64,000 bases of DNA from Bacteroidota bacterium (lineage in GTDB: Bacteria; Bacteroidota; Rhodothermia; Rhodothermales; UBA10348): the NCBI GenBank assembly GCA_029262835.1, contig JAJCYQ010000095.1, forward strand, positions 71,573 to 135,572, given 5' to 3'. Every line of letters starts with the position of its first letter. Position 1 is the stretch's first letter. Shown piece by piece: positions 1-64,000 of this stretch. The translations under genes were made by a program, and so were the position numbers. The notes under the pieces are model-generated. The model worked only from the letters and a program-made list of their open reading frames with translations. It was not told the DNA's origin and made no database searches.

Positions 1-736
1 CCGTACTCTCGTCGCCGGGGTCCGACTCCCCCACATCAGAGCCTTCTGCCACGGGACCCGAGGTCGGCTCGTCCGTGTCTACCGCAGGCTCTTCTTCAGC
101 CGCAGGCTCAGCTTCTGCCTTCGGTTCCGCTTCTGCCTTCGGTTCCGCTTCTGCCTCAGTGCTTTCCTGGACTTCCGCCCCGTCAGCTTCATCGGCAGAC
201 ACCTCTTCGCCCGGTGCCTCAGGGATCGGCTCTTCGTCCGTGGATGCCTCGACGGTAGGTGCAGACTCTTCGGGAGCAGGTTCTGAATCGGCAGCCTCCG
301 CCGCGATGGGCTCATCTATTGGGGGCTCCACCTCAGGTTCAGCCGGCTGCTCCGCTACCGGCTGCGCCGGCTCAGCATCTTCCACAGGCGCCGTGACCAC
401 ATCATGTTGCTCCGAATCAGATTCCTCCGTCTCGGGTACGGCTTCTACTTCGGGTTCGGATACCACGGCCGCAGCCGCCTCCTCCTGCTCTGGTTCGACC
501 TGTCGTGCAGCCCGCTTCTTACTGACCCGGTCTGCCTGCTCCTTGTCGTCTGCAAAGAAGGCAAGAAGGTCCTCATAGGCCTCTTCCGTCGTTATGGCTG
601 CATTGATTCCACTGCCGGCCAGTGCATCAGCATGGCCGGCGTCTTCCAACTGTTCAACAATGTGGTCAATGGATACATTGAGTTCCTTCGACACTTTGAA
701 GAGTCGGACTTTCTTGAATTTTTTTGTCGTAGCCAT
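1..736 (-). CDS. infB: Translation initiation factor IF-2, N-terminal part (gene continues beyond position 1)
   Basis: Absent from the ORF track because it runs off the window edge. Reverse complement from the ATG at 736 reads MATTKKFKKVRLFKVSKELNVSIDHIVEQLEDAGHADALAGSGINAAITTEEAYEDLL..., an IF2 N-terminal domain pattern. A long acidic E/P/A-rich linker follows. It lies directly downstream of nusA in the conserved rimP-nusA-infB order. Confidence 0.8.
   Translation of the reverse strand, partial: MATTKKFKKVRLFKVSKELNVSIDHIVEQLEDAGHADALAGSGINAAITTEEAYEDLLAFFADDKEQADRVSKKRAARQVEPEQEEAAAAVVSEPEVEAVPETEESDSEQHDVVTAPVEDAEPAQPVAEQPAEPEVEPPIDEPIAAEAADSEPAPEESAPTVEASTDEEPIPEAPGEEVSADEADGAEVQESTEAEAEPKAEAEPKAEAEPAAEEEPAVDTDEPTSGPVAEGSDVGESDPGDEST
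111..157 (-). repeat. 18-nt tandem repeat (2.6 copies, unit gcttctgccttcggttcc on + strand) inside infB, encoding (AEAEPK)n
   Basis: Direct reading: units at 111-128 and 129-146 are identical, with a partial third copy at 147-157. In frame with the acidic IF-2 linker. Confidence 0.85.
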
Positions 737-780
737 GAAATGGGTTTAGGGTCAGGAAGAAGAGCACGGATCAAACGGGG

Positions 781-2043
781 TCAAACGGTGTCACTTTCTT
801 CCTCCTCGAATTCTGCTTTGATGATATTCAATATAGCTGTAGCCTTTTCCTGTTCAATTCCGGAACGCCGGACAAGCTCGTCCCTGGACAGTTCGAGTAC
901 AGCCCGAGCCGTATCGCATCCAATGTCCCTCAACTTCTGGAGAAGATCCTCTGGAATTTCGTCGCCAAACTCGTCGATCTCAATATCCTCCTCTTCTTCT
1001 GCGATTTCCCGGTAGACGTCGATTTCATAGCCGGTGAGTGCGGAAGCCAGACGGATGTTGATACCGCCACGCCCAATGGCCTGACTGACCTCGTCGGCAC
1101 GAACGACGACCTTGGCCCGCGGAGGACTCAGTTCATCGTTGGTTATGACCTGGACGGGCGTGGCCGGCGACAATGCGCGCTTGATCAGGTCATGCTTGTC
1201 GTCCGTCCAGGAGACCACATCGATATTCTCATTTCCAAGCTCCCGAACGACGGCATGAATGCGCGATCCCTTCATGCCAACACAGGCTCCGACGGGATCA
1301 ATTCTCTCGTCATGGCTGATCACAGCCACTTTAGCCCGATCTCCGGGTTCGCGGACGATCTTTTTGATTTCCACGATGCCTTCGTCAATCTCCGGCACTT
1401 CCAATTCAAAAAGACGCTCCATGAAAAGCGGTGCCGCCCGCGAAATAATGATTTGCGGATTACCCGCGCTGTCCCGAGCAACCTCTTTAATGACGGCGCG
1501 CACCATGTCTCCCTTTCGGTAGCGATCCCTGAGGATCTGCTCCTGCCGAGGCATGATCAATTCGACCTTGTTGTGGATGACCAGCATTTCGCGACGCCGG
1601 ATCTGATAGATCTCACCGACGACAACCTCACCGACCAGGTCCTTGTACCAGTCGAAGACGTTGTCTTTCTCGATATCGCGGATACGTTGCGCAAATGTCT
1701 GGCGGGCGGTCATCACCGCGCGCCGACCGAAATCCTTGACGTCGATTTCTTCGGCTACTTCGTCTCCTTCTTCGAAATCCTCCTCAATAACTTTGGCCTC
1801 AGACTCCTCGATCTGCGTCACGGGATCTTCCACATCCCAATCGGCCACCACCTCACGGATGTGCAGGATCTGCATATCTCCGTGATCGGGATTGAAAATG
1901 ACCTCAAAGGAATCATCGGCACCATACCGCTTGCGGATCATTGCCTTGAAGACATCTTCAATGATCAACTGCAGGTTGTCCCGGTCGATTCCCTTGTCGT
2001 GGGCAATCTCGGCAAATGAGGAAACAAGGTCTGAACTTTGCAT
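781..2043 (-). CDS. nusA: Transcription termination/antitermination factor NusA
   Basis: 420-aa ORF with an ATG start at 2043. S1 and KH-type segments are present (GEIYQIRRREMLVIHN; GACVGMKGSRIHAVVRELGNENIDVV; AIGRGGINIRLASALTGYEIDV). Flanked by rimP and infB. Confidence 0.95.
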   Translation of the reverse strand: MQSSDLVSSFAEIAHDKGIDRDNLQLIIEDVFKAMIRKRYGADDSFEVIFNPDHGDMQILHIREVVADWDVEDPVTQIEESEAKVIEEDFEEGDEVAEEIDVKDFGRRAVMTARQTFAQRIRDIEKDNVFDWYKDLVGEVVVGEIYQIRRREMLVIHNKVELIMPRQEQILRDRYRKGDMVRAVIKEVARDSAGNPQIIISRAAPLFMERLFELEVPEIDEGIVEIKKIVREPGDRAKVAVISHDERIDPVGACVGMKGSRIHAVVRELGNENIDVVSWTDDKHDLIKRALSPATPVQVITNDELSPPRAKVVVRADEVSQAIGRGGINIRLASALTGYEIDVYREIAEEEEDIEIDEFGDEIPEDLLQKLRDIGCDTARAVLELSRDELVRRSGIEQEKATAILNIIKAEFEEEESDTV

Positions 2044-2054
2044 GAGTGTAGGCC

Positions 2055-2555
2055 CTACCAGGGCAACTTGATTCGTGCTTTGGAGATATCGTCATGCGTC
2101 AACGTCTGGCGTGCTGACCCTTTCAAATCCACCGTGATTCCAGATTCTTCGTCCACGGAGTCCAGGCGACCGGAGAGGACGGTCTCATCCGTCAGTGTGA
2201 TTTCGACCTCCTTCCCTACATGTCGGGCGAACTGTCTGGGCAGCAACAGGCAGCGATCTTCTCCTGGCGACGATACATTGAGCGCGTATCCACCCTTGAT
2301 GACGTCCTCTGCATCCATCAGAAAACCAAGTTCACGGCTGATCGCGGCCAAATCCGCCACACCTACCCCCTGGTCGCCATCAAGGTATACCTCCACGACA
2401 CGTGAGCCTTTTCGTCCCCGAACCACTACGTCCACCACATACACATCCTCGCGGCCGGCGATGACTTCCCCGACCAGGCGATCCACCGACGCAGCCAGAG
2501 CCGCGTCGCCGGTCAATGTGCTACTGTTGTGTCCGTATGTGCTCGTCTCTGGCAT
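2055..2555 (-). CDS. rimP: Ribosome maturation factor RimP
   Basis: Track ORF 2055..2633 trimmed to the internal ATG at 2555. The core YALNVSSPGEDRCLLLPRQFARHVGKEVEITL matches the RimP/YhbC SSPG-hD-R-L motif. Only an 11-nt gap separates it from nusA. The exact start is uncertain; an in-frame TTG lies further downstream. Confidence 0.85.
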   Translation of the reverse strand: MPETSTYGHNSSTLTGDAALAASVDRLVGEVIAGREDVYVVDVVVRGRKGSRVVEVYLDGDQGVGVADLAAISRELGFLMDAEDVIKGGYALNVSSPGEDRCLLLPRQFARHVGKEVEITLTDETVLSGRLDSVDEESGITVDLKGSARQTLTHDDISKARIKLPW

Positions 2556-2587
2556 GTTACGTGCGAGATGACAAGAGGGCCCTGTGC

Positions 2588-2619
2588 AAAAAACGCCCGG
2601 TCCGAAGCTCGGACGGGCG
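2588..2619 (-). terminator. Rho-independent terminator-like hairpin plus U6 between nadB and rimP
   Basis: On the minus strand: CGCCCGTCCGA-gct-TCGGACCGGGCG (11-bp stem with a one-base bulge), followed by TTTTTT (+ strand A-run at 2588-2593). It lies 153 nt after the nadB stop and 33 nt before the rimP ATG. Confidence 0.55.
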
Positions 2620-2683
2620 CCGCCAGAATCCACTCATCAACATCGTGTGCGGCAGGACCGCTTTTGAATGTCTTTGAATACGG

Positions 2684-2713
2684 AATATACGTTACAAGGC
2701 GTACATCATGCAA
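2684..2713 (-). promoter_or_regulatory. Candidate sigma70-type promoter (TTGCAT-N18-TATATT) for the rimP-nusA-infB operon
   Basis: Minus strand reads TTGCAT (2713-2708), an 18-nt spacer, then TATATT (2689-2684). It sits between the nadB stop and the hairpin. By-eye match only; the promoter consensus of this lineage is unknown to me. Confidence 0.3.
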
Positions 2714-2771
2714 TTCCCGTAACCGGTCGAGAATGGCCGTGTCTGGTCACAGGGACATCTTCAACGCGGTT

Positions 2772-4358
2772 TCAAATGATGGTATCATGAAGAAGGGCGT
2801 CGCGCGTTCCGGGAAAGTCGGTCATATAATGCAGACCACGACTTTCTTGTCGCAGGGATGCGGATTCAATGATGAGATAAGCGATGGCAATCAGGTTGCG
2901 CAGTTCGCAAAGAGACCGCGTCACCCGGGCCTTACGGAAAAAGTCCTCCGTTTCCTCGTACAGCACCCGGGTTCTTCGGCGGGCGCGGTCGAGTCGATGC
3001 GTGGATCTGACAATACCCACGTAATCCCACATGACACGCCGGAGTTCATCGCGGTTATGGGATACCAGGATCCACTCATCTGGCAGGGAGGTTCCTTCTG
3101 CGTCCCAGTCCGGCACACGGTCATTGATTGGCACCTGGCTGTCTGGCTGCCTCGCGGCGACGGCCGCCCGGACTGAGACTACGAGCGCTTCCAACAGGGA
3201 GTTGGATGCCAGTCGATTCGCGCCATGCAACCCGGTACAGGCTACCTCGCCACAGGCAAAGAGTCCTCGAATGGATGTCTGTCCGTTGACATCCGTTTTG
3301 ACGCCACCGCACATGTAATGGGCAGCCGGGACGACCGGAATACCGTCCGTCGCGAGATCCAGACCAAACTGCTCACACGTAGCTGCAATCATCGGAAAAT
3401 GATCCCGCACCTCGTCACTGTGCAGGTGGGCAAGGCTGAGCAACACGTGCGTATGTCCGTGGCGTTTCAACTGGTCATCAATGGCCCGAGCCACAATATC
3501 GCGTGGGGCCAACTCCCCCCGCTCGTCATATTCCGACATGAACCTCTGGCCGTCCAGGTTGACCAGGTGCGCGCCCGCTCCCCGTACCGCCTCGGAGATC
3601 AGAAAACGGCTGGCCTCCGGATGGTACAACGCCGTCGGGTGAAACTGTACAAACTCCATGTTCGCTACACGCGCTTTCGCCCTGTAGGCCATGGCCATTC
3701 CGTCTCCCGTTGCAATACCCGGGTTCGTCGTGTGGAGGTACACCTGACCAGCACCACCCGTAGCCAAAATCGTGACCCCTGAGAGGAACGTCAGGACCCG
3801 ATCTTCACGTTCATCAAGAACATACGCGCCGAAGCAGGTGATGTCATTCCGCGAGCGGGTCACTTTTTCCCCGAGGTGATGCTGCGTAATCAGTTCCAGG
3901 GCAAAGTGGTAATCGTATACCGTGATATTGCTGTCCGCATGTACACGCCCCAGGAGCGAGTCCTCCACCTCCCGTCCGGTCGCGTCGGCGGCATGAACTA
4001 TCCGGCTGCGCTCGTGGCCCCCCTCGCGGCCCAGATGCAACGCGCCGTTCTGCTCTGTGAACCGCGCACCGCCCTTCTGCAACCTGTCGATCTGCTCCGG
4101 TCCCTCGGCCACGATGGTACGGACCACATCCTCACGGCACAGCCCAGCACCGGCAATGAGCGTGTCGCGCACATGACTTTCAAACGAATCGGCCGCATCC
4201 ATGACAGCCGCAATACCGCCCTGGGCATAATTTGTGTTCGATTCTGACGCCTGTGACTTCGTGACAATGGCTACCCGTCCATGCTGCGCCAGTTCGAGCG
4301 CCATGGACAAACCGGCCGCTCCGCTTCCAAGAATCAGGTAGTCGACGTGTTTGCGCAT
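2772..4358 (-). CDS. nadB: L-aspartate oxidase
   Basis: Track ORF 2772..4403 trimmed to the ATG at 4358 (MRKHVDYLILGSGAAGLS...). Diagnostic stretches are YAQGGIAAV, DTLIAGAGLC and REGGHERSRIVHAADATGREVE. The trimmed start sits 2 nt after the prfB stop. Confidence 0.9.
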   Translation of the reverse strand: MRKHVDYLILGSGAAGLSMALELAQHGRVAIVTKSQASESNTNYAQGGIAAVMDAADSFESHVRDTLIAGAGLCREDVVRTIVAEGPEQIDRLQKGGARFTEQNGALHLGREGGHERSRIVHAADATGREVEDSLLGRVHADSNITVYDYHFALELITQHHLGEKVTRSRNDITCFGAYVLDEREDRVLTFLSGVTILATGGAGQVYLHTTNPGIATGDGMAMAYRAKARVANMEFVQFHPTALYHPEASRFLISEAVRGAGAHLVNLDGQRFMSEYDERGELAPRDIVARAIDDQLKRHGHTHVLLSLAHLHSDEVRDHFPMIAATCEQFGLDLATDGIPVVPAAHYMCGGVKTDVNGQTSIRGLFACGEVACTGLHGANRLASNSLLEALVVSVRAAVAARQPDSQVPINDRVPDWDAEGTSLPDEWILVSHNRDELRRVMWDYVGIVRSTHRLDRARRRTRVLYEETEDFFRKARVTRSLCELRNLIAIAYLIIESASLRQESRGLHYMTDFPGTRDALLHDTII

Positions 4359-4359
4359 G

Positions 4360-5461
4360 TCAGTTCTGCATGAGCCAGGCGCGGATAAGTTCGTCCAGAT
4401 CACCTGACATCACCGCATCTACGTCGGTAAGCTTTGTCTCTGTCCGGTGATCATTCACCATCGTATACGGCTGAAATACGTAGGACCGGATCTGAGAACC
4501 CCACTCGATCTTTTTCTTACTGCCCTCGACGACGCTTTTGGCCGCCTCCTGTATTTCCTGTTCCAGCCGGTACACACGCGATTTGAGCATGGTCATGGCG
4601 CGCTCCTTGTTCTGGAGCTGACTGCGTTCCTCGGTACATTCGGCCACGACCCGCTCTTCCCGGCCATCCGACAGCGTTCCGACCCAGATGTAGCGCACGC
4701 CAGTTTCCACCTTGTTTACATTCTGCCCACCCTTACCGCCGCTGCGGAACGTCTGCAGCTCGATATCATCCGGTTTCAGGTTGATCTCGATGGTATCGTC
4801 AATTTCGGGATAGACGAACACAGACGAAAATGACGTGTGACGCCGGCCACTCGAGTCGAATGGACTGATTCGGACGAGCCGATGCACACCCGTCTCGGCT
4901 TTAAGGTAGCCGTAGGCCATGGGACCAGCTATGTGCAGCGTGGCGCTTTTGATGCCGGCCACGTCCCCTTCCTGATATTCCAGGAGATGCACATTAAAGC
5001 CGTTCTTTTCCCCCCAACGGGTATACATGGTGACCAGCATATCGGCCCAGTCCTGGCTTTCCGTGCCGCCAGCACCCGGGTGGATATTTATAATCGCGTT
5101 CCGATCATCGTCTGGACCGTCGAGCATCTGCCGGAGCTCAAGAGCCGAGAGTTCTTTCTCCAGAGGAACCATTTCAGCTTCCAACTCGGCATCTAGCGAC
5201 TCTCCCTCCTCCTCGGCCAGTTCGAGGAGCGTCTCAATATTCTCCTTCCGCTCCAGAACCCCATTCCACGACTCTATCCAGTCGTTATGGACGGATATTT
5301 CCTTTTCTACCTGTTTGGCTGTTCGCGTGTCGTCCCAGAACGATGGGTCGAGACGCTTCTGGGACAATTCATCGCGACGCTCTGTGTGAGAGTCGATGTC
5401 AAAGATACCTCCCGAGCGTGTCCACACGCTCTAACAGGTTACGTACGTTCTGGATATCCAT
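4360..5461 (-). CDS. prfB: Peptide chain release factor 2, requiring a programmed +1 frameshift
   Basis: Frame 0 runs from the ATG at 5461: MDIQNVRNLLERVDTLGRYL, then TGA at 5401-5399. The +1 frame continues from GAC (5400-5398) as DIDSHTERRDELSQKRLDPSFWDD... to the stop at 4360. The body carries RF2 hallmarks: SPF (RISPFDS), GGQ (SGGKGGQNVNK) and GWGSQIRSYV. The total is about 366 aa, as expected for RF2. Confidence 0.9.
5398..5413 (-). promoter_or_regulatory. RF2 autoregulatory +1 frameshift site (GGGAGG TAT CTT TGA C)
   Basis: Read directly on the minus strand: an SD-like GGGAGG, then a 3-nt spacer (TAT), then the slippery CTT followed by TGA C. This is the same arrangement as the E. coli prfB site (AGGGGG TAT CTT TGA C). 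Confidence 0.85.
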
Positions 5462-5535
5462 TTTTTCTCCGAAGTAATCTGGACGCAAGAAAACGCCCTT
5501 CAATGAAAATAAGTCTACAATCGGCGTCATCCGGT

Positions 5536-5877
5536 CTACGATGTCTGCAGGTCTCGAAGGCCTTTTCCGAGCCATCCACCTGCAGAACCGAGAATAGCAG
5601 CTATGAGTAGCGTCGCTACGACGGTGACAACCGGTGGAAGGTTTCCGAGTAGATCGGCAACAACGCGCCACATTTCCTGCGTCTCCTGGGGAGCCTGCAT
5701 CCAGGACCAGATAATCAGTCCTCCCCAACCGATTGCGAGGCAGATTGCACCGGCCAAAGGTCCCCGCTTTTCGACCAGGAATCCGGCCAGAATGGCACCG
5801 AGAGGGCTCCATATCCACCCCAGAAATACATGCGCCGCAACGGCAATCAGTACGGCGGCGGGCATCATTCGGATCAT
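5536..5877 (-). CDS. Small hydrophobic membrane protein, unknown function (~113 aa)
   Basis: C-terminal part of track ORF 5536..6105, starting at the ATG at 5877. Sequence: MIRMMPAAVLIAVAAHVFLGWIWSPLGAILAGFLV...LAGAICLAIGWGGLIIWSWM...VVTVVATLLIAAILGSAGGWL, which suggests 3-4 TM segments. Its ATG overlaps the aminotransferase TGA (ATGA at 5874-5877). Confidence 0.55.
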   Translation of the reverse strand: MIRMMPAAVLIAVAAHVFLGWIWSPLGAILAGFLVEKRGPLAGAICLAIGWGGLIIWSWMQAPQETQEMWRVVADLLGNLPPVVTVVATLLIAAILGSAGGWLGKGLRDLQTS

Positions 5878-7079
5878 GCCGAGACGCCCCGCCTGGCCGC
5901 GTCCTGCCTGCGATTGGCGAAAGCGGAAATACGCTGGACGGCTTCCTGGATATTCTCCATGGAGTTGGCGTAGGAGCACCTGACGTACCCCGCACCACTC
6001 GGCCCGAACGCATCTCCCGGAACCACGGCCACGTTTTCTTCCTCCAGGAGCTGCTGTGCAAACGCCTCCGAGTCCAATCCAGTTGAGCGAATATCCGGGA
6101 AACAATAGAACGCGCCCTCGGGCTCAAACGTGGGAAGTCCTGCGGACCGAAAGCCGTCTACAATGAAGCGGCGGCGGCGATCATACTCGAGACGCATGCG
6201 CTCCACATCCTGTTGGCAATGCGTCAGCGCGGCCAGCGCGCCCCACTGACTCGCTGTCGGAGCCGACATGATGATATACTGATGCAGTTTATACATGGCT
6301 TCATAGACGGGCTTCGGTGCACATACATACCCGACGCGCCAACCTGTCATGGCGTACGCCTTGGAGAAACCGCCCAGCAGTACGGTGCGCTCACGCAGCG
6401 CACCAATCGAAGGTAGGCAGGTATGTCCTCGCTCATACGCTTCTCCATAAACCAGCCTGTCGTAGATCTCATCCGAAAGCACCACAAGATCATGCCGCTC
6501 AACTACTTCCGCAATTTCCTCCAGAAACTCCCGGCGCAGCACGGCCCCTGTGGGATTACTCGGGTAGGCCAGAAACAACATTTTCGTTCGCGGCGTGATG
6601 CGGGACTCGATATCCTCTGCCGTGACCTGGAAATCGTTCTCTACCGATGTGGGTACGTAGACCACACGGGCGCCTGCAAAAATGGCGGTCGGACCGTAGG
6701 CCACGAAGCAGGGCTCCGGTATGAGAATTTCGTCACCCGGGTTGAGAAGCGCCAGCATGGCGAGCTGGACGGCCTCTGAAACACCGACAGTCGTTAGTAT
6801 TTCTGAACCAGGGTCGTACGACACGCCATAGCGCGTCGCCAATTCGTGCGAAACCGCTTCACGCAGTTCCATGATTCCCGCATTGGACGTATACCCCGTC
6901 AGACCACGGTCCATGGACTGCTTCGCAGCCTCCAGAACAGGTGCTGGCGAGACAAAATCAGGCTCACCAATGCCGAGCGTGATTACGTCCTTCATGGTCG
7001 CCGCAATGTCGAAGAAACGTCGTATGCCACTCGGTGGCACTTCCTTCACGCGTTCAGATAGCCGGTTTGAAAAGTCCAT
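5874..7079 (-). CDS. Class I/II PLP-dependent aminotransferase (AspC/PatA-like)
   Basis: Track ORF trimmed to the ATG at 7079 (MDFSNRLSERVKEVPPSGIRRFFD...). Other motifs are LGIGEPDF, AYPSNPTG and the PLP-lysine motif GGFSKAYAMTGWRVGY. Confidence 0.9.
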   Translation of the reverse strand: MDFSNRLSERVKEVPPSGIRRFFDIAATMKDVITLGIGEPDFVSPAPVLEAAKQSMDRGLTGYTSNAGIMELREAVSHELATRYGVSYDPGSEILTTVGVSEAVQLAMLALLNPGDEILIPEPCFVAYGPTAIFAGARVVYVPTSVENDFQVTAEDIESRITPRTKMLFLAYPSNPTGAVLRREFLEEIAEVVERHDLVVLSDEIYDRLVYGEAYERGHTCLPSIGALRERTVLLGGFSKAYAMTGWRVGYVCAPKPVYEAMYKLHQYIIMSAPTASQWGALAALTHCQQDVERMRLEYDRRRRFIVDGFRSAGLPTFEPEGAFYCFPDIRSTGLDSEAFAQQLLEEENVAVVPGDAFGPSGAGYVRCSYANSMENIQEAVQRISAFANRRQDAARRGVSA

Positions 7080-7220
7080 AGACGAAAAGCAGGATCCAGA
7101 TGGTGCAGAACTGCCAATATACATCCCTGCGTGACATCTGTCTTCCCCTGATCTTTGATTGATGCGCTGGTGTGCGGCAGGTAATTTGCCTTTTTTACCG
7201 ACAATCAATCCGGTCTCGAC

Positions 7221-8714
7221 ATGAAGGACGTCATTACCCAGAATCTCATTGGCGGCGCCTGGCAGGACAGCGCCTCCGGTGCCACTTTCAAGAACATCAA
7301 CCCGGCCCGGAATTCCGACGAAATCGGTTCATTTCCGGAGTCCGGTGTGGAAGATGTGGACGATGCCGTTCGTGCCGCACGGAGTGCCTTCAAAACGTGG
7401 AGCCGCATGCCTGCCCCGGCCCGCGGAGACATTCTGCGCCGAATTGGAGATTTGCTGACCGAGCACAAGAGCGCGTTGGCGTTCCAGATGACGCGTGAGA
7501 TGGGAAAACCGTTCTTCGAAACCAAGGGTGACGTCCAGGAAGCCATTGACACGGCGTACTACGCAGCCACCGAAACGCGCCGCCTGTTCGGACACACGGT
7601 CCCAAGTGAACTACCGAACAAGTTCAACATGAGTATCCGCCGCCCAATCGGCGTGGTGGGCGTCATTACGGCGTGGAATTTCCCGGTCGCCGTACCCACG
7701 TGGAAAATGTTTCCCGCGCTGGCTGCTGGCAATACCGTAGTCTTCAAGCCCAGTGAGGACGCTCCGAACTCCGGTGCGCTGCTGACGAAGATCATGGTAG
7801 ATGCGGGGCTCCCCGATGGCGTATTGAACCTGGTGCAGGGAGGTGCCGGTGCAGGAAGCGCGCTCGTCGAGCATCCTGACGTGAATGCCGTGTCCTTTAC
7901 GGGCTCCACCGCGACGGGCTCTAAAATCGGCGAAGCATGTGGACGTATGCACAAACGATTCTCCCTGGAGATGGGCGGAAAAAATCCGGCCATTGTCATG
8001 GCCGATGCCGACCTGGATCTCGTGCTGGAAGGGCTGGTCTGGGGGGCATTCGGAACCACGGGCCAGCGCTGCACGGCAACGTCCCGCCTCATTGTGCATG
8101 AGGATGTCCATGACGAACTGGTCTCCCGCCTCAAGCAACGCGCCGATGCTCTTCGTATCGGTTACGGAAACGAAGATAAAGTAGAAATGGGCCCTGTCAT
8201 CAACCGCAAAGGGGCAGAAAAAATACTGCACTACCTTGAAATCGGTAAAGAGGAAGGCGCTACAGTCTACGCAGGCGGTAAGCGCGCGACCGGCGCAGAC
8301 GTCGACGATGGCTGGTTCATCGAGCCGACGATTCTGACAGACGTTACACCTGAGATGCGGGTTGCCCGCGAAGAAATCTTTGGGCCCGTTTTGTCTGTCC
8401 TCAAGATTTCCTCATACGAGGAGGCCATCGACGTGGCCAACAACATCGAGTATGGCCTCTCGTCGGCCATCTACACCAAGGACGTCTCCATGGCATTCCG
8501 CGCCATGCATGACATTGAAGCGGGAATTACGTATATCAACGGACCAACCATCGGCGCCGAAGCCCATATGCCGTTCGGCGGCGTAAAGGGTACCGGTAAT
8601 GGTCACCGCGAGGGTGGCTGGGAGGTTTTCGAGTTCTATACCGAGACCAAGACCGTCTACGTGGACTACAGCGGCCGCCTGCAGAAGGCCCAGATAGACA
8701 ACGTCGAGGACTGA
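7221..8714 (+). CDS. NAD(P)-dependent aldehyde dehydrogenase
   Basis: 497-aa ORF with ALDH motifs: FKPSEDAP, LEMGGKNP, the catalytic Cys in GQRCTATSR, and EEIFGPV. Substrate not assignable from sequence alone. Confidence 0.9.
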   Translation: MKDVITQNLIGGAWQDSASGATFKNINPARNSDEIGSFPESGVEDVDDAVRAARSAFKTWSRMPAPARGDILRRIGDLLTEHKSALAFQMTREMGKPFFETKGDVQEAIDTAYYAATETRRLFGHTVPSELPNKFNMSIRRPIGVVGVITAWNFPVAVPTWKMFPALAAGNTVVFKPSEDAPNSGALLTKIMVDAGLPDGVLNLVQGGAGAGSALVEHPDVNAVSFTGSTATGSKIGEACGRMHKRFSLEMGGKNPAIVMADADLDLVLEGLVWGAFGTTGQRCTATSRLIVHEDVHDELVSRLKQRADALRIGYGNEDKVEMGPVINRKGAEKILHYLEIGKEEGATVYAGGKRATGADVDDGWFIEPTILTDVTPEMRVAREEIFGPVLSVLKISSYEEAIDVANNIEYGLSSAIYTKDVSMAFRAMHDIEAGITYINGPTIGAEAHMPFGGVKGTGNGHREGGWEVFEFYTETKTVYVDYSGRLQKAQIDNVED

Positions 8715-9679
8715 TGAGGGGCGAGGTCATTCCAGACGAAACGGTTGCGAAGGCGCTTCCGTGGGATGACCTCGTTCCAGCGCTTCGACGTGCCTTCGCT
8801 GAAGACGTCTCTGTGCCAGAGCGCATGCACGTTCCACTGGCAACGGGAACTCTGCTGGTCATGCCTGCCTGGAGGCGCGGTGGCATCATGGGCCTGAAGG
8901 TGGCGACCGTCCATCCGGAAAATGCAATGCGCGCTCTTCCGGCCGTGCACGCCACGTATTTGTTGCTCCGTGAGCAAACGGGCGAAAGGCTCTGCGTCAT
9001 GGACGCTGGCGTGCTGACGACGCGGCGCACGGCCGCGGCGTCGGCACTGGCCTCGCGCCTGTTGTCACGACCAGGCAGCCGTACGCTGCTCATGATAGGC
9101 GCCGGCGCGCTCGCTGCGCCCCTCGTGGATGCGCACCTCTGGGCACGTCCCATCGACAGGGTCATGGTCTGGAACAGAACCGCTGAGCGGGCGCAGGCAC
9201 TTGTTACCCGACTGTCCGAAGGCTGTTGCGACGGTGTCAGCGCCGGACGGCGCGTCACGTTCGAAGCTGTGACCGCGCTTGACGACGCCGTATCCGAGGC
9301 CGATGTGATTTCATGTGCTACGCTCTCGACTGAGCCACTTGTGCGCGCCGAGTGGGTCGCCCCCGGAACTCATATTGACCTGGTTGGAGCCTTCCGGCCC
9401 GATATGAGGGAATCTGACGGTGCACTGCTCTCGAGCGCCCGCCTCTTCGTCGATTCAAAGCCGGGTGCTCTGTCCGAGGCCGGCGACATTCTGATGGCGA
9501 TCGGCGATGGGATGTTGACCCCGGAGAGCATTGAAAACGACCTTTTTGGGCTCTGCCGGGCGCCACAGGCGCCCGGCAGAGCGGCATCTGACATCACCGT
9601 CTTCAAGTCCGTCGGACATGCCCTCGAGGACCTGGCAGCTGCCGAACTGGTGGCCAAATCACTTGGAATCATATCATGA
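8714..9679 (+). CDS. Ornithine cyclodeaminase / mu-crystallin family enzyme
   Basis: 321-aa ORF. TTRRTAAASALASRLLSRPGSRTLLMIGAGALA (a Rossmann GxGxxA) and the overall pattern are typical of the OCD/ketimine-reductase family. Its ATG overlaps the ALDH TGA by 1 nt. Confidence 0.8.
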   Translation: MRGEVIPDETVAKALPWDDLVPALRRAFAEDVSVPERMHVPLATGTLLVMPAWRRGGIMGLKVATVHPENAMRALPAVHATYLLLREQTGERLCVMDAGVLTTRRTAAASALASRLLSRPGSRTLLMIGAGALAAPLVDAHLWARPIDRVMVWNRTAERAQALVTRLSEGCCDGVSAGRRVTFEAVTALDDAVSEADVISCATLSTEPLVRAEWVAPGTHIDLVGAFRPDMRESDGALLSSARLFVDSKPGALSEAGDILMAIGDGMLTPESIENDLFGLCRAPQAPGRAASDITVFKSVGHALEDLAAAELVAKSLGIIS

Positions 9680-10719
9680 GGTTGGCCATTGTCGGAGCCG
9701 GGATTCACGGCCTCTGCACGGCGCTCAGAGCGGCCAATCGGGGCTGGAACGTGTGCGTCTACGACCAGCACTCTATCCCGAACAGCCGCTCGTCGAGTGC
9801 CGACGATCACCGGTTGATCCGGTACGCCTACGGACACGAATTCGGATACACGAACCTGGTTGCAGAGGCGTATCCGGCGTGGGAACGTCTGTGGAATGTG
9901 CTCGGGCAGCGGCTTTACGCGCAGACGGGCACGTTTGCCATATCGAGCCACGAGTCCGGATATGTCGCAGCCAGCGTCCAGTCCATGAACCGAATTGGTA
10001 TAGAAGCGCACGTTGTTGGGTTCAAGGAGGCGCAGCGCCTCTGTCCTCACGTTCAGCTCGGAGAAACAGAGGTCGCCATGTGGAGCGCAAGCGGGGGTGT
10101 CCTGCTGGCCCGTCGAATCCTGGATGCCCTTACGACCGCGTGCAGGCAGCGACATGTCGCGCTCCACGCGAACCATTCGATTCGAGTGGATCAGGAACTT
10201 CCGCCGGCCGACTGTACCATCTGGACGCAGGGCGCCTGGTCGCCGGAAGTCGAACCCTCCCGGCAAGTCGTCGCATATTTCGAACCACCAGATGATTGGC
10301 GGGCCGCCCCCCAGCCCATGGTACTCGACCTGGTCGGCACGGACGGTTTTTATGTGGTCCCCGGTGTGGGCGGCACGCGCTGGAAACTGGGTCTGCACCG
10401 GAAATCAGGGTCCGGTCACCCTGACGATGATCGCGCGCTCACAAAGGACGAAGTCAATCATCTGGAAAATGCAGCGCGGGAGCGGCTGTCCGGACTGCCA
10501 GAGCCATTTCCGCTGTCAGGGCGGGCCTGTTACTACGCCGTTGCCAAAGAGGATCGCTTCGACTTGAGTCAGGCGACGGGAGGCCTCCGCTTCCAGGGTG
10601 GTTCAGGGCATTCGTTCAAGTTTGGCGCACTCGTCGGCGAACTACTTTGCAGCGTGGTGGCCGGCGAGATGCCGCTGGCCGAAGCCCGAGTGCGGCTGGC
10701 CGGGCGCTTTGTAGAATAG
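9676..10719 (+). CDS. FAD-dependent oxidoreductase (DAO / sarcosine-oxidase-like family)
   Basis: 347-aa ORF. N-terminal dinucleotide-binding motif MRLAIVGAGIHGLCTALRAA...VCVYD. Length and C-terminal GGSGHSFKFG fit the DAO family. ATGA overlap with the preceding gene. Confidence 0.8.
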   Translation: MRLAIVGAGIHGLCTALRAANRGWNVCVYDQHSIPNSRSSSADDHRLIRYAYGHEFGYTNLVAEAYPAWERLWNVLGQRLYAQTGTFAISSHESGYVAASVQSMNRIGIEAHVVGFKEAQRLCPHVQLGETEVAMWSASGGVLLARRILDALTTACRQRHVALHANHSIRVDQELPPADCTIWTQGAWSPEVEPSRQVVAYFEPPDDWRAAPQPMVLDLVGTDGFYVVPGVGGTRWKLGLHRKSGSGHPDDDRALTKDEVNHLENAARERLSGLPEPFPLSGRACYYAVAKEDRFDLSQATGGLRFQGGSGHSFKFGALVGELLCSVVAGEMPLAEARVRLAGRFVE

Positions 10720-10743
10720 AAGGCGGTTTCAGGTGTCGACGGC

Positions 10744-11583
10744 CTACTTCAGGTACCACTTGGGGGCTTCGTCGCCCACCTCTACCATGATTTCCAGATG
10801 GCTCATGATGGGCGAAGCCTTGACCTTGGTCATCAGCACTTCCTCGACCTGGTATAGCCCGGTCGCGTTGTCCATCTTGATGGTCAATCCCACAGGTTTG
10901 TGGGTACCCTTGGCGATTTCGACACGATAAACTGACTGCGATGAATACCGGTGCATGTCGCCGACGGTCGGGTCGCGCTCAAGATTCATGGGAATGCGAG
11001 AGCGGCCCTTGGACATGTCCGTACCATCGGCCACGAGCACGACACCTGCCTCGACGGAATGAATACGGTCGTGTGCCATATGGCCAACTATGCACTCGTG
11101 GACCATGGATCGCATGGCAACCTGTCTGGCCATGTCACCATGACAATGCTTTTCCAGATAACGCCGAATTATCGTATCGGCGAGCACAATCGAATGCCAC
11201 TCATGCGCCTCCCTCGTAACGGACATGCCTACATCGTGCAGAAAACACCCCAGTGCGACCACCACAGCGGCATCTTCCTTGGTGCCAACATCTTCAGACA
11301 CAAAACTGGGCGGAACACCTCCTTCGTGTAGCAGACGCAGAATTTTAAGGGCGTTGTAGGTGGTAATGCGCGCGTGGACTGGACCATGATCATTATATCC
11401 GAGCCTGCGCACCGATACTACATTGGCATAGCTGTGATACAGATTAATTTCCTTGTCCTCCAGCAGGTCCTTCAGGAGACGATGTACCCTGCCTTCAGTC
11501 TTGGACAGGAGAATGGCATCCAACTGCGTTTCTTTGGCCGTGGGTTGCGTCCAGTCAGGTATTTCCTTGTTCGAATCGTGCAT
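10744..11583 (-). CDS. HD-domain metal-dependent phosphohydrolase-like protein, function unknown
   Basis: Track ORF 10744..11976 trimmed to the ATG at 11583. The upstream 131 codons are Arg-rich out-of-frame overlap with the rpsA 3' end. Contains NDHGPVHARI and the HD signature in ALGCFLHDVGMS. Confidence 0.7.
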   Translation of the reverse strand: MHDSNKEIPDWTQPTAKETQLDAILLSKTEGRVHRLLKDLLEDKEINLYHSYANVVSVRRLGYNDHGPVHARITTYNALKILRLLHEGGVPPSFVSEDVGTKEDAAVVVALGCFLHDVGMSVTREAHEWHSIVLADTIIRRYLEKHCHGDMARQVAMRSMVHECIVGHMAHDRIHSVEAGVVLVADGTDMSKGRSRIPMNLERDPTVGDMHRYSSQSVYRVEIAKGTHKPVGLTIKMDNATGLYQVEEVLMTKVKASPIMSHLEIMVEVGDEAPKWYLK

Positions 11584-11605
11584 TGCTCGTTCCGTTCTTG
11601 TGGCA

Positions 11606-11645
11606 TGATACGAAAGCGGGGGTAGACCCGATGGCCTACCCCCGC
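11606..11645 (-). terminator. Hairpin terminator candidate downstream of rpsA
   Basis: Perfect 10-bp inverted repeat GCGGGGGTAG (11616-11625) / CTACCCCCGC (11636-11645) with a 10-nt loop. On the minus strand it is followed by TTTCGTATCA. It starts 42 nt after the rpsA stop. Confidence 0.55.
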
Positions 11646-11686
11646 TCCTCCCTGTCGTGGGCTCGTACGAAAGAACACGCAGGGGT

Positions 11687-14119
11687 TTATTCCTCTTCGT
11701 CCTTCTCTTCGTCCTTCTCGCTCTGCGACTTTTTCGACGCGGCTTTCTTCGGAGAAGCGGCCTTCTTCGGAGAAGCGGCCTTCTTTTTGGCCGGTTTCTG
11801 CTCCTCCTCCGAAGCAACTTCTTCTGCGCCCGTCTTCGACTCGCCTTTGGACTTGGCATCGGACTCGTCGGCCTTCGACCTGGCGTCGGCCTTGGCCGCC
11901 GTTTCATCCGCCTCGGCCTGGCTCTCGCTGGCCTCCATCTGAGCCTTGAGTTCCGCCAATCCCGACAGCTCACCAAGCGTTGTGGGACCGGAAGCCCCTT
12001 CTTTCTCGATGAACTGCTTTACGGACCGTTCCTCGGCGCGACGTGCTTCCATTTTCTCGCGACGTTCGGCCTGACGCTCCAGCGCCTCCGCCTGACGCTC
12101 GGTTGCTACGAGGCTGACAACGATTTCCTTCTGGTTGGCATCGAAACGGATCACGGTGAGATCTTCCAGTGCTTCACCATCCCGGTATGAATCGATGGTC
12201 TTGCCTGCCGGCAGTTCCGTCTGTGGAAGGAAGGCTTCCACCTCCATGGGCAGTTCCACTACCAGACCCTTGTCTTCGATGCGGGCCACGGTACCACTTG
12301 TCTTGGCTCCCTCATCGTAGACCTGGGCGAACTGATTCCAGGGGTTGGTTTCAACCTGCTTGTGACCCAATGAAATCCGACGATCGTCCGTGTCGATGTT
12401 CAGCACGACGACATCCATTTCCTGGTTCTTCTTGACCATTTCGGAAGGATGGCGAATACGCTTGGTCCAGCTCAGGTCGCTGATATGTACGAGTCCGTCA
12501 ATACCTGGCTCAATTTCAACGAAGACGCCGAAGTTGGTGATATTGCGCACCTTGCCACGCATCACGGTTCCTGGTGGATACCGGTCGGCGATGTTTTCCC
12601 ATGGATCGGGCTCGAGCTGTTTCATGCCAAGCGAGATCTTCTTGCCCTCGCCGTCGATGTTCAGGATTTTGACCTGCACAACCTGGCCGAGCGATACCAT
12701 CTGGGAAGGGTGGCGAATGTGCTCGGTCCAGGACATCTCCGAGATGTGGACCAGGCCTTCGATGCCCTTCTCGAGTTCAACAAAAGCGCCGTAGTCCGTG
12801 ATGGAGACCACTTTGCCTTCGACGACTGTTTCTTCGCCGTACTTCTGCGTGATCTCTTCCCATGGGTGAGGCTGCAACTGCTTGAGGCCCAGAGAAATGC
12901 GTTGGCGCTCCTTGTCATAGTCGAGCACAACCACGTTCATTTTCTCGTCGAGGCTCACAAGCTCCGACGGATGGGCGACACGGCCCCATGAAAGGTCCGT
13001 GATGTGCAATAGTCCGTCTACTCCACCGAGGTCAATGAAGACACCAAAATCGGTGATATTCTTGACCACGCCTTCGAGAATCTGTCCAGGCTCCATGGTC
13101 GAGAGGATTTTCTCCCGCTGCGCCATGAGGTCCTTTTCAATGAGTGCCTTGTGGGAAACCACAATGTTCTCATTGGCAGGGTTGAGCTTGACAATTTTGA
13201 ATTCCATGTGCTTCTCCAGATACGCGTCGAAGTCGCGCACTGGACGGACGTCGATCTGCGAGCCTGGAAGGAAGGCTTCCATTTCGCCGAACAATTCGAC
13301 GATCATGCCCCCCTTGATGCGACGTACGATCTGTCCTTCAAGGACTTCCTCATTTTCGAAGGCCTCTTCGATACGGCGCCAGCGGCGTACCGTATCTGCC
13401 TTCGTTTTGGAGAGCACAAGCTGACCGTGGTAATCCTCGATCCGCTCGAGAAACACCTCCACTTCATCGCCCGGCTCGAGTTCGGGGCCGAACTCGTTAC
13501 GGGATACGATACCGTCGCTCTTGAATCCGATATCAATGACAACGTCCTTGTCACCGACCTTCAGCACCCGACCCGATACGATCTCATTCTCCGTGATCGT
13601 AGTCAGCGTACTCTCAATCATGGCCTGAAGATCGCCGAGATCAACAGGACCAATTTCCGGCTCGTCTGCCGTCTCAAGATCGGCCAGGGAGTACACTTCG
13701 CCGGTTATTTCACCGGTGTAGCCCAGCATGCCCTTGGGCGTTGCCAGTTGCGCTTCGCGCTCTCCTTCTTCGACAACCGGTTCGCCAGCGGCTACGAGAT
13801 CCGAATCGTCTTCTTCCGTCGCAGGCTCTTCATCACTGGACTCGGTTTCGGCGACAGGCTCTTCAGCTTCAGCGGAGGGTGCGGATTTTTCAGCTTCAGC
13901 GGCGGGCGAGCTATCGGCCTCAGGCTCTTCGGCTTTGGCAGCGGGTGCGGCCTCGGCTGCAGGCTCTTCAGCTTCAGCGACGGGTTCCTTGTCCGGAGTG
14001 GTCTCTGGCGTCGTGGGGGCCGCTTCGTCCTGCGGTACGGATTGTTCTACCTGCTCCTGGGCAGGTGCTACCGATTCGTCAGGCTGTGCCTGGGAATCGT
14101 CGTGCTGTTTGTCAGCCAT
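11687..14119 (-). CDS. rpsA: 30S ribosomal protein S1 with long low-complexity N- and C-terminal extensions (~810 aa)
   Basis: Track ORF trimmed to the ATG at 14119 (MADKQHDD...). Six S1 domains are recognisable, for example GRVLKVGDKDVVIDIGFKSDG, LEGVVKNITDFGVFIDLGGVDGLLHITDLSW and MRGKVRNITNFGVFVEIEPGIDGLVHISDLSW. They are flanked by ~190 aa of acidic N-terminal sequence and a ~150-aa charged C-terminal tail. Confidence 0.9.
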   Translation of the reverse strand: MADKQHDDSQAQPDESVAPAQEQVEQSVPQDEAAPTTPETTPDKEPVAEAEEPAAEAAPAAKAEEPEADSSPAAEAEKSAPSAEAEEPVAETESSDEEPATEEDDSDLVAAGEPVVEEGEREAQLATPKGMLGYTGEITGEVYSLADLETADEPEIGPVDLGDLQAMIESTLTTITENEIVSGRVLKVGDKDVVIDIGFKSDGIVSRNEFGPELEPGDEVEVFLERIEDYHGQLVLSKTKADTVRRWRRIEEAFENEEVLEGQIVRRIKGGMIVELFGEMEAFLPGSQIDVRPVRDFDAYLEKHMEFKIVKLNPANENIVVSHKALIEKDLMAQREKILSTMEPGQILEGVVKNITDFGVFIDLGGVDGLLHITDLSWGRVAHPSELVSLDEKMNVVVLDYDKERQRISLGLKQLQPHPWEEITQKYGEETVVEGKVVSITDYGAFVELEKGIEGLVHISEMSWTEHIRHPSQMVSLGQVVQVKILNIDGEGKKISLGMKQLEPDPWENIADRYPPGTVMRGKVRNITNFGVFVEIEPGIDGLVHISDLSWTKRIRHPSEMVKKNQEMDVVVLNIDTDDRRISLGHKQVETNPWNQFAQVYDEGAKTSGTVARIEDKGLVVELPMEVEAFLPQTELPAGKTIDSYRDGEALEDLTVIRFDANQKEIVVSLVATERQAEALERQAERREKMEARRAEERSVKQFIEKEGASGPTTLGELSGLAELKAQMEASESQAEADETAAKADARSKADESDAKSKGESKTGAEEVASEEEQKPAKKKAASPKKAASPKKAASKKSQSEKDEEKDEEE
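11739..11786 (-). repeat. 18-nt tandem repeat (2.7 copies) in the rpsA 3' end, encoding (KKAASP)n
   Basis: + strand units: gcggctttcttcggagaa (11739-11756), gcggccttcttcggagaa (11757-11774) and a partial third copy to 11786. Confidence 0.85.
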
Positions 14120-14276
14120 GGAAATGATGGTGAGTCTCTCTTGCCTCGGCTCAGCCGGTTCGGGATGGCACAGACTCTCGTTTTCATTGTGAAACAAATA
14201 GCCCCATCACTTCCCTGATCGTGATCGGGCCAACCAACCGCAATTACGGTGTAGCCAACGATACACGCACAGTGAA

Positions 14277-14987
14277 TTATTTCGTTCCCCGGGATAGATT
14301 CAGCTGTCTTTCTGCCGCAATCTTCACAATCCAATCCACCTGCTCCTCAAAAGCCATCCCCGTCGTGTCGAGGACAATGGCGTCATCGGCCTTTTTGAGG
14401 GGCGCCCTGTCACGCGTCCTGTCCCGCTCGTCGCGTACACGCATGTCATCCAGAATGGATCGCAGTGAGACGTCCTGGCCCTTGGCCAGCAACTCTTCTC
14501 GGCGACGAATTGCCCGGACACGGTCATCGGCCGTCATGAATATCTTCACATCGGCGGCAGGAAATACCACAGTCCCGATATCCCGACCTTCCATAACCAC
14601 AACTCCCCCACGAGAAGAAATCTCGTGGGCCATCGAACGCTGCCGAGCCACCATGGCATCACGAACGTTGTCTGACTGCGCGAATTCCGAGGCCAGGCGA
14701 CCCGCGTATTCCTTACGGATTTCCTGGCTCACGTCTTCCTCTCCCAGAAGGACGCGCAGTCTTCCCGCGCCCTCCACCGTCTCCGAGACATCCAGCCGCA
14801 CATCCATGTCGCGGACATCATCCCGCCCTACCTCATGGGCCTTCTCGAGTCCCAATCGAGACAAATACAACGAAGCCGCGCGATACATGGCACCCGTATC
14901 CACAAAAAGCCCATCAAGCGCTTTGGCGACGGCGCGCGCGGTTGAACTTTTTCCGGATCCTGACGGTCCGTCGATGGCAACGATCAT
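14277..14987 (-). CDS. cmk: Cytidylate kinase
   Basis: 236-aa ORF with P-loop IAIDGPSGSGKSSTARAVA and a GAMYRA motif. It sits upstream of rpsA, as in many bacteria. Confidence 0.95.
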   Translation of the reverse strand: MIVAIDGPSGSGKSSTARAVAKALDGLFVDTGAMYRAASLYLSRLGLEKAHEVGRDDVRDMDVRLDVSETVEGAGRLRVLLGEEDVSQEIRKEYAGRLASEFAQSDNVRDAMVARQRSMAHEISSRGGVVVMEGRDIGTVVFPAADVKIFMTADDRVRAIRRREELLAKGQDVSLRSILDDMRVRDERDRTRDRAPLKKADDAIVLDTTGMAFEEQVDWIVKIAAERQLNLSRGTK

Positions 14988-15052
14988 GTAATTCCAGATG
15001 GATTAACGGGGGGCTTGAAAACTACGAAGACGAAGTCCGTAATTTGCCAGGT

Positions 15053-15562
15053 ATGACAAAAATGCATACAGTTTTGCCACGAGCCCCTCTGGTCCTCCTG
15101 CTGCATGATCTGCGGTCCGCTTACAATACCGGCTCCATTTTCCGCACGGCCGATGCCATGCACATCGAGATGGTTCTTTTGTCGGGCTTCACGCCCGATC
15201 CTACTCATCCAAGGATCCGAAAAACGGCACTTGGTGCGGAGAAAGTCGTTCCATGGGCCCGTGTCGAAGACCCTCTATTGGAAATTACCGAACGTCGGAG
15301 CAGGGGTTATACAATAGCTGCGCTCGAGCGCGCTCCAGCGTCCATTGATCTTGTAGATGCTCGTTCATCGCATTTTCCTCTTGTGCTGATCGCTGGCAAC
15401 GAGGTGGACGGCGTTCCGGCCCATTTGCTTGAAGCCAGTACAACCGTATTTGAGATTACCCAACTCGGTATGAAGCAGTCGCTGAATGTGAGCGTAGCCG
15501 TTGGCATTGCCCTGCATTCCCTCGTTCATTATCACCGCTCATCGAACACGCTAAACTCATGA
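15053..15562 (+). CDS. SpoU/TrmH-family RNA 2'-O-methyltransferase
   Basis: Track ORF 14942..15562 trimmed to the ATG at 15053. SpoU motifs present: LLLHDLRSAYNTGSIFRTADA, LIAGNEVDGV and QSLNVSVAVGIAL. Confidence 0.8.
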   Translation: MTKMHTVLPRAPLVLLLHDLRSAYNTGSIFRTADAMHIEMVLLSGFTPDPTHPRIRKTALGAEKVVPWARVEDPLLEITERRSRGYTIAALERAPASIDLVDARSSHFPLVLIAGNEVDGVPAHLLEASTTVFEITQLGMKQSLNVSVAVGIALHSLVHYHRSSNTLNS

Positions 15563-16257
15563 CAAACACGGACTGGCACGGTTGTATTCGGTGGGAAGGC
15601 CACCTGACAAGGGATGAGCTCGGCGTTGTCTGCGGTCAGGATGTTCATTTTTTGCCATCGGATTTTACTGTCGATGCGTCAGCGTTCAGGCGTGAAGGGT
15701 ACGGTCCGGTATCCGAAATCCTCCTCATTCTCGAAGCGCTCGAAGGACGCGCGGCTGGCGCCTCGCTGTTGGTCGCGGTATCGACCCGGATCATTGTCGA
15801 AACGGCAAAGCTCAGAGTACTCCGGGCGCTGCTCGGGCCCGTCGATATCACAAGCATCGGGGACGAACGCGACCTGGCCCGGTCCGACGGTGGAACGAAC
15901 CGGGTGCGAACAACGCTGCAGGCGGTAGCCGGTGTCTGGGGAGGCGCCGACCGCGTGTGTGTACTGCCACACAACGTTCTGGAAAGAGGCTTCGAGGACG
16001 CTGATGCGGCCCGACATGCGTTGGCCGTAACCAGGCTGCTACGATTCGAATGCGGATTCAGAGGGATGACCGATGGTCTCGAGGGAGCGGAAGCCGTCGA
16101 GATCGAAGAGGCCCGCATCTACAACGAAATCGACGTCTGGAAGAACCGTTCAGGTACTCTATCAGATCGGCTCCCACGTGATCGCGCGTGGCTGGCAGGT
16201 CCCCGTCGACCCCAGGACGAAGCGCGGGTCATCACCGGTGTCAACAAGTACACGTAA
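15559..16257 (+). CDS. Truncated methylmalonyl-CoA mutase beta(small)-subunit-like protein (232 aa)
   Basis: Segments parallel the downstream large subunit. [13 protein letters not shown] matches [37 protein letters not shown] matches [23 protein letters not shown]-terminal [10 protein letters not shown] matches [10 protein letters not shown]. It has no B12-binding domain and no N-terminal barrel half. ATGA overlap with the SpoU gene; it ends 15 nt before mutB. Confidence 0.6.
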
Positions 16258-16271
16258 AAACGCACCACGCC

Positions 16272-18269
16272 ATGACTCACGACAAACTGCCGCCAGCGGG
16301 ATCCCCTCCCTTCCTACGGGGTCCCTATCCGACCATGTATAAAGGCCGACCATGGACCATCCGCCAGTACGCGGGGTTTTCCACGGCCGAAGAGTCGAAC
16401 GCCTTCTACCGGGCCAATCTGGCTGCTGGCCAGAAAGGACTCTCGGTGGCCTTCGACCTGCCTACCCACCGGGGTTATGACTCGGATCATCCGCGCGTCG
16501 TCGGGGATGTAGGCAAGGCCGGTGTGGCCATAGACAGCGTGGAAGACATGAAGCGGCTCTTCGACGGTATTCCGCTCGATGAGATGTCCGTATCCATGAC
16601 CATGAACGGCGCTGTACTACCCATCATGGCGTTCTACATTGTGGCGGCTGAAGAACAGGGCTGCCCGAGCGATAAGCTGTCCGGAACCATACAGAATGAC
16701 ATCCTCAAGGAGTTCATGGTCCGGAACACGTACATCTATCCACCCGACCCTTCCATGCGCATAGTCGGGGACATCATGGAATACACGTCGGAGCACATGC
16801 CCCGCTTCAACAGCATTTCGGTCAGTGGATACCATATGCAGGAAGCCGGAGCTTCGCCTGACATCGAGTTGGCCTATACGCTCGCCGACGGACTCGAATA
16901 CGTGCGCAAGGCGCTGGCCCGTGGCCTCGATATCGATACGTTCGCACCCCGGATATCGTTCTTCTTCGGCATTGGTATGGATACGATCGAGGAAGCTGCC
17001 AAACTTCGGGCGGCGCGGGTACTCTGGCACGAACTCATGTCCACGTTCTCGCCGAAGAATCCCAAGTCGGCCATGTTGCGGACACATTGTCAGACGTCGG
17101 GGTGGTCACTCACGGCGCAGGATCCACACGTCAATGTTCCGCGCACTACACTTGAAGCACTCGCGGCTGTTCTGGGCGGAACGCAGTCGTTGCATACGAA
17201 TGCCTACGATGAGGCGATCGCTCTGCCTACAGATGAATCGGCGCGCATTGCCCGTAATACCCAATTGGTATTATTGCACGAGACGGACCTGACCGCTCAT
17301 GTAGATCCGCTGGGAGGCGCTGCCATACTGGAAAAGCGTACGCATGCGCTCATTGAAGCCGCGCGTGCGCACCTCGTGGAGGTTGAAGCTGCTGGCGGGA
17401 TGTCCCAGGCCATTGGCGAAGGACTTCCCAAGCGCCGCATTGAAGAGGCTGCCGCCCGTCGGCAGGCGGCCATTGATTCGGGTGACGAAGTAATTGTCGG
17501 ACTCAATCAATTTGCAACCGACACGGCGGAGTCGCTCGATGTTCGCGAAGTGGATAATGCCCGCGTCCGCCGCATGCAGATTGAGCGTCTCCAGGCGCTG
17601 AAGGCAGACCGTTGCGAGGAGGATGTTGCGCGTTCGCTGGCCCGGCTGGAAGAGGCCGCCGCGACCAACGACGTCAACCTGCTTGCAGCCAGCGTTGACG
17701 CCGCGCGGAAAAGGGCCACACTTGGTGAAATATCCATGGCACTGGAAAACAGGTTCGGGCGATTCCAGGCCCGAAACGAACTGTTCACGGGCGTGTATGC
17801 CATGAACTATACATCGGGCCATGCCATGCAGGACGCCATCTCACTGGCACAGGAATTCGAGACCGCCCACGGACGCAGGCCGCGGATTTTGATTGCCAAA
17901 ATCGGTCAGGATGGCCACGACCGCGGTGCTCGCGTGATCGCAACGGCTTTCGCCGATATGGGGTTTGATGTGGACATGGGGCCTCTCTTCCAGACACCGG
18001 AAGAAACGGCGAGACAGGCGGTTGAGAACGACGTCCATGTAGTTGGCGTATCCAGCCTCGCCGGTGGGCACAAGACGCTTGTACCGGCCCTTATTGACGC
18101 GCTGAAAGAAGAGGGCCGCCCAGATATCCGCGTCGTCGCGGGGGGGGTCATCCCGGACCGGGATGTGCCTTTCCTCAAGAAGGCAGGCGTATTGGACGTA
18201 TTCGGTCCTGGTACCCCCATTCCGCAGTCGGCGTCCGCGCTGCTACGCGTGCTTATTGACGCGTCGTGA
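16272..18269 (+). CDS. mutB: Methylmalonyl-CoA mutase, large (catalytic, B12-binding) subunit
   Basis: Track ORF 16188..18269 trimmed to the ATG at 16272. Contains [34 protein letters not shown] and a C-terminal cobalamin motif, [23 protein letters not shown] (DxHxxG). Confidence 0.9.
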
Positions 18270-19252
18270 CACGGACTTCCCATAGAGCCCCGACACGTGT
18301 AGCCGACCTCGTCGAGGGACTGCGAAACGGACACCGCGCCAGTCTCGGCCGCGCGTTGACACTCGTTGAGAGTCGTCATGCATCTGACATGGAGCATGCT
18401 GCCGTTCTTCTCGACGCCTGTCTTCCGTTCTGCGACAAGGCGCGAAGTTTGGCCGTGACCGGCGTTCCCGGCGCGGGCAAATCAACACTTGTAGACGACG
18501 TCGGTATGCGACTGGTCGAGGCCGGACACCGCGTCGCCGTACTGGCCGTTGACCCGAGTTCCCTTCGGACGGGCGGGAGTATCCTTGGTGACAAAACCCG
18601 GATGGAGCGGCTCTCCCGCTCCGAAGCAGCGTTTATTCGCCCATCTCCCACCAGCGGTGCACTGGGTGGTGTCGCTGCGCATACGAGGCGATCCATGATA
18701 CTGTGTGCCGCCGCCGGTTACGACCGCATCGTCGTGGAAACGGTTGGGGTTGGCCAGAGTGAAGTGGCCGTAGCGGCACTTGTTCAATGCGTTGTCCTGG
18801 TACTACTGGCGGGGGCCGGAGATGGCTTGCAGGGCATAAAGCGTGGCGTCCTCGAGATTCCGGATATTGTCGTTTTCAATAAGGAGGACGTCGTCAGGAA
18901 GGAGCTCCAGGAAACGGCCATCCATCATACGGCCGATGCCATGCACATCATGCGACCCGACCTGTCCGTTCCGGTTTTCGGTACGTCTGCGACAACCGGT
19001 CATGGCATGGAGCGCCTTCTCCATGAGCTGCAGGAAGTCCTGGAGACAAGCCGGAGACCCTTTTTGCCCGATACCTCGACGCTCTTCAAGGAGAGCGTCG
19101 AGCAGCTCATAGCCCACGCCCTCGAACGCACAGATGGGCCGTTTCGCCCTCTCCTGGATGCGGCACATGAGCAGGGAGCGGACGACGGTCCCTGGCGCGC
19201 GGCCACCTGGTTCTATCGCGAACTCAGCACAAAGCTGTCCAAAAACCCATGA
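18266..19252 (+). CDS. meaB: Methylmalonyl-CoA mutase accessory GTPase MeaB/ArgK
   Basis: GTG start overlapping the mutB TGA (GTGA). P-loop [10 protein letters not shown], plus [27 protein letters not shown] and an NKxD-like FNKEDV. Confidence 0.9.
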
Positions 19253-19590
19253 TTGTAAGAATCTGGCACGGATACACGACCTTTTCAAATGCCGATGCAT
19301 ATGAGGCCCTGTTACAGGACGCGGTCATTCCGGGCATTGAAGAAAAATGTATTCCTGGGTATCGATCTATCGACGTGCTACGGCGCCGGCGGGAGGCGGA
19401 CGTTGAATTCGTGACCATGATGACTTTTGACCGCCTTGAGGACGTCAAGGACTTCCAAGGCGAAGACTTTGAGAAAGCCTATGTCCCTGAGGCCGCGCAG
19501 CGCCTTCTCTCCCATTGGGATGCCGTGAGTACGCACTATGAACTCCGGCACAGGGCCCCGTCAGGCGAGTGCTCTGACGGCCGTCTGTAG
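19249..19590 (+). CDS. Small ABM-like (dimeric alpha/beta-barrel) protein, function unknown
   Basis: 113-aa ORF with an ATGA overlap with mea[12 protein letters not shown]...VEFVTMMTFDRLEDVKDF resembles antibiotic-biosynthesis-monooxygenase-fold proteins. The assignment is weak. Confidence 0.55.
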   Translation: MIVRIWHGYTTFSNADAYEALLQDAVIPGIEEKCIPGYRSIDVLRRRREADVEFVTMMTFDRLEDVKDFQGEDFEKAYVPEAAQRLLSHWDAVSTHYELRHRAPSGECSDGRL

Positions 19591-21015
19591 ACGTTCACAC
19601 GTCGCGTCCCGGCCCAGGTACACCAGAAGGTCGAACAGTCCCGGTCCGTGGGATACGCCACTCACGGCGAGACGTACCGGATGAATGAGGCGCCCCGCCC
19701 CGGCACCGTGCTGTTCTGCCGTACTCCTGAGACACGATTCCAGCGACTCGGCTGTCCAGTCCGGGAGCGCCGCGAGTGCTTCCCGGTACGCCGTCACCAG
19801 TCCTGGCGAGTCATCCTTCCATCTCTTCTTGACGGCGGCCTCATCCCAGGTTTCGGGAGCGCGAAAAAGATAATCGAAGGCAACGAGGTCAGACGCAAAC
19901 GCCATCCTTTCGTGCATGAGCGTTGCTGCCTCAACGGCCCGGTCCTGGCTGACGTCCCCATAGGCGGCGCGCAATGCTTCCATCTGACCGCCTGCTATGG
20001 CCTCGGGCGTCATGCCTCGCAGGTGCTGGCCGTTGAACCATGCCAATTTGTCCTTGTCGAACTGGACGCCAGACTGTCCCACCCGATCAAGGGAGAACGC
20101 ATCTGTAAGACCTTGCAGTGAAAATATTTCCTGCTCTCCCGGTGGATGCCACCCGAGCAATGCAAGGTAATTCAGCAGCGCTTCCGGTTCGTACCCTGCT
20201 GCCCTGTACTCCTTGACGAAAACCGGAATCCCCTGACGCTCTGCATTGCGTTTCGACAACTTTCCTCCCGTCGGGCTCAGAATAAGCGGAAGATGCGCCA
20301 TGTGTGGTACATCCCACCCAAATGCATCGTAGAGCAGCACGTGTTTGGGTGTAGAGGACAGCCATTCCTCGCCGCGCACGACGTGCGATATCTGCATATC
20401 GTGATCGTCGACCACGTTGGCCAGATGGTAGGTTGGCAGCCCATCTGATTTCCGAAGAATCTGGTCGTCGACTTCATCGGTCCGGAAACTGACCTCGCCG
20501 CGAACCAGATCCGTAAAAACCACGTCCGATCCAGGTTCAACACGAAGGCGAATGACGTACGGCTCACCACCAGAAATCCGTGCCGCAACTTCATTCGCGC
20601 TGAGCGTAAGGCTGTTCTTCATGTGGGACCGCGTGGACCAATCGTATCTCGGATTGGGATTCGCGTCCGTCGCCAGACGCACACGCATTTCCTCGATCTC
20701 GGCTGGTGTGTCGAACGCCACGTAGGCACGACCAGCATCCAGAAGACGCGTCAGAGCTGCGTCGTACAGGTCTGTTCTCTCAGACTGCCGATAGCTGCCC
20801 GTCTGTGGTCCTTCATCCACGTCCAGACCTGCCCACTGCAGGCTGTCTACGATGTCCTGCTCCGCATCCCCAACGAACCGGCTCCGGTCTGTATCCTCAA
20901 TACGAAGAATGAATACGCCTCCGCTCTTACGCGCAAGAAGCCAGTTGTACAGGGCCGTTCGGAGGCCACCGATATGCAGATAGCCGGTTGGACTGGGGGC
21001 GAATCGTACTCTCAT
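19561..21015 (-). CDS. gltX: Glutamyl-tRNA synthetase
   Basis: 484-aa ORF with class I signatures: HIGG (SPTGYLHIGGLRTAL) and KMSKS-type GGKLSKRN. Confidence 0.95.
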   Translation of the reverse strand: MRVRFAPSPTGYLHIGGLRTALYNWLLARKSGGVFILRIEDTDRSRFVGDAEQDIVDSLQWAGLDVDEGPQTGSYRQSERTDLYDAALTRLLDAGRAYVAFDTPAEIEEMRVRLATDANPNPRYDWSTRSHMKNSLTLSANEVAARISGGEPYVIRLRVEPGSDVVFTDLVRGEVSFRTDEVDDQILRKSDGLPTYHLANVVDDHDMQISHVVRGEEWLSSTPKHVLLYDAFGWDVPHMAHLPLILSPTGGKLSKRNAERQGIPVFVKEYRAAGYEPEALLNYLALLGWHPPGEQEIFSLQGLTDAFSLDRVGQSGVQFDKDKLAWFNGQHLRGMTPEAIAGGQMEALRAAYGDVSQDRAVEAATLMHERMAFASDLVAFDYLFRAPETWDEAAVKKRWKDDSPGLVTAYREALAALPDWTAESLESCLRSTAEQHGAGAGRLIHPVRLAVSGVSHGPGLFDLLVYLGRDATCERLQTAVRALA

Positions 21016-21119
21016 GTGCCGCTCTGGGTGTGCTGCTTAAGGTGTTTGATCAATCGACGTGACGATCATCAACCGAAAGTAACACCGGACACATGGCGGC
21101 GCCGTGAAAACGCGTATAA

Positions 21120-21629
21120 TCAGCGGTCGTCCAGCGAATCGGCCTCGACCGTAATGCCCGGGTAGAACACGTGGATGTAACTCTGTCGCACGGTAACAGG
21201 CCTACCGATGTCTACTGGAGCGGTAAAGTCCACCGTCTCCATTTCGGTCGATACCACAGGCTCGGACGAGCCTACGATTCCCGGTGCAAGAATGCCAATC
21301 AGGAATACCACGCCAAGTGTCACGGAGGCCGTTCGGATGGTAACCGATCGCCGTTCCCTCCAGACGGGACCACGCTCAAGCAGGCGATCGTGGCGACTTC
21401 CGGCCGCCTTCATACGAGCCAGGCGTTTGAAAAACCCTTCATCTCCCGATGGGGATGGGACCAGGATTTCCTGACGACTCATCCTGCGGAACGCCAGGAC
21501 AGATTCCATCGTGACCTGACATTCAGCGCACTCGGAAAGGTGACTGAACAACGACTGTTGTCTCGCCGTCGGCAGTTCGCCGTCGAGATACAGATTAAGA
21601 TCCTCTTCGAGCAGTAATGGACACGTCAT
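21120..21629 (-). CDS. Anti-sigma factor (zf-HC2 type, one TM segment)
   Basis: N-terminal HLSECAECQ (H-x3-C-x2-C) and a hydrophobic segment, VTLGVVFLIGILAPGIV. Four-nt overlap with the upstream sigma gene. Confidence 0.7.
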   Translation of the reverse strand: MTCPLLLEEDLNLYLDGELPTARQQSLFSHLSECAECQVTMESVLAFRRMSRQEILVPSPSGDEGFFKRLARMKAAGSRHDRLLERGPVWRERRSVTIRTASVTLGVVFLIGILAPGIVGSSEPVVSTEMETVDFTAPVDIGRPVTVRQSYIHVFYPGITVEADSLDDR

Positions 21630-22198
21630 ACAGACCTCCCAGCCTCGAGGCGACGGAGACGTCTGGCCTCAGCTTCCTGCATGCGCTCGGATAATTTCCG
21701 GCGCGCCTTGAACAATCGCGATTTGACGGAACTCAAAGAACTCCGCGTCACGGCAGCAATTTCCTCGTAGTTCAGGTTCTGATATTCCCGCAGAATAATA
21801 ACCTCCCGGTATTCCGGTTTCAGCTCATGCAGGAATGCCGTCACAAACGCCACCTGCTCACTCTTGTCCATGCGGGACAATGGCGTATCGGACGAGGCCA
21901 GACTTTCGAGTGCATCCTGGCTCATGGCCACCTGGCGCCCGGATTTCCGGATCTGGTTCAGACACTGGTTGCGCGCAATCGTGAACAACCACGACTTGAA
22001 AGATGACGTCTTCATGAGTCGGTCACGATTCTCATACACCCGCAGAAAGGTCTCCTGCATGACGTCCTCGGCCTGCGCGCGATCCATGAGCATCTTGTAG
22101 GAGAAGGCGAATACCGGTGATTTGAACCGATTGTAGAGCGAGACGAACGCAAATTCATCTCCTTCCTTGAACGCTTCAATCAGATCATACTCGTTCAT
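21626..22198 (-). CDS. ECF-type RNA polymerase sigma-70 family factor
   Basis: Track ORF trimmed to the ATG at 22198 (MNEYDLIEAFKEGDEFAF...). Region 2 reads AEDVMQETFLRVYEN...FKSWLFTIARNQCLN. Region 4 reads VIILREYQNLNYEEIAAVTRSSLSSVKSRLFKARRKL. Confidence 0.85.
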   Translation of the reverse strand: MNEYDLIEAFKEGDEFAFVSLYNRFKSPVFAFSYKMLMDRAQAEDVMQETFLRVYENRDRLMKTSSFKSWLFTIARNQCLNQIRKSGRQVAMSQDALESLASSDTPLSRMDKSEQVAFVTAFLHELKPEYREVIILREYQNLNYEEIAAVTRSSLSSVKSRLFKARRKLSERMQEAEARRLRRLEAGRSV

Positions 22199-22371
22199 AT
22201 TGATACTTCCTTCACTGGTGGGCTCTCCTGTTTGACCATGAAGTATTCGCAAAGTTGCCCTCCGGTGCACGCTGCCAACGCGCTTTCTGCTGGGGAACCA
22301 TTGGCGGCTGCCTTGCGTGGACCGGTTCTTGACTCTCCCGCCCATCATTTTGCGCACGTATCACTATTGTA

Positions 22372-24351
22372 ATGAGACTCCCACTTTTTCTGTCTCTAAC
22401 AGCCCTTCTGTTTCTGGCAGCATGCCGTACGGCTGGACCTTCCGCCATACAATCCACTCCCGCAACGGGTCCCGGACCTGTCGCTGTAATTGACGGCCAA
22501 CCGCTGACGCAGACTGACTTTGAAGAGCAGTACGCCAGAGCACTTTCCACAAGCGCGGACTCCATTGAAGGTCGATCGGAATTTCTGGACCGGTATGTCA
22601 ATTACCGACTGAAAGTCCTTGAAGCTCGTCGCGCAGGCTACGCAGATCGTCCCGATGTGCAACAGGAAATCCAGTCCTACCGTTCACAACTCGCCCGTCC
22701 CTACCTCGTCGGGCGGGAGGTTACCGACCCACTTGTAAGGCAGTTGTACGAGCGCCGAAAAGAGGCCGTGAAGGCGTCCCATATTCTGGTAACGGTCTCC
22801 CCTGACGCTCCGCCCGCCGATACCCTCGCTGCCTATGAGCGCATTGCTGCCCTGCGGGATTCTGCGCTCGCTGGTGTTGAATTTGGTCGCCTGGCACGAG
22901 ACTACTCCCAGGATCCTTCGGCCCAGCGTTCTCCGGGTGAGCCTGGTGCTGGCGGCAACCTCGGGTTTTTCGGTGGCGGGCGCATGGTTCAGCCGTTTGA
23001 GGACTATGCGTACGACACGCCCGTAGGCGGAATCTCGCCCGTGTTCCGGACACAGTTCGGATACCACATTCTGAAAGTGGATGCCCGGCGCGCACTTCCC
23101 CCGGCGCGTGAACTGGCACATATCATGATCCAGCCGCGGGGTCCCTCTCCCGTCGACTCGGCCGATGCCCGGCGGCGTGTATCGCTGGCCCTCGAGCGCC
23201 TTCAGGCCGGAGAATCGTTCGCCGCTGTCGCCGAAGAATTGTCCGATGATCGCAACTCAGCCCAAAATGGAGGCAATATCGGACTGTTGGGATTCGATCA
23301 GGGGCTTCCTGACGCCATGCGCGACTCGGCCTTTGCCCTGTCTGCGCCGGGTATGTTCTCCGGACCAGCCCAGACACGCTTCGGATATCACATCATGACA
23401 TATCTGCGTGAAGAGCCACTTGGAACGCTCGAGGAGGAATATGAAACCCTCAAACAACAGGTCGCAAGCCTGCCGCGAGCCCAGGAGGCACAAACGGCAT
23501 TTTCCCGCTCACTCCGCGCCGAACTCGGTGACTCCATTCACGCGGCAGTGATAGACAGCTGGGTCGCCAATATGCCCGGTGATTCCCTGTATCGCGCCCT
23601 TATCCAGGGGGCCTTTACGCCGGAAGAGGAAGAACGTGTTCTGGCCACGCTCGGAGATTCTACATGGACCGTGGCAGACTACCAGACGTGGTTCCGCTCA
23701 TCCCGACTGCCATCGGCTTCGGGAGACGTCCGCGAAAACGTGCTTTCCTCACTCGAGACGTTTCTTGACGAACAGGCCCTCACCTATGAAGTGGCACGCC
23801 TGGAAGACCGGAACGCGGATTTCCGTCGTACCATGCAGGAATTTCGAGACGGAATCCTCCTGTTCCGACTCATGGAAGACTCCGTATGGTCCAAGGCCTC
23901 AACAGATTCTTCCGGTCTGCGGGCGCTCTATGATACCAACCCGCAGGAATGGCGATTTCCCGAGCGTGTGGAAGTCATCTCCATGAGTGCCGGGAGTGAT
24001 TCCGTCCTGTTTGCGGCTCGCGATCAATTGCGCGCAGCAGAATCTCCCTCCACTGTATTTGCAGAACTGGAAACCCGTATCCGGGTCGATACGACATACA
24101 TCGCCTCCCGGTCGGGGTCGGCATTCGACGAGGTCCTGGATCTTGAAGAAGGTGAATTCACCGACCCGTCCCGAAGCAGTGGTCGATACATCATGCTGCG
24201 ACACAACGGCATCCAGCCCGCTCGTCAGAAAACGTTCGATGAGGCCCGTACGGAACTCATCAATCGGCACCAGGTCCTGTTGGAGATGCGACTGATGGAA
24301 CGGCTTCGGGCGCGCTATCGCGTACAGGTCTGGCCTGAGCGGCTGCCGTGA
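22372..24351 (+). CDS. Periplasmic parvulin-type peptidyl-prolyl isomerase lipoprotein (two PpiC domains, SurA/PpiD-like)
   Basis: Lipobox LLFLAAC near the N-terminus. Two parvulin-like blocks are present: ASHILV...GGNLGFFGGGRMVQPFEDYAY...FGYHILKV and AHIMIQ...GGNIGLLGFDQGLPDAM...RFGYHIMTY. Confidence 0.8.
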   Translation: MRLPLFLSLTALLFLAACRTAGPSAIQSTPATGPGPVAVIDGQPLTQTDFEEQYARALSTSADSIEGRSEFLDRYVNYRLKVLEARRAGYADRPDVQQEIQSYRSQLARPYLVGREVTDPLVRQLYERRKEAVKASHILVTVSPDAPPADTLAAYERIAALRDSALAGVEFGRLARDYSQDPSAQRSPGEPGAGGNLGFFGGGRMVQPFEDYAYDTPVGGISPVFRTQFGYHILKVDARRALPPARELAHIMIQPRGPSPVDSADARRRVSLALERLQAGESFAAVAEELSDDRNSAQNGGNIGLLGFDQGLPDAMRDSAFALSAPGMFSGPAQTRFGYHIMTYLREEPLGTLEEEYETLKQQVASLPRAQEAQTAFSRSLRAELGDSIHAAVIDSWVANMPGDSLYRALIQGAFTPEEEERVLATLGDSTWTVADYQTWFRSSRLPSASGDVRENVLSSLETFLDEQALTYEVARLEDRNADFRRTMQEFRDGILLFRLMEDSVWSKASTDSSGLRALYDTNPQEWRFPERVEVISMSAGSDSVLFAARDQLRAAESPSTVFAELETRIRVDTTYIASRSGSAFDEVLDLEEGEFTDPSRSSGRYIMLRHNGIQPARQKTFDEARTELINRHQVLLEMRLMERLRARYRVQVWPERLP

Positions 24352-25199
24352 TGAAGTTGGTCTCGGCACTCCAGGTGAGCCTGGTTCTCGTTCTGGTTTC
24401 AGCAGGATGTGCAGATACAACCATCCGTGAAACTACGGTAGCGCGCGTGGGTGATGCCGTGCTGACGCAGAGCCAGCTTGACGAGCTCTGGACAGACAGG
24501 ATGGTCCGGTCTGACAGCGCGACGGTTGCCCAGGCCATAGTGGATCAGTGGGTAGTCAATGAATTACTCTATCAGGAAGCCCTTCGGCGTGAGTTACACA
24601 CGGATAGTCTCCTCCAGCAACAGATTGAGGACAACCGTCGATCTCTACTCATTGCGCGGCTACTCGAGGAGCTGTACGCTGAAGACGCCATGGCTCCAGA
24701 TCCTACTGCCGTGGAAACCTGGTATCAACAGCACAGAGCGAGTCTGGTCCTGCGACAGCCGTACGTCCGCATCTGGTACCTCCCTGTAGATTCCACTTCG
24801 TGGACAAGTGTAATCGTCGACGAACTTGCCCGAGCAGAGACCGATACCGCATTTTCCCGCCTCATTGATACCTATTCGGTGCAAAAGGAGCAGTCCAGGT
24901 ACTTTGCCTCGGGCCTCCTCCCGTTATCGCTTGTCTTCTCGCAACACGCCAGTATGCGCGAACGTGTCGGTCAGTTAACGGAAGGAGACATTGTGCCCCC
25001 CCTGTCTGACGATGGATTGGTTCACGTAATGAAACTTGTCGAACGCGTTCCGGCGGGTACTATTCCCGACCTTAATATGATCCGATCCGAAATTGAGCAG
25101 CGGATCCTGATAGAGTCTCGGAAACAGTTGTTTGCACGACAGGTTCAACGCCTCCGAACAGCGGCAGAGGCGCGTGATGACCTGTTTGCCCGGGAATGA
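24351..25199 (+). CDS. SurA-N/parvulin-like lipoprotein (degenerate PPIase domain)
   Basis: ATG at 24351 overlaps the preceding TGA; the track begins at an in-frame GTG at 24348. Lipobox LVSAGC. The SurA-N-like segment is ARVGDAVLTQSQLDEL...VNELLYQEALR. No clear catalytic parvulin motif. Confidence 0.6.
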   Translation: MKLVSALQVSLVLVLVSAGCADTTIRETTVARVGDAVLTQSQLDELWTDRMVRSDSATVAQAIVDQWVVNELLYQEALRRELHTDSLLQQQIEDNRRSLLIARLLEELYAEDAMAPDPTAVETWYQQHRASLVLRQPYVRIWYLPVDSTSWTSVIVDELARAETDTAFSRLIDTYSVQKEQSRYFASGLLPLSLVFSQHASMRERVGQLTEGDIVPPLSDDGLVHVMKLVERVPAGTIPDLNMIRSEIEQRILIESRKQLFARQVQRLRTAAEARDDLFARE

Positions 25200-25230
25200 A
25201 TCGCGTGTCGCCTCTGCTGCAACGCCTGAT

Positions 25231-25268
25231 GGGCGGACGCATGCTGCGCCCGCCCTCATTGTTTGTTG
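25231..25268 (+). terminator. Possible intrinsic terminator after the second chaperone gene
   Basis: GGGCGG-a-CGCA-tgc-TGCG-c-CCGCCC, a 10-bp stem with one internal mismatch, followed by TCATTGTTTGTTGG. The T-tract is interrupted. Confidence 0.4.
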
Positions 25269-25295
25269 GCCATCTGTTCCTATCGCACGTTTTAA

Positions 25296-26675
25296 ATGGT
25301 TTCCAAAAACTACATGACCATCCCCTCCTGGCGGCTGATCCTTCTTTTCAGCCTTGTCCTCCTGCCTGCGACTGCCCAGGCCCAGGACGATATGGTACTC
25401 GACGAAATCGTAGCGGTTGTGGGATCAGATATCATTCTGGCCTCTGACGTGGATGGCTTTGTACTCGGCGTCATGAATCAGCAGGGAATGCCGTTTTCAG
25501 AGGAACTCTGGGACAGGGCACTTCAGCAGATCATTGACGAAAAGGTCCTGGTAATTCACGCAAAACGTGATACCAACATCGTCGTCGGCGACCAACAGGT
25601 TGAGCAGATGCTGGACGGTCGAGTTTCCCAGATGGCCGCACGCATGGGAGGAGAGAGCCGACTCGAGGCCCTCTATGGAAAGTCTGTACTGGAATTGAAG
25701 GCGGAATTCAGGGACGAAATCCGTGACCAGGCCCTCTCGGAGCAGATCCGCAACCAGAAACTGCGCAATGTCCGTGCTACACCGTCCGACGTGGAGGCGT
25801 GGCTCAGTCAGATCCCGACCGACTCTCTGCCAACCATCCCCGACATGGTACGTATTTCGCATATCGTAGCGTTACCGGAAATTACAGACGAGGCGCGTGA
25901 GGAGGCCATGGAAATCATTTCTACCATCCGTGACACCGTATTGGCTGGCGGTGCCACGATGGAGGAGATGGCTGAACTGTTCTCCGATGATCCCGGTTCG
26001 GCTCCGAATGGTGGTCTGTATGAAGACATGGCGCTGTCCGATCTTGTACCCGAATTTGCCGCGGTCGCCTCCCGTTCACCCATCGGTGTATACAGCCCCA
26101 TATTCGAAACGCAGTTCGGGCTCCATTTCCTGCGTATCAACGCCCGGCGCGGTGACCGCATCGACTACAACCATATTCTGATTTCATTCGATGAGTCAGA
26201 CAGCGATGCTGAACCAGCCCGGGCGTTGCTTACAACGCTTCGTGATTCCATTCTCACAGGAAGGGTTACATTCGAAAAATTGGCCAGGGAGTTTTCCGAG
26301 GAAGAAGCTTCACGCACACGGGCGGGTGCTGTGATCGACCCCAATACGGGAGAGAATACACTGTTCGTCGAAGCCCTCGGTCCACTCTGGCAGGAGACAC
26401 TTTCTGGTCTCGAAGAGGGTGACATTTCAGAGCCGAGGGAGGTTACGCTTCTTGACGGCCGCCGGGCTTATCATATTGTGCGCCTTGAGGAACGCATTCC
26501 AGAGCACAAGGTATCGATCGAGACCGATTACGCCCTCATTGAGCGTCGTGCCCTCCAGGACAAACAGGACCGGGTCATGCGAGAATGGATGGAGCAGCTC
26601 AAGGAAACGGTCTACATTGAACTACGTGGTCGTGCGCTCCGGACGACCACGGCAGCCAACACACCGAACAACTGA
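25296..26675 (+). CDS. surA: Periplasmic chaperone / PPIase SurA
   Basis: Signal peptide LILLFSLVLLPATAQAQ. SurA-N segment: VLDEIVAVVGSDIILASDVD. Parvulin blocks: ISHIVALP...GGLYEDMALSDLVPEF...FGLHFLRI and a second, partial one. The start could be the ATG at 25314 instead. Confidence 0.8.
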   Translation: MVSKNYMTIPSWRLILLFSLVLLPATAQAQDDMVLDEIVAVVGSDIILASDVDGFVLGVMNQQGMPFSEELWDRALQQIIDEKVLVIHAKRDTNIVVGDQQVEQMLDGRVSQMAARMGGESRLEALYGKSVLELKAEFRDEIRDQALSEQIRNQKLRNVRATPSDVEAWLSQIPTDSLPTIPDMVRISHIVALPEITDEAREEAMEIISTIRDTVLAGGATMEEMAELFSDDPGSAPNGGLYEDMALSDLVPEFAAVASRSPIGVYSPIFETQFGLHFLRINARRGDRIDYNHILISFDESDSDAEPARALLTTLRDSILTGRVTFEKLAREFSEEEASRTRAGAVIDPNTGENTLFVEALGPLWQETLSGLEEGDISEPREVTLLDGRRAYHIVRLEERIPEHKVSIETDYALIERRALQDKQDRVMREWMEQLKETVYIELRGRALRTTTAANTPNN

Positions 26676-26678
26676 CAC

Positions 26679-27668
26679 ATGGAAATCAAGACATCGCCCG
26701 AGACCATTGACCATCTCCACGCCGGGTACAAATCCCTCCGGTCTGAAATTGCCAAGGTCATCGTAGGCCAGGACGATGTCATCCACAGGATCATTGTATC
26801 CATTCTGTGTCGAGGCCACGTACTTCTCATCGGTGTTCCGGGTCTCGCCAAAACGCTGCTCATCCATACGATATCCGAGGCGGTGGAACTGGACTTCAAT
26901 CGCATCCAATTCACGCCCGACCTCATGCCGTCGGACATCACGGGTACGGAGATCATAGAGCAGGACCGCTCGACGGGAGGCCGTGAGTTCAAGTTCGTGA
27001 AGGGCCCCGTATTTGCCAATGTCGTGCTGGCCGACGAGATCAATCGTACGCCCCCCAAGACACAGGCGGCTCTCCTGGAAGCTATGCAGGAGCACCGCGT
27101 CACGGCGGCTGGCCACACGTACGCACTGCCGGAGCCATTTTTTGTACTGGCCACACAGAACCCCATTGAGCAGGAAGGCACCTACCCGCTGCCTGAAGCG
27201 CAGCTTGACCGGTTCATGCTGAACCTGTGGCTGGATTATCCGACATTCGAACAGGAGGTCGAAGTGGTGCGGCAGACGACCTCAGCGCGCACGAGCAAGG
27301 TCGCGTGCGTCATGACGGCCCAGGACATACTGACCTATCAGCAGTTCATCCGGGAAATCCCCGTTGCTGACAATGTGATCGAATATGCCGTCCGACTCGT
27401 TGGAAAGACACGCCCTGGCAGCACTGCGGCCCCCGATTTCGTGAATCAGTACCTCAGCTATGGCGCCGGCCCGCGTGCATCCCAGTACCTGATCATGGGC
27501 GCCAAGACCATGGCCGCCCTCGACGGACGTCTGACACCATCAATCAGTGATGTAAACAGCCTGGCTATCTCTGTTTTGCGTCACAGGATCGTGTCGAACT
27601 TCACAGCCGAAGCCGAAGGCGTGACTTCCGTGGAAGTCATAGAGCGCCTCATGGAGCATTCGGTCTGA
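26679..27668 (+). CDS. MoxR-family AAA+ ATPase
   Basis: Walker A GVPGLAKT, Walker B VLADEINRTPPKTQAALLEAMQE and FVLATQNPIEQEGTYPLPEAQLDRF, a typical MoxR pattern. Confidence 0.9.
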   Translation: MEIKTSPETIDHLHAGYKSLRSEIAKVIVGQDDVIHRIIVSILCRGHVLLIGVPGLAKTLLIHTISEAVELDFNRIQFTPDLMPSDITGTEIIEQDRSTGGREFKFVKGPVFANVVLADEINRTPPKTQAALLEAMQEHRVTAAGHTYALPEPFFVLATQNPIEQEGTYPLPEAQLDRFMLNLWLDYPTFEQEVEVVRQTTSARTSKVACVMTAQDILTYQQFIREIPVADNVIEYAVRLVGKTRPGSTAAPDFVNQYLSYGAGPRASQYLIMGAKTMAALDGRLTPSISDVNSLAISVLRHRIVSNFTAEAEGVTSVEVIERLMEHSV

Positions 27669-28713
27669 CCACGCTGCTCATGAGTACAGACATCGGGCGA
27701 AGTGGGCCGATGTTCTCAAATACGATCTTGAGCGTTGCCGTAGTAGGTACGGCAAGGATCATACCCCAGAGTCCCCAGAGCCAGCCCCATGTGATAAGCG
27801 AGACCAGGATGAGCAACGGGCTCAGGTTCAGACTGAATCCCATGATCCGTGGCTCCAGCACATTTCCCATCGTGAGCTGAAGCGCCCCCAGTCCCAGGAT
27901 CACGACAAGTGGAACGACCAGCGTGTCGTACTGGAGAAGGCTGACAGCAAACGGAAAAAGCACGGCAATCGTGCTGCCGATATTGGGGATGTAGTTGAGC
28001 AGAAAGGCCAGAAAACCCCATACGAGCGGGAAATCCACGCCCAGAATAAACAGAACGAGCCAGGTCAGAGCTCCGGTACCGAGGCTGATCAGCGTTTTCG
28101 TTACCAGGTATTTTCGAACCTGCTCGTCCACGTTCGATACCAGGTTGGCAATTTTGTGCGCCTGTGATTCGGGAAACGCTACGCGGATTTTTTCTGCCAG
28201 TTCACCGCTACCCGCCAAAATGAAGAGCATGAAGAGCAGCACCAGGAATGTTGTGCTGACGAAACTGATGAACGAGCCTACACCACTCGTCACGGCTGCC
28301 GACACACTCGACCAGTCGAAGGCATCGGACCATTCCACCTCGGCGACATCAACATTGAATCGTGAAGCGGATGCCAGCAGAAACGCTTCCACATCGCTCA
28401 CGATGACAGCAGCCTTGGCCTCATACTTGGGAAGCTCTTCGATGAATGACTGCGTCGAGGAAAACAGCACCCATCCAACCAGAAACAGAACCGCTGACGA
28501 GACGATAAGTACCATAAAAAGGGCCACCGCCATGGGTACCCTCTTGGCCCTGAGCCATAGAATACCCGGCTTGAAAATCACGGAAAGCAGAATGGCCAGG
28601 ACCAGCGGCATGAGCACAACTTTCAGTTGCAGGAGCGTAACGCCCAGCAGGAAGACCGCGATCAGGCCCAGAAAGATCAGAAACAGGTTACTATGTTGCG
28701 GATCTGATACCAT
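27649..28713 (-). CDS. AI-2E (PerM/YhhT) family transporter
   Basis: Polytopic membrane protein with the family-typical C-terminal block NYIPNIGSTIAVLFPF...LEPRIMGFSLNLSPLLILVSLITWGWLWGLWGMILAVP. ATG at 28713; the track start at 28716 is a TTG. Confidence 0.85.
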   Translation of the reverse strand: MVSDPQHSNLFLIFLGLIAVFLLGVTLLQLKVVLMPLVLAILLSVIFKPGILWLRAKRVPMAVALFMVLIVSSAVLFLVGWVLFSSTQSFIEELPKYEAKAAVIVSDVEAFLLASASRFNVDVAEVEWSDAFDWSSVSAAVTSGVGSFISFVSTTFLVLLFMLFILAGSGELAEKIRVAFPESQAHKIANLVSNVDEQVRKYLVTKTLISLGTGALTWLVLFILGVDFPLVWGFLAFLLNYIPNIGSTIAVLFPFAVSLLQYDTLVVPLVVILGLGALQLTMGNVLEPRIMGFSLNLSPLLILVSLITWGWLWGLWGMILAVPTTATLKIVFENIGPLRPMSVLMSSVVRPNAP

Positions 28714-28722
28714 CAATACGTC

Positions 28723-30480
28723 ATGAGTAGATCGTCCCTTCTTCTGTCCATGTGTGCCGTCCTTCTATTGGGGAGCATGCACGGGGATCCATACCCCGAC
28801 AATTATTTCACCTCTCCGCTTAACATCCCCCTCATTCTTTCTGGAGGATACGGCGAAATGCGGTCCAATCATTTTCATGCGGGTCTGGATATCAAAACCC
28901 AGGGTCGTACCGGCCTCCCTGTGCTGGCGGCTGCCGACGGGTGGATATCCCGGATCAACGTCAACGCTGGCGGATACGGTAATGCGCTGTACATCAACCA
29001 CCCAAACGGCCACCAGACCGTCTACGCTCACCTTGACTCATTTGCCGAACCCGTCGCCAGTTTCATTGAGCAGCACCAGTATTCCCAGGAATCCTTCGAG
29101 GTACAGATTTTTCCGGAAAGAAATCAATTCCCGGTCTCACAGGGTGAGATCATTGCCCGTTCCGGCAACTCGGGCAGCTCCGGTGGACCGCATCTTCATT
29201 TTGAAATCCGCGACGCCGGCACCGCCGAGCCGCTGAACCCGCTTCTTTTCGGAATTGATGTCAAAGACTCCCTGCCGCCCCGCATATTTCGGTTCAAGGT
29301 ATACGCTCTCGACGATGATTCCGTGATCCGACTGCGTGACAGTCAGACGGGTGGATGGCGCATTGTCTCCGGCAGGGAGTCGGCCTTCGTGGACGTCCGC
29401 ACGGCGGCCGATGGATCCTACGAACCGGCGCGGGTTTCCCGCATCGAAGCGGCGGGACGGATAGGTTTCGGTATCCAGACACACGACTATCATGAAGGCG
29501 CTACGAATCGACTCGGAGCATACCGCATATTGCTGACGGCGAATGGGAATCGGCTGTTTTCCTCTGTCATGGAGCGTTTTTCCTTCTCTACGACCCGGTT
29601 CCTGAACGCACACGTGGACTACGCAGAGCGCAGAAGCAGCGGACGCTGGGTACAACGCAGTTACCTGCTTCCAGGAAACGAACTGGCCATATACGATGCT
29701 CCTGGACGCGGTATCCTGGAAGCCGGGGGAAGTGACGCCGTCCATGAGATGCATTATTCTGTCGAAGATGCCTTCGGGCACTCGTCACGCCTCTCGTTTA
29801 CTGTGCTCGGCGCTGATCCAGCCACACCGGGTCAACCAGACAGTGACGCGGGCGCATCTACTGAAATCATGCACTGGGACCGCACGTTCACCTACGCCAC
29901 ACAGGACATGTCGCTGCGCATTCCGGCGCGGGCGCTCTATGATGATGAACGCTTCAGTTATGAGGTGCTTCCCAGGGTTGAGGGCAGGACGTTTTCCGAC
30001 AGACACCGGATCCACGATGCCGGAACGCCCCTCCACACAGCCATGACAGTCCGTCTTGCCGCCGATGACGTACCTCCTCAATTGTACGACAAAGTACTTG
30101 TTGGGATGACCGACAGCCGGGGTCGCATTTCGTCGGCCGGCGGAGCCTACTCGGGTGGCAACGTGTCCACGCAAGTCCGAAGTTTTGGTACGTTTGCCAT
30201 CGTCGCGGACACCACGGCACCCACGATATCACCACTCCGTCATTCCAGGACAGCCCGTAGCCGCGCATTGCGCCTGAGGGTCCGGGATGACCTGAGCGGG
30301 ATTGCCTCCTTTCGGGCAGAGATTGACGGCGAATGGAGATTGTTTGAGCACGACGCCAAGAACAGCCTCTTCGAGCACCGTCTGGATGAGCGGACCCCGC
30401 CTGGAGAGCACATACTGACCGTCCGCGTGGTTGACAACAAAGGGAACATAGGCCACCTCGAACTGCCGTTCAGGCGCTGA
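28723..30480 (+). CDS. M23-family metallopeptidase with a long C-terminal extension
   Basis: Signal-like N-terminus. M23 motifs HxxxD (NHFHAGLDI) and HxH (GGPHLHFEI). About 400 aa of uncharacterised beta-rich sequence follows. Confidence 0.85.
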   Translation: MSRSSLLLSMCAVLLLGSMHGDPYPDNYFTSPLNIPLILSGGYGEMRSNHFHAGLDIKTQGRTGLPVLAAADGWISRINVNAGGYGNALYINHPNGHQTVYAHLDSFAEPVASFIEQHQYSQESFEVQIFPERNQFPVSQGEIIARSGNSGSSGGPHLHFEIRDAGTAEPLNPLLFGIDVKDSLPPRIFRFKVYALDDDSVIRLRDSQTGGWRIVSGRESAFVDVRTAADGSYEPARVSRIEAAGRIGFGIQTHDYHEGATNRLGAYRILLTANGNRLFSSVMERFSFSTTRFLNAHVDYAERRSSGRWVQRSYLLPGNELAIYDAPGRGILEAGGSDAVHEMHYSVEDAFGHSSRLSFTVLGADPATPGQPDSDAGASTEIMHWDRTFTYATQDMSLRIPARALYDDERFSYEVLPRVEGRTFSDRHRIHDAGTPLHTAMTVRLAADDVPPQLYDKVLVGMTDSRGRISSAGGAYSGGNVSTQVRSFGTFAIVADTTAPTISPLRHSRTARSRALRLRVRDDLSGIASFRAEIDGEWRLFEHDAKNSLFEHRLDERTPPGEHILTVRVVDNKGNIGHLELPFRR

Positions 30481-31771
30481 GAAGGCGCGTCAACTCTTCC
30501 TGGTCGGCGTCAATTTGTTCTGCATAATGGGCGGCACTCGCCAATGTGGCAAGGCGCTCGGGTGTGTCCGGCGCCGCACCGGTAGCCTTTTTCACAGTTT
30601 CCGGAAACTTGGCCGGATGGGCTGTTGCCAGTACGATAACTGGGGGCGCGCCATCGGACCGGCCACGTGTCGCACGCAAAGCCACCGCCGTGTGCGGATC
30701 GGGCATATAGCCGGTCTCCTCCCATGTTTCCCGCATCTCCTCGATTGTCTCCCTGTCAGATACGCGTACGCCCCGCACGAGCCGCTTCAGTTCTGTGCGG
30801 TCGAACAGGTTTTCGAGCCGCTCAAAATTGCTCGGCGCACCAACGTCCATGGCATTGGACAGTGTTTTTACGGACGGGGCAAACCGGGCACCCTCGTCAG
30901 AGAGCCAGGATGGGAAGAAATCATTGGCATTGTGAGCGGCAATGAAGCCATTCGCCGCCATACCGGCCCGAAACGCCATCATACCCGCCGTCAGGTTGCC
31001 GAGGTTTCCGGATGGAACGCAGAATACGGGATCGGGTGTCGACGCCGCCCTGTGCCGCATTGTCCGGGCCGCGTGGACATAATATATCGTCTGGGCAAGG
31101 AGGCGCCCCACGTTGATGGAGTTGGCCGTGGTGAGGCGAATGTGGGACGGCACCTGACCGGTGAACGCGCCCTTCACCAGGCGCTGGCAGTCATCAAAGC
31201 TGCCCCTGACACAGACCGGTGTGACACCGGACCGGCGCAGCGTGAGTTGCAACTCCTGTGTAGGACTGACGCCGCCCTCGGGGTACAATATGACAACACG
31301 CACACCATCAATACCACTGCACCCATCGGCCACAGCGCTGCCCGTGTCTCCTGATGTAGCGACAAGAACTACAGTCTCCTGGTCCGATTCCTGCTGTAAA
31401 AGACCGAGCAGCCCGCCAAGCAGACGGGCTCCGAAGTCCTTGAACGACAATGTGGGACCATGAAACAGCTCGAGCATATGCAGACCACCGTCAGCGCCGA
31501 GCGGAACGAGGGGAACGGGGAATGTGAATACACGCCGCACCAATTGCTCCACCTGCAGGGAAGAGAGCCAACCGGACATCCATGGCGAGAGCATCTGCTC
31601 GGCGAGCTTGGCAAACGCATCGACATCACCTTCTACGTGTGCCCGCCTGGGCAGCAACGGGGGTATCTGCGTCGGGACATACAATCCACCATCGGGCGCC
31701 AATCCTTGTAGAACGGCCGTGCCGAGGCTGACAGGTTCCGAATTTCCTCGCGTCGATACGAAGCTGATCAT
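30470..31771 (-). CDS. thrC: Threonine synthase
   Basis: Track ORF trimmed to the ATG at 31771 (MISFVSTRGNSEPVS...), which forms an ATGA overlap with the thrB stop. PLP-lysine motif GPTLSFKDFG, then ATSGDTGSA. Confidence 0.9.
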   Translation of the reverse strand: MISFVSTRGNSEPVSLGTAVLQGLAPDGGLYVPTQIPPLLPRRAHVEGDVDAFAKLAEQMLSPWMSGWLSSLQVEQLVRRVFTFPVPLVPLGADGGLHMLELFHGPTLSFKDFGARLLGGLLGLLQQESDQETVVLVATSGDTGSAVADGCSGIDGVRVVILYPEGGVSPTQELQLTLRRSGVTPVCVRGSFDDCQRLVKGAFTGQVPSHIRLTTANSINVGRLLAQTIYYVHAARTMRHRAASTPDPVFCVPSGNLGNLTAGMMAFRAGMAANGFIAAHNANDFFPSWLSDEGARFAPSVKTLSNAMDVGAPSNFERLENLFDRTELKRLVRGVRVSDRETIEEMRETWEETGYMPDPHTAVALRATRGRSDGAPPVIVLATAHPAKFPETVKKATGAAPDTPERLATLASAAHYAEQIDADQEELTRLLSA

Positions 31772-32724
31772 CTCGTGAAGGGGGTTGCTTCTGCTATTCG
31801 GACGCCGATCGGGTCGACAGAGGTTGCCTTCGCCAAACAGTCCACCCCGTGGTCTGCGCAGGCTGCCCGCATGGCCGCGGCAACATCGACACCAGAAGAC
31901 AGCGTTGGGCAAACGGCGAACAGGGCTGGTCCCGAGCCCGAGAGGGCCACACCAAGCGCTCCTGACTTGCGAGCAGCGCTCCGGATAGACTCATAGGGAA
32001 CCACGAGCGCCGCCCGCCTTGGCTCGATCAGTTCATCGGACATCACGAGCGCCCCCAATTCCTCTATATTGCCGCTCCGAATGGCATGTATCATCAGGCC
32101 AAGCAGCGAGGCGTGGCGCACGGCAGCTGCCAGCGTTACATGCTCTGGCAGGAGCTCACGGGCCTCACGTGTGAGCACGTCAATAGCCGGGATAACGACG
32201 GCAAGATGCAACGGCACCGGACAATCGACGCGGCGCGTGTGTTCTGGTCGATCTGACTGTGCCAGGACGAACCCGCCGTGCAGCGACGGCAGAACATTAT
32301 CTCCGTGGCGCGCTCCTGACGTGGTCTGCTCTCCGTCGAGCGCGGCTTCCCGGATAACATCTGTCTCCGACTCTTTTCCGTGCAGCGCCGCCACCGCAAA
32401 GGCGGCACCCACGGCACTGGCGGCCGAGCTGCCCAATCCGGATCCTGCCCGGCCCGTTTTTCGGATCAGGAGATGCACGCCTGCATTCGAGCCGAGGCGC
32501 TCAAGCATGGAGCGCGCCGCCACAAAGGCCGTGTTGTCCTCCGAGCGTACCGGCGCGCTCCAACTGGACTGCGGATCCCATTCCCAGGTCAGCGCCGACC
32601 TTTCCTGGCGTCGCGCCTGGATATGATCGCCAAAATCTGTAATGGCCACTCCAAGGCAATCGAACCCCGGCCCAAGGTTGGAGAGGGATGCCGGTGCCCA
32701 TACTGTTACCTCATCATGCATCAT
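31768..32724 (-). CDS. thrB: Homoserine kinase (GHMP family)
   Basis: APASLSNLGPGFDCLG and the GHMP ATP motif GRAGSGLGSSAASAVGA. ATGA overlap with the fbp stop. Confidence 0.85.
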   Translation of the reverse strand: MMHDEVTVWAPASLSNLGPGFDCLGVAITDFGDHIQARRQERSALTWEWDPQSSWSAPVRSEDNTAFVAARSMLERLGSNAGVHLLIRKTGRAGSGLGSSAASAVGAAFAVAALHGKESETDVIREAALDGEQTTSGARHGDNVLPSLHGGFVLAQSDRPEHTRRVDCPVPLHLAVVIPAIDVLTREARELLPEHVTLAAAVRHASLLGLMIHAIRSGNIEELGALVMSDELIEPRRAALVVPYESIRSAARKSGALGVALSGSGPALFAVCPTLSSGVDVAAAMRAACADHGVDCLAKATSVDPIGVRIAEATPFTR

Positions 32725-33758
32725 GGGTAGCGGAGCTCGCCCCGAAGAAACGACTCGGCCGTCCGAACCATGTCCACACAGCCAATATATACAGGAACGC
32801 GTTGGTGCAACTTCGTTGGCACAACGTCGAGCACGCGACCGGCGCCAGTTGACGCCGCGCCCCCGGCCTCTTCCACGATCATGGCGAGCGGGTTCGCTTC
32901 ATACATGAGGCGCAGCTTTCCCTCCGGGTTCTTGTGTGTCGCAGGGTAAATGTAGAGCCCTCCCTTGAGCAGGTTCCTGTGGAAATCAGCCACGAACGAG
33001 CCGATATACCGGGTTCCCAGGGGGCGCCCGGAGTCCGAATCCTCGTGTTGCATCCACTTGATGTGTTCCTTGAGGCCCTGCTCAAAAGAATTGTAGTTGC
33101 CCTCATTGACCGAGTACATCTTCCCCGTACGGGGCGTCTTTATTTCCGGGTGGGTCAGCAGGAACTCGCCGATAGCGGGATCGAGTGTAAAGCCGTTCAC
33201 ACCGTGCCCGGTCGTGTAGACCAGCATCGTCGACGAACCGTATACGACGTATCCGGCGGCAACCTGCCTGGTCCCAGGCTGCAGCGCCGACTCAAGAGTG
33301 GGTTCAGACACGTCGTCCGGCATCTGATAAATACTGAATATGGTCCCGACGGACACGTTGACTTCAATGTTGGACGACCCGTCCAATGGATCGAGCAGCA
33401 CGATGTACCGACCGGTATCGATCGACGTCCGCATGGGAATGGCCTCGGAATGCTCCTCCGATCCGATCAGGCAACACTCTCCTCCCCGCTTGAGAGCCCG
33501 AACAAATTCTTTATGCGCCAACGCGTCCATGATCTGCTGGACTTCACCCTGAACATTGATCTCTCCCGTCTGTCCGAAGACATCCACGATACCGGCTCGA
33601 CGCATATGCCAGTTCACAAGTTTGGCTGCTACGCTGATATCGCGCAGAAGCCTGGAGAAGGAACCGGTGGACTCGCTGACTTCCAACTGTCGTTCAATAA
33701 TGAACTGTTCGAGCGTTTTGAATTCACCGATTTCCCGGATACGCGAAGCTGGCTGCAT
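32721..33758 (-). CDS. fbp: Fructose-1,6-bisphosphatase, class 1
   Basis: LLDPLDGSSNIEVNVSVGTIFSI, GKMYSVNEGN and GKLRLMYEANPLAMIVEEAGG. Start set at the ATG at 33758; the track ORF extends to 33833 and would then overlap the upstream gene. Confidence 0.9.
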   Translation of the reverse strand: MQPASRIREIGEFKTLEQFIIERQLEVSESTGSFSRLLRDISVAAKLVNWHMRRAGIVDVFGQTGEINVQGEVQQIMDALAHKEFVRALKRGGECCLIGSEEHSEAIPMRTSIDTGRYIVLLDPLDGSSNIEVNVSVGTIFSIYQMPDDVSEPTLESALQPGTRQVAAGYVVYGSSTMLVYTTGHGVNGFTLDPAIGEFLLTHPEIKTPRTGKMYSVNEGNYNSFEQGLKEHIKWMQHEDSDSGRPLGTRYIGSFVADFHRNLLKGGLYIYPATHKNPEGKLRLMYEANPLAMIVEEAGGAASTGAGRVLDVVPTKLHQRVPVYIGCVDMVRTAESFLRGELRYP

Positions 33759-33802
33759 GTGGTTTTTTTTGAAGGTTGGAAGCTTGCCGGGAATATACGG
33801 TT

Positions 33803-34438
33803 TCAGAGCGGCATGGTCCGAAGTCGCGGGCATTCGGCGTCTGTACTACGCAGCTCTTCCATGAGCCGGTCCAGTTCCTGAGCCGAGTCCACATCGTACC
33901 AGTATGGCAGAATCGTTACATCGGCATCAAGGTGCAATGCGCGATCCGCCGTCTCCCTGAAAACCGTTTCTGTGGACCACGTCATGTTACGGAACAGTTC
34001 GGGATAGAGCGCACTCATGCCTATCAGATAGTACCCACCATCCTCGCTCGGCCCGAGAACGATGGTCCGGGGCTCACGAAGCGCCTCCATTGCCTCATCG
34101 ACGAAGGCGAGCGGCAGCGTCGGGTGGTCCGTGCCAATCAGAATCACCGCGTCATGACCTTCGGCCAGTCCTTTCGCGATTTCGCGCAGCATCCGCGCTC
34201 CCAGGTCCGGACCCTGCTGGGTTTCGACTACGATCCCGTCGGGCACATCGCCCGGCATGGCCTGACCCGCCAGGGACAGCGACAACTGCACGCGGGACTC
34301 GAATGGACGGAGGCGCGTCAGCGTATCGTGCATCATGGCGCTGTTCAGTTCGGCACATTTTTGTGCACCCAGTCTGGGCTCAAGGCGCGTCTTTACACGT
34401 CCAGGAACAGACGCTTTCCCCATGACAGTTACTTTCAC
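33803..34438 (-). CDS. DUF2064-type glycosyltransferase-like protein
   Basis: 211-aa ORF. N-terminal KASVPGRVKTRLEP and central DAVILIGTDHPTLP...GPSEDGGYYLIG are typical of the DUF2064 family. Four-nt overlap with the upstream gene. Confidence 0.7.
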   Translation of the reverse strand: MKVTVMGKASVPGRVKTRLEPRLGAQKCAELNSAMMHDTLTRLRPFESRVQLSLSLAGQAMPGDVPDGIVVETQQGPDLGARMLREIAKGLAEGHDAVILIGTDHPTLPLAFVDEAMEALREPRTIVLGPSEDGGYYLIGMSALYPELFRNMTWSTETVFRETADRALHLDADVTILPYWYDVDSAQELDRLMEELRSTDAECPRLRTMPL

Positions 34439-35556
34439 GACATCCTCCCCGCAACCCGCGCCGCACGCTCCGCAGCAAATTCAATGTCACGGGCGGAAGT
34501 ACGACCCCCGAGCGAGAAGCGAACGGCGCCACGCGCCACATCCGGCGGCAGGCCGAGCGCCATGAGCACGTGACTCGGCTTCATGGACCCACTGCTGCAT
34601 GCGGCCCCGGCCGATACCTCTACACCCTCCATGTCCAGTCCCAGGATGAGCATTTCGCCATCAAGGCCGCGCCCGTTCGCATCCAGAAAAATCGTGTGCA
34701 GGATGTGGGGGGCACTCTCATGCTCTGGCGCCGGCGTAATGCGCCGGACACGACCTCCGAGTGCGTCGGAAAGTGTGGCCCAGAGCGCCTCGCGGAGCGT
34801 ACGTACACGCGGCGACGTGACTTCCCTCTCCTCATCGGCCATTACCATGGCGCGGGCAAAACCAACAATTGCCGCCACATTCTCGGTCCCAGAGCGGCGG
34901 TCGCGTTCCTGTCCCCCTCCGCGAAGTAGCGGATGCAGATCGGCGCCCCGCCCGGTGACGACAGCTCCCACGCCCTTGGGGCCGCCCACTTTGTGACCGG
35001 ACAACGTCAGGTAACTGCACCGGGAAGCCAACGGACGCAGGTCATACCACGCCGCAGCCTGCACGGCGTCGGAATGCAGAAGGTAGTTGCCCGGTGCTGG
35101 CAGGACATTGTATGCACCCGTTTCGTTGTTCACCGCCATGATCGAGACCAGATCCCCGGGTTCAGGTACCTCAGTCAGTTCTGCACCTCCGTGCTCACCG
35201 GGCGCCAGCCAATGAACGCTGTAGCCGGCGCGCTCGGCCTGCTTGGCTGGAGCCAGTACGGCGTCGTGCTCAACGCGGGAGAGAAACAGCCGGCCCGATG
35301 GATACCCTCTCACATGCGAATGGATGACCTGGTTATTGGCTTCCGTGCCACCGGATGTAAATATCACCTGCGCGGGTTCAACGCCAAGTACACGGGCAAC
35401 CGATTCACGCGCCTGCTCGACGGCATGCCGCGCCCGACGGCCACGGGCATGCACGGAGGACGCATTGCCGAAGCCATCTGTGAGCCACGGCATCATGTCG
35501 GTCAGCACTTCCGGCCGAATAGGAGTCGATGCGGCGTGATCCAGATAAACGTTCAC
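34435..35556 (-). CDS. Cysteine desulfurase (class V aminotransferase, NifS/IscS-like)
   Basis: MNVYLDHAASTP, TSGGTEANN, the PLP-lysine in LSGHKVGGPKGVGA and the active-site Cys in SAGAACSSG. A GAGGTGA Shine-Dalgarno-like sequence lies just upstream of the ATG. Confidence 0.85.
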   Translation of the reverse strand: MNVYLDHAASTPIRPEVLTDMMPWLTDGFGNASSVHARGRRARHAVEQARESVARVLGVEPAQVIFTSGGTEANNQVIHSHVRGYPSGRLFLSRVEHDAVLAPAKQAERAGYSVHWLAPGEHGGAELTEVPEPGDLVSIMAVNNETGAYNVLPAPGNYLLHSDAVQAAAWYDLRPLASRCSYLTLSGHKVGGPKGVGAVVTGRGADLHPLLRGGGQERDRRSGTENVAAIVGFARAMVMADEEREVTSPRVRTLREALWATLSDALGGRVRRITPAPEHESAPHILHTIFLDANGRGLDGEMLILGLDMEGVEVSAGAACSSGSMKPSHVLMALGLPPDVARGAVRFSLGGRTSARDIEFAAERAARVAGRMS

Positions 35557-35700
35557 ATGTCACCTCGTTGATTACGGTCGTCGTGGCGCTGCTGTCGCCA
35601 CCTGCTTTCGTCGCCAAACGCCCTGGTGTCTCTGCAGATCCACGTGCCGTATCTTGGCGGCCGCATCCATCCAAGAACACCTTATTGGTACCGGCTCAAC

Positions 35701-36999
35701 ATGGACAAACTCGTCATCCGCGGAGGAAACCCGCTCCAGGGTACGCTCCCTGTAAGTGGATCGAAAAACACCGCGCTTGCACTCATGTCCGCGGCACTTC
35801 TTACACGAGAGCCGGTCATCCTCAGGCACATTCCGGACCTTAAGGACATCCGGACATTCTGCCGGGTCATGGAAGTTACAGGAACCGAGGTGGCGTTCGA
35901 TACTGGAGCACATACGCTGCGAATTGACGCAGGCCCACTCAACCGTAGCGAGGCACCCTATGAGCTCGTAAAGCGCATGCGTGCGTCTTTCTATATGCTG
36001 GGCGCCCTGTTGGGCCGTACTGGACAGGCTCGCGTCTCTTTGCCGGGTGGGTGCGCGTGGGGGCCCCGTCCGGTGGATCTGCACATCCAGGGCATGAAGG
36101 CCCTCGGCGCTGAGATTTCGCTCGACAAGGGTTATGTCGTGGCTCGTGCCCCGCTAGGGCGTCTGAAGGGTGGAGATTTCACACTCAGTCCCTCTTCGGT
36201 CGGCGCCACAATCAACTTCCTTCTGGCCGCTGTGACCGCCGCCGGCCCGTCACGCCTCCACGGTGCCGCTACCGAGCCGGACGTGATCGAATTCTGCCAG
36301 ATGCTGACGGCCATGGGTGCACACATTGAGGGCATAGGTACGCGGACCCTTATGATTTCCGGCGTCGATGCACTTGGGGGCGTTTCCTTCGACAACTGCC
36401 CAGATCGAATCGAACTTGGCACGTTCATGATCGCCGCCGCCATCGCTGGCCGTCCTGGCGAACCGGTGACGCTGTCGCACGCGCGTCCAGAGCACCTGGG
36501 CCAAGTCTTTCTGCAGGCTTTTGAACAGACCGGCAGCCGAGTCAAGGTCGACGGTTCAACGCTTGAGGTCATTCCACCGCACAGACTTACGCCAGTCAGT
36601 ATTTCCACGGATATCTATCCGGGTTTCCCGACCGATCTACAGGCACAATGGACCATCCTGCTCGCGTGTGCAGACGGTAATGCCAAGGTCCTGGAAACCA
36701 TTTATCATGACCGGTTCAAACACATTCCCGAACTGCGACGCATGGGCATCAACGCCGTCGTCGTCGGGAACGAAGTCGTCGTCGAAGGTGGGAATCCGAT
36801 TGAGGGAGCGGCCGTCATGAGCACCGATCTGCGGGCCAGCGTGTCGCTCGTTCTGGCCGGCATGGTGGCTCGCGGCGAAACCCACGTACTACGTATTTAC
36901 CACCTGGATCGCGGATATGAGGGCCTGGAGACGAAACTCGCTGCAGCCGGCATTGATGTGCGGCGCGAGCGCTACGACGAGTGGGCCGACCCGTCCTGA
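35701..36999 (+). CDS. murA: UDP-N-acetylglucosamine 1-carboxyvinyltransferase
   Basis: Track ORF trimmed to the ATG at 35701 (MDKLVIRGGNPLQGTLPVSGSKNTALALMSAALL). Catalytic-loop segment LPGGCAWGPRPVDLH. C-terminal IYHLDRGYEGLETKL. Confidence 0.95.
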   Translation: MDKLVIRGGNPLQGTLPVSGSKNTALALMSAALLTREPVILRHIPDLKDIRTFCRVMEVTGTEVAFDTGAHTLRIDAGPLNRSEAPYELVKRMRASFYMLGALLGRTGQARVSLPGGCAWGPRPVDLHIQGMKALGAEISLDKGYVVARAPLGRLKGGDFTLSPSSVGATINFLLAAVTAAGPSRLHGAATEPDVIEFCQMLTAMGAHIEGIGTRTLMISGVDALGGVSFDNCPDRIELGTFMIAAAIAGRPGEPVTLSHARPEHLGQVFLQAFEQTGSRVKVDGSTLEVIPPHRLTPVSISTDIYPGFPTDLQAQWTILLACADGNAKVLETIYHDRFKHIPELRRMGINAVVVGNEVVVEGGNPIEGAAVMSTDLRASVSLVLAGMVARGETHVLRIYHLDRGYEGLETKLAAAGIDVRRERYDEWADPS

Positions 37000-37045
37000 A
37001 CAGCCGCTGAAGAAATAGCAGGCCTGTTGAAGAAGTAGCGGGCTT

Positions 37046-40000
37046 CTATAAGCGTGCTGTCAGCTGAAACCGCCCCGTATGGATCGTGCGCCCACTTGAT
37101 GGAGCGCGGCCATCATAGGTGAGCCGCGCTGACAGCCGATCCGACAGCTCGGCCTGCAAACCAGTGCGCCACAACCACGAAGCCCCTCCTCCACGACCTT
37201 CTGTAAGCTGGAAACCCACGAGTCCTGCACTCGCGGCGCCCGCTGATCCAGAGCGTAGTGTAACCCGGGCATGTTCCAGGCGCGCAGTCACGCGTACACG
37301 GCTCTCGAGTGCCCAGGTCGACTCAATGGGCCAGATCCAGACGGATGCATTCGTCTCGGACTGCCGCTCCGTCTTGAACGACACGGCGGGATTGCTCGCC
37401 ACCGACCAGCGCCGCGTTACGGAAAGACGCGCCGAAGGACGAACGCGCCAACTCACCACATCAAAACTCCGAGTGGCAAACTGCGCACTTTCGGAGCGTT
37501 CCAGTTCGCGTGCCAGACCCAGCCCCCACGTCCAGACAGGCGTAGCCCGCCAGGATGTCTCAACATCCACAAGGTCCGTCCGCGAAGCCTCACTGCCCGA
37601 TGCCAGCGAGCTCAGACTGCGCACCGTTTGTGCGGTTACGTCCATATCGGCGCTGCGCACCCAGGGAAGCAGCGTTACCGTCTGTGCGACGCGGACGCGG
37701 CCGCGAATGGTTTCACCCGGCGTCCTGAACGTACCCAGTTTCAGCAGATAGACGTCGCGCCGTGAAGGGGTACGGCTGGTTTCCTGAACCTCCAGGACCG
37801 TTGTCGAGCCCAAACCTCCCAGCTTTTGCGTCCTTTCGGGCCTGATATCGAGTCGGATTCGACCCGTGACGCTTGTTACAGCCTCCAGGGAATCGGATGG
37901 CAGCAGCGTACGGACATAGTCACCTTCGGTCGGGTTTGTTTCTGGAATGAATTCGTCGAGCTGGATTACTCCATCGGTGTTCGCATCGACCCACACGAAC
38001 TGCCCTCGCTCGGGGCCTGTCCGGATGAAAATCTCCTGCAGCGTGGCCGAGCGCTCGCTTTTGGCATCGTAGAGCACATCGAGACGAGAACGACGAGATG
38101 GCCGGATCTGACCCGAGGCCGTCATGAGTAACGCGTCGTCGCTCGCCTGGCCGTCCTGGCGGGTCTGCCGCCAGCCCACGGATAAGTCCGTTTCAATTTT
38201 CGTGCGCGAGAGCCGACTGCCAAACCGAGACGTAAGAATGTCTACATCCGATGGCGCGGTGCTCCGACTGAATCGCGTCTCTGAGCGGACCTCGACTCCC
38301 AGGAATCCGCTCAATCCGCCACGCCCAGCGTCAAGGCCCGCACCATAGAGCGTGAAGTCGGGTTCGAGCGAGATGATGGCACGCTCCCCCTGGCGGGCGG
38401 TCATATGCTCCGATTCCCACCGGACCCATGGCCGAATGGAAATGCCATTTGGCGCCGCCATTCGTGCCGAATGGCGGCGCCAAACACCCTCCTGCAGGAC
38501 GCCGGGCCTCGATAAGCCGTCGCGCGTTCGAGTCCAGGACACGCGCGCATCCAGACTCGGTTTTCCCGGCTCAAACGACTGCACGGCAATGCGCTGCAGG
38601 ACGCCATCAAACGCAGAACCAAGATCCATTTTCTCAACCGTTGCATCAAGCCGTGTACTGTCGGCCAGTCCGACCGTCACACGCCCCGTGCTTCTCGCCT
38701 CCTCTTCGCCTGCTACTACATTCTGGGTGACCGCTGATCCCGGGCTCGAGGTAATATTCCACGTACGCTCAAATTCCACATCCCGCGTGCGATCGAAGGC
38801 TGTAAAATACGAGGAGCGACGTTCGAAGCGCCCTTCGGCTTCCACCCAGATGGACGGAGCGCCTGGCCGCCACCGGTCTGTTTTCAGCGCGGCGGCCAAG
38901 GCATTGCCGCGATCGTCGTTGTCATCGAGTGTCGACAGCCGATTACGATCCAGCCGTGATCCGGCCCACTCCAAAGAAACCTGGGCGAGCGGAAGCGCCC
39001 GGCTGACCATGTGTAAACTGACCAGTTCCTGACTGCGTGGCGCTGAAAGAGGCACTACCGGCTCATACTCACCCTGACCTTCCCCGACAAACCTGAAGAC
39101 AATACCATTCGCATTTCCAGCGCCTGTCCTGATGTAACTGCCCTCGCCAGCGCCGAGTCTCGTGAAGGTTACACGGAATACCCGCTCCCCCTCCATGGGC
39201 TCGCGCAGTACGGGAATGAAAACCGCCAGGGTATCTCCACCGGGCAGCACGCGCTGCTCTTCAAAGTACTGCGTAAACAACGCCTCCGGATCATACGTCA
39301 CTTCGCGCGCCCCGCTGCGCAGGGGCGTAGTGTCCCCTGCGCCTATGACGGCTGCGGAATCTTCCGCCGTAAAGGCCAACTCCTCGGTGAATGCATTCCC
39401 ATCCGCCTCCCTGATGGCCGTCACATCGATATCCGCATACCGCATGCGCGCACGTCCAGCCCCGAACACAAACGTTCGCGTAAACTGGTTCGTTGTAAAC
39501 TCGAACTCAACACGTATACGGCGTTCCCGCCCAATGATATGGCGTGATGTAAAGGAAACTTCTGCCGTCGTGTAGTCGATCGTATAATCTTCCTGTGCAC
39601 CGCGCGTGAGGAGCTGTCCATCGAGAAATACACGCTCCGATCCAGGAAGCACAAGGATGAACCGCTCACCCGTGGTGCCTTCGAGACGGTAGGGACCCTG
39701 TACGCCATCGAGTGCCTGGATCTGCTGCGAGCGGAAAACTCCCCGCGATGTGGCGCCAGCCACCCGTGTCTGCCACGGCGCCGTACCGCTCGAGGAGCTC
39801 CTTTCCACGCGGCTTCCGACTTCCAGAAACGCTCCCTGGAGACTCCGTCGTACGAGTCCGTACGTTCCGCTTCGGTGCATGACATCCACGTCTCCCAGTT
39901 GGAGTTCTCCGCGGTCCATTGAGAGTCGGATGAATACGCGATCGAACTGGTCGAGTCGCCGCGTTGTGCCCTGGGGCAGGACCGGCGTGTCCTCGTCGGT

Positions 40001-40492
40001 CAGCGACGCCATGATGCGGAGACCCGGCGTCAGTTCCCCCTCCATTTCGAAACGCAGGGCGGACTCGATCGATGCATCACGACCCGATCCGGCCACGACG
40101 CCGCGCGTTACCGACCCGGAACGCCGGAGGTCGGGGACGCGGGACTGCACGACGGGACGCAACGCAGCACGCTCCTTTTCATCGGCATTCGGCCACGCCC
40201 GGACACCCGCAGGGCGGCCGAGTGGAATGTAGGCGTACGTGGCCACGAGACGCATGGACGAGTCCGCAGCAACGGCGTGGAGTTGCAGCAGCCCGGCGGC
40301 GGCATCGAGCGTGTAGGAGGATGGCGAAATCGAACGTAATGGATCCACCATTTTCAGGTGCAGGCTACCCTCGACAACAAACGGCCGCAGTTGGAAAGGG
40401 CCTGGTCCGACGACGTTCAACGTATCGGAAACGACGGGTGCTTCCTGGGCCTTTGCGACCCCATAATCGCACAAAAGTACGATCAGGACCAT
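37046..40492 (-). CDS. Very large predicted outer-membrane/secreted beta-rich protein, function unknown (~1148 aa)
   Basis: Single uninterrupted ORF. The internal ATG at 40492 gives a signal-peptide-like start, MVLIVLLCDYGVAKAQ/EAP. The sequence is R/S/T/G-rich with alternating hydrophobic residues throughout. It ends in an amphipathic strand, GRFQLTARL. I see no catalytic or TonB-plug motif. Confidence 0.6.
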   Translation of the reverse strand: MVLIVLLCDYGVAKAQEAPVVSDTLNVVGPGPFQLRPFVVEGSLHLKMVDPLRSISPSSYTLDAAAGLLQLHAVAADSSMRLVATYAYIPLGRPAGVRAWPNADEKERAALRPVVQSRVPDLRRSGSVTRGVVAGSGRDASIESALRFEMEGELTPGLRIMASLTDEDTPVLPQGTTRRLDQFDRVFIRLSMDRGELQLGDVDVMHRSGTYGLVRRSLQGAFLEVGSRVERSSSSGTAPWQTRVAGATSRGVFRSQQIQALDGVQGPYRLEGTTGERFILVLPGSERVFLDGQLLTRGAQEDYTIDYTTAEVSFTSRHIIGRERRIRVEFEFTTNQFTRTFVFGAGRARMRYADIDVTAIREADGNAFTEELAFTAEDSAAVIGAGDTTPLRSGAREVTYDPEALFTQYFEEQRVLPGGDTLAVFIPVLREPMEGERVFRVTFTRLGAGEGSYIRTGAGNANGIVFRFVGEGQGEYEPVVPLSAPRSQELVSLHMVSRALPLAQVSLEWAGSRLDRNRLSTLDDNDDRGNALAAALKTDRWRPGAPSIWVEAEGRFERRSSYFTAFDRTRDVEFERTWNITSSPGSAVTQNVVAGEEEARSTGRVTVGLADSTRLDATVEKMDLGSAFDGVLQRIAVQSFEPGKPSLDARVSWTRTRDGLSRPGVLQEGVWRRHSARMAAPNGISIRPWVRWESEHMTARQGERAIISLEPDFTLYGAGLDAGRGGLSGFLGVEVRSETRFSRSTAPSDVDILTSRFGSRLSRTKIETDLSVGWRQTRQDGQASDDALLMTASGQIRPSRRSRLDVLYDAKSERSATLQEIFIRTGPERGQFVWVDANTDGVIQLDEFIPETNPTEGDYVRTLLPSDSLEAVTSVTGRIRLDIRPERTQKLGGLGSTTVLEVQETSRTPSRRDVYLLKLGTFRTPGETIRGRVRVAQTVTLLPWVRSADMDVTAQTVRSLSSLASGSEASRTDLVDVETSWRATPVWTWGLGLARELERSESAQFATRSFDVVSWRVRPSARLSVTRRWSVASNPAVSFKTERQSETNASVWIWPIESTWALESRVRVTARLEHARVTLRSGSAGAASAGLVGFQLTEGRGGGASWLWRTGLQAELSDRLSARLTYDGRAPSSGRTIHTGRFQLTARL

Positions 40493-40663
40493 GCAACCCG
40501 TCCTGATAAGCCCGTGTGGTAAATGACGATGCTGCTGTTGCACCCTGCGCCCGAATGGTCTGTCGACTGACGCAGTCACAAACACGCCCGTGGCAGGGCA
40601 GTTTCCCACCCGTTGCCACATCACACAAACTGGCCCTACATTGGATAACGTTCAATAAGCAGA

Positions 40664-42046
40664 ATGATCATGGCCAACGACGCAACAGTCCGCAGGATCG
40701 CCGTCATCGGCGCAGGCCCCGCCGGGTTCTATGCCGCTGAACACCTGCTCAAACAGAGTGAGCCCCCCATTGCCGTCGACATGTTCGATCGGCTGCCCAC
40801 CCCCTACGGCCTGGTACGTGCCGGCGTGGCACCGGACCACGAGAAAATCAAGAACGTAACGCGCGTTTTCGACAAGACGGCAGAACGCGAGGGCTTCCGT
40901 TTCTTTGGAAACGTCGATTTCGGGACGGACATCACGATCGACGACGTGAAGCAGCACTATCACCAGGTCTACTTCTCAACGGGCGCACAGGTAGACCGTT
41001 CGCTTGGCATTGAAGGTGAGGAGCTGCCCCGCAGCCATTCTGCCACTGAATTCGTAGCCTGGTACAATGGACACCCGGACTTCCGGGACCTTGAATTTGA
41101 CCTGTCCCAGGAGCGCGTGGCGGTCATTGGTGTCGGCAATGTGGCCGTTGACGTCGCGCGCATTCTGTGCCGGACGACGGAAGAACTGAGAAAAACAGAT
41201 ATCGCTGATCATGCACTTGAGCAGCTGGCAGAAAGCCGCGTGCGAGAGATCGTCATGATTGGACGGCGCGGTCCCGCCCAGGCGGCGTTTACCCTCCCTG
41301 AAATCAAGGAGCTCGGCCACATGGAAGACGCCGGCATATCCGTCATGGGCAAAGACATGGAGCTCGACGAGCACTCACGCGCCCAACTGGAGAAAAACCC
41401 GGACAGGCTGACGACCAAGAAACTGGAGGTCATGCAGGGGTACGTAGGCGGCACGAATCCACAGGCATCCCGGCAGTGCATTATTCGTTTTCTATTGTCT
41501 CCCATCGCTTTACACATGACGGATGATGGTGGCGTAGGAAGCATGACACTCATGGAAAACCGCCTTGAACCCGGACGTGGAAGCCGTCTGTCGGCGGTCC
41601 CGACCGGAAACACCATGACCCTTTCGTGCGGACTCGTGTTCCGGTCCGTCGGATACCATGGGGTAGCACTTTCAGACATCCCGTTTCGAGAAGACTGGGG
41701 TACCGTTCCCAACGATCGCGGACGCGTTACGCGCGACGATGGCTCTCACATGGTGGGCGTCTACGTGGGAGGCTGGATCAAGCGGGGGCCGACAGGGATC
41801 ATCGGAACCAATAAACCCGACGCCATAGAAACGGCCACATGCATGCTCGAGGACCTGGCCAGCGGCGCGTCGTTCACGCCCAGCGCAGACGACATGGCCA
41901 AAACGCTCCGGAAACGCGGCATCGATTTTGTCACCTTCGATGACTGGAAAATACTGGACGCCCTTGAGACGGAGAACGGCCTTGCCCAGGGGCGACCGCG
42001 CGTCAAGTTTACACGCGTTCAGGACATGCTCAGCGCCCTGGGGTGA
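40664..42046 (+). CDS. FprA/adrenodoxin-reductase-type NADPH:ferredoxin oxidoreductase
   Basis: Collinear with mycobacterial FprA as I recall it: IAVIGAGPAGFYAA, LPTPYGLVRAGVAPDH, VAVIGVGNVAVDVARIL, GRRGPAQAAFT, RSVGY and GWIKRGPTGIIGTNK. Confidence 0.85.
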   Translation: MIMANDATVRRIAVIGAGPAGFYAAEHLLKQSEPPIAVDMFDRLPTPYGLVRAGVAPDHEKIKNVTRVFDKTAEREGFRFFGNVDFGTDITIDDVKQHYHQVYFSTGAQVDRSLGIEGEELPRSHSATEFVAWYNGHPDFRDLEFDLSQERVAVIGVGNVAVDVARILCRTTEELRKTDIADHALEQLAESRVREIVMIGRRGPAQAAFTLPEIKELGHMEDAGISVMGKDMELDEHSRAQLEKNPDRLTTKKLEVMQGYVGGTNPQASRQCIIRFLLSPIALHMTDDGGVGSMTLMENRLEPGRGSRLSAVPTGNTMTLSCGLVFRSVGYHGVALSDIPFREDWGTVPNDRGRVTRDDGSHMVGVYVGGWIKRGPTGIIGTNKPDAIETATCMLEDLASGASFTPSADDMAKTLRKRGIDFVTFDDWKILDALETENGLAQGRPRVKFTRVQDMLSALG

Positions 42047-42245
42047 CCGCTGTCAGTTGGAAGCCTTCTTCCTCGATCGCCGCGCTGAACACCTCTTTGC
42101 CAACAGCGCCGGGACCGGCTTCCACGACAGCCCTTCCGATCTCAACTTTTACTACCTGCACGTCCTCAAGTGCGGACAGGGCTTCTTCCACTGCGCGCAC
42201 GCAGTGCCCGCAGCTCATTCCGTCAATGGTTAGTGTCTGTTCCAT
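42030..42245 (-). CDS. copZ: Copper chaperone (HMA domain)
   Basis: 71-aa [26 protein letters not shown], carrying the MxCxxC metal-binding motif. Its start lies 23 nt inside the 3' end of copA. Confidence 0.85.
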
Positions 42246-44637
42246 GATCCATGTCCGGCCCGCGACGCGGGCCCCGTTGTGATTGCTTCAATCTGAGGCT
42301 GTTCGAAACGACCGATACGCTGGAAAGTGCCATCGCCGCAGAGGCGATCATGGGACTGAGCAGCCAGCCGGTGAACGGGTACAGCACGCCTGCTGCCACC
42401 GGAATGCAGATTACATTGTAGATGAAGGCGAAAAACAGGTTCTGCCGGATGACACGCATGGTTTGCCGCGAGTCCTCGATGGCCTGCGGCACGAGGAGAA
42501 GATCATCGTTCATGAGCGTCACATCGCTCGATTCCATAGCGATATCCGTACCACTGCGAACAGCCATGCCGACATCTGCCGCCGCGAGCGCCGGTGCGTC
42601 ATTGATCCCGTCCCCTACCATTCCGACCAGTCCATGCTGCCCGCGCAGATCGCTGATCGCATCCACCTTGCCGCGTGGCAATAGGCTCGCCGTGTACCGG
42701 TCAATACCTGCCTCCCGGGCAATTCGTCGGGCTGTAGCTTCCCGGTCGCCTGTGAGCATGACCACCTCGACGCCCAGGGCCTTGAGGCGTGAGACAGCCT
42801 GGCGCGCATCGAGTCGGATCGGGTCCTCAAATGTAATACTTCCAAGGTATGCACGCCCACGGGCGACATGGATGAGGCCCTGTTCGACGTCCTCAGACGC
42901 ACCGGACACATCGACGTCCGCATCGACCAGAAAAGAAAGGGACCCGACATGAACGCGCTCTCCGTCTACGTCGGCTGCCACCCCCCGCCCTGTATTGGAT
43001 TCAAATCCAGTCGACCCCGGAATGGACAGATCCTCTTCGCGGGCGGCGCGAACCACCGCCCGTGCCAGCGGATGCTCCGAGTGGATTTCGACGGCGGCCG
43101 CCATGGCGAGCACACGCTGCCGCTCTCCACGAATGCTCCCCACAACAGGCTTACCCTCTGTCACGGTCCCCGTCTTGTCCAGCGCCACTATTCCCAGCCT
43201 GCCGGCACGTTCAATGGCGGAGGCTTCACGGATCAGGATCCCGATGGATGCAGCGCGACCGGTAGCCACCACAACAGCGGTCGGAGTAGCCAGCCCGAGC
43301 GCACACGGGCATGCAATGATGAGGACGGACACAGCGCGGAGCAGCGCGTGGTTGAGCGCCGGATCGGGCCCAATAAAGACCCATATGAGACCGGTCGCGA
43401 GGGCCACGAGCATGACGATCGGCACAAAAATCGACGCTATCCGATCGGCCAGTTTCTGGATTGGAGCCTTTGAGCCCTGGGCGCGGTGCACCAGATCCAC
43501 GATCTGGCGCAGCATGGTATCGTCTCCAGTACGGACAACTTCCACGACGACGGAGCCCGTCTCATTCAGTGTGCCAGCCACGACGCGGTCGTCTTTCTGC
43601 TTCTCAACAGGCAACGGCTCCCCGGTCAACATGCTCTCGTCCACACTCGTCACTCCATCAAGAATGCGCCCGTCGACCGGAACGCGCTCGCCAGGGCGGA
43701 CGCGGACACGATCACCGAGCACGATGTCGCTTACGGGAACGGTTTCTTCGTCCTCTCCCGAGAGTCGATGCGCCGTCTCGGGCTGGAGTTTCATGAGTTT
43801 TCGTACGGCGGCTCCCGTTCTACCCTTCGCGCGTTCCTCAAGCAGACGCCCTGCCAGAATCAGCGTGACAATCACGGAAGCCGCCTCAAAATAGAATTCG
43901 GGAGCCGCCTGCCCAGGAAAAAACCCGGGTACCAGCAGGGCGGCCGTACTGTAACTCCATGCGGCTCCCACGCCGAGCGCCACGAGGGTATTCATATCCG
44001 TTGCGCCGTGGCGCGCTGCCGTCCATGCCGAGGTGAAGAACGGGCGCCCCGCCCACACGACCACCGGTGTCGCCAGAACAAACTGTATCCACCCCTCCAT
44101 CGGGATGTGCCACGCGCCGTGCGACATGGCGATCAGAAAGAGAGGCACCGTCAACACGGCCGCGGCTACGACGCGCCGTTTGAGAATACGCACTCGCGTC
44201 TGCTGGTGCGATTCGTCTGGTTGACGCGTGGCCTCGGCGCCCGAAGCGCCACGGAAACGACTGAATATTTCCTGCAACATCAGCCCGGACAGGACGGACG
44301 CTACATATTTTACCTGCAGCACCGTCTGGCCTTCTGTTGGCACGGGCTTGACGTCGAGCACGCCGTTCGTGGCAAGGAGCACGCGGGTGGCCTCGGCCGC
44401 CGCTTCCGGCTCCGCAAACACGGCTTCCGCCTCGGCCACCCGCACCGAATACCCCGTCTTCTCAATCACATCTACAATGTCCTGGACCGACGCGCCCGAT
44501 GACGTGACCTGCGCCTTCTCCGTCGCATAGTTGACTGCTACTCCGTCCACACCTTCTGCCTTGCCAAGTTTCCGCTCAATTCGGAGCGCACATGCTGCGC
44601 ACGTCATCCCCTCCACGGCTATTGCATACTCTTCCAT
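42223..44637 (-). CDS. copA: Copper-translocating P1B-type ATPase
   Basis: Track ORF trimmed to the ATG at 44637 ([21 protein letters not shown]). Contains the CPC motif ([13 protein letters not shown]), the phosphorylation site [11 protein letters not shown] and the hinge [12 protein letters not shown]. Confidence 0.9.
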
Positions 44638-44722
44638 TTCGCCTTCCTGCGTGTTAACACCGTTCGAACCTTTGCATGTATGAACACGTTCCACGGCGTC
44701 ACCCAACAAACGGCCCCGTCCG

Positions 44723-45748
44723 ATGGCCAAGGAAAAAACCCGTATCACGATCTACGACGTGGCCAGCCACGCCAGCGTGGCCATCTCCACCGTATCTCGT
44801 GTCCTCAATCAGTCTCCCGAAGTCTCCCCTGCCACGCGAAACAGGGTCGAACGCGCGATCTCGGAGTTGCAGTACCGACCGGACCGAACAGCACGGTCAC
44901 TGGCGCAGCAGGAGTACAACACACTCGCCGTCGCGCTTCCCTCCTTCACCGCGCCGTTCCAGAATGAACTGCTCAAGGGCATACGGACGTGCATACGCGA
45001 ACACGCGCTGGATCTACTCATCTGTGATCTCGGCTCCTCGAATCACGATCGGGCACTCCTGGATTTTTTGAAACGGGGCGCTGTCCAGGGTATGCTTATT
45101 GGTGGGATGCAGATCGGCGCGCAGGTCAGGTCCGCGCTGCAGACCCTTCAGGCGCCCACGGCCGTGATCGGTGATCTGTGCGATGGAGTAGACAGCTACA
45201 CCTGGGACGACACGACGGGCGCAGCGGACGCTGTCGGCCATCTTATTGAGCGCGGCCACCGACATATCGCCATGATCCGGTCTGCCACCCGAAGTACGCT
45301 ACAGGAAGCCCGGGCCGACGGATACCGCGCGGCGCTACAGGCAGCCGGACTGTCTGTCGACGAGGAGCTTGTGCTGGCGGGTCGGATTGAAAAGCATGGT
45401 GGATTCAGCGAGGAGGATGGACACGACGCCATGAAACAGATTCTCGAACGCTTCCCCAGAGTAACGGCGGTGTTTGCCAGCAGTGACGTGCAGGCTATTG
45501 GCGCCCTGTCGGCGCTCGCAGATTCTGGGCGCCGATCCCCTGACGACATGGCCATTGTTGGCTACGACGACATCAAGACGAGTCGCTTCATCGGCCTCTC
45601 ATCGGTCAGCCAGTTCATGCAGCAGACCGCTCTCGAGGCGACACGGCGCCTTCTGGCGCGCATCGAAGGGTCCGACGCCGCGCCGCCCATCCAGCGTACC
45701 ATGAAACCCGAACTACACATTCGATATTCTTCAGACAGGGCAATATGA
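44723..45748 (+). CDS. LacI/PurR-family transcriptional regulator
   Basis: N-terminal [27 protein letters not shown]...[10 protein letters not shown], followed by a periplasmic-binding-protein-like sensor domain. Its stop overlaps the purC ATG (ATGA at 45745-45748). Confidence 0.85.
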
Positions 45749-46722
45749 CTACACGGGAGGCCATTCGCGCCCACCTCGACCATACCGTCACGGAAACCCA
45801 TTTCCAACATCTTGGAATGCGATACAAGGGTAAGGTCCGGGACACGTACCGCAACGGAGAGGTCCTCATCCTCGTGACGACCGACCGGATCAGCGCGTTT
45901 GATCATGTGTTGCGTCAGGGCATTCCGTTCAAGGGCCAGGTGCTCAACCAGTTGGCGGCATGGTTCTTCGAGGAGACGAAAGGTGTCTGTCCAAACCATG
46001 TCATCTCCATCCCAGATCCAAATGTGACGCTGGCCCACCGTTGTCACGCCGTGCCGGTTGAATTTGTCGTCCGCGGATACCTTGCTGGCCATGCATGGCG
46101 CACGTATCGGGACGGACACCGGACGCTCTGCGGTAAAACACTGCCCGATGGTCTTTCGCAGAACAGCCGCCTTCCGGAACCCATCCTGACACCGGCAACC
46201 AAGGCCATCGCCGGACACGACGAAGACACTTCGCGGGAAGACGTCATTGCACGCGGTATCCTTTCTGAGGATGACTTCGATCTGCTCGAGTCCAGGGCAC
46301 TGGACCTCTTCGCCCGGGGCACGGAACTGGCTGCTGAGCGCGGATTGATCCTGGTCGATACAAAGTACGAATTCGGCCGGTACCTCGACGGCACATTTCG
46401 GGTAATCGACGAGATTCACACGCCCGATTCGTCCCGTTATTTCTATAGTGATACATACACTGACCGCCTAGAACGCAATGCACCACAACGGCAACTTTCC
46501 AAGGAGTTTGTCCGGGAGTGGCTCATGGACCATGGCTTTCAGGGTCGCGCCGATGAGCAGCTTCCCGACCTCTCAGACGAATTCCGGATAGACGTCTCCG
46601 CGCGGTACATGGAGCTCTATGAGCAGATCACTGGCACACCATTTGAGCCGGACACTGCTTCCGAACCAATTGCCCGGATGGAGCACGCGCTCGCCAGCCT
46701 GGCATCAAAGGGTCCTGCCTGA
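45745..46722 (+). CDS. purC: Phosphoribosylaminoimidazole-succinocarboxamide (SAICAR) synthase
   Basis: 325-aa ORF. GKVRDTY, LVTTDRISAFD, EFVVRGYLAG, LVDTKYEFG and the overall long-form PurC layout. Confidence 0.9.
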   Translation: MTTREAIRAHLDHTVTETHFQHLGMRYKGKVRDTYRNGEVLILVTTDRISAFDHVLRQGIPFKGQVLNQLAAWFFEETKGVCPNHVISIPDPNVTLAHRCHAVPVEFVVRGYLAGHAWRTYRDGHRTLCGKTLPDGLSQNSRLPEPILTPATKAIAGHDEDTSREDVIARGILSEDDFDLLESRALDLFARGTELAAERGLILVDTKYEFGRYLDGTFRVIDEIHTPDSSRYFYSDTYTDRLERNAPQRQLSKEFVREWLMDHGFQGRADEQLPDLSDEFRIDVSARYMELYEQITGTPFEPDTASEPIARMEHALASLASKGPA

Positions 46723-46737
46723 CCCGCACACGAAGAA

Positions 46738-47184
46738 TTACCAGGACCCCTCGTGCCACGACGACGAGCCACTTCGGAACGTTTCCCGTTTCCAGATGGG
46801 TACACGATGCTTGAGCGTGTCTATCAGCCAGTTGCAGGCATTGAACGCGGGTTGCCTGTGCGCCGATGCTACACCGATGAGTACGCTGACTTCCGACACC
46901 GGGACCTCTCCGATCCTGTGCCAGATGAGTGCACGCAATATCGGCCACCTGATGGCTGCCTCCTCCAGCAGACGGGCACACTCGGCCTTGGCCAGGGGAA
47001 CGTGCGCTTCATAGCTCAGCACCACGGTCTCCTCACCGCGCGTAAAGCGGCGCGTCGTACCGGCAAAAAGAACATTTCCACCGCTTCCGCCTTTGGCAAG
47101 GAATGCCATTGCGGCGTCGGCTGGCGGAATGTCCATTCCAATGCGGACATCGAATGCAGCGGCAGTGTGCATCTGATCGATCAT
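46738..47184 (-). CDS. moaE: Molybdopterin synthase catalytic subunit
   Basis: 148-aa ORF. GAVLxFxG-type block GNVLFAGTTRRFTRGE, then YEAHVPLA, VSVLIGVASAHRQPAF and PIWKRE. Four-nt overlap with moaD. Confidence 0.85.
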   Translation of the reverse strand: MIDQMHTAAAFDVRIGMDIPPADAAMAFLAKGGSGGNVLFAGTTRRFTRGEETVVLSYEAHVPLAKAECARLLEEAAIRWPILRALIWHRIGEVPVSEVSVLIGVASAHRQPAFNACNWLIDTLKHRVPIWKRETFRSGSSSWHEGSW

Positions 47185-47426
47185 CCGCCACTTACCGGCG
47201 TAAGCAGCGCAAGCTCATCACGATCTGACAGCACGTGCGAATCGTCTACAAAAGATGTGCCTACCGCGAAACGGAGTGCTGACCGCATGCGTGCCACCTC
47301 GTCGTAACGCGTGGCCAGCAGGCTGACCACGTCCTCCACACGCGCTCCCGTAGCCACCCCGACGACTTCTTTACCTCGGCCAAGGGCAGAACGCAGATGT
47401 GAGAAATAGAGGATAGTGACGTGCAC
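47181..47426 (-). CDS. moaD: Molybdopterin synthase sulfur-carrier subunit (MoaD/ThiS fold)
   Basis: 81-aa ORF with a GTG start, ending in the diagnostic ...LTPVSGG. Immediately upstream of moaE. Confidence 0.8.
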   Translation of the reverse strand: MHVTILYFSHLRSALGRGKEVVGVATGARVEDVVSLLATRYDEVARMRSALRFAVGTSFVDDSHVLSDRDELALLTPVSGG

Positions 47427-47447
47427 GAGTCTGGTATACTTATCGTG

Positions 47448-47906
47448 TCAGAGAGTTTTAACAACCTCTTTGACTGCATCGAGATCAGGCATGTCACCAG
47501 CACTTTCCAGCACTTCCGCATACTGGACAATACCGTCCCGGTCTACGACAAACGCAGCGCGCTTCGAAATACGATCGAGCTTCATGGGTGTAAAATCGTT
47601 GTCGTACTTGCACCCATACGCTGCGGACACATCACCGTCATGGTCGCTGAGCAGATCAAATCGAAAATCATTTGCTTCTGAAAATGCCTTCAGCGCAAAC
47701 GGTGAATCGGTCGAGACACCGCGCACAATGGCGCTTCCATACGCTTCCAGTTCGTGGCTGACAGTATTCAGCTCTGTTGTGCAGACACTGGTAAAAGCAC
47801 CTGGAAAGAACAGGAGTACGACCGGCTTTTCCTGAAGGGAAAGCTTGAACGGTTCGTTTTTGTCTGAATAAAGCAGAAAGTCAGGGGCCTTGTCTCCGGT
47901 AGTCAT
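47448..47906 (-). CDS. Peroxiredoxin (AhpC/TSA, Bcp/PrxQ-like)
   Basis: 152-aa ORF. KAPDF...LLFFPGAFTSVCTTE carries the PxxxTxxC peroxidatic-cysteine motif. Confidence 0.85.
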   Translation of the reverse strand: MTTGDKAPDFLLYSDKNEPFKLSLQEKPVVLLFFPGAFTSVCTTELNTVSHELEAYGSAIVRGVSTDSPFALKAFSEANDFRFDLLSDHDGDVSAAYGCKYDNDFTPMKLDRISKRAAFVVDRDGIVQYAEVLESAGDMPDLDAVKEVVKTL

Positions 47907-47909
47907 GAG

Positions 47910-49133
47910 TCAGTGCTGTAGATGAATGGCACGAATGGGGTCAATTCTGGATGCGTACCGGGCTGGTACAAAGGCCGCCCCGGTACACAGTATGCATGTT
48001 AGTAGTGGTACGAGTGCGAAGTCAAGTAGAGACAGTGCAATCGGCGCCTCTTTCATATAATAGGCTTCTGCTGGCAGGGGGATGATCCCATACTCCATCT
48101 GAATCAGAGCAAACACGAGGGCAATTGTAGCACCAATTGTAGAACCTGCAAGTCCAATACCGAGTCCGACCCGTGTGAATGTGGCGGTCATATCCCTGCC
48201 GCGTGCTCCCATGCCCATAAGGACACCAATGTCCGAGCGCTTTTCGAGGATGACCATGAGCAGCGTGCCGATAACATTGACGGCAGCGACGAGAACGATG
48301 ATTGAGAGCACAAGCGGAATGATGCTCTGTTGCAGTCGCACCCACGCAAAGAGACTCCGGTAGACCTCGCTGATGGGTCTGGCCATAGCTGGAAACGGAA
48401 GCAGGTCGTCGAGAACCGTGGCTATGCGTTCATAGTCTTCCCCCTCCTCTACTCGTACGTCGATCCGAGACGCTGCATCGGGAGCATAGCCCACCAACTG
48501 CCGCGCACGGTCAATCTCCGTGAACAGATACAGGTCATCAAAATCCGCGAGCGACGACTCGTATAGACCGGCCACCGTGAACTGCCCGACGCGTGGCCGC
48601 CCCTGCATGCCATCTGATGGAACAGAGAACAGCGTAATCCTGTCTCCAGGTTCAACCTGCATGGAATGCGCGAGGGATGCACCCATGTATAGTTCGCCCG
48701 GTGACAGCTTCGTCCGCGACGTACCGGCCGTCAGCGCTACATAGCTTGGCAATTCATCGGTTCCCCAGATGGCAGCACCTTCGATGCGCTTTTCATCTGT
48801 CCTGAGTAATACGAATTCCAGCACGATCTGCGCCGTACCGACTACACCTTTCTGCTCTTCAGCAATCGCCGCGTAAGAATGGGCCTCGGCAAGGGGTGCG
48901 TCGCGCAGGCTTTCAATCTGGATCTGGGCTCCAAAACCGACTATTTTTCGGGTGATTTCATCGCTGAACCCGCGTACAATGGCAAGCGAAAGGATAAGCG
49001 TCGCGACACCAACAGCCACTCCGCCAACGGCAATCCGCACTACCAGCCGCAGAAAACGGCGTCCTTCAGAGCGTCCCTCCGCTCCGCGGAGGTACCTTAA
49101 TGCCAGAAAAGTCTGCAACGATTGGTTTCGCAT
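47910..49133 (-). CDS. LolC/LolE-like FtsX-family ABC transporter permease
   Basis: Start set at the ATG at 49133; the track start at 49151 is a TTG. LALRYLRG N-terminus, a large periplasmic loop and a C-terminal FtsX block, GVLMGMGARGRDMTATF...AFVPARYASRIDPIRAI. No cognate ATPase gene is adjacent. Confidence 0.75.
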   Translation of the reverse strand: MRNQSLQTFLALRYLRGAEGRSEGRRFLRLVVRIAVGGVAVGVATLILSLAIVRGFSDEITRKIVGFGAQIQIESLRDAPLAEAHSYAAIAEEQKGVVGTAQIVLEFVLLRTDEKRIEGAAIWGTDELPSYVALTAGTSRTKLSPGELYMGASLAHSMQVEPGDRITLFSVPSDGMQGRPRVGQFTVAGLYESSLADFDDLYLFTEIDRARQLVGYAPDAASRIDVRVEEGEDYERIATVLDDLLPFPAMARPISEVYRSLFAWVRLQQSIIPLVLSIIVLVAAVNVIGTLLMVILEKRSDIGVLMGMGARGRDMTATFTRVGLGIGLAGSTIGATIALVFALIQMEYGIIPLPAEAYYMKEAPIALSLLDFALVPLLTCILCTGAAFVPARYASRIDPIRAIHLQH

Positions 49134-49184
49134 GCGCTGTTGACGTTGCAACAGGCATTCGGATCCTTGCGCCTCGAAGAGGAC

Positions 49185-52085
49185 CTACACGGCGTAAGCG
49201 TTTGACGGCTCGATGTGTGTGAAATGATAGGCCATCCAGGGACCGCTCAGCTGAAATTCGACGCCCATCTGCGCGTACTGCGCGGCAATGGTGTTTACTG
49301 TGGCCCGAAACTCGGCTTCCTTTGCCTCGGATACGAGATAACTGGCGTTCAGTACGATCCGATGCGTAGAGTCGGGACTTCCCGGAACGTTCTTCAGTAA
49401 GCCTTCCGATGCCACACCCAGGATACGCGTGTGCGTATTACCTACGACATTCTGGATCAGTGTTGCCAACTGTGCTTCGTCGGGCGCTTCGGCGCTGAGT
49501 TTGAGTTCCTCTCGAATAAAGCCGGCAACGCCGCGCGTCATGTCATTCAATGAGGCATCGATGCGCGCGTCGGACGCCATAAAATGTTCTCTAAGGGCAT
49601 GCATATCGACGTGCAGTCGCACGCTGAACTCCTTCCGGTTCGAAAGTCTCGACAAGGCGTCCCGGAACGCTTCGTGGCGTTCGGACAGGAAATCGTCCAG
49701 ATCGACTGGGCTTTCGAAGACTTCACCGAACGGGAGCGGTACGAGCGATTCGACGCACGGCAGGGCATTCAGGATTTCGGCGTGTCGCGATACCTGGCCC
49801 TTCGTCCACGATGCATCGGACATCGCCGCTTTGAGTGCACCTCCGCCGAACGTCGAAGCGGGAACGCGTGATGTTACCGCACACAGGTTCTCCCACGTGT
49901 GGAATTGCAGCTCCGAACCGGCTGCCAATCCTTCGATGTTTTTGATGTCCTGCGGATCGAGGGCGTCAATATCCACGACGCCGTATACATAAATCAGTGA
50001 TTGCGTGCTGGTGTTCGGGCTGGAAACAGTTGCCAGTCCAGGAGCCTTGGAAACCGCGCCATCCCCAGGTGCAAACAGTTCGGATACGGCCCAGGGCTTT
50101 GCGGCCTCGTCCTCAATTGGATTATTATCATACTCAGTCTGTGATTGCAGTTCTTCCCCAAGCTGTTCCACCTCAGGCTGTTCCACATCAGGCTGTTCCA
50201 CCTCAGGCTGTTCCACTTCAGGAAGTTCTTTCCCGGCCGTCGCGTGGACATCTACCGGTTCGGGTTCGTCCATGTCAGACAAGGAAGTCCACGACACGCC
50301 TTTGGCTTCAGGTTCCAGCACAGCCGTCATCGCTTTGCGCAGTAGACCCATGTCCTCGCCTGTAGCATTCTTTTCAGCAGACTGTCCGAGTGTACGGAGA
50401 GTATCGGCCAGCACAGTCGCCATGATACGGTCGCGGAGTGATTCCGCGATGAGGCCGATCTCAGGTGCGTCTCCCGGCACCCGATCCATGGCCTCACTCA
50501 CTGACTGCTCCACTTGTCCGAGTGCTTCAAGCGTGTTGGTAGCTACGAGGTGCAACACTTTGTCCTGGAGAGCACGTTCCAGGCGCGCAATTCCTTCTGA
50601 TTGAAGATCCACGCACTCCCACGCTGCTTGGACCACTTCGTCCGTCTGATCAATCTTCTGTTCGGCCATCCGGGCAATCTCATCCTGGAGCCTCGACACC
50701 AACGATTTCCACGCCGCATCGAGACCGGACGTCGCGTCCATTCGCTCGCGCGCCGCGTCAACAATTCGCTGTACATCTGCGAGACGTTCACCGGCCTTCG
50801 CGCCAACTTCGGCAACGAGCATTCCTTCAAGCATGTCAGCCGCCTGTTCGACACCGGCAAGCGATTCGGCCATCCGCGTCCGTGCTTCGGATGAAAGTTT
50901 TTCAACGTGCAACAGGCGCCCTTCAGCCTCGGAGATGACTTCTCCAAGGATGAGCGCCATGGTCGCCTTCACGATCCGCTGGACATCATTGTTCTCGAGT
51001 GGAATGGCAGCAGAAGCACGTGAGGCCATGACCTCCGTATCACTGAGATGCTCACCTGTCAGTGACGCAATGTTCGCGATGAGCAGTTCACGGGCGGCCA
51101 TTACGGCGTTCGAGACGTGCTCCTCACTCTCAACCGCGACGTGGTCTGCCGCTGAGCGTGCCATTGACGCCGGGTTCTGCAATTCTTTTCGCAGTTCGGT
51201 TTCCAGGTGCCGGGTCAAACTGGCCATGGCTGCATCGCGGGCAGCTTCGAGGTCAGGATCGGACGCAGAGATCCAAAGTTCCGCATCGGTAGCCAGTTCC
51301 TCGCGGTTACCAAGCGAGCGGGCGGTACGACGGGCGATATCCTGAATGATGCGTGTGCGCAGGATGGTGGTGGCGGCAATCAGGTCGTCCTGGTCAAAAG
51401 TAATCAGTGCGCGCGCCTCGTGGGACAGGCGATCCGCATCGCCGAGACCGTCGAGCGTGCGATCGGCAATGCGCTGAACAAGCGATTTGCGGACATCGGT
51501 TGCGACCGTTTGTGTCAGATCAGAGGACGCCAAGACTGATTCAATGGTTTGCTCTATCATTTCAGAGCGGTCGCCATGGTCGTCGGAGAGCGACTCCTCT
51601 GACAATGTACGTGCCTTGGCCACGACAGCGGCGTTTACAGCGGAGTCGACATCTACCGTCTGCATGGCGCTTTCCGTCTGCTCGCGTATAAGTTCCTCCA
51701 TCTGCAGCTGAACCTGCTCTTTGACCCGCTGCGTGATGTCCGATGCAATGTCCGGATGTAAATGGAATTCCGGCTGGGCGGTAGCAAGGCTGTCGGCTGC
51801 AAGGGCGTCAATGTCCAGCCCATCCCAGACTGCGCTGGCCTCGGCATCGACCATATCACGGACTTGCCGGGTAGCATGCTCCTTCACCGATGAGGCTTTG
51901 GCAGCGATCATTGTGCGGATTCTCTCGCGTGCAGGTTCGAGATCAATCTCAATGTCCCTGATCTGCTGATCAATCTGCTCCTGGCTGTCGGCCGCCAGCT
52001 CATCGACGGCCTGTTGCATAAGTGTGCGCAGCAACTGCTGCTTGACAGCTGCTCGGGCTTCGTCCATCTGGGGTTGCTGGTTCAT
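49185..52085 (-). CDS. Giant repeat-containing protein with a C-terminal GvpL/GvpF (gas-vesicle protein) domain
   Basis: Single ORF (track 49185..52202). The start is probably the ATG at 52085 (MNQQPQMDEARAAVKQ...). The C-terminal ~270 aa (nt 49185-49997) read LIYVYGVV...CAVTSRVP...QVSRHAEILNAL...LVPLPFGEVFES...NRKEFSVRLHVD...VEFQLSGPWMAYHF, which matches the GvpF/GvpL pattern. The N-terminal ~700 aa are acidic and helical, with ~44-aa repeats. Confidence 0.7.
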   Translation of the reverse strand: MNQQPQMDEARAAVKQQLLRTLMQQAVDELAADSQEQIDQQIRDIEIDLEPARERIRTMIAAKASSVKEHATRQVRDMVDAEASAVWDGLDIDALAADSLATAQPEFHLHPDIASDITQRVKEQVQLQMEELIREQTESAMQTVDVDSAVNAAVVAKARTLSEESLSDDHGDRSEMIEQTIESVLASSDLTQTVATDVRKSLVQRIADRTLDGLGDADRLSHEARALITFDQDDLIAATTILRTRIIQDIARRTARSLGNREELATDAELWISASDPDLEAARDAAMASLTRHLETELRKELQNPASMARSAADHVAVESEEHVSNAVMAARELLIANIASLTGEHLSDTEVMASRASAAIPLENNDVQRIVKATMALILGEVISEAEGRLLHVEKLSSEARTRMAESLAGVEQAADMLEGMLVAEVGAKAGERLADVQRIVDAARERMDATSGLDAAWKSLVSRLQDEIARMAEQKIDQTDEVVQAAWECVDLQSEGIARLERALQDKVLHLVATNTLEALGQVEQSVSEAMDRVPGDAPEIGLIAESLRDRIMATVLADTLRTLGQSAEKNATGEDMGLLRKAMTAVLEPEAKGVSWTSLSDMDEPEPVDVHATAGKELPEVEQPEVEQPDVEQPEVEQLGEELQSQTEYDNNPIEDEAAKPWAVSELFAPGDGAVSKAPGLATVSSPNTSTQSLIYVYGVVDIDALDPQDIKNIEGLAAGSELQFHTWENLCAVTSRVPASTFGGGALKAAMSDASWTKGQVSRHAEILNALPCVESLVPLPFGEVFESPVDLDDFLSERHEAFRDALSRLSNRKEFSVRLHVDMHALREHFMASDARIDASLNDMTRGVAGFIREELKLSAEAPDEAQLATLIQNVVGNTHTRILGVASEGLLKNVPGSPDSTHRIVLNASYLVSEAKEAEFRATVNTIAAQYAQMGVEFQLSGPWMAYHFTHIEPSNAYAV
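50162..50221 (-). repeat. 15-nt tandem repeat x4 (unit gctgttccacNtcag on + strand), encoding (PEVEQ)4
   Basis: Units at 50162-50176, 50177-50191, 50192-50206 and 50207-50221 differ at one position only. They translate on the minus strand to LPEVEQPEVEQPDVEQPEVEQL, in the linker before the GvpL/F domain. Confidence 0.9.
50310..51497 (-). repeat. Array of at least nine degenerate ~44-residue (about 132-nt) protein repeats
   Basis: Manual alignment of consecutive 43-45-aa blocks: DVRKSLVQRIADRTLDGLGDADRLSHEARALITFDQDDLIAATT / ILRTRIIQDIARRTARSLGNREELATDAELWISASDPDLEAARD / ... / ALQDKVLHLVATNTLEALGQVEQSVSEAMDRVPGDAPEIGLIAES / LRDRIMATVLADTLRTLGQSAEKNATGEDMGLLRKAMTAVLEP. The hydrophobic and Leu-Gly positions recur. 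Weaker copies continue N-terminally to about nt 51980. Confidence 0.65.
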
Positions 52086-52338
52086 TGCAGCGCTCTGTGA
52101 GTTCGGTTTGTCGTACCCTCCGCGCATGCAACTCCTGTGCCGGAACGAATACATCCTCCAAACGCCTATTTTGATGCGTTCCGATGCGGTACCCGACCGC
52201 ATTTCTTGCCCCTGTGCGGAAAATTATTCCGCTCCTCTCACGTCAATGAGTCGTGCAACAGCACGCGCCGTTGGAAGTTTGAATGAAAGCCTGCAAGACG
52301 CTTTCCATGCGTGTTACATTGCCTGTTCGTCCGCATCC

Positions 52339-54009
52339 ATGCAAGATCCTATTGTAATGAACAATCAGATTCCTTCTGTTCCGTATCCCGTCAACGAACC
52401 CGTCACATCCTTCGCGCCGGGAACGCCCGAACGTGCAGCCCTTCGGCAGCGTCTGGCGAGCATGAGAAGCGACACGTTCGACATTCCGGCCATCATCGGA
52501 GGCAAGGAATTCCGAACGGGCAAAACCGACCGGGTCGTGGCACCCCATGACCACCGGCTGGACCTCGGTCACATGCATGAGGCTGGACCTGACGAAGTGG
52601 AAAAAGCCGTAGCAGCTGCGCGCGACGCACGGCAGGAGTGGGCCGCGTTGCACTGGACAGACCGGGCCAGCGTGTTTCTGAAGGCGGCCGAATTACTCGC
52701 AGGGCCATGGCGAGATACAATTAATGCGGCGACCATGCTTGGACAGAGCAAAAATCCCATGCAGTCGGAAATAGACGCGGCTTGCGAGCTGATCGATTTT
52801 TGTCGATTCAATGTCCATTTTGCAGAGCAGGTCTATGCGGATCAGCCCATTTCAGATGCCGGGATCTGGAACAGGTCCCAGTATCGTCCCCTTGAAGGCT
52901 TTGTGTTTGCCGTCGCGCCCTTCAATTTCACATCCATTGCCGCCAATCTATTCGTCGCGCCAGCGCTGATGGGCAATACGGTGCTCTGGAAACCTTCTTC
53001 GACGTCGATTCTGAGCGCATACTATCTGTACAAACTGTTCGAGGCGGCGGGACTTCCACCGGGAGTGGTAAACATGCTGCCGGGCGACGGCCCGACAGTC
53101 GGCGACCCTGTTTTTGCGCATCGCGAATTCGCAGGCCTTCACTTCACAGGATCGACGGCAACGTTCCAGCATATGTGGCGAACAATGGGAGCCAATATTG
53201 CCAACTACCGGTCCTATCCCCGCATAGTCGGGGAAACAGGCGGAAAGGATTTCATCCTCATGCACCCCGACGCGGACACTGAAGCCGTGGCAACCGCCAT
53301 CGTACGGGGAGCATTCGAATACCAGGGTCAAAAGTGCTCCGCGGCGTCGCGTGTCTATATCCCCAGATCCCAATGGAATGACGTCCGTGAAAGCCTCACG
53401 TCCCAACTGGCTGAAATAACCGTAGGTCCTGTGGAGGACTTCACGCATTTCATGAATGCAGTCATTGACCAGAAAGCTTTTGACAAGATCACTGGGTATA
53501 TCGAGCACGCCCGTGCCTCATCCGATGCGGAGATCATTGCCGGAGGCACGTATTCGGACAAGGAAGGCTGGTTCATTGACCCCACTGTAATCGTAGCCTC
53601 GGACCCGGGATACAAAACGATGTGCGAGGAGATATTTGGTCCTGTGGTGACCATCCATGTCTATGAAGATCAGGACTTTTCCCGCATGATTGAAGTCATA
53701 GACAACACCAGTCCATACGCACTCACGGGCGCCATATTCGCCCGTGACAGACGCGTCATTGCCGAGGCAACGGCGGCGCTCTCCGATAACGCCGGCAACT
53801 TCTACATCAATGACAAACCAACCGGTGCCGTGGTTGGACAACAGCCCTTCGGTGGCGCTCGCGGGTCGGGCACCAACGACAAGGCAGGCTCCTATATGAA
53901 CCTGCTGCGCTGGGTATCAGCCCGCTCCATCAAGGAAAACCTCAACCCACCGACGCACTTTGCGTACCCGTTCCATCAACCCGATCCAAGCGACATCAAA
54001 CTAACATGA
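52339..54009 (+). CDS. pruA: L-glutamate gamma-semialdehyde (1-pyrroline-5-carboxylate) dehydrogenase
   Basis: Track ORF 52024..54009 trimmed to the ATG at 52339; the ATG at 52357 is also possible. ALDH motifs VGETGGKDF, catalytic Cys GQKCSAASR and EEIFGPV. The N-terminal NEPVTSFAPGTPERAAL and AACELIDFCRFN are typical of PruA-type P5CDH. Confidence 0.9.
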   Translation: MQDPIVMNNQIPSVPYPVNEPVTSFAPGTPERAALRQRLASMRSDTFDIPAIIGGKEFRTGKTDRVVAPHDHRLDLGHMHEAGPDEVEKAVAAARDARQEWAALHWTDRASVFLKAAELLAGPWRDTINAATMLGQSKNPMQSEIDAACELIDFCRFNVHFAEQVYADQPISDAGIWNRSQYRPLEGFVFAVAPFNFTSIAANLFVAPALMGNTVLWKPSSTSILSAYYLYKLFEAAGLPPGVVNMLPGDGPTVGDPVFAHREFAGLHFTGSTATFQHMWRTMGANIANYRSYPRIVGETGGKDFILMHPDADTEAVATAIVRGAFEYQGQKCSAASRVYIPRSQWNDVRESLTSQLAEITVGPVEDFTHFMNAVIDQKAFDKITGYIEHARASSDAEIIAGGTYSDKEGWFIDPTVIVASDPGYKTMCEEIFGPVVTIHVYEDQDFSRMIEVIDNTSPYALTGAIFARDRRVIAEATAALSDNAGNFYINDKPTGAVVGQQPFGGARGSGTNDKAGSYMNLLRWVSARSIKENLNPPTHFAYPFHQPDPSDIKLT

Positions 54010-55022
54010 ATCAACCCTATCGCGTTGTCCAGTATGGACTTGGACCCATTGGACAGTCGTGCCTCAAGACGATCCTGAACAAGCCGCTCGGCATTGAACT
54101 CGTCGGTGCTATCGACATCGACCCCGAAAAAATCGGCAAGGACGTATCTGATCTGATTGACCACCCCCGGCCAACCGGTGTCGTGGTCTCCGGCGATGCC
54201 GATGCCGTGCTTTCGGCCACGCGGCCCGATGTTGTTGTTCACACCACGTCCTCGTTCCTGGCCTCAATGTACGATCAGTTGATCCAGTGCGCGCGGCACG
54301 GTGCCCATGTCGTTTCGTCTACGGAAGAATTGTCCTGGCCCTACCACCGGCACCCTGCCATTTCGGCCGAGTTGGAGCGAGTTGCAGCGGAAAACGGCGT
54401 TTCCATTCTTGGAACGGGCGTAAACCCCGGCTACGCGATGGATGCGCTTGCACTGATGGCGACCGGCGTATGCAACGATGTTTCAAGCGTCATAATCCAT
54501 CGGGAAGTGAATGCCGGACTGCGTCGCCTTCCCCTTCAGCGTAAGGTAGGTGCCGGTATCACGCCACAGGAGTTTGACGAGAAAAAGGCTACTGGACAGT
54601 TCGGGCATATCGGCCTGGTTGAATCGCTATACATGGTGGCTGCTGGGCTCGGATGGGAGTTGGACGCCATGGAAGAGCAGTTGGAACCCGTCATCTCGGA
54701 CACGCACCACGAGACGGACTACCTGAGCGTTATGAAGGGCCAGGTGGCGGGTATTCACCACCATGCGCATGGGTTTGTTCGTGATCAGGAAGTTCTGACA
54801 CTCGACCTGAAAATGTATGTTGGTGCCCCGAATCCCCGTGACGCTGTCCGGGTCGTTGGTGATCCTCCGATTGACCTTGAAATCAAAGGCGGCATTTTTG
54901 GGGATACGGCGACCGTCGCTGCTCTCGTCAATGGCATTCCACTCGTGGCTCAGGCGCAGCCCGGACTGCGGACAGTAGCCGACGTGCCACTACCGCGGGC
55001 GTTTGCCACAACACCCGGCTGA
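54006..55022 (+). CDS. DapB-N-like NAD(P)-binding enzyme of the 2,4-diaminopentanoate / native amine dehydrogenase family
   Basis: 338-aa ORF with an ATGA overlap with pruA. N-terminal Rossmann YRVVQYGLGPIGQSCL...LVGAIDIDPEKIGKD and central GTGVNPGYAMD resemble this family. The substrate is unknown. Confidence 0.65.
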   Translation: MNQPYRVVQYGLGPIGQSCLKTILNKPLGIELVGAIDIDPEKIGKDVSDLIDHPRPTGVVVSGDADAVLSATRPDVVVHTTSSFLASMYDQLIQCARHGAHVVSSTEELSWPYHRHPAISAELERVAAENGVSILGTGVNPGYAMDALALMATGVCNDVSSVIIHREVNAGLRRLPLQRKVGAGITPQEFDEKKATGQFGHIGLVESLYMVAAGLGWELDAMEEQLEPVISDTHHETDYLSVMKGQVAGIHHHAHGFVRDQEVLTLDLKMYVGAPNPRDAVRVVGDPPIDLEIKGGIFGDTATVAALVNGIPLVAQAQPGLRTVADVPLPRAFATTPG

Positions 55023-55093
55023 TCCACTATCGAGATCCCACACGATTGAAGTCATACCGATCCCGCAGACATCCCGGTGGGCGCCCACGCCCC

Positions 55094-55465
55094 ATGGTAT
55101 TCGCATCGGAGCTGGTGCGTCCACTGGGTGTGTGCATGCTGCCCGTCATGGTCGTGACGCTTTTCGCCATGCTCGAGGGACAGCAGGTGCTCTCAGCCAT
55201 TTACGTCGGATTTCCCGTTGCCCTCTCCTTGGCCGCAGCCTGGACATGGATCAGAATCAGAGACATCATCGTGGAAATACACGTGGGTGAAGATCGCATT
55301 GCGGTGCGCTCCCTCTACGATGCCGCAATGCCCGAAAAGGACCTGCACTGGTCTCGGCTTCTGGATGCGCGTCGTGACGGCACTCGCCTGTCCTTGCAGG
55401 TCGGTCACGAGGAGTTCCGGTTGGAAGAACATGATTGGGACCTGCTTCCTGTCCAGATCTCATGA
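55094..55465 (+). CDS. Small membrane protein, two TM helices plus a PH-like (bPH_2/DUF304-like) C-terminal domain
   Basis: Track ORF 55046..55465 trimmed to the ATG at 55094. Hydrophobic segments LGVCMLPVMVVTLFAML and IYVGFPVALSLAAAWTWI are followed by ~70 soluble residues. Its TGA overlaps the GntR ATG. The domain call is tentative. Confidence 0.5.
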   Translation: MVFASELVRPLGVCMLPVMVVTLFAMLEGQQVLSAIYVGFPVALSLAAAWTWIRIRDIIVEIHVGEDRIAVRSLYDAAMPEKDLHWSRLLDARRDGTRLSLQVGHEEFRLEEHDWDLLPVQIS

Positions 55466-56382
55466 TCCGTGTCGATACACAGGACGACCTACCCATTTAC
55501 CGGCAGCTTGTCGAATCCATCAGGTACGAAATAGCGTCCGGCGTGTATGCACCTTCTGAAGTCATGCCGGCCACGCGCGCTCTTGCACGTGAGCTTGACG
55601 TATCATTCCACACGATCCGTCGCGCCTACGGCATCCTGGTCGAAGAAGGTGTGCTGGCATCCCAGCCTGGAAAAGGATTTGTCGTCGTGGGTCCGGCCGC
55701 ACTCGGTAAGTCGGAACGCATGGAACTCGGTGCCCGCATAGTGTCAGGAGCCCTGCAACGCATGACAGGCATCGGTTTGGATGACTCAGAGATCGCCTAC
55801 CTCATGGAAGAGCAGCGATCCCTGTTGGATTTTGATCAGCGTGGTAAAAGGGTCGTCGTCGCGGCGGAATACCAGGAACTGGCTGAGGCTGCATTGGAGG
55901 TGGCATCACTCATGACGGGCAACATCGTTGAGATCATGGATCTGGAATCGATCGATGCCCGCTTGGAAGCGGATGTGATCCTTGTTCCGATGTCTCGTCT
56001 CGCGTCAACGAAATCCCAAAACGCGCGCGCTGAAGTGTTGGGATTCCAACATGCATTCGCCGAAGAATCTCTTATGGCTATCTCCGCCCTGATGGACCGC
56101 GAGACGCTCGGGCTGATTACCAGGTACCCTGACGCAATCGGCCCCGTGTCCCAACAGATACGGCTTCTTACAGGGTTCAAGGGACAGATCCTTGCAACAG
56201 CTGTTAGTGGACATGATATACAGGTCGATACCATAGCGGCTGCCTCGGACCTGGTGATCTACACGAAAGGTGCGTCGAGGACCGTCCGCCGGGTCGGCCC
56301 CGACTCGTGGCACGCGCTCATGGAGCTGGACATCCACCTGACGACATCATCCGTCGAGCGCGTCCGAAATCTTTTCCGTTGA
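55462..56382 (+). CDS. GntR-family transcriptional regulator with a ~230-aa uncharacterised C-terminal domain
   Basis: Trimmed to the ATG at 55462. The winged HTH reads IYRQLVESIRYEIASGVYAPSEVMPATRALARELDVSFHTIRRAYGILVEEGVLASQPGKGFVV. Confidence 0.8.
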   Translation: MIRVDTQDDLPIYRQLVESIRYEIASGVYAPSEVMPATRALARELDVSFHTIRRAYGILVEEGVLASQPGKGFVVVGPAALGKSERMELGARIVSGALQRMTGIGLDDSEIAYLMEEQRSLLDFDQRGKRVVVAAEYQELAEAALEVASLMTGNIVEIMDLESIDARLEADVILVPMSRLASTKSQNARAEVLGFQHAFAEESLMAISALMDRETLGLITRYPDAIGPVSQQIRLLTGFKGQILATAVSGHDIQVDTIAAASDLVIYTKGASRTVRRVGPDSWHALMELDIHLTTSSVERVRNLFR

Positions 56383-58653
56383 CTCTTCCCCGGGATATTT
56401 GACCCGGACGTGGTATATCCCCAGCAGGGCATTGAGCAGGGTCTCCTTGATGACCTTCAAATCCTTGAACGTAAGGTCAGTGTCATCCAGTTGTCCATCC
56501 TCCCGCCTGGCCTCGACGATGCCATCTATCAGGCTTTCAAGTCGCTTATGATTGGGGTTTTCGAGAGTTCGGCTGGCCGCTTCCACCGAATCGGCCAACA
56601 TCAGGATTCCCGTTTCCTTGGAACCTGGTACAGGACCCGGATATCTGAAATCGGACTCGGACACGTCCGCATCTTTGGCCTGCGTAAGATTGACCGCTCG
56701 GCGATAAAAATACTCGATTCTCGTCGTGCCGTGGTGCATGGGAATGAACTGCAGCACTTCCATCGGCAGGTTTTCCTCGCGGCCCATATCCAACCCTTCT
56801 TTCACATGAGAAGCAATGATAAGGGCGCTCATGCGGGGCTTCAGTGCATCGTGCGGGTTGTTGTCAGGACGCTGATTTTCGACGAAGTACTCTGGTTTGA
56901 CCATTTTCCCGATGTCGTGATACAGCGCACCCACACGTGTAAGGAGCGCGTTCGCACCCACGGCTGCCGCGGCTGCCTCGGCGAGATTGGCGACCTGCAG
57001 CACATGGTTGAAGGTGCCGGGTGCCCTCATACTGAGCTTCTTGAGGAGCGGTCGGTTGGTATCGGAGAGTTCCAGGAGCGTGAGGTCCGTCGTTATATCG
57101 AACGTCCGCTCGAAGACCCAAAGTAGAGGGTAAGCCAGTAGCAGGAGTACCGAATTGATCAGGACGAACACGGCTTCATCTGCAAAACGCTCTATTGAGG
57201 TACCGGCGAGCAGAAGACCTGCCGTGAGGACGGTTATGTAGCCGAGGAAGACCAGTCCGGCACTCAGGAAAAACTGGCTTCTGTTTCGGATATCACGCAC
57301 GCTGAAAATGCCCAGCGATCCAGCAAAGATCGTTGCAAATGTAAACCCGAAGTCAAATCCGAGAAGCAAACCGCCCAGCAGGGCCAAGGTCAGTGTAGCG
57401 AACATGGCCGCCCGCGAATCGAACATTACGGTCAACAGTATCGATACGACAGCGACCGGCACCAGATACATATCTACGAGTGCCAGACGCAGCGCCACAC
57501 CATACAGCAGTATGATGGTCACAAGCAGAATGTTGATGAGGAGCATGAGCTTCGCATCATCAAATATGGGCCGCCTGAGCAGGAACAGATAGAGATAGAA
57601 TATCAGGAACGTGCCCAGAACCACCATGACCTGCCCCAGAAGACGTTGCCACTGGATACTCGTGCCCGAACGCTCCATTCGCTCCGCCTCGAGTGAGGTC
57701 AACTTCCGGTGAATGTCTTCCGTAACGAGGTCACCCCGCCTTACTATGACTTCGTTCTGCCTGACGATGTCAGCGCTTGGCACAATCAGATTCTCATGCT
57801 CCTGCCATCGCGTCTCCGAAGCGCGTCCATCGTACACGAGATTGGGCTCCATCAGGTAAGCGTAGAGTGCCAACGCTGTAGATTGCATGACCGGGTCTGC
57901 GACGTACAGGGACTGGATACGCGACTGGACTTCACGCAGTGCTTCATTCCTTCCCCATACCCGCTGCGAATCCACGTCCTGCTGCCGCCTGGTTAGGTCG
58001 GTCCTTATGGTCACCTTGTCCGATAGAATCGAGTCCTTGGCCACGCTGAGGATGCCCGTCTCCTGGAGTTCTGCAATGATCCGCACGACGTCCCGTACGG
58101 CACGCTCCGCCTGTCCGTCCTCCAGCAGGACGTTCCACTCGGAACGACGAAGTCCCAGCCGAAGCGAATCGACACCAGCGCGCCACGCCATGGAGTCCCT
58201 GTGTGCTGCTGAATCGGCCACGCTCAGCGACCTTGTATCGCGAATTCGCGCATGAATATCAACAAGGCTGCCCAGCGCTTGCATGAGCGTATCTCCGCGT
58301 GCCAGGAGTTGTTCACCCGCGCCTGTCTCCTCACGGAAAATGGGCGGTGTTTCCCGGCGAACACGTTCTCTTTCAGCCTGTAACTCGTCAGCCGATTTCC
58401 GTATGGCGTAACGAAAAGGTGCGTGCAGGTTGTCCTGCCGCCATATGTCATCAACCTCCACGGTATACTCATACACTTGGGCCCGCGGAAACACTACGAT
58501 GGCCGCAACCACAACGAGGGTCACCATGAACCATCTGAACCACCGTTCTCTCCGTCGCCTGACCGCCGAATGGTTGTCCATACCGCGTTCCAGATTCGAA
58601 CCTACCGGCCGGACCCGCGGTCTGAAAAAAGGAAGTTTATCCAGAAATGACAT
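56347..58653 (-). CDS. pgpH: 7TM-HD membrane phosphodiesterase (PgpH/YqfF-type HDIG protein)
   Basis: Trimmed to the ATG at 58653. An extracellular N-terminal domain is followed by seven hydrophobic segments and a C-terminal HD domain with HVLQVANLAE and the HDIG motif (GALYHDIGKMVKPEYF). Confidence 0.85.
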   Translation of the reverse strand: MSFLDKLPFFRPRVRPVGSNLERGMDNHSAVRRRRERWFRWFMVTLVVVAAIVVFPRAQVYEYTVEVDDIWRQDNLHAPFRYAIRKSADELQAERERVRRETPPIFREETGAGEQLLARGDTLMQALGSLVDIHARIRDTRSLSVADSAAHRDSMAWRAGVDSLRLGLRRSEWNVLLEDGQAERAVRDVVRIIAELQETGILSVAKDSILSDKVTIRTDLTRRQQDVDSQRVWGRNEALREVQSRIQSLYVADPVMQSTALALYAYLMEPNLVYDGRASETRWQEHENLIVPSADIVRQNEVIVRRGDLVTEDIHRKLTSLEAERMERSGTSIQWQRLLGQVMVVLGTFLIFYLYLFLLRRPIFDDAKLMLLINILLVTIILLYGVALRLALVDMYLVPVAVVSILLTVMFDSRAAMFATLTLALLGGLLLGFDFGFTFATIFAGSLGIFSVRDIRNRSQFFLSAGLVFLGYITVLTAGLLLAGTSIERFADEAVFVLINSVLLLLAYPLLWVFERTFDITTDLTLLELSDTNRPLLKKLSMRAPGTFNHVLQVANLAEAAAAAVGANALLTRVGALYHDIGKMVKPEYFVENQRPDNNPHDALKPRMSALIIASHVKEGLDMGREENLPMEVLQFIPMHHGTTRIEYFYRRAVNLTQAKDADVSESDFRYPGPVPGSKETGILMLADSVEAASRTLENPNHKRLESLIDGIVEARREDGQLDDTDLTFKDLKVIKETLLNALLGIYHVRVKYPGEESTEKISDALDG

Positions 58654-58688
58654 CTGACATCGTTTTCCGAAAACGTAGTGGTTCCGTG

Positions 58689-60158
58689 TCAGGAATGGCG
58701 TAGAGCCAAGGATGATCCTGTACCAACAGCTACCAATGTGCCAATCGCCGTGTACCAGGGCCACGCAACGGCCGGTGCTGCAATGATTCCGGGAATTCCA
58801 AATATGAGTACAACCATGACTGACACAGACATGGCAAAAGCAATAATGGCATCCACCTCGTTGGCGCGTCGGTTCCACAGACCAAGCGCAAATCCACCAA
58901 GTAGAGCTCCGTACGTGAAACTGGCTATGGACAGACCAAGTTCGACAACCGGGTTCTGTTGATCTTCGAAGAGTGTCGCGAATCCCACAAAAACGACGGC
59001 CCAGACCAGTGTAAGCCGCCTGGAGAGTTGTAGTCGAGCGGCGTCGGACCAGACCGCGAGACGCTGGCCGAAGAGATCCAGGACAGAGGAAGATGCAAGC
59101 GCATTCAGGCTTGATGACAGCGTGCTCATGGCCGCTGCTAGAATGCCTGCAATGAGCAGCCCGGTAAGACCAACGGGTAAACCTTCGATGATGAATCGAG
59201 GGAATATTTCATCAGCTCGCGTGAGGCCCATGGCCTCCGGTGTGGCGCCTCCGTAGTAGGCCCAAAGAAGCGAGCCAACGGTCAGGAAAGCGACAAACTG
59301 GATCATTACGATAACAGCGCTTCCGACCAGCGCCTTCCGGGCATCGTCGAGAGAGGCACAGGCCAGGAGTCTCTGTACGATAAGCTGGTCCGTGCCATGG
59401 GAAGCCATGCTGAATACGGCTCCACCGACGACGGCTGTTACCATCACATACGGCTGCGTCACAATGCGACCTGGATCGAGAGTCAGATCGAAAACCGTAA
59501 GCTTTCCAGCCTCGGTCAACATCGCCACGGCTACCGGAAGCTCCAGCGTCATCCCGACAATCATGATCGTTATCAATGCACCAAAGACATACAGACCCAT
59601 CTGAACTACATCCATCCAGACAACGGCTTTCAGTCCACCAAAATACGTATATAGCGCCGTGAGGATGCCGATTCCGAGGATGATGACAGGATACCCAAAG
59701 TCGTAGCCAAGCGATGCGAATATCATTTTTACCGGAATGGCCGTGGCAAAAAGACGTACGCCATCGGCCAGAAGCCGTGTCACCAGGAACGTGGCCGACG
59801 CCGTGCTCTGAAGCCGATGCCCAAACCGTTCGCCAAGGAATCGGTATGCCGTGCCGACTTCACCGGAGTAATAGCGTGGAAGCAGTATCCATCCAACAAG
59901 TGATCGCCCAACGAGGTAGCCAAGCGTCAGCTGCAGGAAGGTCCACGTACCAGCATAGGCGACTGCTGGAATACCAATGATGGTCAGCGTACTTGTCTCC
60001 GTAGCTACAATCGAGAAACAGATTGCCCACCAGGGCAGCTCTCGGCTGCCCATGAAGTAATCGCTCGTAGACTCTTGCTTCCCGGCGATCCGGATACCAA
60101 AGATTACGACACCGGTGAGGTACAGGATGATGACAGCGATATCGATGGGCGAGAGCAT
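58689..60158 (-). CDS. Sodium:solute symporter (SSF) family transporter
   Basis: 489-aa polytopic ORF. The N-terminal DYFMGSRELPWWAICFSIVATETSTLTIIGIPA is characteristic of the SSF family. Substrate unknown. Confidence 0.85.
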   Translation of the reverse strand: MLSPIDIAVIILYLTGVVIFGIRIAGKQESTSDYFMGSRELPWWAICFSIVATETSTLTIIGIPAVAYAGTWTFLQLTLGYLVGRSLVGWILLPRYYSGEVGTAYRFLGERFGHRLQSTASATFLVTRLLADGVRLFATAIPVKMIFASLGYDFGYPVIILGIGILTALYTYFGGLKAVVWMDVVQMGLYVFGALITIMIVGMTLELPVAVAMLTEAGKLTVFDLTLDPGRIVTQPYVMVTAVVGGAVFSMASHGTDQLIVQRLLACASLDDARKALVGSAVIVMIQFVAFLTVGSLLWAYYGGATPEAMGLTRADEIFPRFIIEGLPVGLTGLLIAGILAAAMSTLSSSLNALASSSVLDLFGQRLAVWSDAARLQLSRRLTLVWAVVFVGFATLFEDQQNPVVELGLSIASFTYGALLGGFALGLWNRRANEVDAIIAFAMSVSVMVVLIFGIPGIIAAPAVAWPWYTAIGTLVAVGTGSSLALRHS

Positions 60159-60168
60159 GAGTACGTCT

Positions 60169-63374
<3,206 letters not shown>

Positions 63375-63504
63375 GACGAGGCGTGTTTATGGTTGCGTGA
63401 GCACGTGAAAGTACGCGATGCAGAGACAAGCATCCAGTTCAAAAACAAGCAACCCGGCTGGACGTATGACACGGCGCCGTCTACAGCTTTTACACGTCAA
63501 CGTC

Positions 63505-64000
63505 ATGCCCCGAATTCTCCTCGTCCTTGTTCTCGCCCTCGGCACATTGAGCGCCTGCGCCTCCGATCCAGGTGCACAGGAAGCCACCAGCCCACAGGAG
63601 GCGTCCGCCCCAATGGAGCGGTCGGGGCCATCGGTGCTCGTCATTACCGCCCATCCCGACGATGAGGCCATGTTTGCGGCCACCATGTACCGGATAACCC
63701 ACGCCCTCGACGGGAATGTGCACCTGGCACTGGTTACCGACGGTGCCGGCGGATACCGTTTTTCCACGCTGGCCGAACCGCTCTACGGGTTGGACCTGAC
63801 CACACAGAAAGTGGCACGACAGGAACTTCCCGCTATCCGGAAGAGAGAGCTGGAGGCCGGTGGCCGTATAGTTGGTATTTCCGAATATTTTTATCTCGAT
63901 GAACCCGACGAAGGCAAAACAGAGAACGCAGACTCCGTCATGCAGCACGTGTGGAACACCACACGCGTCGCATCACGCCTCGATGACATCCTCGCCGGGC
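63505..64000 (+). CDS. PIG-L/LmbE-family deacetylase (3' partial; runs off the window)
   Basis: Not in the track because it has no stop in the window. From the ATG at 63505: MPRILLVLVLALGTLSACAS (a lipoprotein-like signal), then VLVITAHPDDEAMFAATMYRI...LALVTDGAGG, which includes the PIG-L AHPDDE motif. Confidence 0.7.
   Translation, partial: MPRILLVLVLALGTLSACASDPGAQEATSPQEASAPMERSGPSVLVITAHPDDEAMFAATMYRITHALDGNVHLALVTDGAGGYRFSTLAEPLYGLDLTTQKVARQELPAIRKRELEAGGRIVGISEYFYLDEPDEGKTENADSVMQHVWNTTRVASRLDDILAG

Follow-up and report, generated by a model that had tools for sequence, protein, structure and literature searches.

A previously undescribed 44-residue tandem repeat fused to a GvpL/GvpF-fold domain in Rhodothermales

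GvpF and GvpL are essential, mechanistically obscure assembly factors of gas vesicles, and they attract much interest through the engineering of gas vesicles into acoustic reporters. The canonical proteins are about 240-300 aa long, consist of the GvpL/GvpF domain alone and are encoded in gvp clusters beside gvpA. In the 64-kb window analyzed here (the whole stretch of DNA, 64,000 nucleotides), one gene departs from this pattern, since ~700 extra N-terminal residues, comprising a repeat array and a linker, precede the domain in its product. The locus raises the question of what the repeats are, and whether a protein of this kind belongs to the gas-vesicle machinery.

Domain organization and the C-terminal module

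The protein consists of three parts: an all-helical N-terminal region, a disordered acidic linker and, at the C-terminus, a domain of GvpF/GvpL fold (Table 1). The N-termini of the orthologues read MNQQPQMDEAR or MDEAR, with conservation from M46 onward, and the actual start is probably M40 (position 52085) or M46 (52067), which gives about 960-966 aa. The protein of about 966 aa is acidic (pI 4.5) and probably cytoplasmic; no hydrophobic, membrane-spanning-like segment was found along its sequence. The nine clear repeat units comprise 395 residues and, together with the remaining N-terminal helical segments, make up approximately two thirds of the protein. The span assigned to the array in the initial annotation (50310-51980) corresponds to residues 75-631 of the ORF 49185..52202(-).

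Table 1. Features of the repeat/GvpL/F gene and its conserved neighbor (positions within the window).
Feature	Position	Strand	Residues	Evidence and remarks
Repeat/GvpL/F gene, longest ORF	49185..52202	(-)	1005 aa incl. stop codon	ORF list
N-terminal motif, putative degenerate tenth "cap" unit	51906..52061	(-)	48-99	homology to first unit of relatives
Helical, poorly conserved region	51498..51905	(-)	100-235	predicted helices; mean majority frequency about 0.48
Repeat unit 1	51366..51497	(-)	236-279	leave-one-out 17.5 bits, 0/200 shuffles; hhalign 95.2% to unit 2; 16/44 positions invariant
Repeat unit 2	51237..51365	(-)	280-322	leave-one-out 20.7 bits, 0/200; hhalign 95% to units 1, 8; 18/43 invariant
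Repeat unit 3, most degenerate	51102..51236	(-)	323-367	leave-one-out failed, -0.1 bits; hhalign in register with unit 4, 90.5%, E = 1.4e-6; family HMM iE = 4e-5
Repeat unit 4	50970..51101	(-)	368-411	leave-one-out 21.9 bits, 0/200; hhalign 95.7% to unit 7
Repeat unit 5, best conserved unit across orthologues	50838..50969	(-)	412-455	leave-one-out 10.8 bits, 0/200; 20/44 invariant
Repeat unit 6	50709..50837	(-)	456-498	leave-one-out 14.7 bits, 0/200; hhalign 92-94% to units 1, 7
Repeat unit 7	50577..50708	(-)	499-542	leave-one-out 10.5 bits, 0/200; hhalign 95.7% to unit 4
Repeat unit 8	50445..50576	(-)	543-586	leave-one-out 19.9 bits, 0/200; hhalign 94.9% to unit 2
Repeat unit 9	50313..50444	(-)	587-630	leave-one-out 8.5 bits, 0/200; hhalign 90% to unit 2 over 30 columns
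Acidic Pro/Glu-rich linker, predicted disordered	49995..50312	(-)	631-736	pLDDT 30-37; pI 4.05
15-bp tandem DNA repeat, 4.1 copies	50162..50222	(-)		TRF; encodes PEVEQ-PEVEQ-PDVEQ-PEVEQ
GvpL/GvpF-fold domain	49218..49994	(-)	737-995	Pfam PF06386; pLDDT 85-95; Foldseek
FtsX/MacB-PCD (LolC/E-like) permease gene	47910..49151	(-)		downstream, co-directional, 33-bp gap; domain matches; conserved neighbor

The C-terminal 260 residues correspond to PF06386 over the full profile (positions 2-244 of 245; 131.4 bits vs. a gathering cut-off of 23.6; E = 7.6e-38), a profile that was also matched by distant family members. In Foldseek searches of crystal structures, the AF2 model of the domain superposed on 6l5d_A (E = 1.5e-10, target TM 0.77) and on 4qsg (E = 6.5e-10, target TM 0.70), the GvpF structures from Anabaena and from Microcystis, respectively. 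The modeled domain has the GvpF fold, composed of two alpha+beta, ferredoxin-like subdomains. However, its sequence identity to the solved GvpFs is only 15-17%, and its scores lie far below the NCBIfam equivalog cut-offs, both for GvpL (38.5 bits vs. 200) and for cyanobacterial GvpF (26.1 bits vs. 350; models tested, NF045778 and NF052351). The designation "GvpL/F protein" in the initial annotation is thus justified with respect to fold and Pfam domain, but as a name it overstates the relationship.

The linker carries the conserved motifs SWTSLSDMD (18 of 43 family members) and KPWAVSELFAPGDG (11 of 43), as well as a (P-E/D-V-E-Q)x4 stretch, which is absent in the orthologues P0002 and P0004. 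The 15-bp tandem repeat found here is the sole DNA-level repeat within the gene.

The tandem repeat

BLOSUM62 autocorrelation of residues 41-690, compared with 300 shuffles, revealed self-similarity in a single sharp peak at lag 44 (z = 6.6), echoed at lags 88 (z = 2.75) and 133 (z = 3.2). Nine consecutive units of 43-45 residues were delimited across residues 236-630. Eight of the nine scored 8.5-21.9 bits in leave-one-out HMM tests, with none of 200 composition-matched shuffles scoring as high. Profile-profile comparison of orthologue sub-alignments connected all nine units in register (up to 96% probability), and the identical set of nine was present in all six orthologues. An iterated unit HMM applied family-wide matched ~300 units, and none in shuffled decoys. 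At the level of sequence, the array is thus a tandem protein repeat, combining significant periodicity with in-register similarity of its units. The initial annotation had proposed tandem helical repeats of ~44 residues, nine of them clear, and had made this proposal dependent on a significant ~44-aa periodicity; the lag-44 peak, the leave-one-out HMMs and the profile-profile comparison all bear it out. The recurring motifs on which it was based were located at the residues assigned to them in the ORF, both the hydrophobic ones (SLVQRI, TRIIQDI, ELLIANI, DKVLHLV and DRIMATV) and the turn motifs (RTLDGLG, RTARSLG, NTLEALG and DTLRTLG), together with ITFDQDDL and the remaining motifs of that list.

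A periodicity of 44 residues might also stem from biased composition, or from the amphipathic or coiled-coil nature of helices in general: Ala, Leu, Glu and Arg are abundant in the region, which is wholly helical, and the mean protein identity of unit pairs is as low as 14%. Against this explanation, the peak falls at exactly 44, with no signal at the heptad multiples 42 and 49, nor at lags 11, 22 and 33, and eight units outscored all 200 composition-preserving shuffles. Furthermore, relatives of the protein contain 8-11 units spaced exactly 44 residues apart. Taken with the in-register profile-profile matches and the decoy-free family HMM, the autocorrelation and leave-one-out results effectively refute a compositional artefact, which we consider extremely improbable.

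At the DNA level, the mean identity of unit pairs is 33%, and a 132-bp period was not found by TRF in the gene. This agrees with the earlier view of the array as an old periodicity, maintained at the protein level in units whose DNA has diverged.

The signature derived from 301 units comprises L3, R4, L7, h8 (hydrophobic), [IV]11, A12, [AST]15, L19, D21, [ED]23, A26, A29, [IV]33, [ILV]40 and A43. Conservation is uneven between the units and position-specific; within unit 9, the first half is well conserved and the second half divergent.

In the N-terminal motif, 28 of the 51 positions between residues 46 and 96 do not vary among the six orthologues. The unit HMM matched this motif directly only in a weak manner (residues 53-70, iE = 0.006), while its comparison with the significant first unit of relatives carrying regular arrays gave an hhalign probability of 95.6% (E = 1e-8). 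Transitive homology to the first unit of these relatives, and this only, supports the assignment of residues 48-99 as a degenerate tenth unit. For residues 100-235, neither the unit profile nor hhalign gave a unit match. The number of units, initially put at perhaps 12-13, is therefore to be revised to nine, to which a degenerate unit at the N-terminus can be added.

Each unit is predicted to form a helix of ~25 aa, a kink at a conserved Leu-x-Asp, a helix of ~11 aa and a 5-residue loop, and this helix-kink-helix-loop pattern recurs every 44 residues in the structure prediction. The full-length model had a pLDDT of 55-73 over the repeat region, and a cropped model one of 47.5; a fold search with the latter, low-confidence model gave no significant match (best E, 1.3). 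Units of similar length are known from HEAT (about 37-47 aa), Armadillo (about 42 aa) and Sel1 (about 36-44 aa) repeats. The array shares with them a unit of ~44 residues with two unequal predicted helices, buried i/i+4 positions rich in Leu, Ile, Val and Ala, a copy number that varies and little identity between units. In contrast to these families, its units have no sequence match to Pfam repeat families or PDB chains: no Pfam family matched the repeats of the window protein or of nine relatives, and there were no matches of the N-terminal-region profile to PDB sequences at E ≤ 10. Membership in HEAT, ARM, TPR, Sel1, PPR and other known helical repeat families is not supported at the sequence level, as neither a curated model nor a solved repeat protein was matched. 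The expectation that the unit lies outside the well-known repeat families was thus upheld, and it defines an undescribed repeat family, absent from Pfam.

Distribution, locus and the gas-vesicle question

A profile of the N-terminal/repeat region alone retrieved 49 representative proteins among 1.84 billion. A GvpL/F domain is present at the C-terminus in 37 of the 47 representatives outside the window's own clade, and most of the others are short fragments. Judged from these sequences, the undescribed repeat is essentially restricted to fusion with this GvpL/F subfamily. The representatives are 487-1889 aa long, with 0-13 units detectable in each. At the conserved genomic slot the protein length ranges from 636 to 1889 aa, and repeats have been gained and lost at this orthologous housekeeping position. 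All named members are from Rhodothermales, i.e. from MAGs and from cultured Rhodocaloribacter litoris. Some members are labeled "GvpL/GvpF family gas vesicle protein" by NCBI.

The surrounding gene order is conserved and includes ligA, SSF, 7TMR-HD, GntR, Aldedh, ThiS, MoaE, purC, LacI and copA. A tblastn search with GvpA found no similar sequence in the 64-kb window, nor in 189 kb from nine related loci, and no gvp domains were detected among the neighbors in eight loci or among the other large window ORFs scanned.

Could the protein nevertheless be a genuine gas-vesicle accessory protein, an orthologue of GvpL/GvpF whose array runs along the shell in the manner of GvpC, with the gvp structural genes located elsewhere in the genome? 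The PF06386 score well above the gathering threshold, the fold shared with the GvpF crystal structures and the name that NCBI gives to some members are in line with this, and a Gvp protein with long helical repeats brings GvpC to mind. GvpC is a protein of the outer surface of the gas vesicle, whose 33-residue helical repeats form one continuous helix. It resembles the present protein in its tandem helical repeats and gas-vesicle-related label, but the period here is 44 instead of 33 (lag 33, z = -0.16), the unit is of the helix-kink-helix-loop type, and there is no adjacent gvpA. Pfam includes a GvpC repeat model, to which the protein had no match at E ≤ 1; the scan yielded only GvpL_GvpF and, at chance level, CUPID. 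The low equivalog scores, the lack of GvpA-like sequences and gvp domains in the regions searched, and the occurrence of the protein as a single gene in a fixed housekeeping slot across the order also speak against gas-vesicle function. The literature searched held no substantive link between gas vesicles and Rhodothermales, although this is weak evidence. We consider this explanation quite unlikely. The link to GvpC, raised as speculative in the initial annotation, was not substantiated by the period, the Pfam scan or the gene's surroundings, which contain no gvp cluster. Identity as GvpC is not supported, for want of both a 33-residue repeat and a match to the GvpC model, and identity as a functional GvpL/GvpF is supported neither by the equivalog scores nor, at the loci examined, by a gvp cluster.

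In seven of eight loci the gene lies directly upstream of, and co-directional with, a gene for an FtsX/MacB-type permease, even among family proteins that share only 22-29% identity. The exception is the P0024 lineage, in which the gene is found elsewhere, without the permease. In the window, the 33-bp gap between the two genes contains no terminator-like site. The protein might accordingly be a cytoplasmic partner or regulator of a co-transcribed FtsX/MacB-PCD permease, its repeat rod and GvpF-fold domain coupling the transporter to a cytoplasmic client. However, the adjacency may reflect lineage-wide synteny only, because it lies inside a larger conserved block of unrelated housekeeping genes, and such synteny may carry no functional meaning. 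The P0024 lineage and the lack of an adjacent ABC ATPase gene are further points against a permease partner, and no FtsX-family protein is known to us to have a partner with the GvpF fold. Such a role is in our view unlikely.

A possible scaffold outside gas vesicles

Since the gene is situated among housekeeping genes, with no gvp genes nearby, the role of the protein is probably other than that in textbook gas-vesicle assembly. On balance, we lean slightly toward a scaffold or adaptor, in which a repeat rod, a linker and a GvpF-fold binding module would operate outside the canonical gas-vesicle pathway. In gas-vesicle assembly, GvpL serves as an interaction hub; GvpF, acting like a chaperone, binds the N-terminal part of GvpA (PMC7688916; PMC11445434). 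By analogy, the GvpF-fold domain would bind proteins or act like a chaperone, gripping a helix or peptide of its partner. The repeat array would form an elongated helical rod or solenoid, on which the cap and units 1, 2, 5 and 9, with their uneven conservation, may provide position-specific docking surfaces, and the flexible linker would allow both ends of the protein to act at a distance. A scaffold or adaptor of this kind would not be a GvpC-like brace of the shell, and most probably not a component of the canonical gas-vesicle pathway.

A bolder proposal, to which we assign a low but appreciable chance, is that Rhodothermales have reused the GvpF/GvpL fold outside gas vesicles as a single-gene, length-tunable cytoplasmic scaffold or ruler, with the disordered linker tethering a client-binding domain to the repeats. 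It would serve a housekeeping process, possibly tied to the neighboring Lol/FtsX-type permease, in organisms without gas vesicles, and at a single orthologous locus its repeat copy number would have drifted between about 2 and well over a dozen.

The domain was already known from gas-vesicle assembly; what is new here is the fusion of a GvpF-fold domain to a repeat not described before. The repeat family so defined has about 300 detected units, a clear sequence signature and no entry in Pfam. It should be noted that the name "GvpL/GvpF family gas vesicle protein" gives no basis for inferring buoyancy in Rhodothermales genomes or MAGs. If the proposed reuse is true, the GvpF fold would be a general protein-handling module, not a gas-vesicle speciality, and the family, one member of which comes from the culturable thermophile Rhodocaloribacter litoris, would offer a natural system for asking what this fold binds.

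The 44-residue repeat

The initial annotation held that the N-terminal part of the protein is built of tandem helical repeats of about 44 residues, arranged as consecutive blocks of 43-45 residues. BLOSUM62 autocorrelation of residues 41-690 against 300 shuffles gave a single prominent peak, at lag 44 (z = 6.6), with weaker echoes at lag 88 (z = 2.75) and lag 133 (z = 3.2). No signal was found over these residues at lags 11, 22, 33, 42 and 49, and the periodicity is therefore neither that of a heptad or coiled coil nor that of a GvpC-like 33-mer. An apolipoprotein-like 22-mer and a LEA/perilipin-like 11-mer were ruled out in the same way, lags 11, 22 and 33 not being significant. The sliding lag-44 score carried signal at approximately residues 200-560, with lag 43 fitting better over a short stretch, in agreement with the proposed block lengths; the recurring motifs quoted for the blocks were found at the positions given for them.

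Nine units were delimited (see the table). Each was scored with an HMM built from the other eight and compared with 200 shuffles of itself. Eight of the nine blocks scored between 8.5 and 21.9 bits, with none of the 200 shuffles as high, while the third did not pass this test. When sub-alignments of the orthologues were compared by hhalign, all nine blocks were joined in register with probabilities of up to 96%, and the third block matched the fourth at 90.5% (E = 1.4e-6). The identical set of nine units is present in all six orthologues. The sharp lag-44 peak, the leave-one-out HMM, the hhalign comparisons and the family-wide unit HMM refute the explanation that the periodicity is an artefact of composition, to which we assign almost no probability. 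The units show no relationship in their DNA (mean identity 33%), and at the protein level their identity averages 14%, with a maximum of 35%. The proposal of an old protein-level repeat with diverged DNA is borne out by this DNA identity and by the sole DNA tandem repeat in the gene, a 15-bp repeat, lying in the linker.

Features of the repeat-GvpL/F gene and its surroundings, with residues numbered on the longest ORF
Feature	Window coordinates	Strand	Residues
Repeat-GvpL/F ORF	49185-52202	-	
Codons probably not translated	52086-52202	-	
Unit 1			236-279
Unit 2			280-322
Unit 3			323-367
Unit 4			368-411
Unit 5			412-455
Unit 6			456-498
Unit 7			499-542
Unit 8			543-586
Unit 9			587-630
SWTSLSDMD motif	50268-50294	-	637-645
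15-bp tandem repeat, 4.1 copies, 93% match (PEVEQ-PEVEQ-PDVEQ-PEVEQ)	50162-50222	-	661-680
KPWAVSELFAPGDG motif	50058-50099	-	702-715
MoxR AAA_3 ATPase	26679-27668	+	
1192-aa ORF	37046-40624	-	

Stacking 301 units of the family gave the signature L3, R/K4, L7, h8, I/V11, A12, A/T/S15, L19, D21, E/D23, h25, A26, A29, I/V33, I/L/V40 and A43, with an acidic Gly/Pro-rich loop at positions 34-38. In the full-length AlphaFold2 model, where the repeat region has a modest pLDDT of 55-73, each unit consists of a helix of ~25 residues, a 2-residue break at L19-x-D21, a helix of ~11 residues and a 5-residue loop, a strikingly regular pattern of 44 residues per unit. A cropped six-unit model made with a 38-row MSA of in-register windows had a pLDDT of 47.5, below that of the full-length model; MAFFT had put the shifted windows of close orthologues back at their orthologous positions, and the gain in depth was lost. 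The best hit of a fold search with this model had E = 1.3. In length and helix content the unit is like HEAT, ARM and Sel1-type hairpin repeats, but it has no sequence match to any of them. The repeat region matched no Pfam family in the window protein or the relatives scanned, nor did any PDB sequence match it with the threshold relaxed to E <= 10.

The same annotation counted nine clear units and perhaps 12-13. The nine stood; the higher number did not, and one degenerate cap unit is counted in its place. Residues 100-235 are helical by prediction. In this segment no in-register unit match was found by hhalign of 44-residue blocks, no match when the N-terminal sub-alignment was compared by hhalign with the pooled units, and no unit by the family-wide iterated unit HMM. 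The sole hhalign signal (residues 104-147 against 148-191, 74%) had a 10-residue offset and was not taken as evidence of a 44-residue unit. A conserved motif nearer the N-terminus gave a weak match to the unit HMM (residues 53-70, iE = 0.006) and aligned with the N-terminal segment of the relatives (EALKQKLLKAVMQQA..ELG...) at 95.6% probability (E = 1e-8). In those relatives, whose arrays are perfectly regular, the segment is the first unit and scores as highly significant (iE of 5e-7 to 4e-12 in most, 1.9e-6 in the protein P0022). Because the motif aligns with this bona fide first unit, it is counted, by transitive homology, as a putative degenerate "cap" unit.

In the alignment of the window protein with its orthologues (A1, columns 222-268), the closely related orthologues P0005 and P0006 differ by an indel of ~47 residues, about one unit length, just N-terminal to unit 1. 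The P0006 insert (VVRDLLVTKAVDAAMTHLDED...) is unit-like by eye and not significant by HMM (iE = 0.09). The indel may record the gain or loss of a unit.

The C-terminal domain, the linker and the gene start

The Pfam GvpL_GvpF family matched residues 737-995 over its full profile (131 bits, E = 7.6e-38). The model of the domain has a pLDDT of 85-95 and can be superposed on two crystal structures of GvpF, 6l5d (target TM 0.77) and 4qsg (0.70), with E ~1e-10. A sequence search of the PDB with the same domain reached 4qsg at only E = 0.6; Pfam and the fold comparison were needed to establish the relation to GvpF. Both sequence and fold place the protein in the Pfam GvpL/GvpF domain family. Its scores fell below the equivalog cut-offs for both GvpL (38.5 bits against 200) and cyanobacterial GvpF (26.1 against 350).

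The linker (residues 631-736) is acidic (pI 4.05), Pro/Glu-rich and predicted to be disordered (pLDDT 30-37). Its PEVEQ stretch is missing from the orthologues P0002 and P0004, which suggests that it expanded recently by slippage, whereas the 44-residue units are ancient. Two Trp motifs stand out in this otherwise poorly conserved region, each with several positions invariant in the six orthologues. Of 43 family members, 18 have the pattern W..LS and 11 have W.V.E...GDG, conservation being confined to the nearer part of the family; both motifs are candidate short linear interaction motifs.

The gene is a single ORF of 1005 codons, on which the residue numbering is based throughout, as it was in the initial annotation; the interval 50310-51980 assigned there to the repeats corresponds to residues 75-631. 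In the alignment with five orthologous clusters, conservation sets in at M46 (MDEAR...). Since the annotated starts of the orthologues lie at M40 (MNQQPQ) or M46 (MDEAR), the 39 codons that open the longest ORF are probably untranslated. One database entry, that of P0001 (980 aa), has another, upstream start. Overall the protein is acidic (pI 4.5), and it contains no hydrophobic segment, the maximum 19-residue Kyte-Doolittle mean being 1.22.

Relatives and genomic context

A word-indexed search with the full protein returned six clusters only (36-100% identity), all with PF06386. When 1.84 billion representatives were searched exhaustively by HMM, using a profile that covered the N-terminal region and left out the GvpF domain, 49 proteins came up at E <= 1e-3, 32 of them at E <= 1e-10. 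These 49 were scanned locally with HMMs of the C-terminal domain and of the unit. The GvpL/F domain stood at the end of 37 of the 47 proteins outside the window's own clade, the rest being mostly short fragments. PF06386 was the sole Pfam domain in seven of ten relatives submitted; the other three had already lacked this domain in the local scan. The relatives are 487-1889 aa long and have 0-13 detectable units, spaced by 44 residues or multiples of 44, the multiples implying undetected degenerate units in between. Several have 8-11 units at a spacing of exactly 44. Judged from these sequences, the 37 of 47 C-terminal domains, the unit counts and the lengths indicate that the repeat and this GvpL/F subfamily go together and that repeat number is evolutionarily labile. 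All named members come from Rhodothermales ("Bacteroidetes Order II") MAGs or the genus Rhodocaloribacter, and one belongs to a cultured organism (Rhodocaloribacter litoris WP_228350556.1). This protein, from a thermophile with a complete genome (CP076718.1), has eight units spaced by exactly 44 residues; MAGs that carry the gene include GCA_029262775.1, GCA_024711125.1 and PCUY01. In the literature on Rhodothermales GvpL/F, orphan GvpF and Rhodocaloribacter, nothing relevant to this protein was found.

The window is ordinary core chromosome, with NusA, RimP, a release factor, S1, a Glu/Gln-type tRNA synthetase, methylmalonyl-CoA mutase, a sigma factor, PPIases, threonine synthase, EPSP synthase, CopA and PurC among its genes. 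A divergent aldehyde dehydrogenase gene adjoins the repeat-GvpL/F gene, and an FtsX/MacB-PCD (LolC/E-like) permease gene follows it co-directionally after 33 bp, a gap with no terminator-like site; a peroxiredoxin gene comes next. Orthologues and distant relatives of 636, 792, 915, 949, 1438 and 1889 aa share this arrangement (divergent Aldedh, repeat-GvpL/F gene, FtsX permease, AhpC at most loci, ThiS, MoaE), so that protein length varies at an orthologous locus. The conserved adjacency would suit a protein acting as partner of the permease, but it is embedded in a long conserved-order block of unrelated genes and is absent from one lineage, that of P0024, where the repeat-GvpL/F gene is located elsewhere. 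We consider such a partnership unlikely.

Alternatively, the protein could be a genuine gas-vesicle factor whose extension is GvpC-like and whose gvp cluster lies elsewhere in the genome. No gvp domains occurred among the neighbours in the eight loci examined, and tblastn with two GvpA sequences found nothing in the window or in 189 kb of related loci. The speculative link to GvpC made in the initial annotation is not supported by the period of 44 and the lack of signal at lag 33; the protein is not GvpC-like. Genomic context, equivalog scores and repeat period all disfavour such a gas-vesicle role, which we regard as quite improbable. Classification as a functional GvpL or GvpF is not supported, two features of that class, the equivalog score and a gvp-cluster context, having failed.

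A MoxR AAA_3 ATPase was rejected as a GvpN candidate; it belongs to a different AAA subfamily, lies 22 kb away and has no gvp genes near it. No Pfam domain was found at E <= 1e-5 in the 1192-aa ORF, whose syntenic position is held in the related loci L003, L004 and L006 by a similarly sized gene (1147-1196 aa, no Pfam match), so that the neighbourhood has a second large protein that is conserved and of unknown function. L006, which carries the 1438-aa P0012, has an additional 375-aa gene without Pfam match (8838-9965) between the aldehyde dehydrogenase and repeat-GvpL/F genes, a gene that the other loci lack.

Possible role of the protein

For GvpF of the Bacillus megaterium system, a role as transient chaperone to the shell protein was proposed (PMC11445434). 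By analogy, we take the C-terminal domain for a module that binds proteins or peptides. The repeat array would most simply be an elongated helical scaffold. Conservation of the units among orthologues is uneven (strong in the cap and units 1, 2, 5 and 9, weak in units 3, 7 and 8), a pattern that speaks for specific docking surfaces and against an inert spacer, and the disordered linker would permit both ends to act at a distance. That the protein combines a binding module, a helical scaffold with docking surfaces and a flexible linker has, in our estimate, slightly better than an even chance of being correct, most of the uncertainty concerning function. The 44-residue unit is a clean and well-supported new repeat family, and its context is an unusual one for the GvpF fold.
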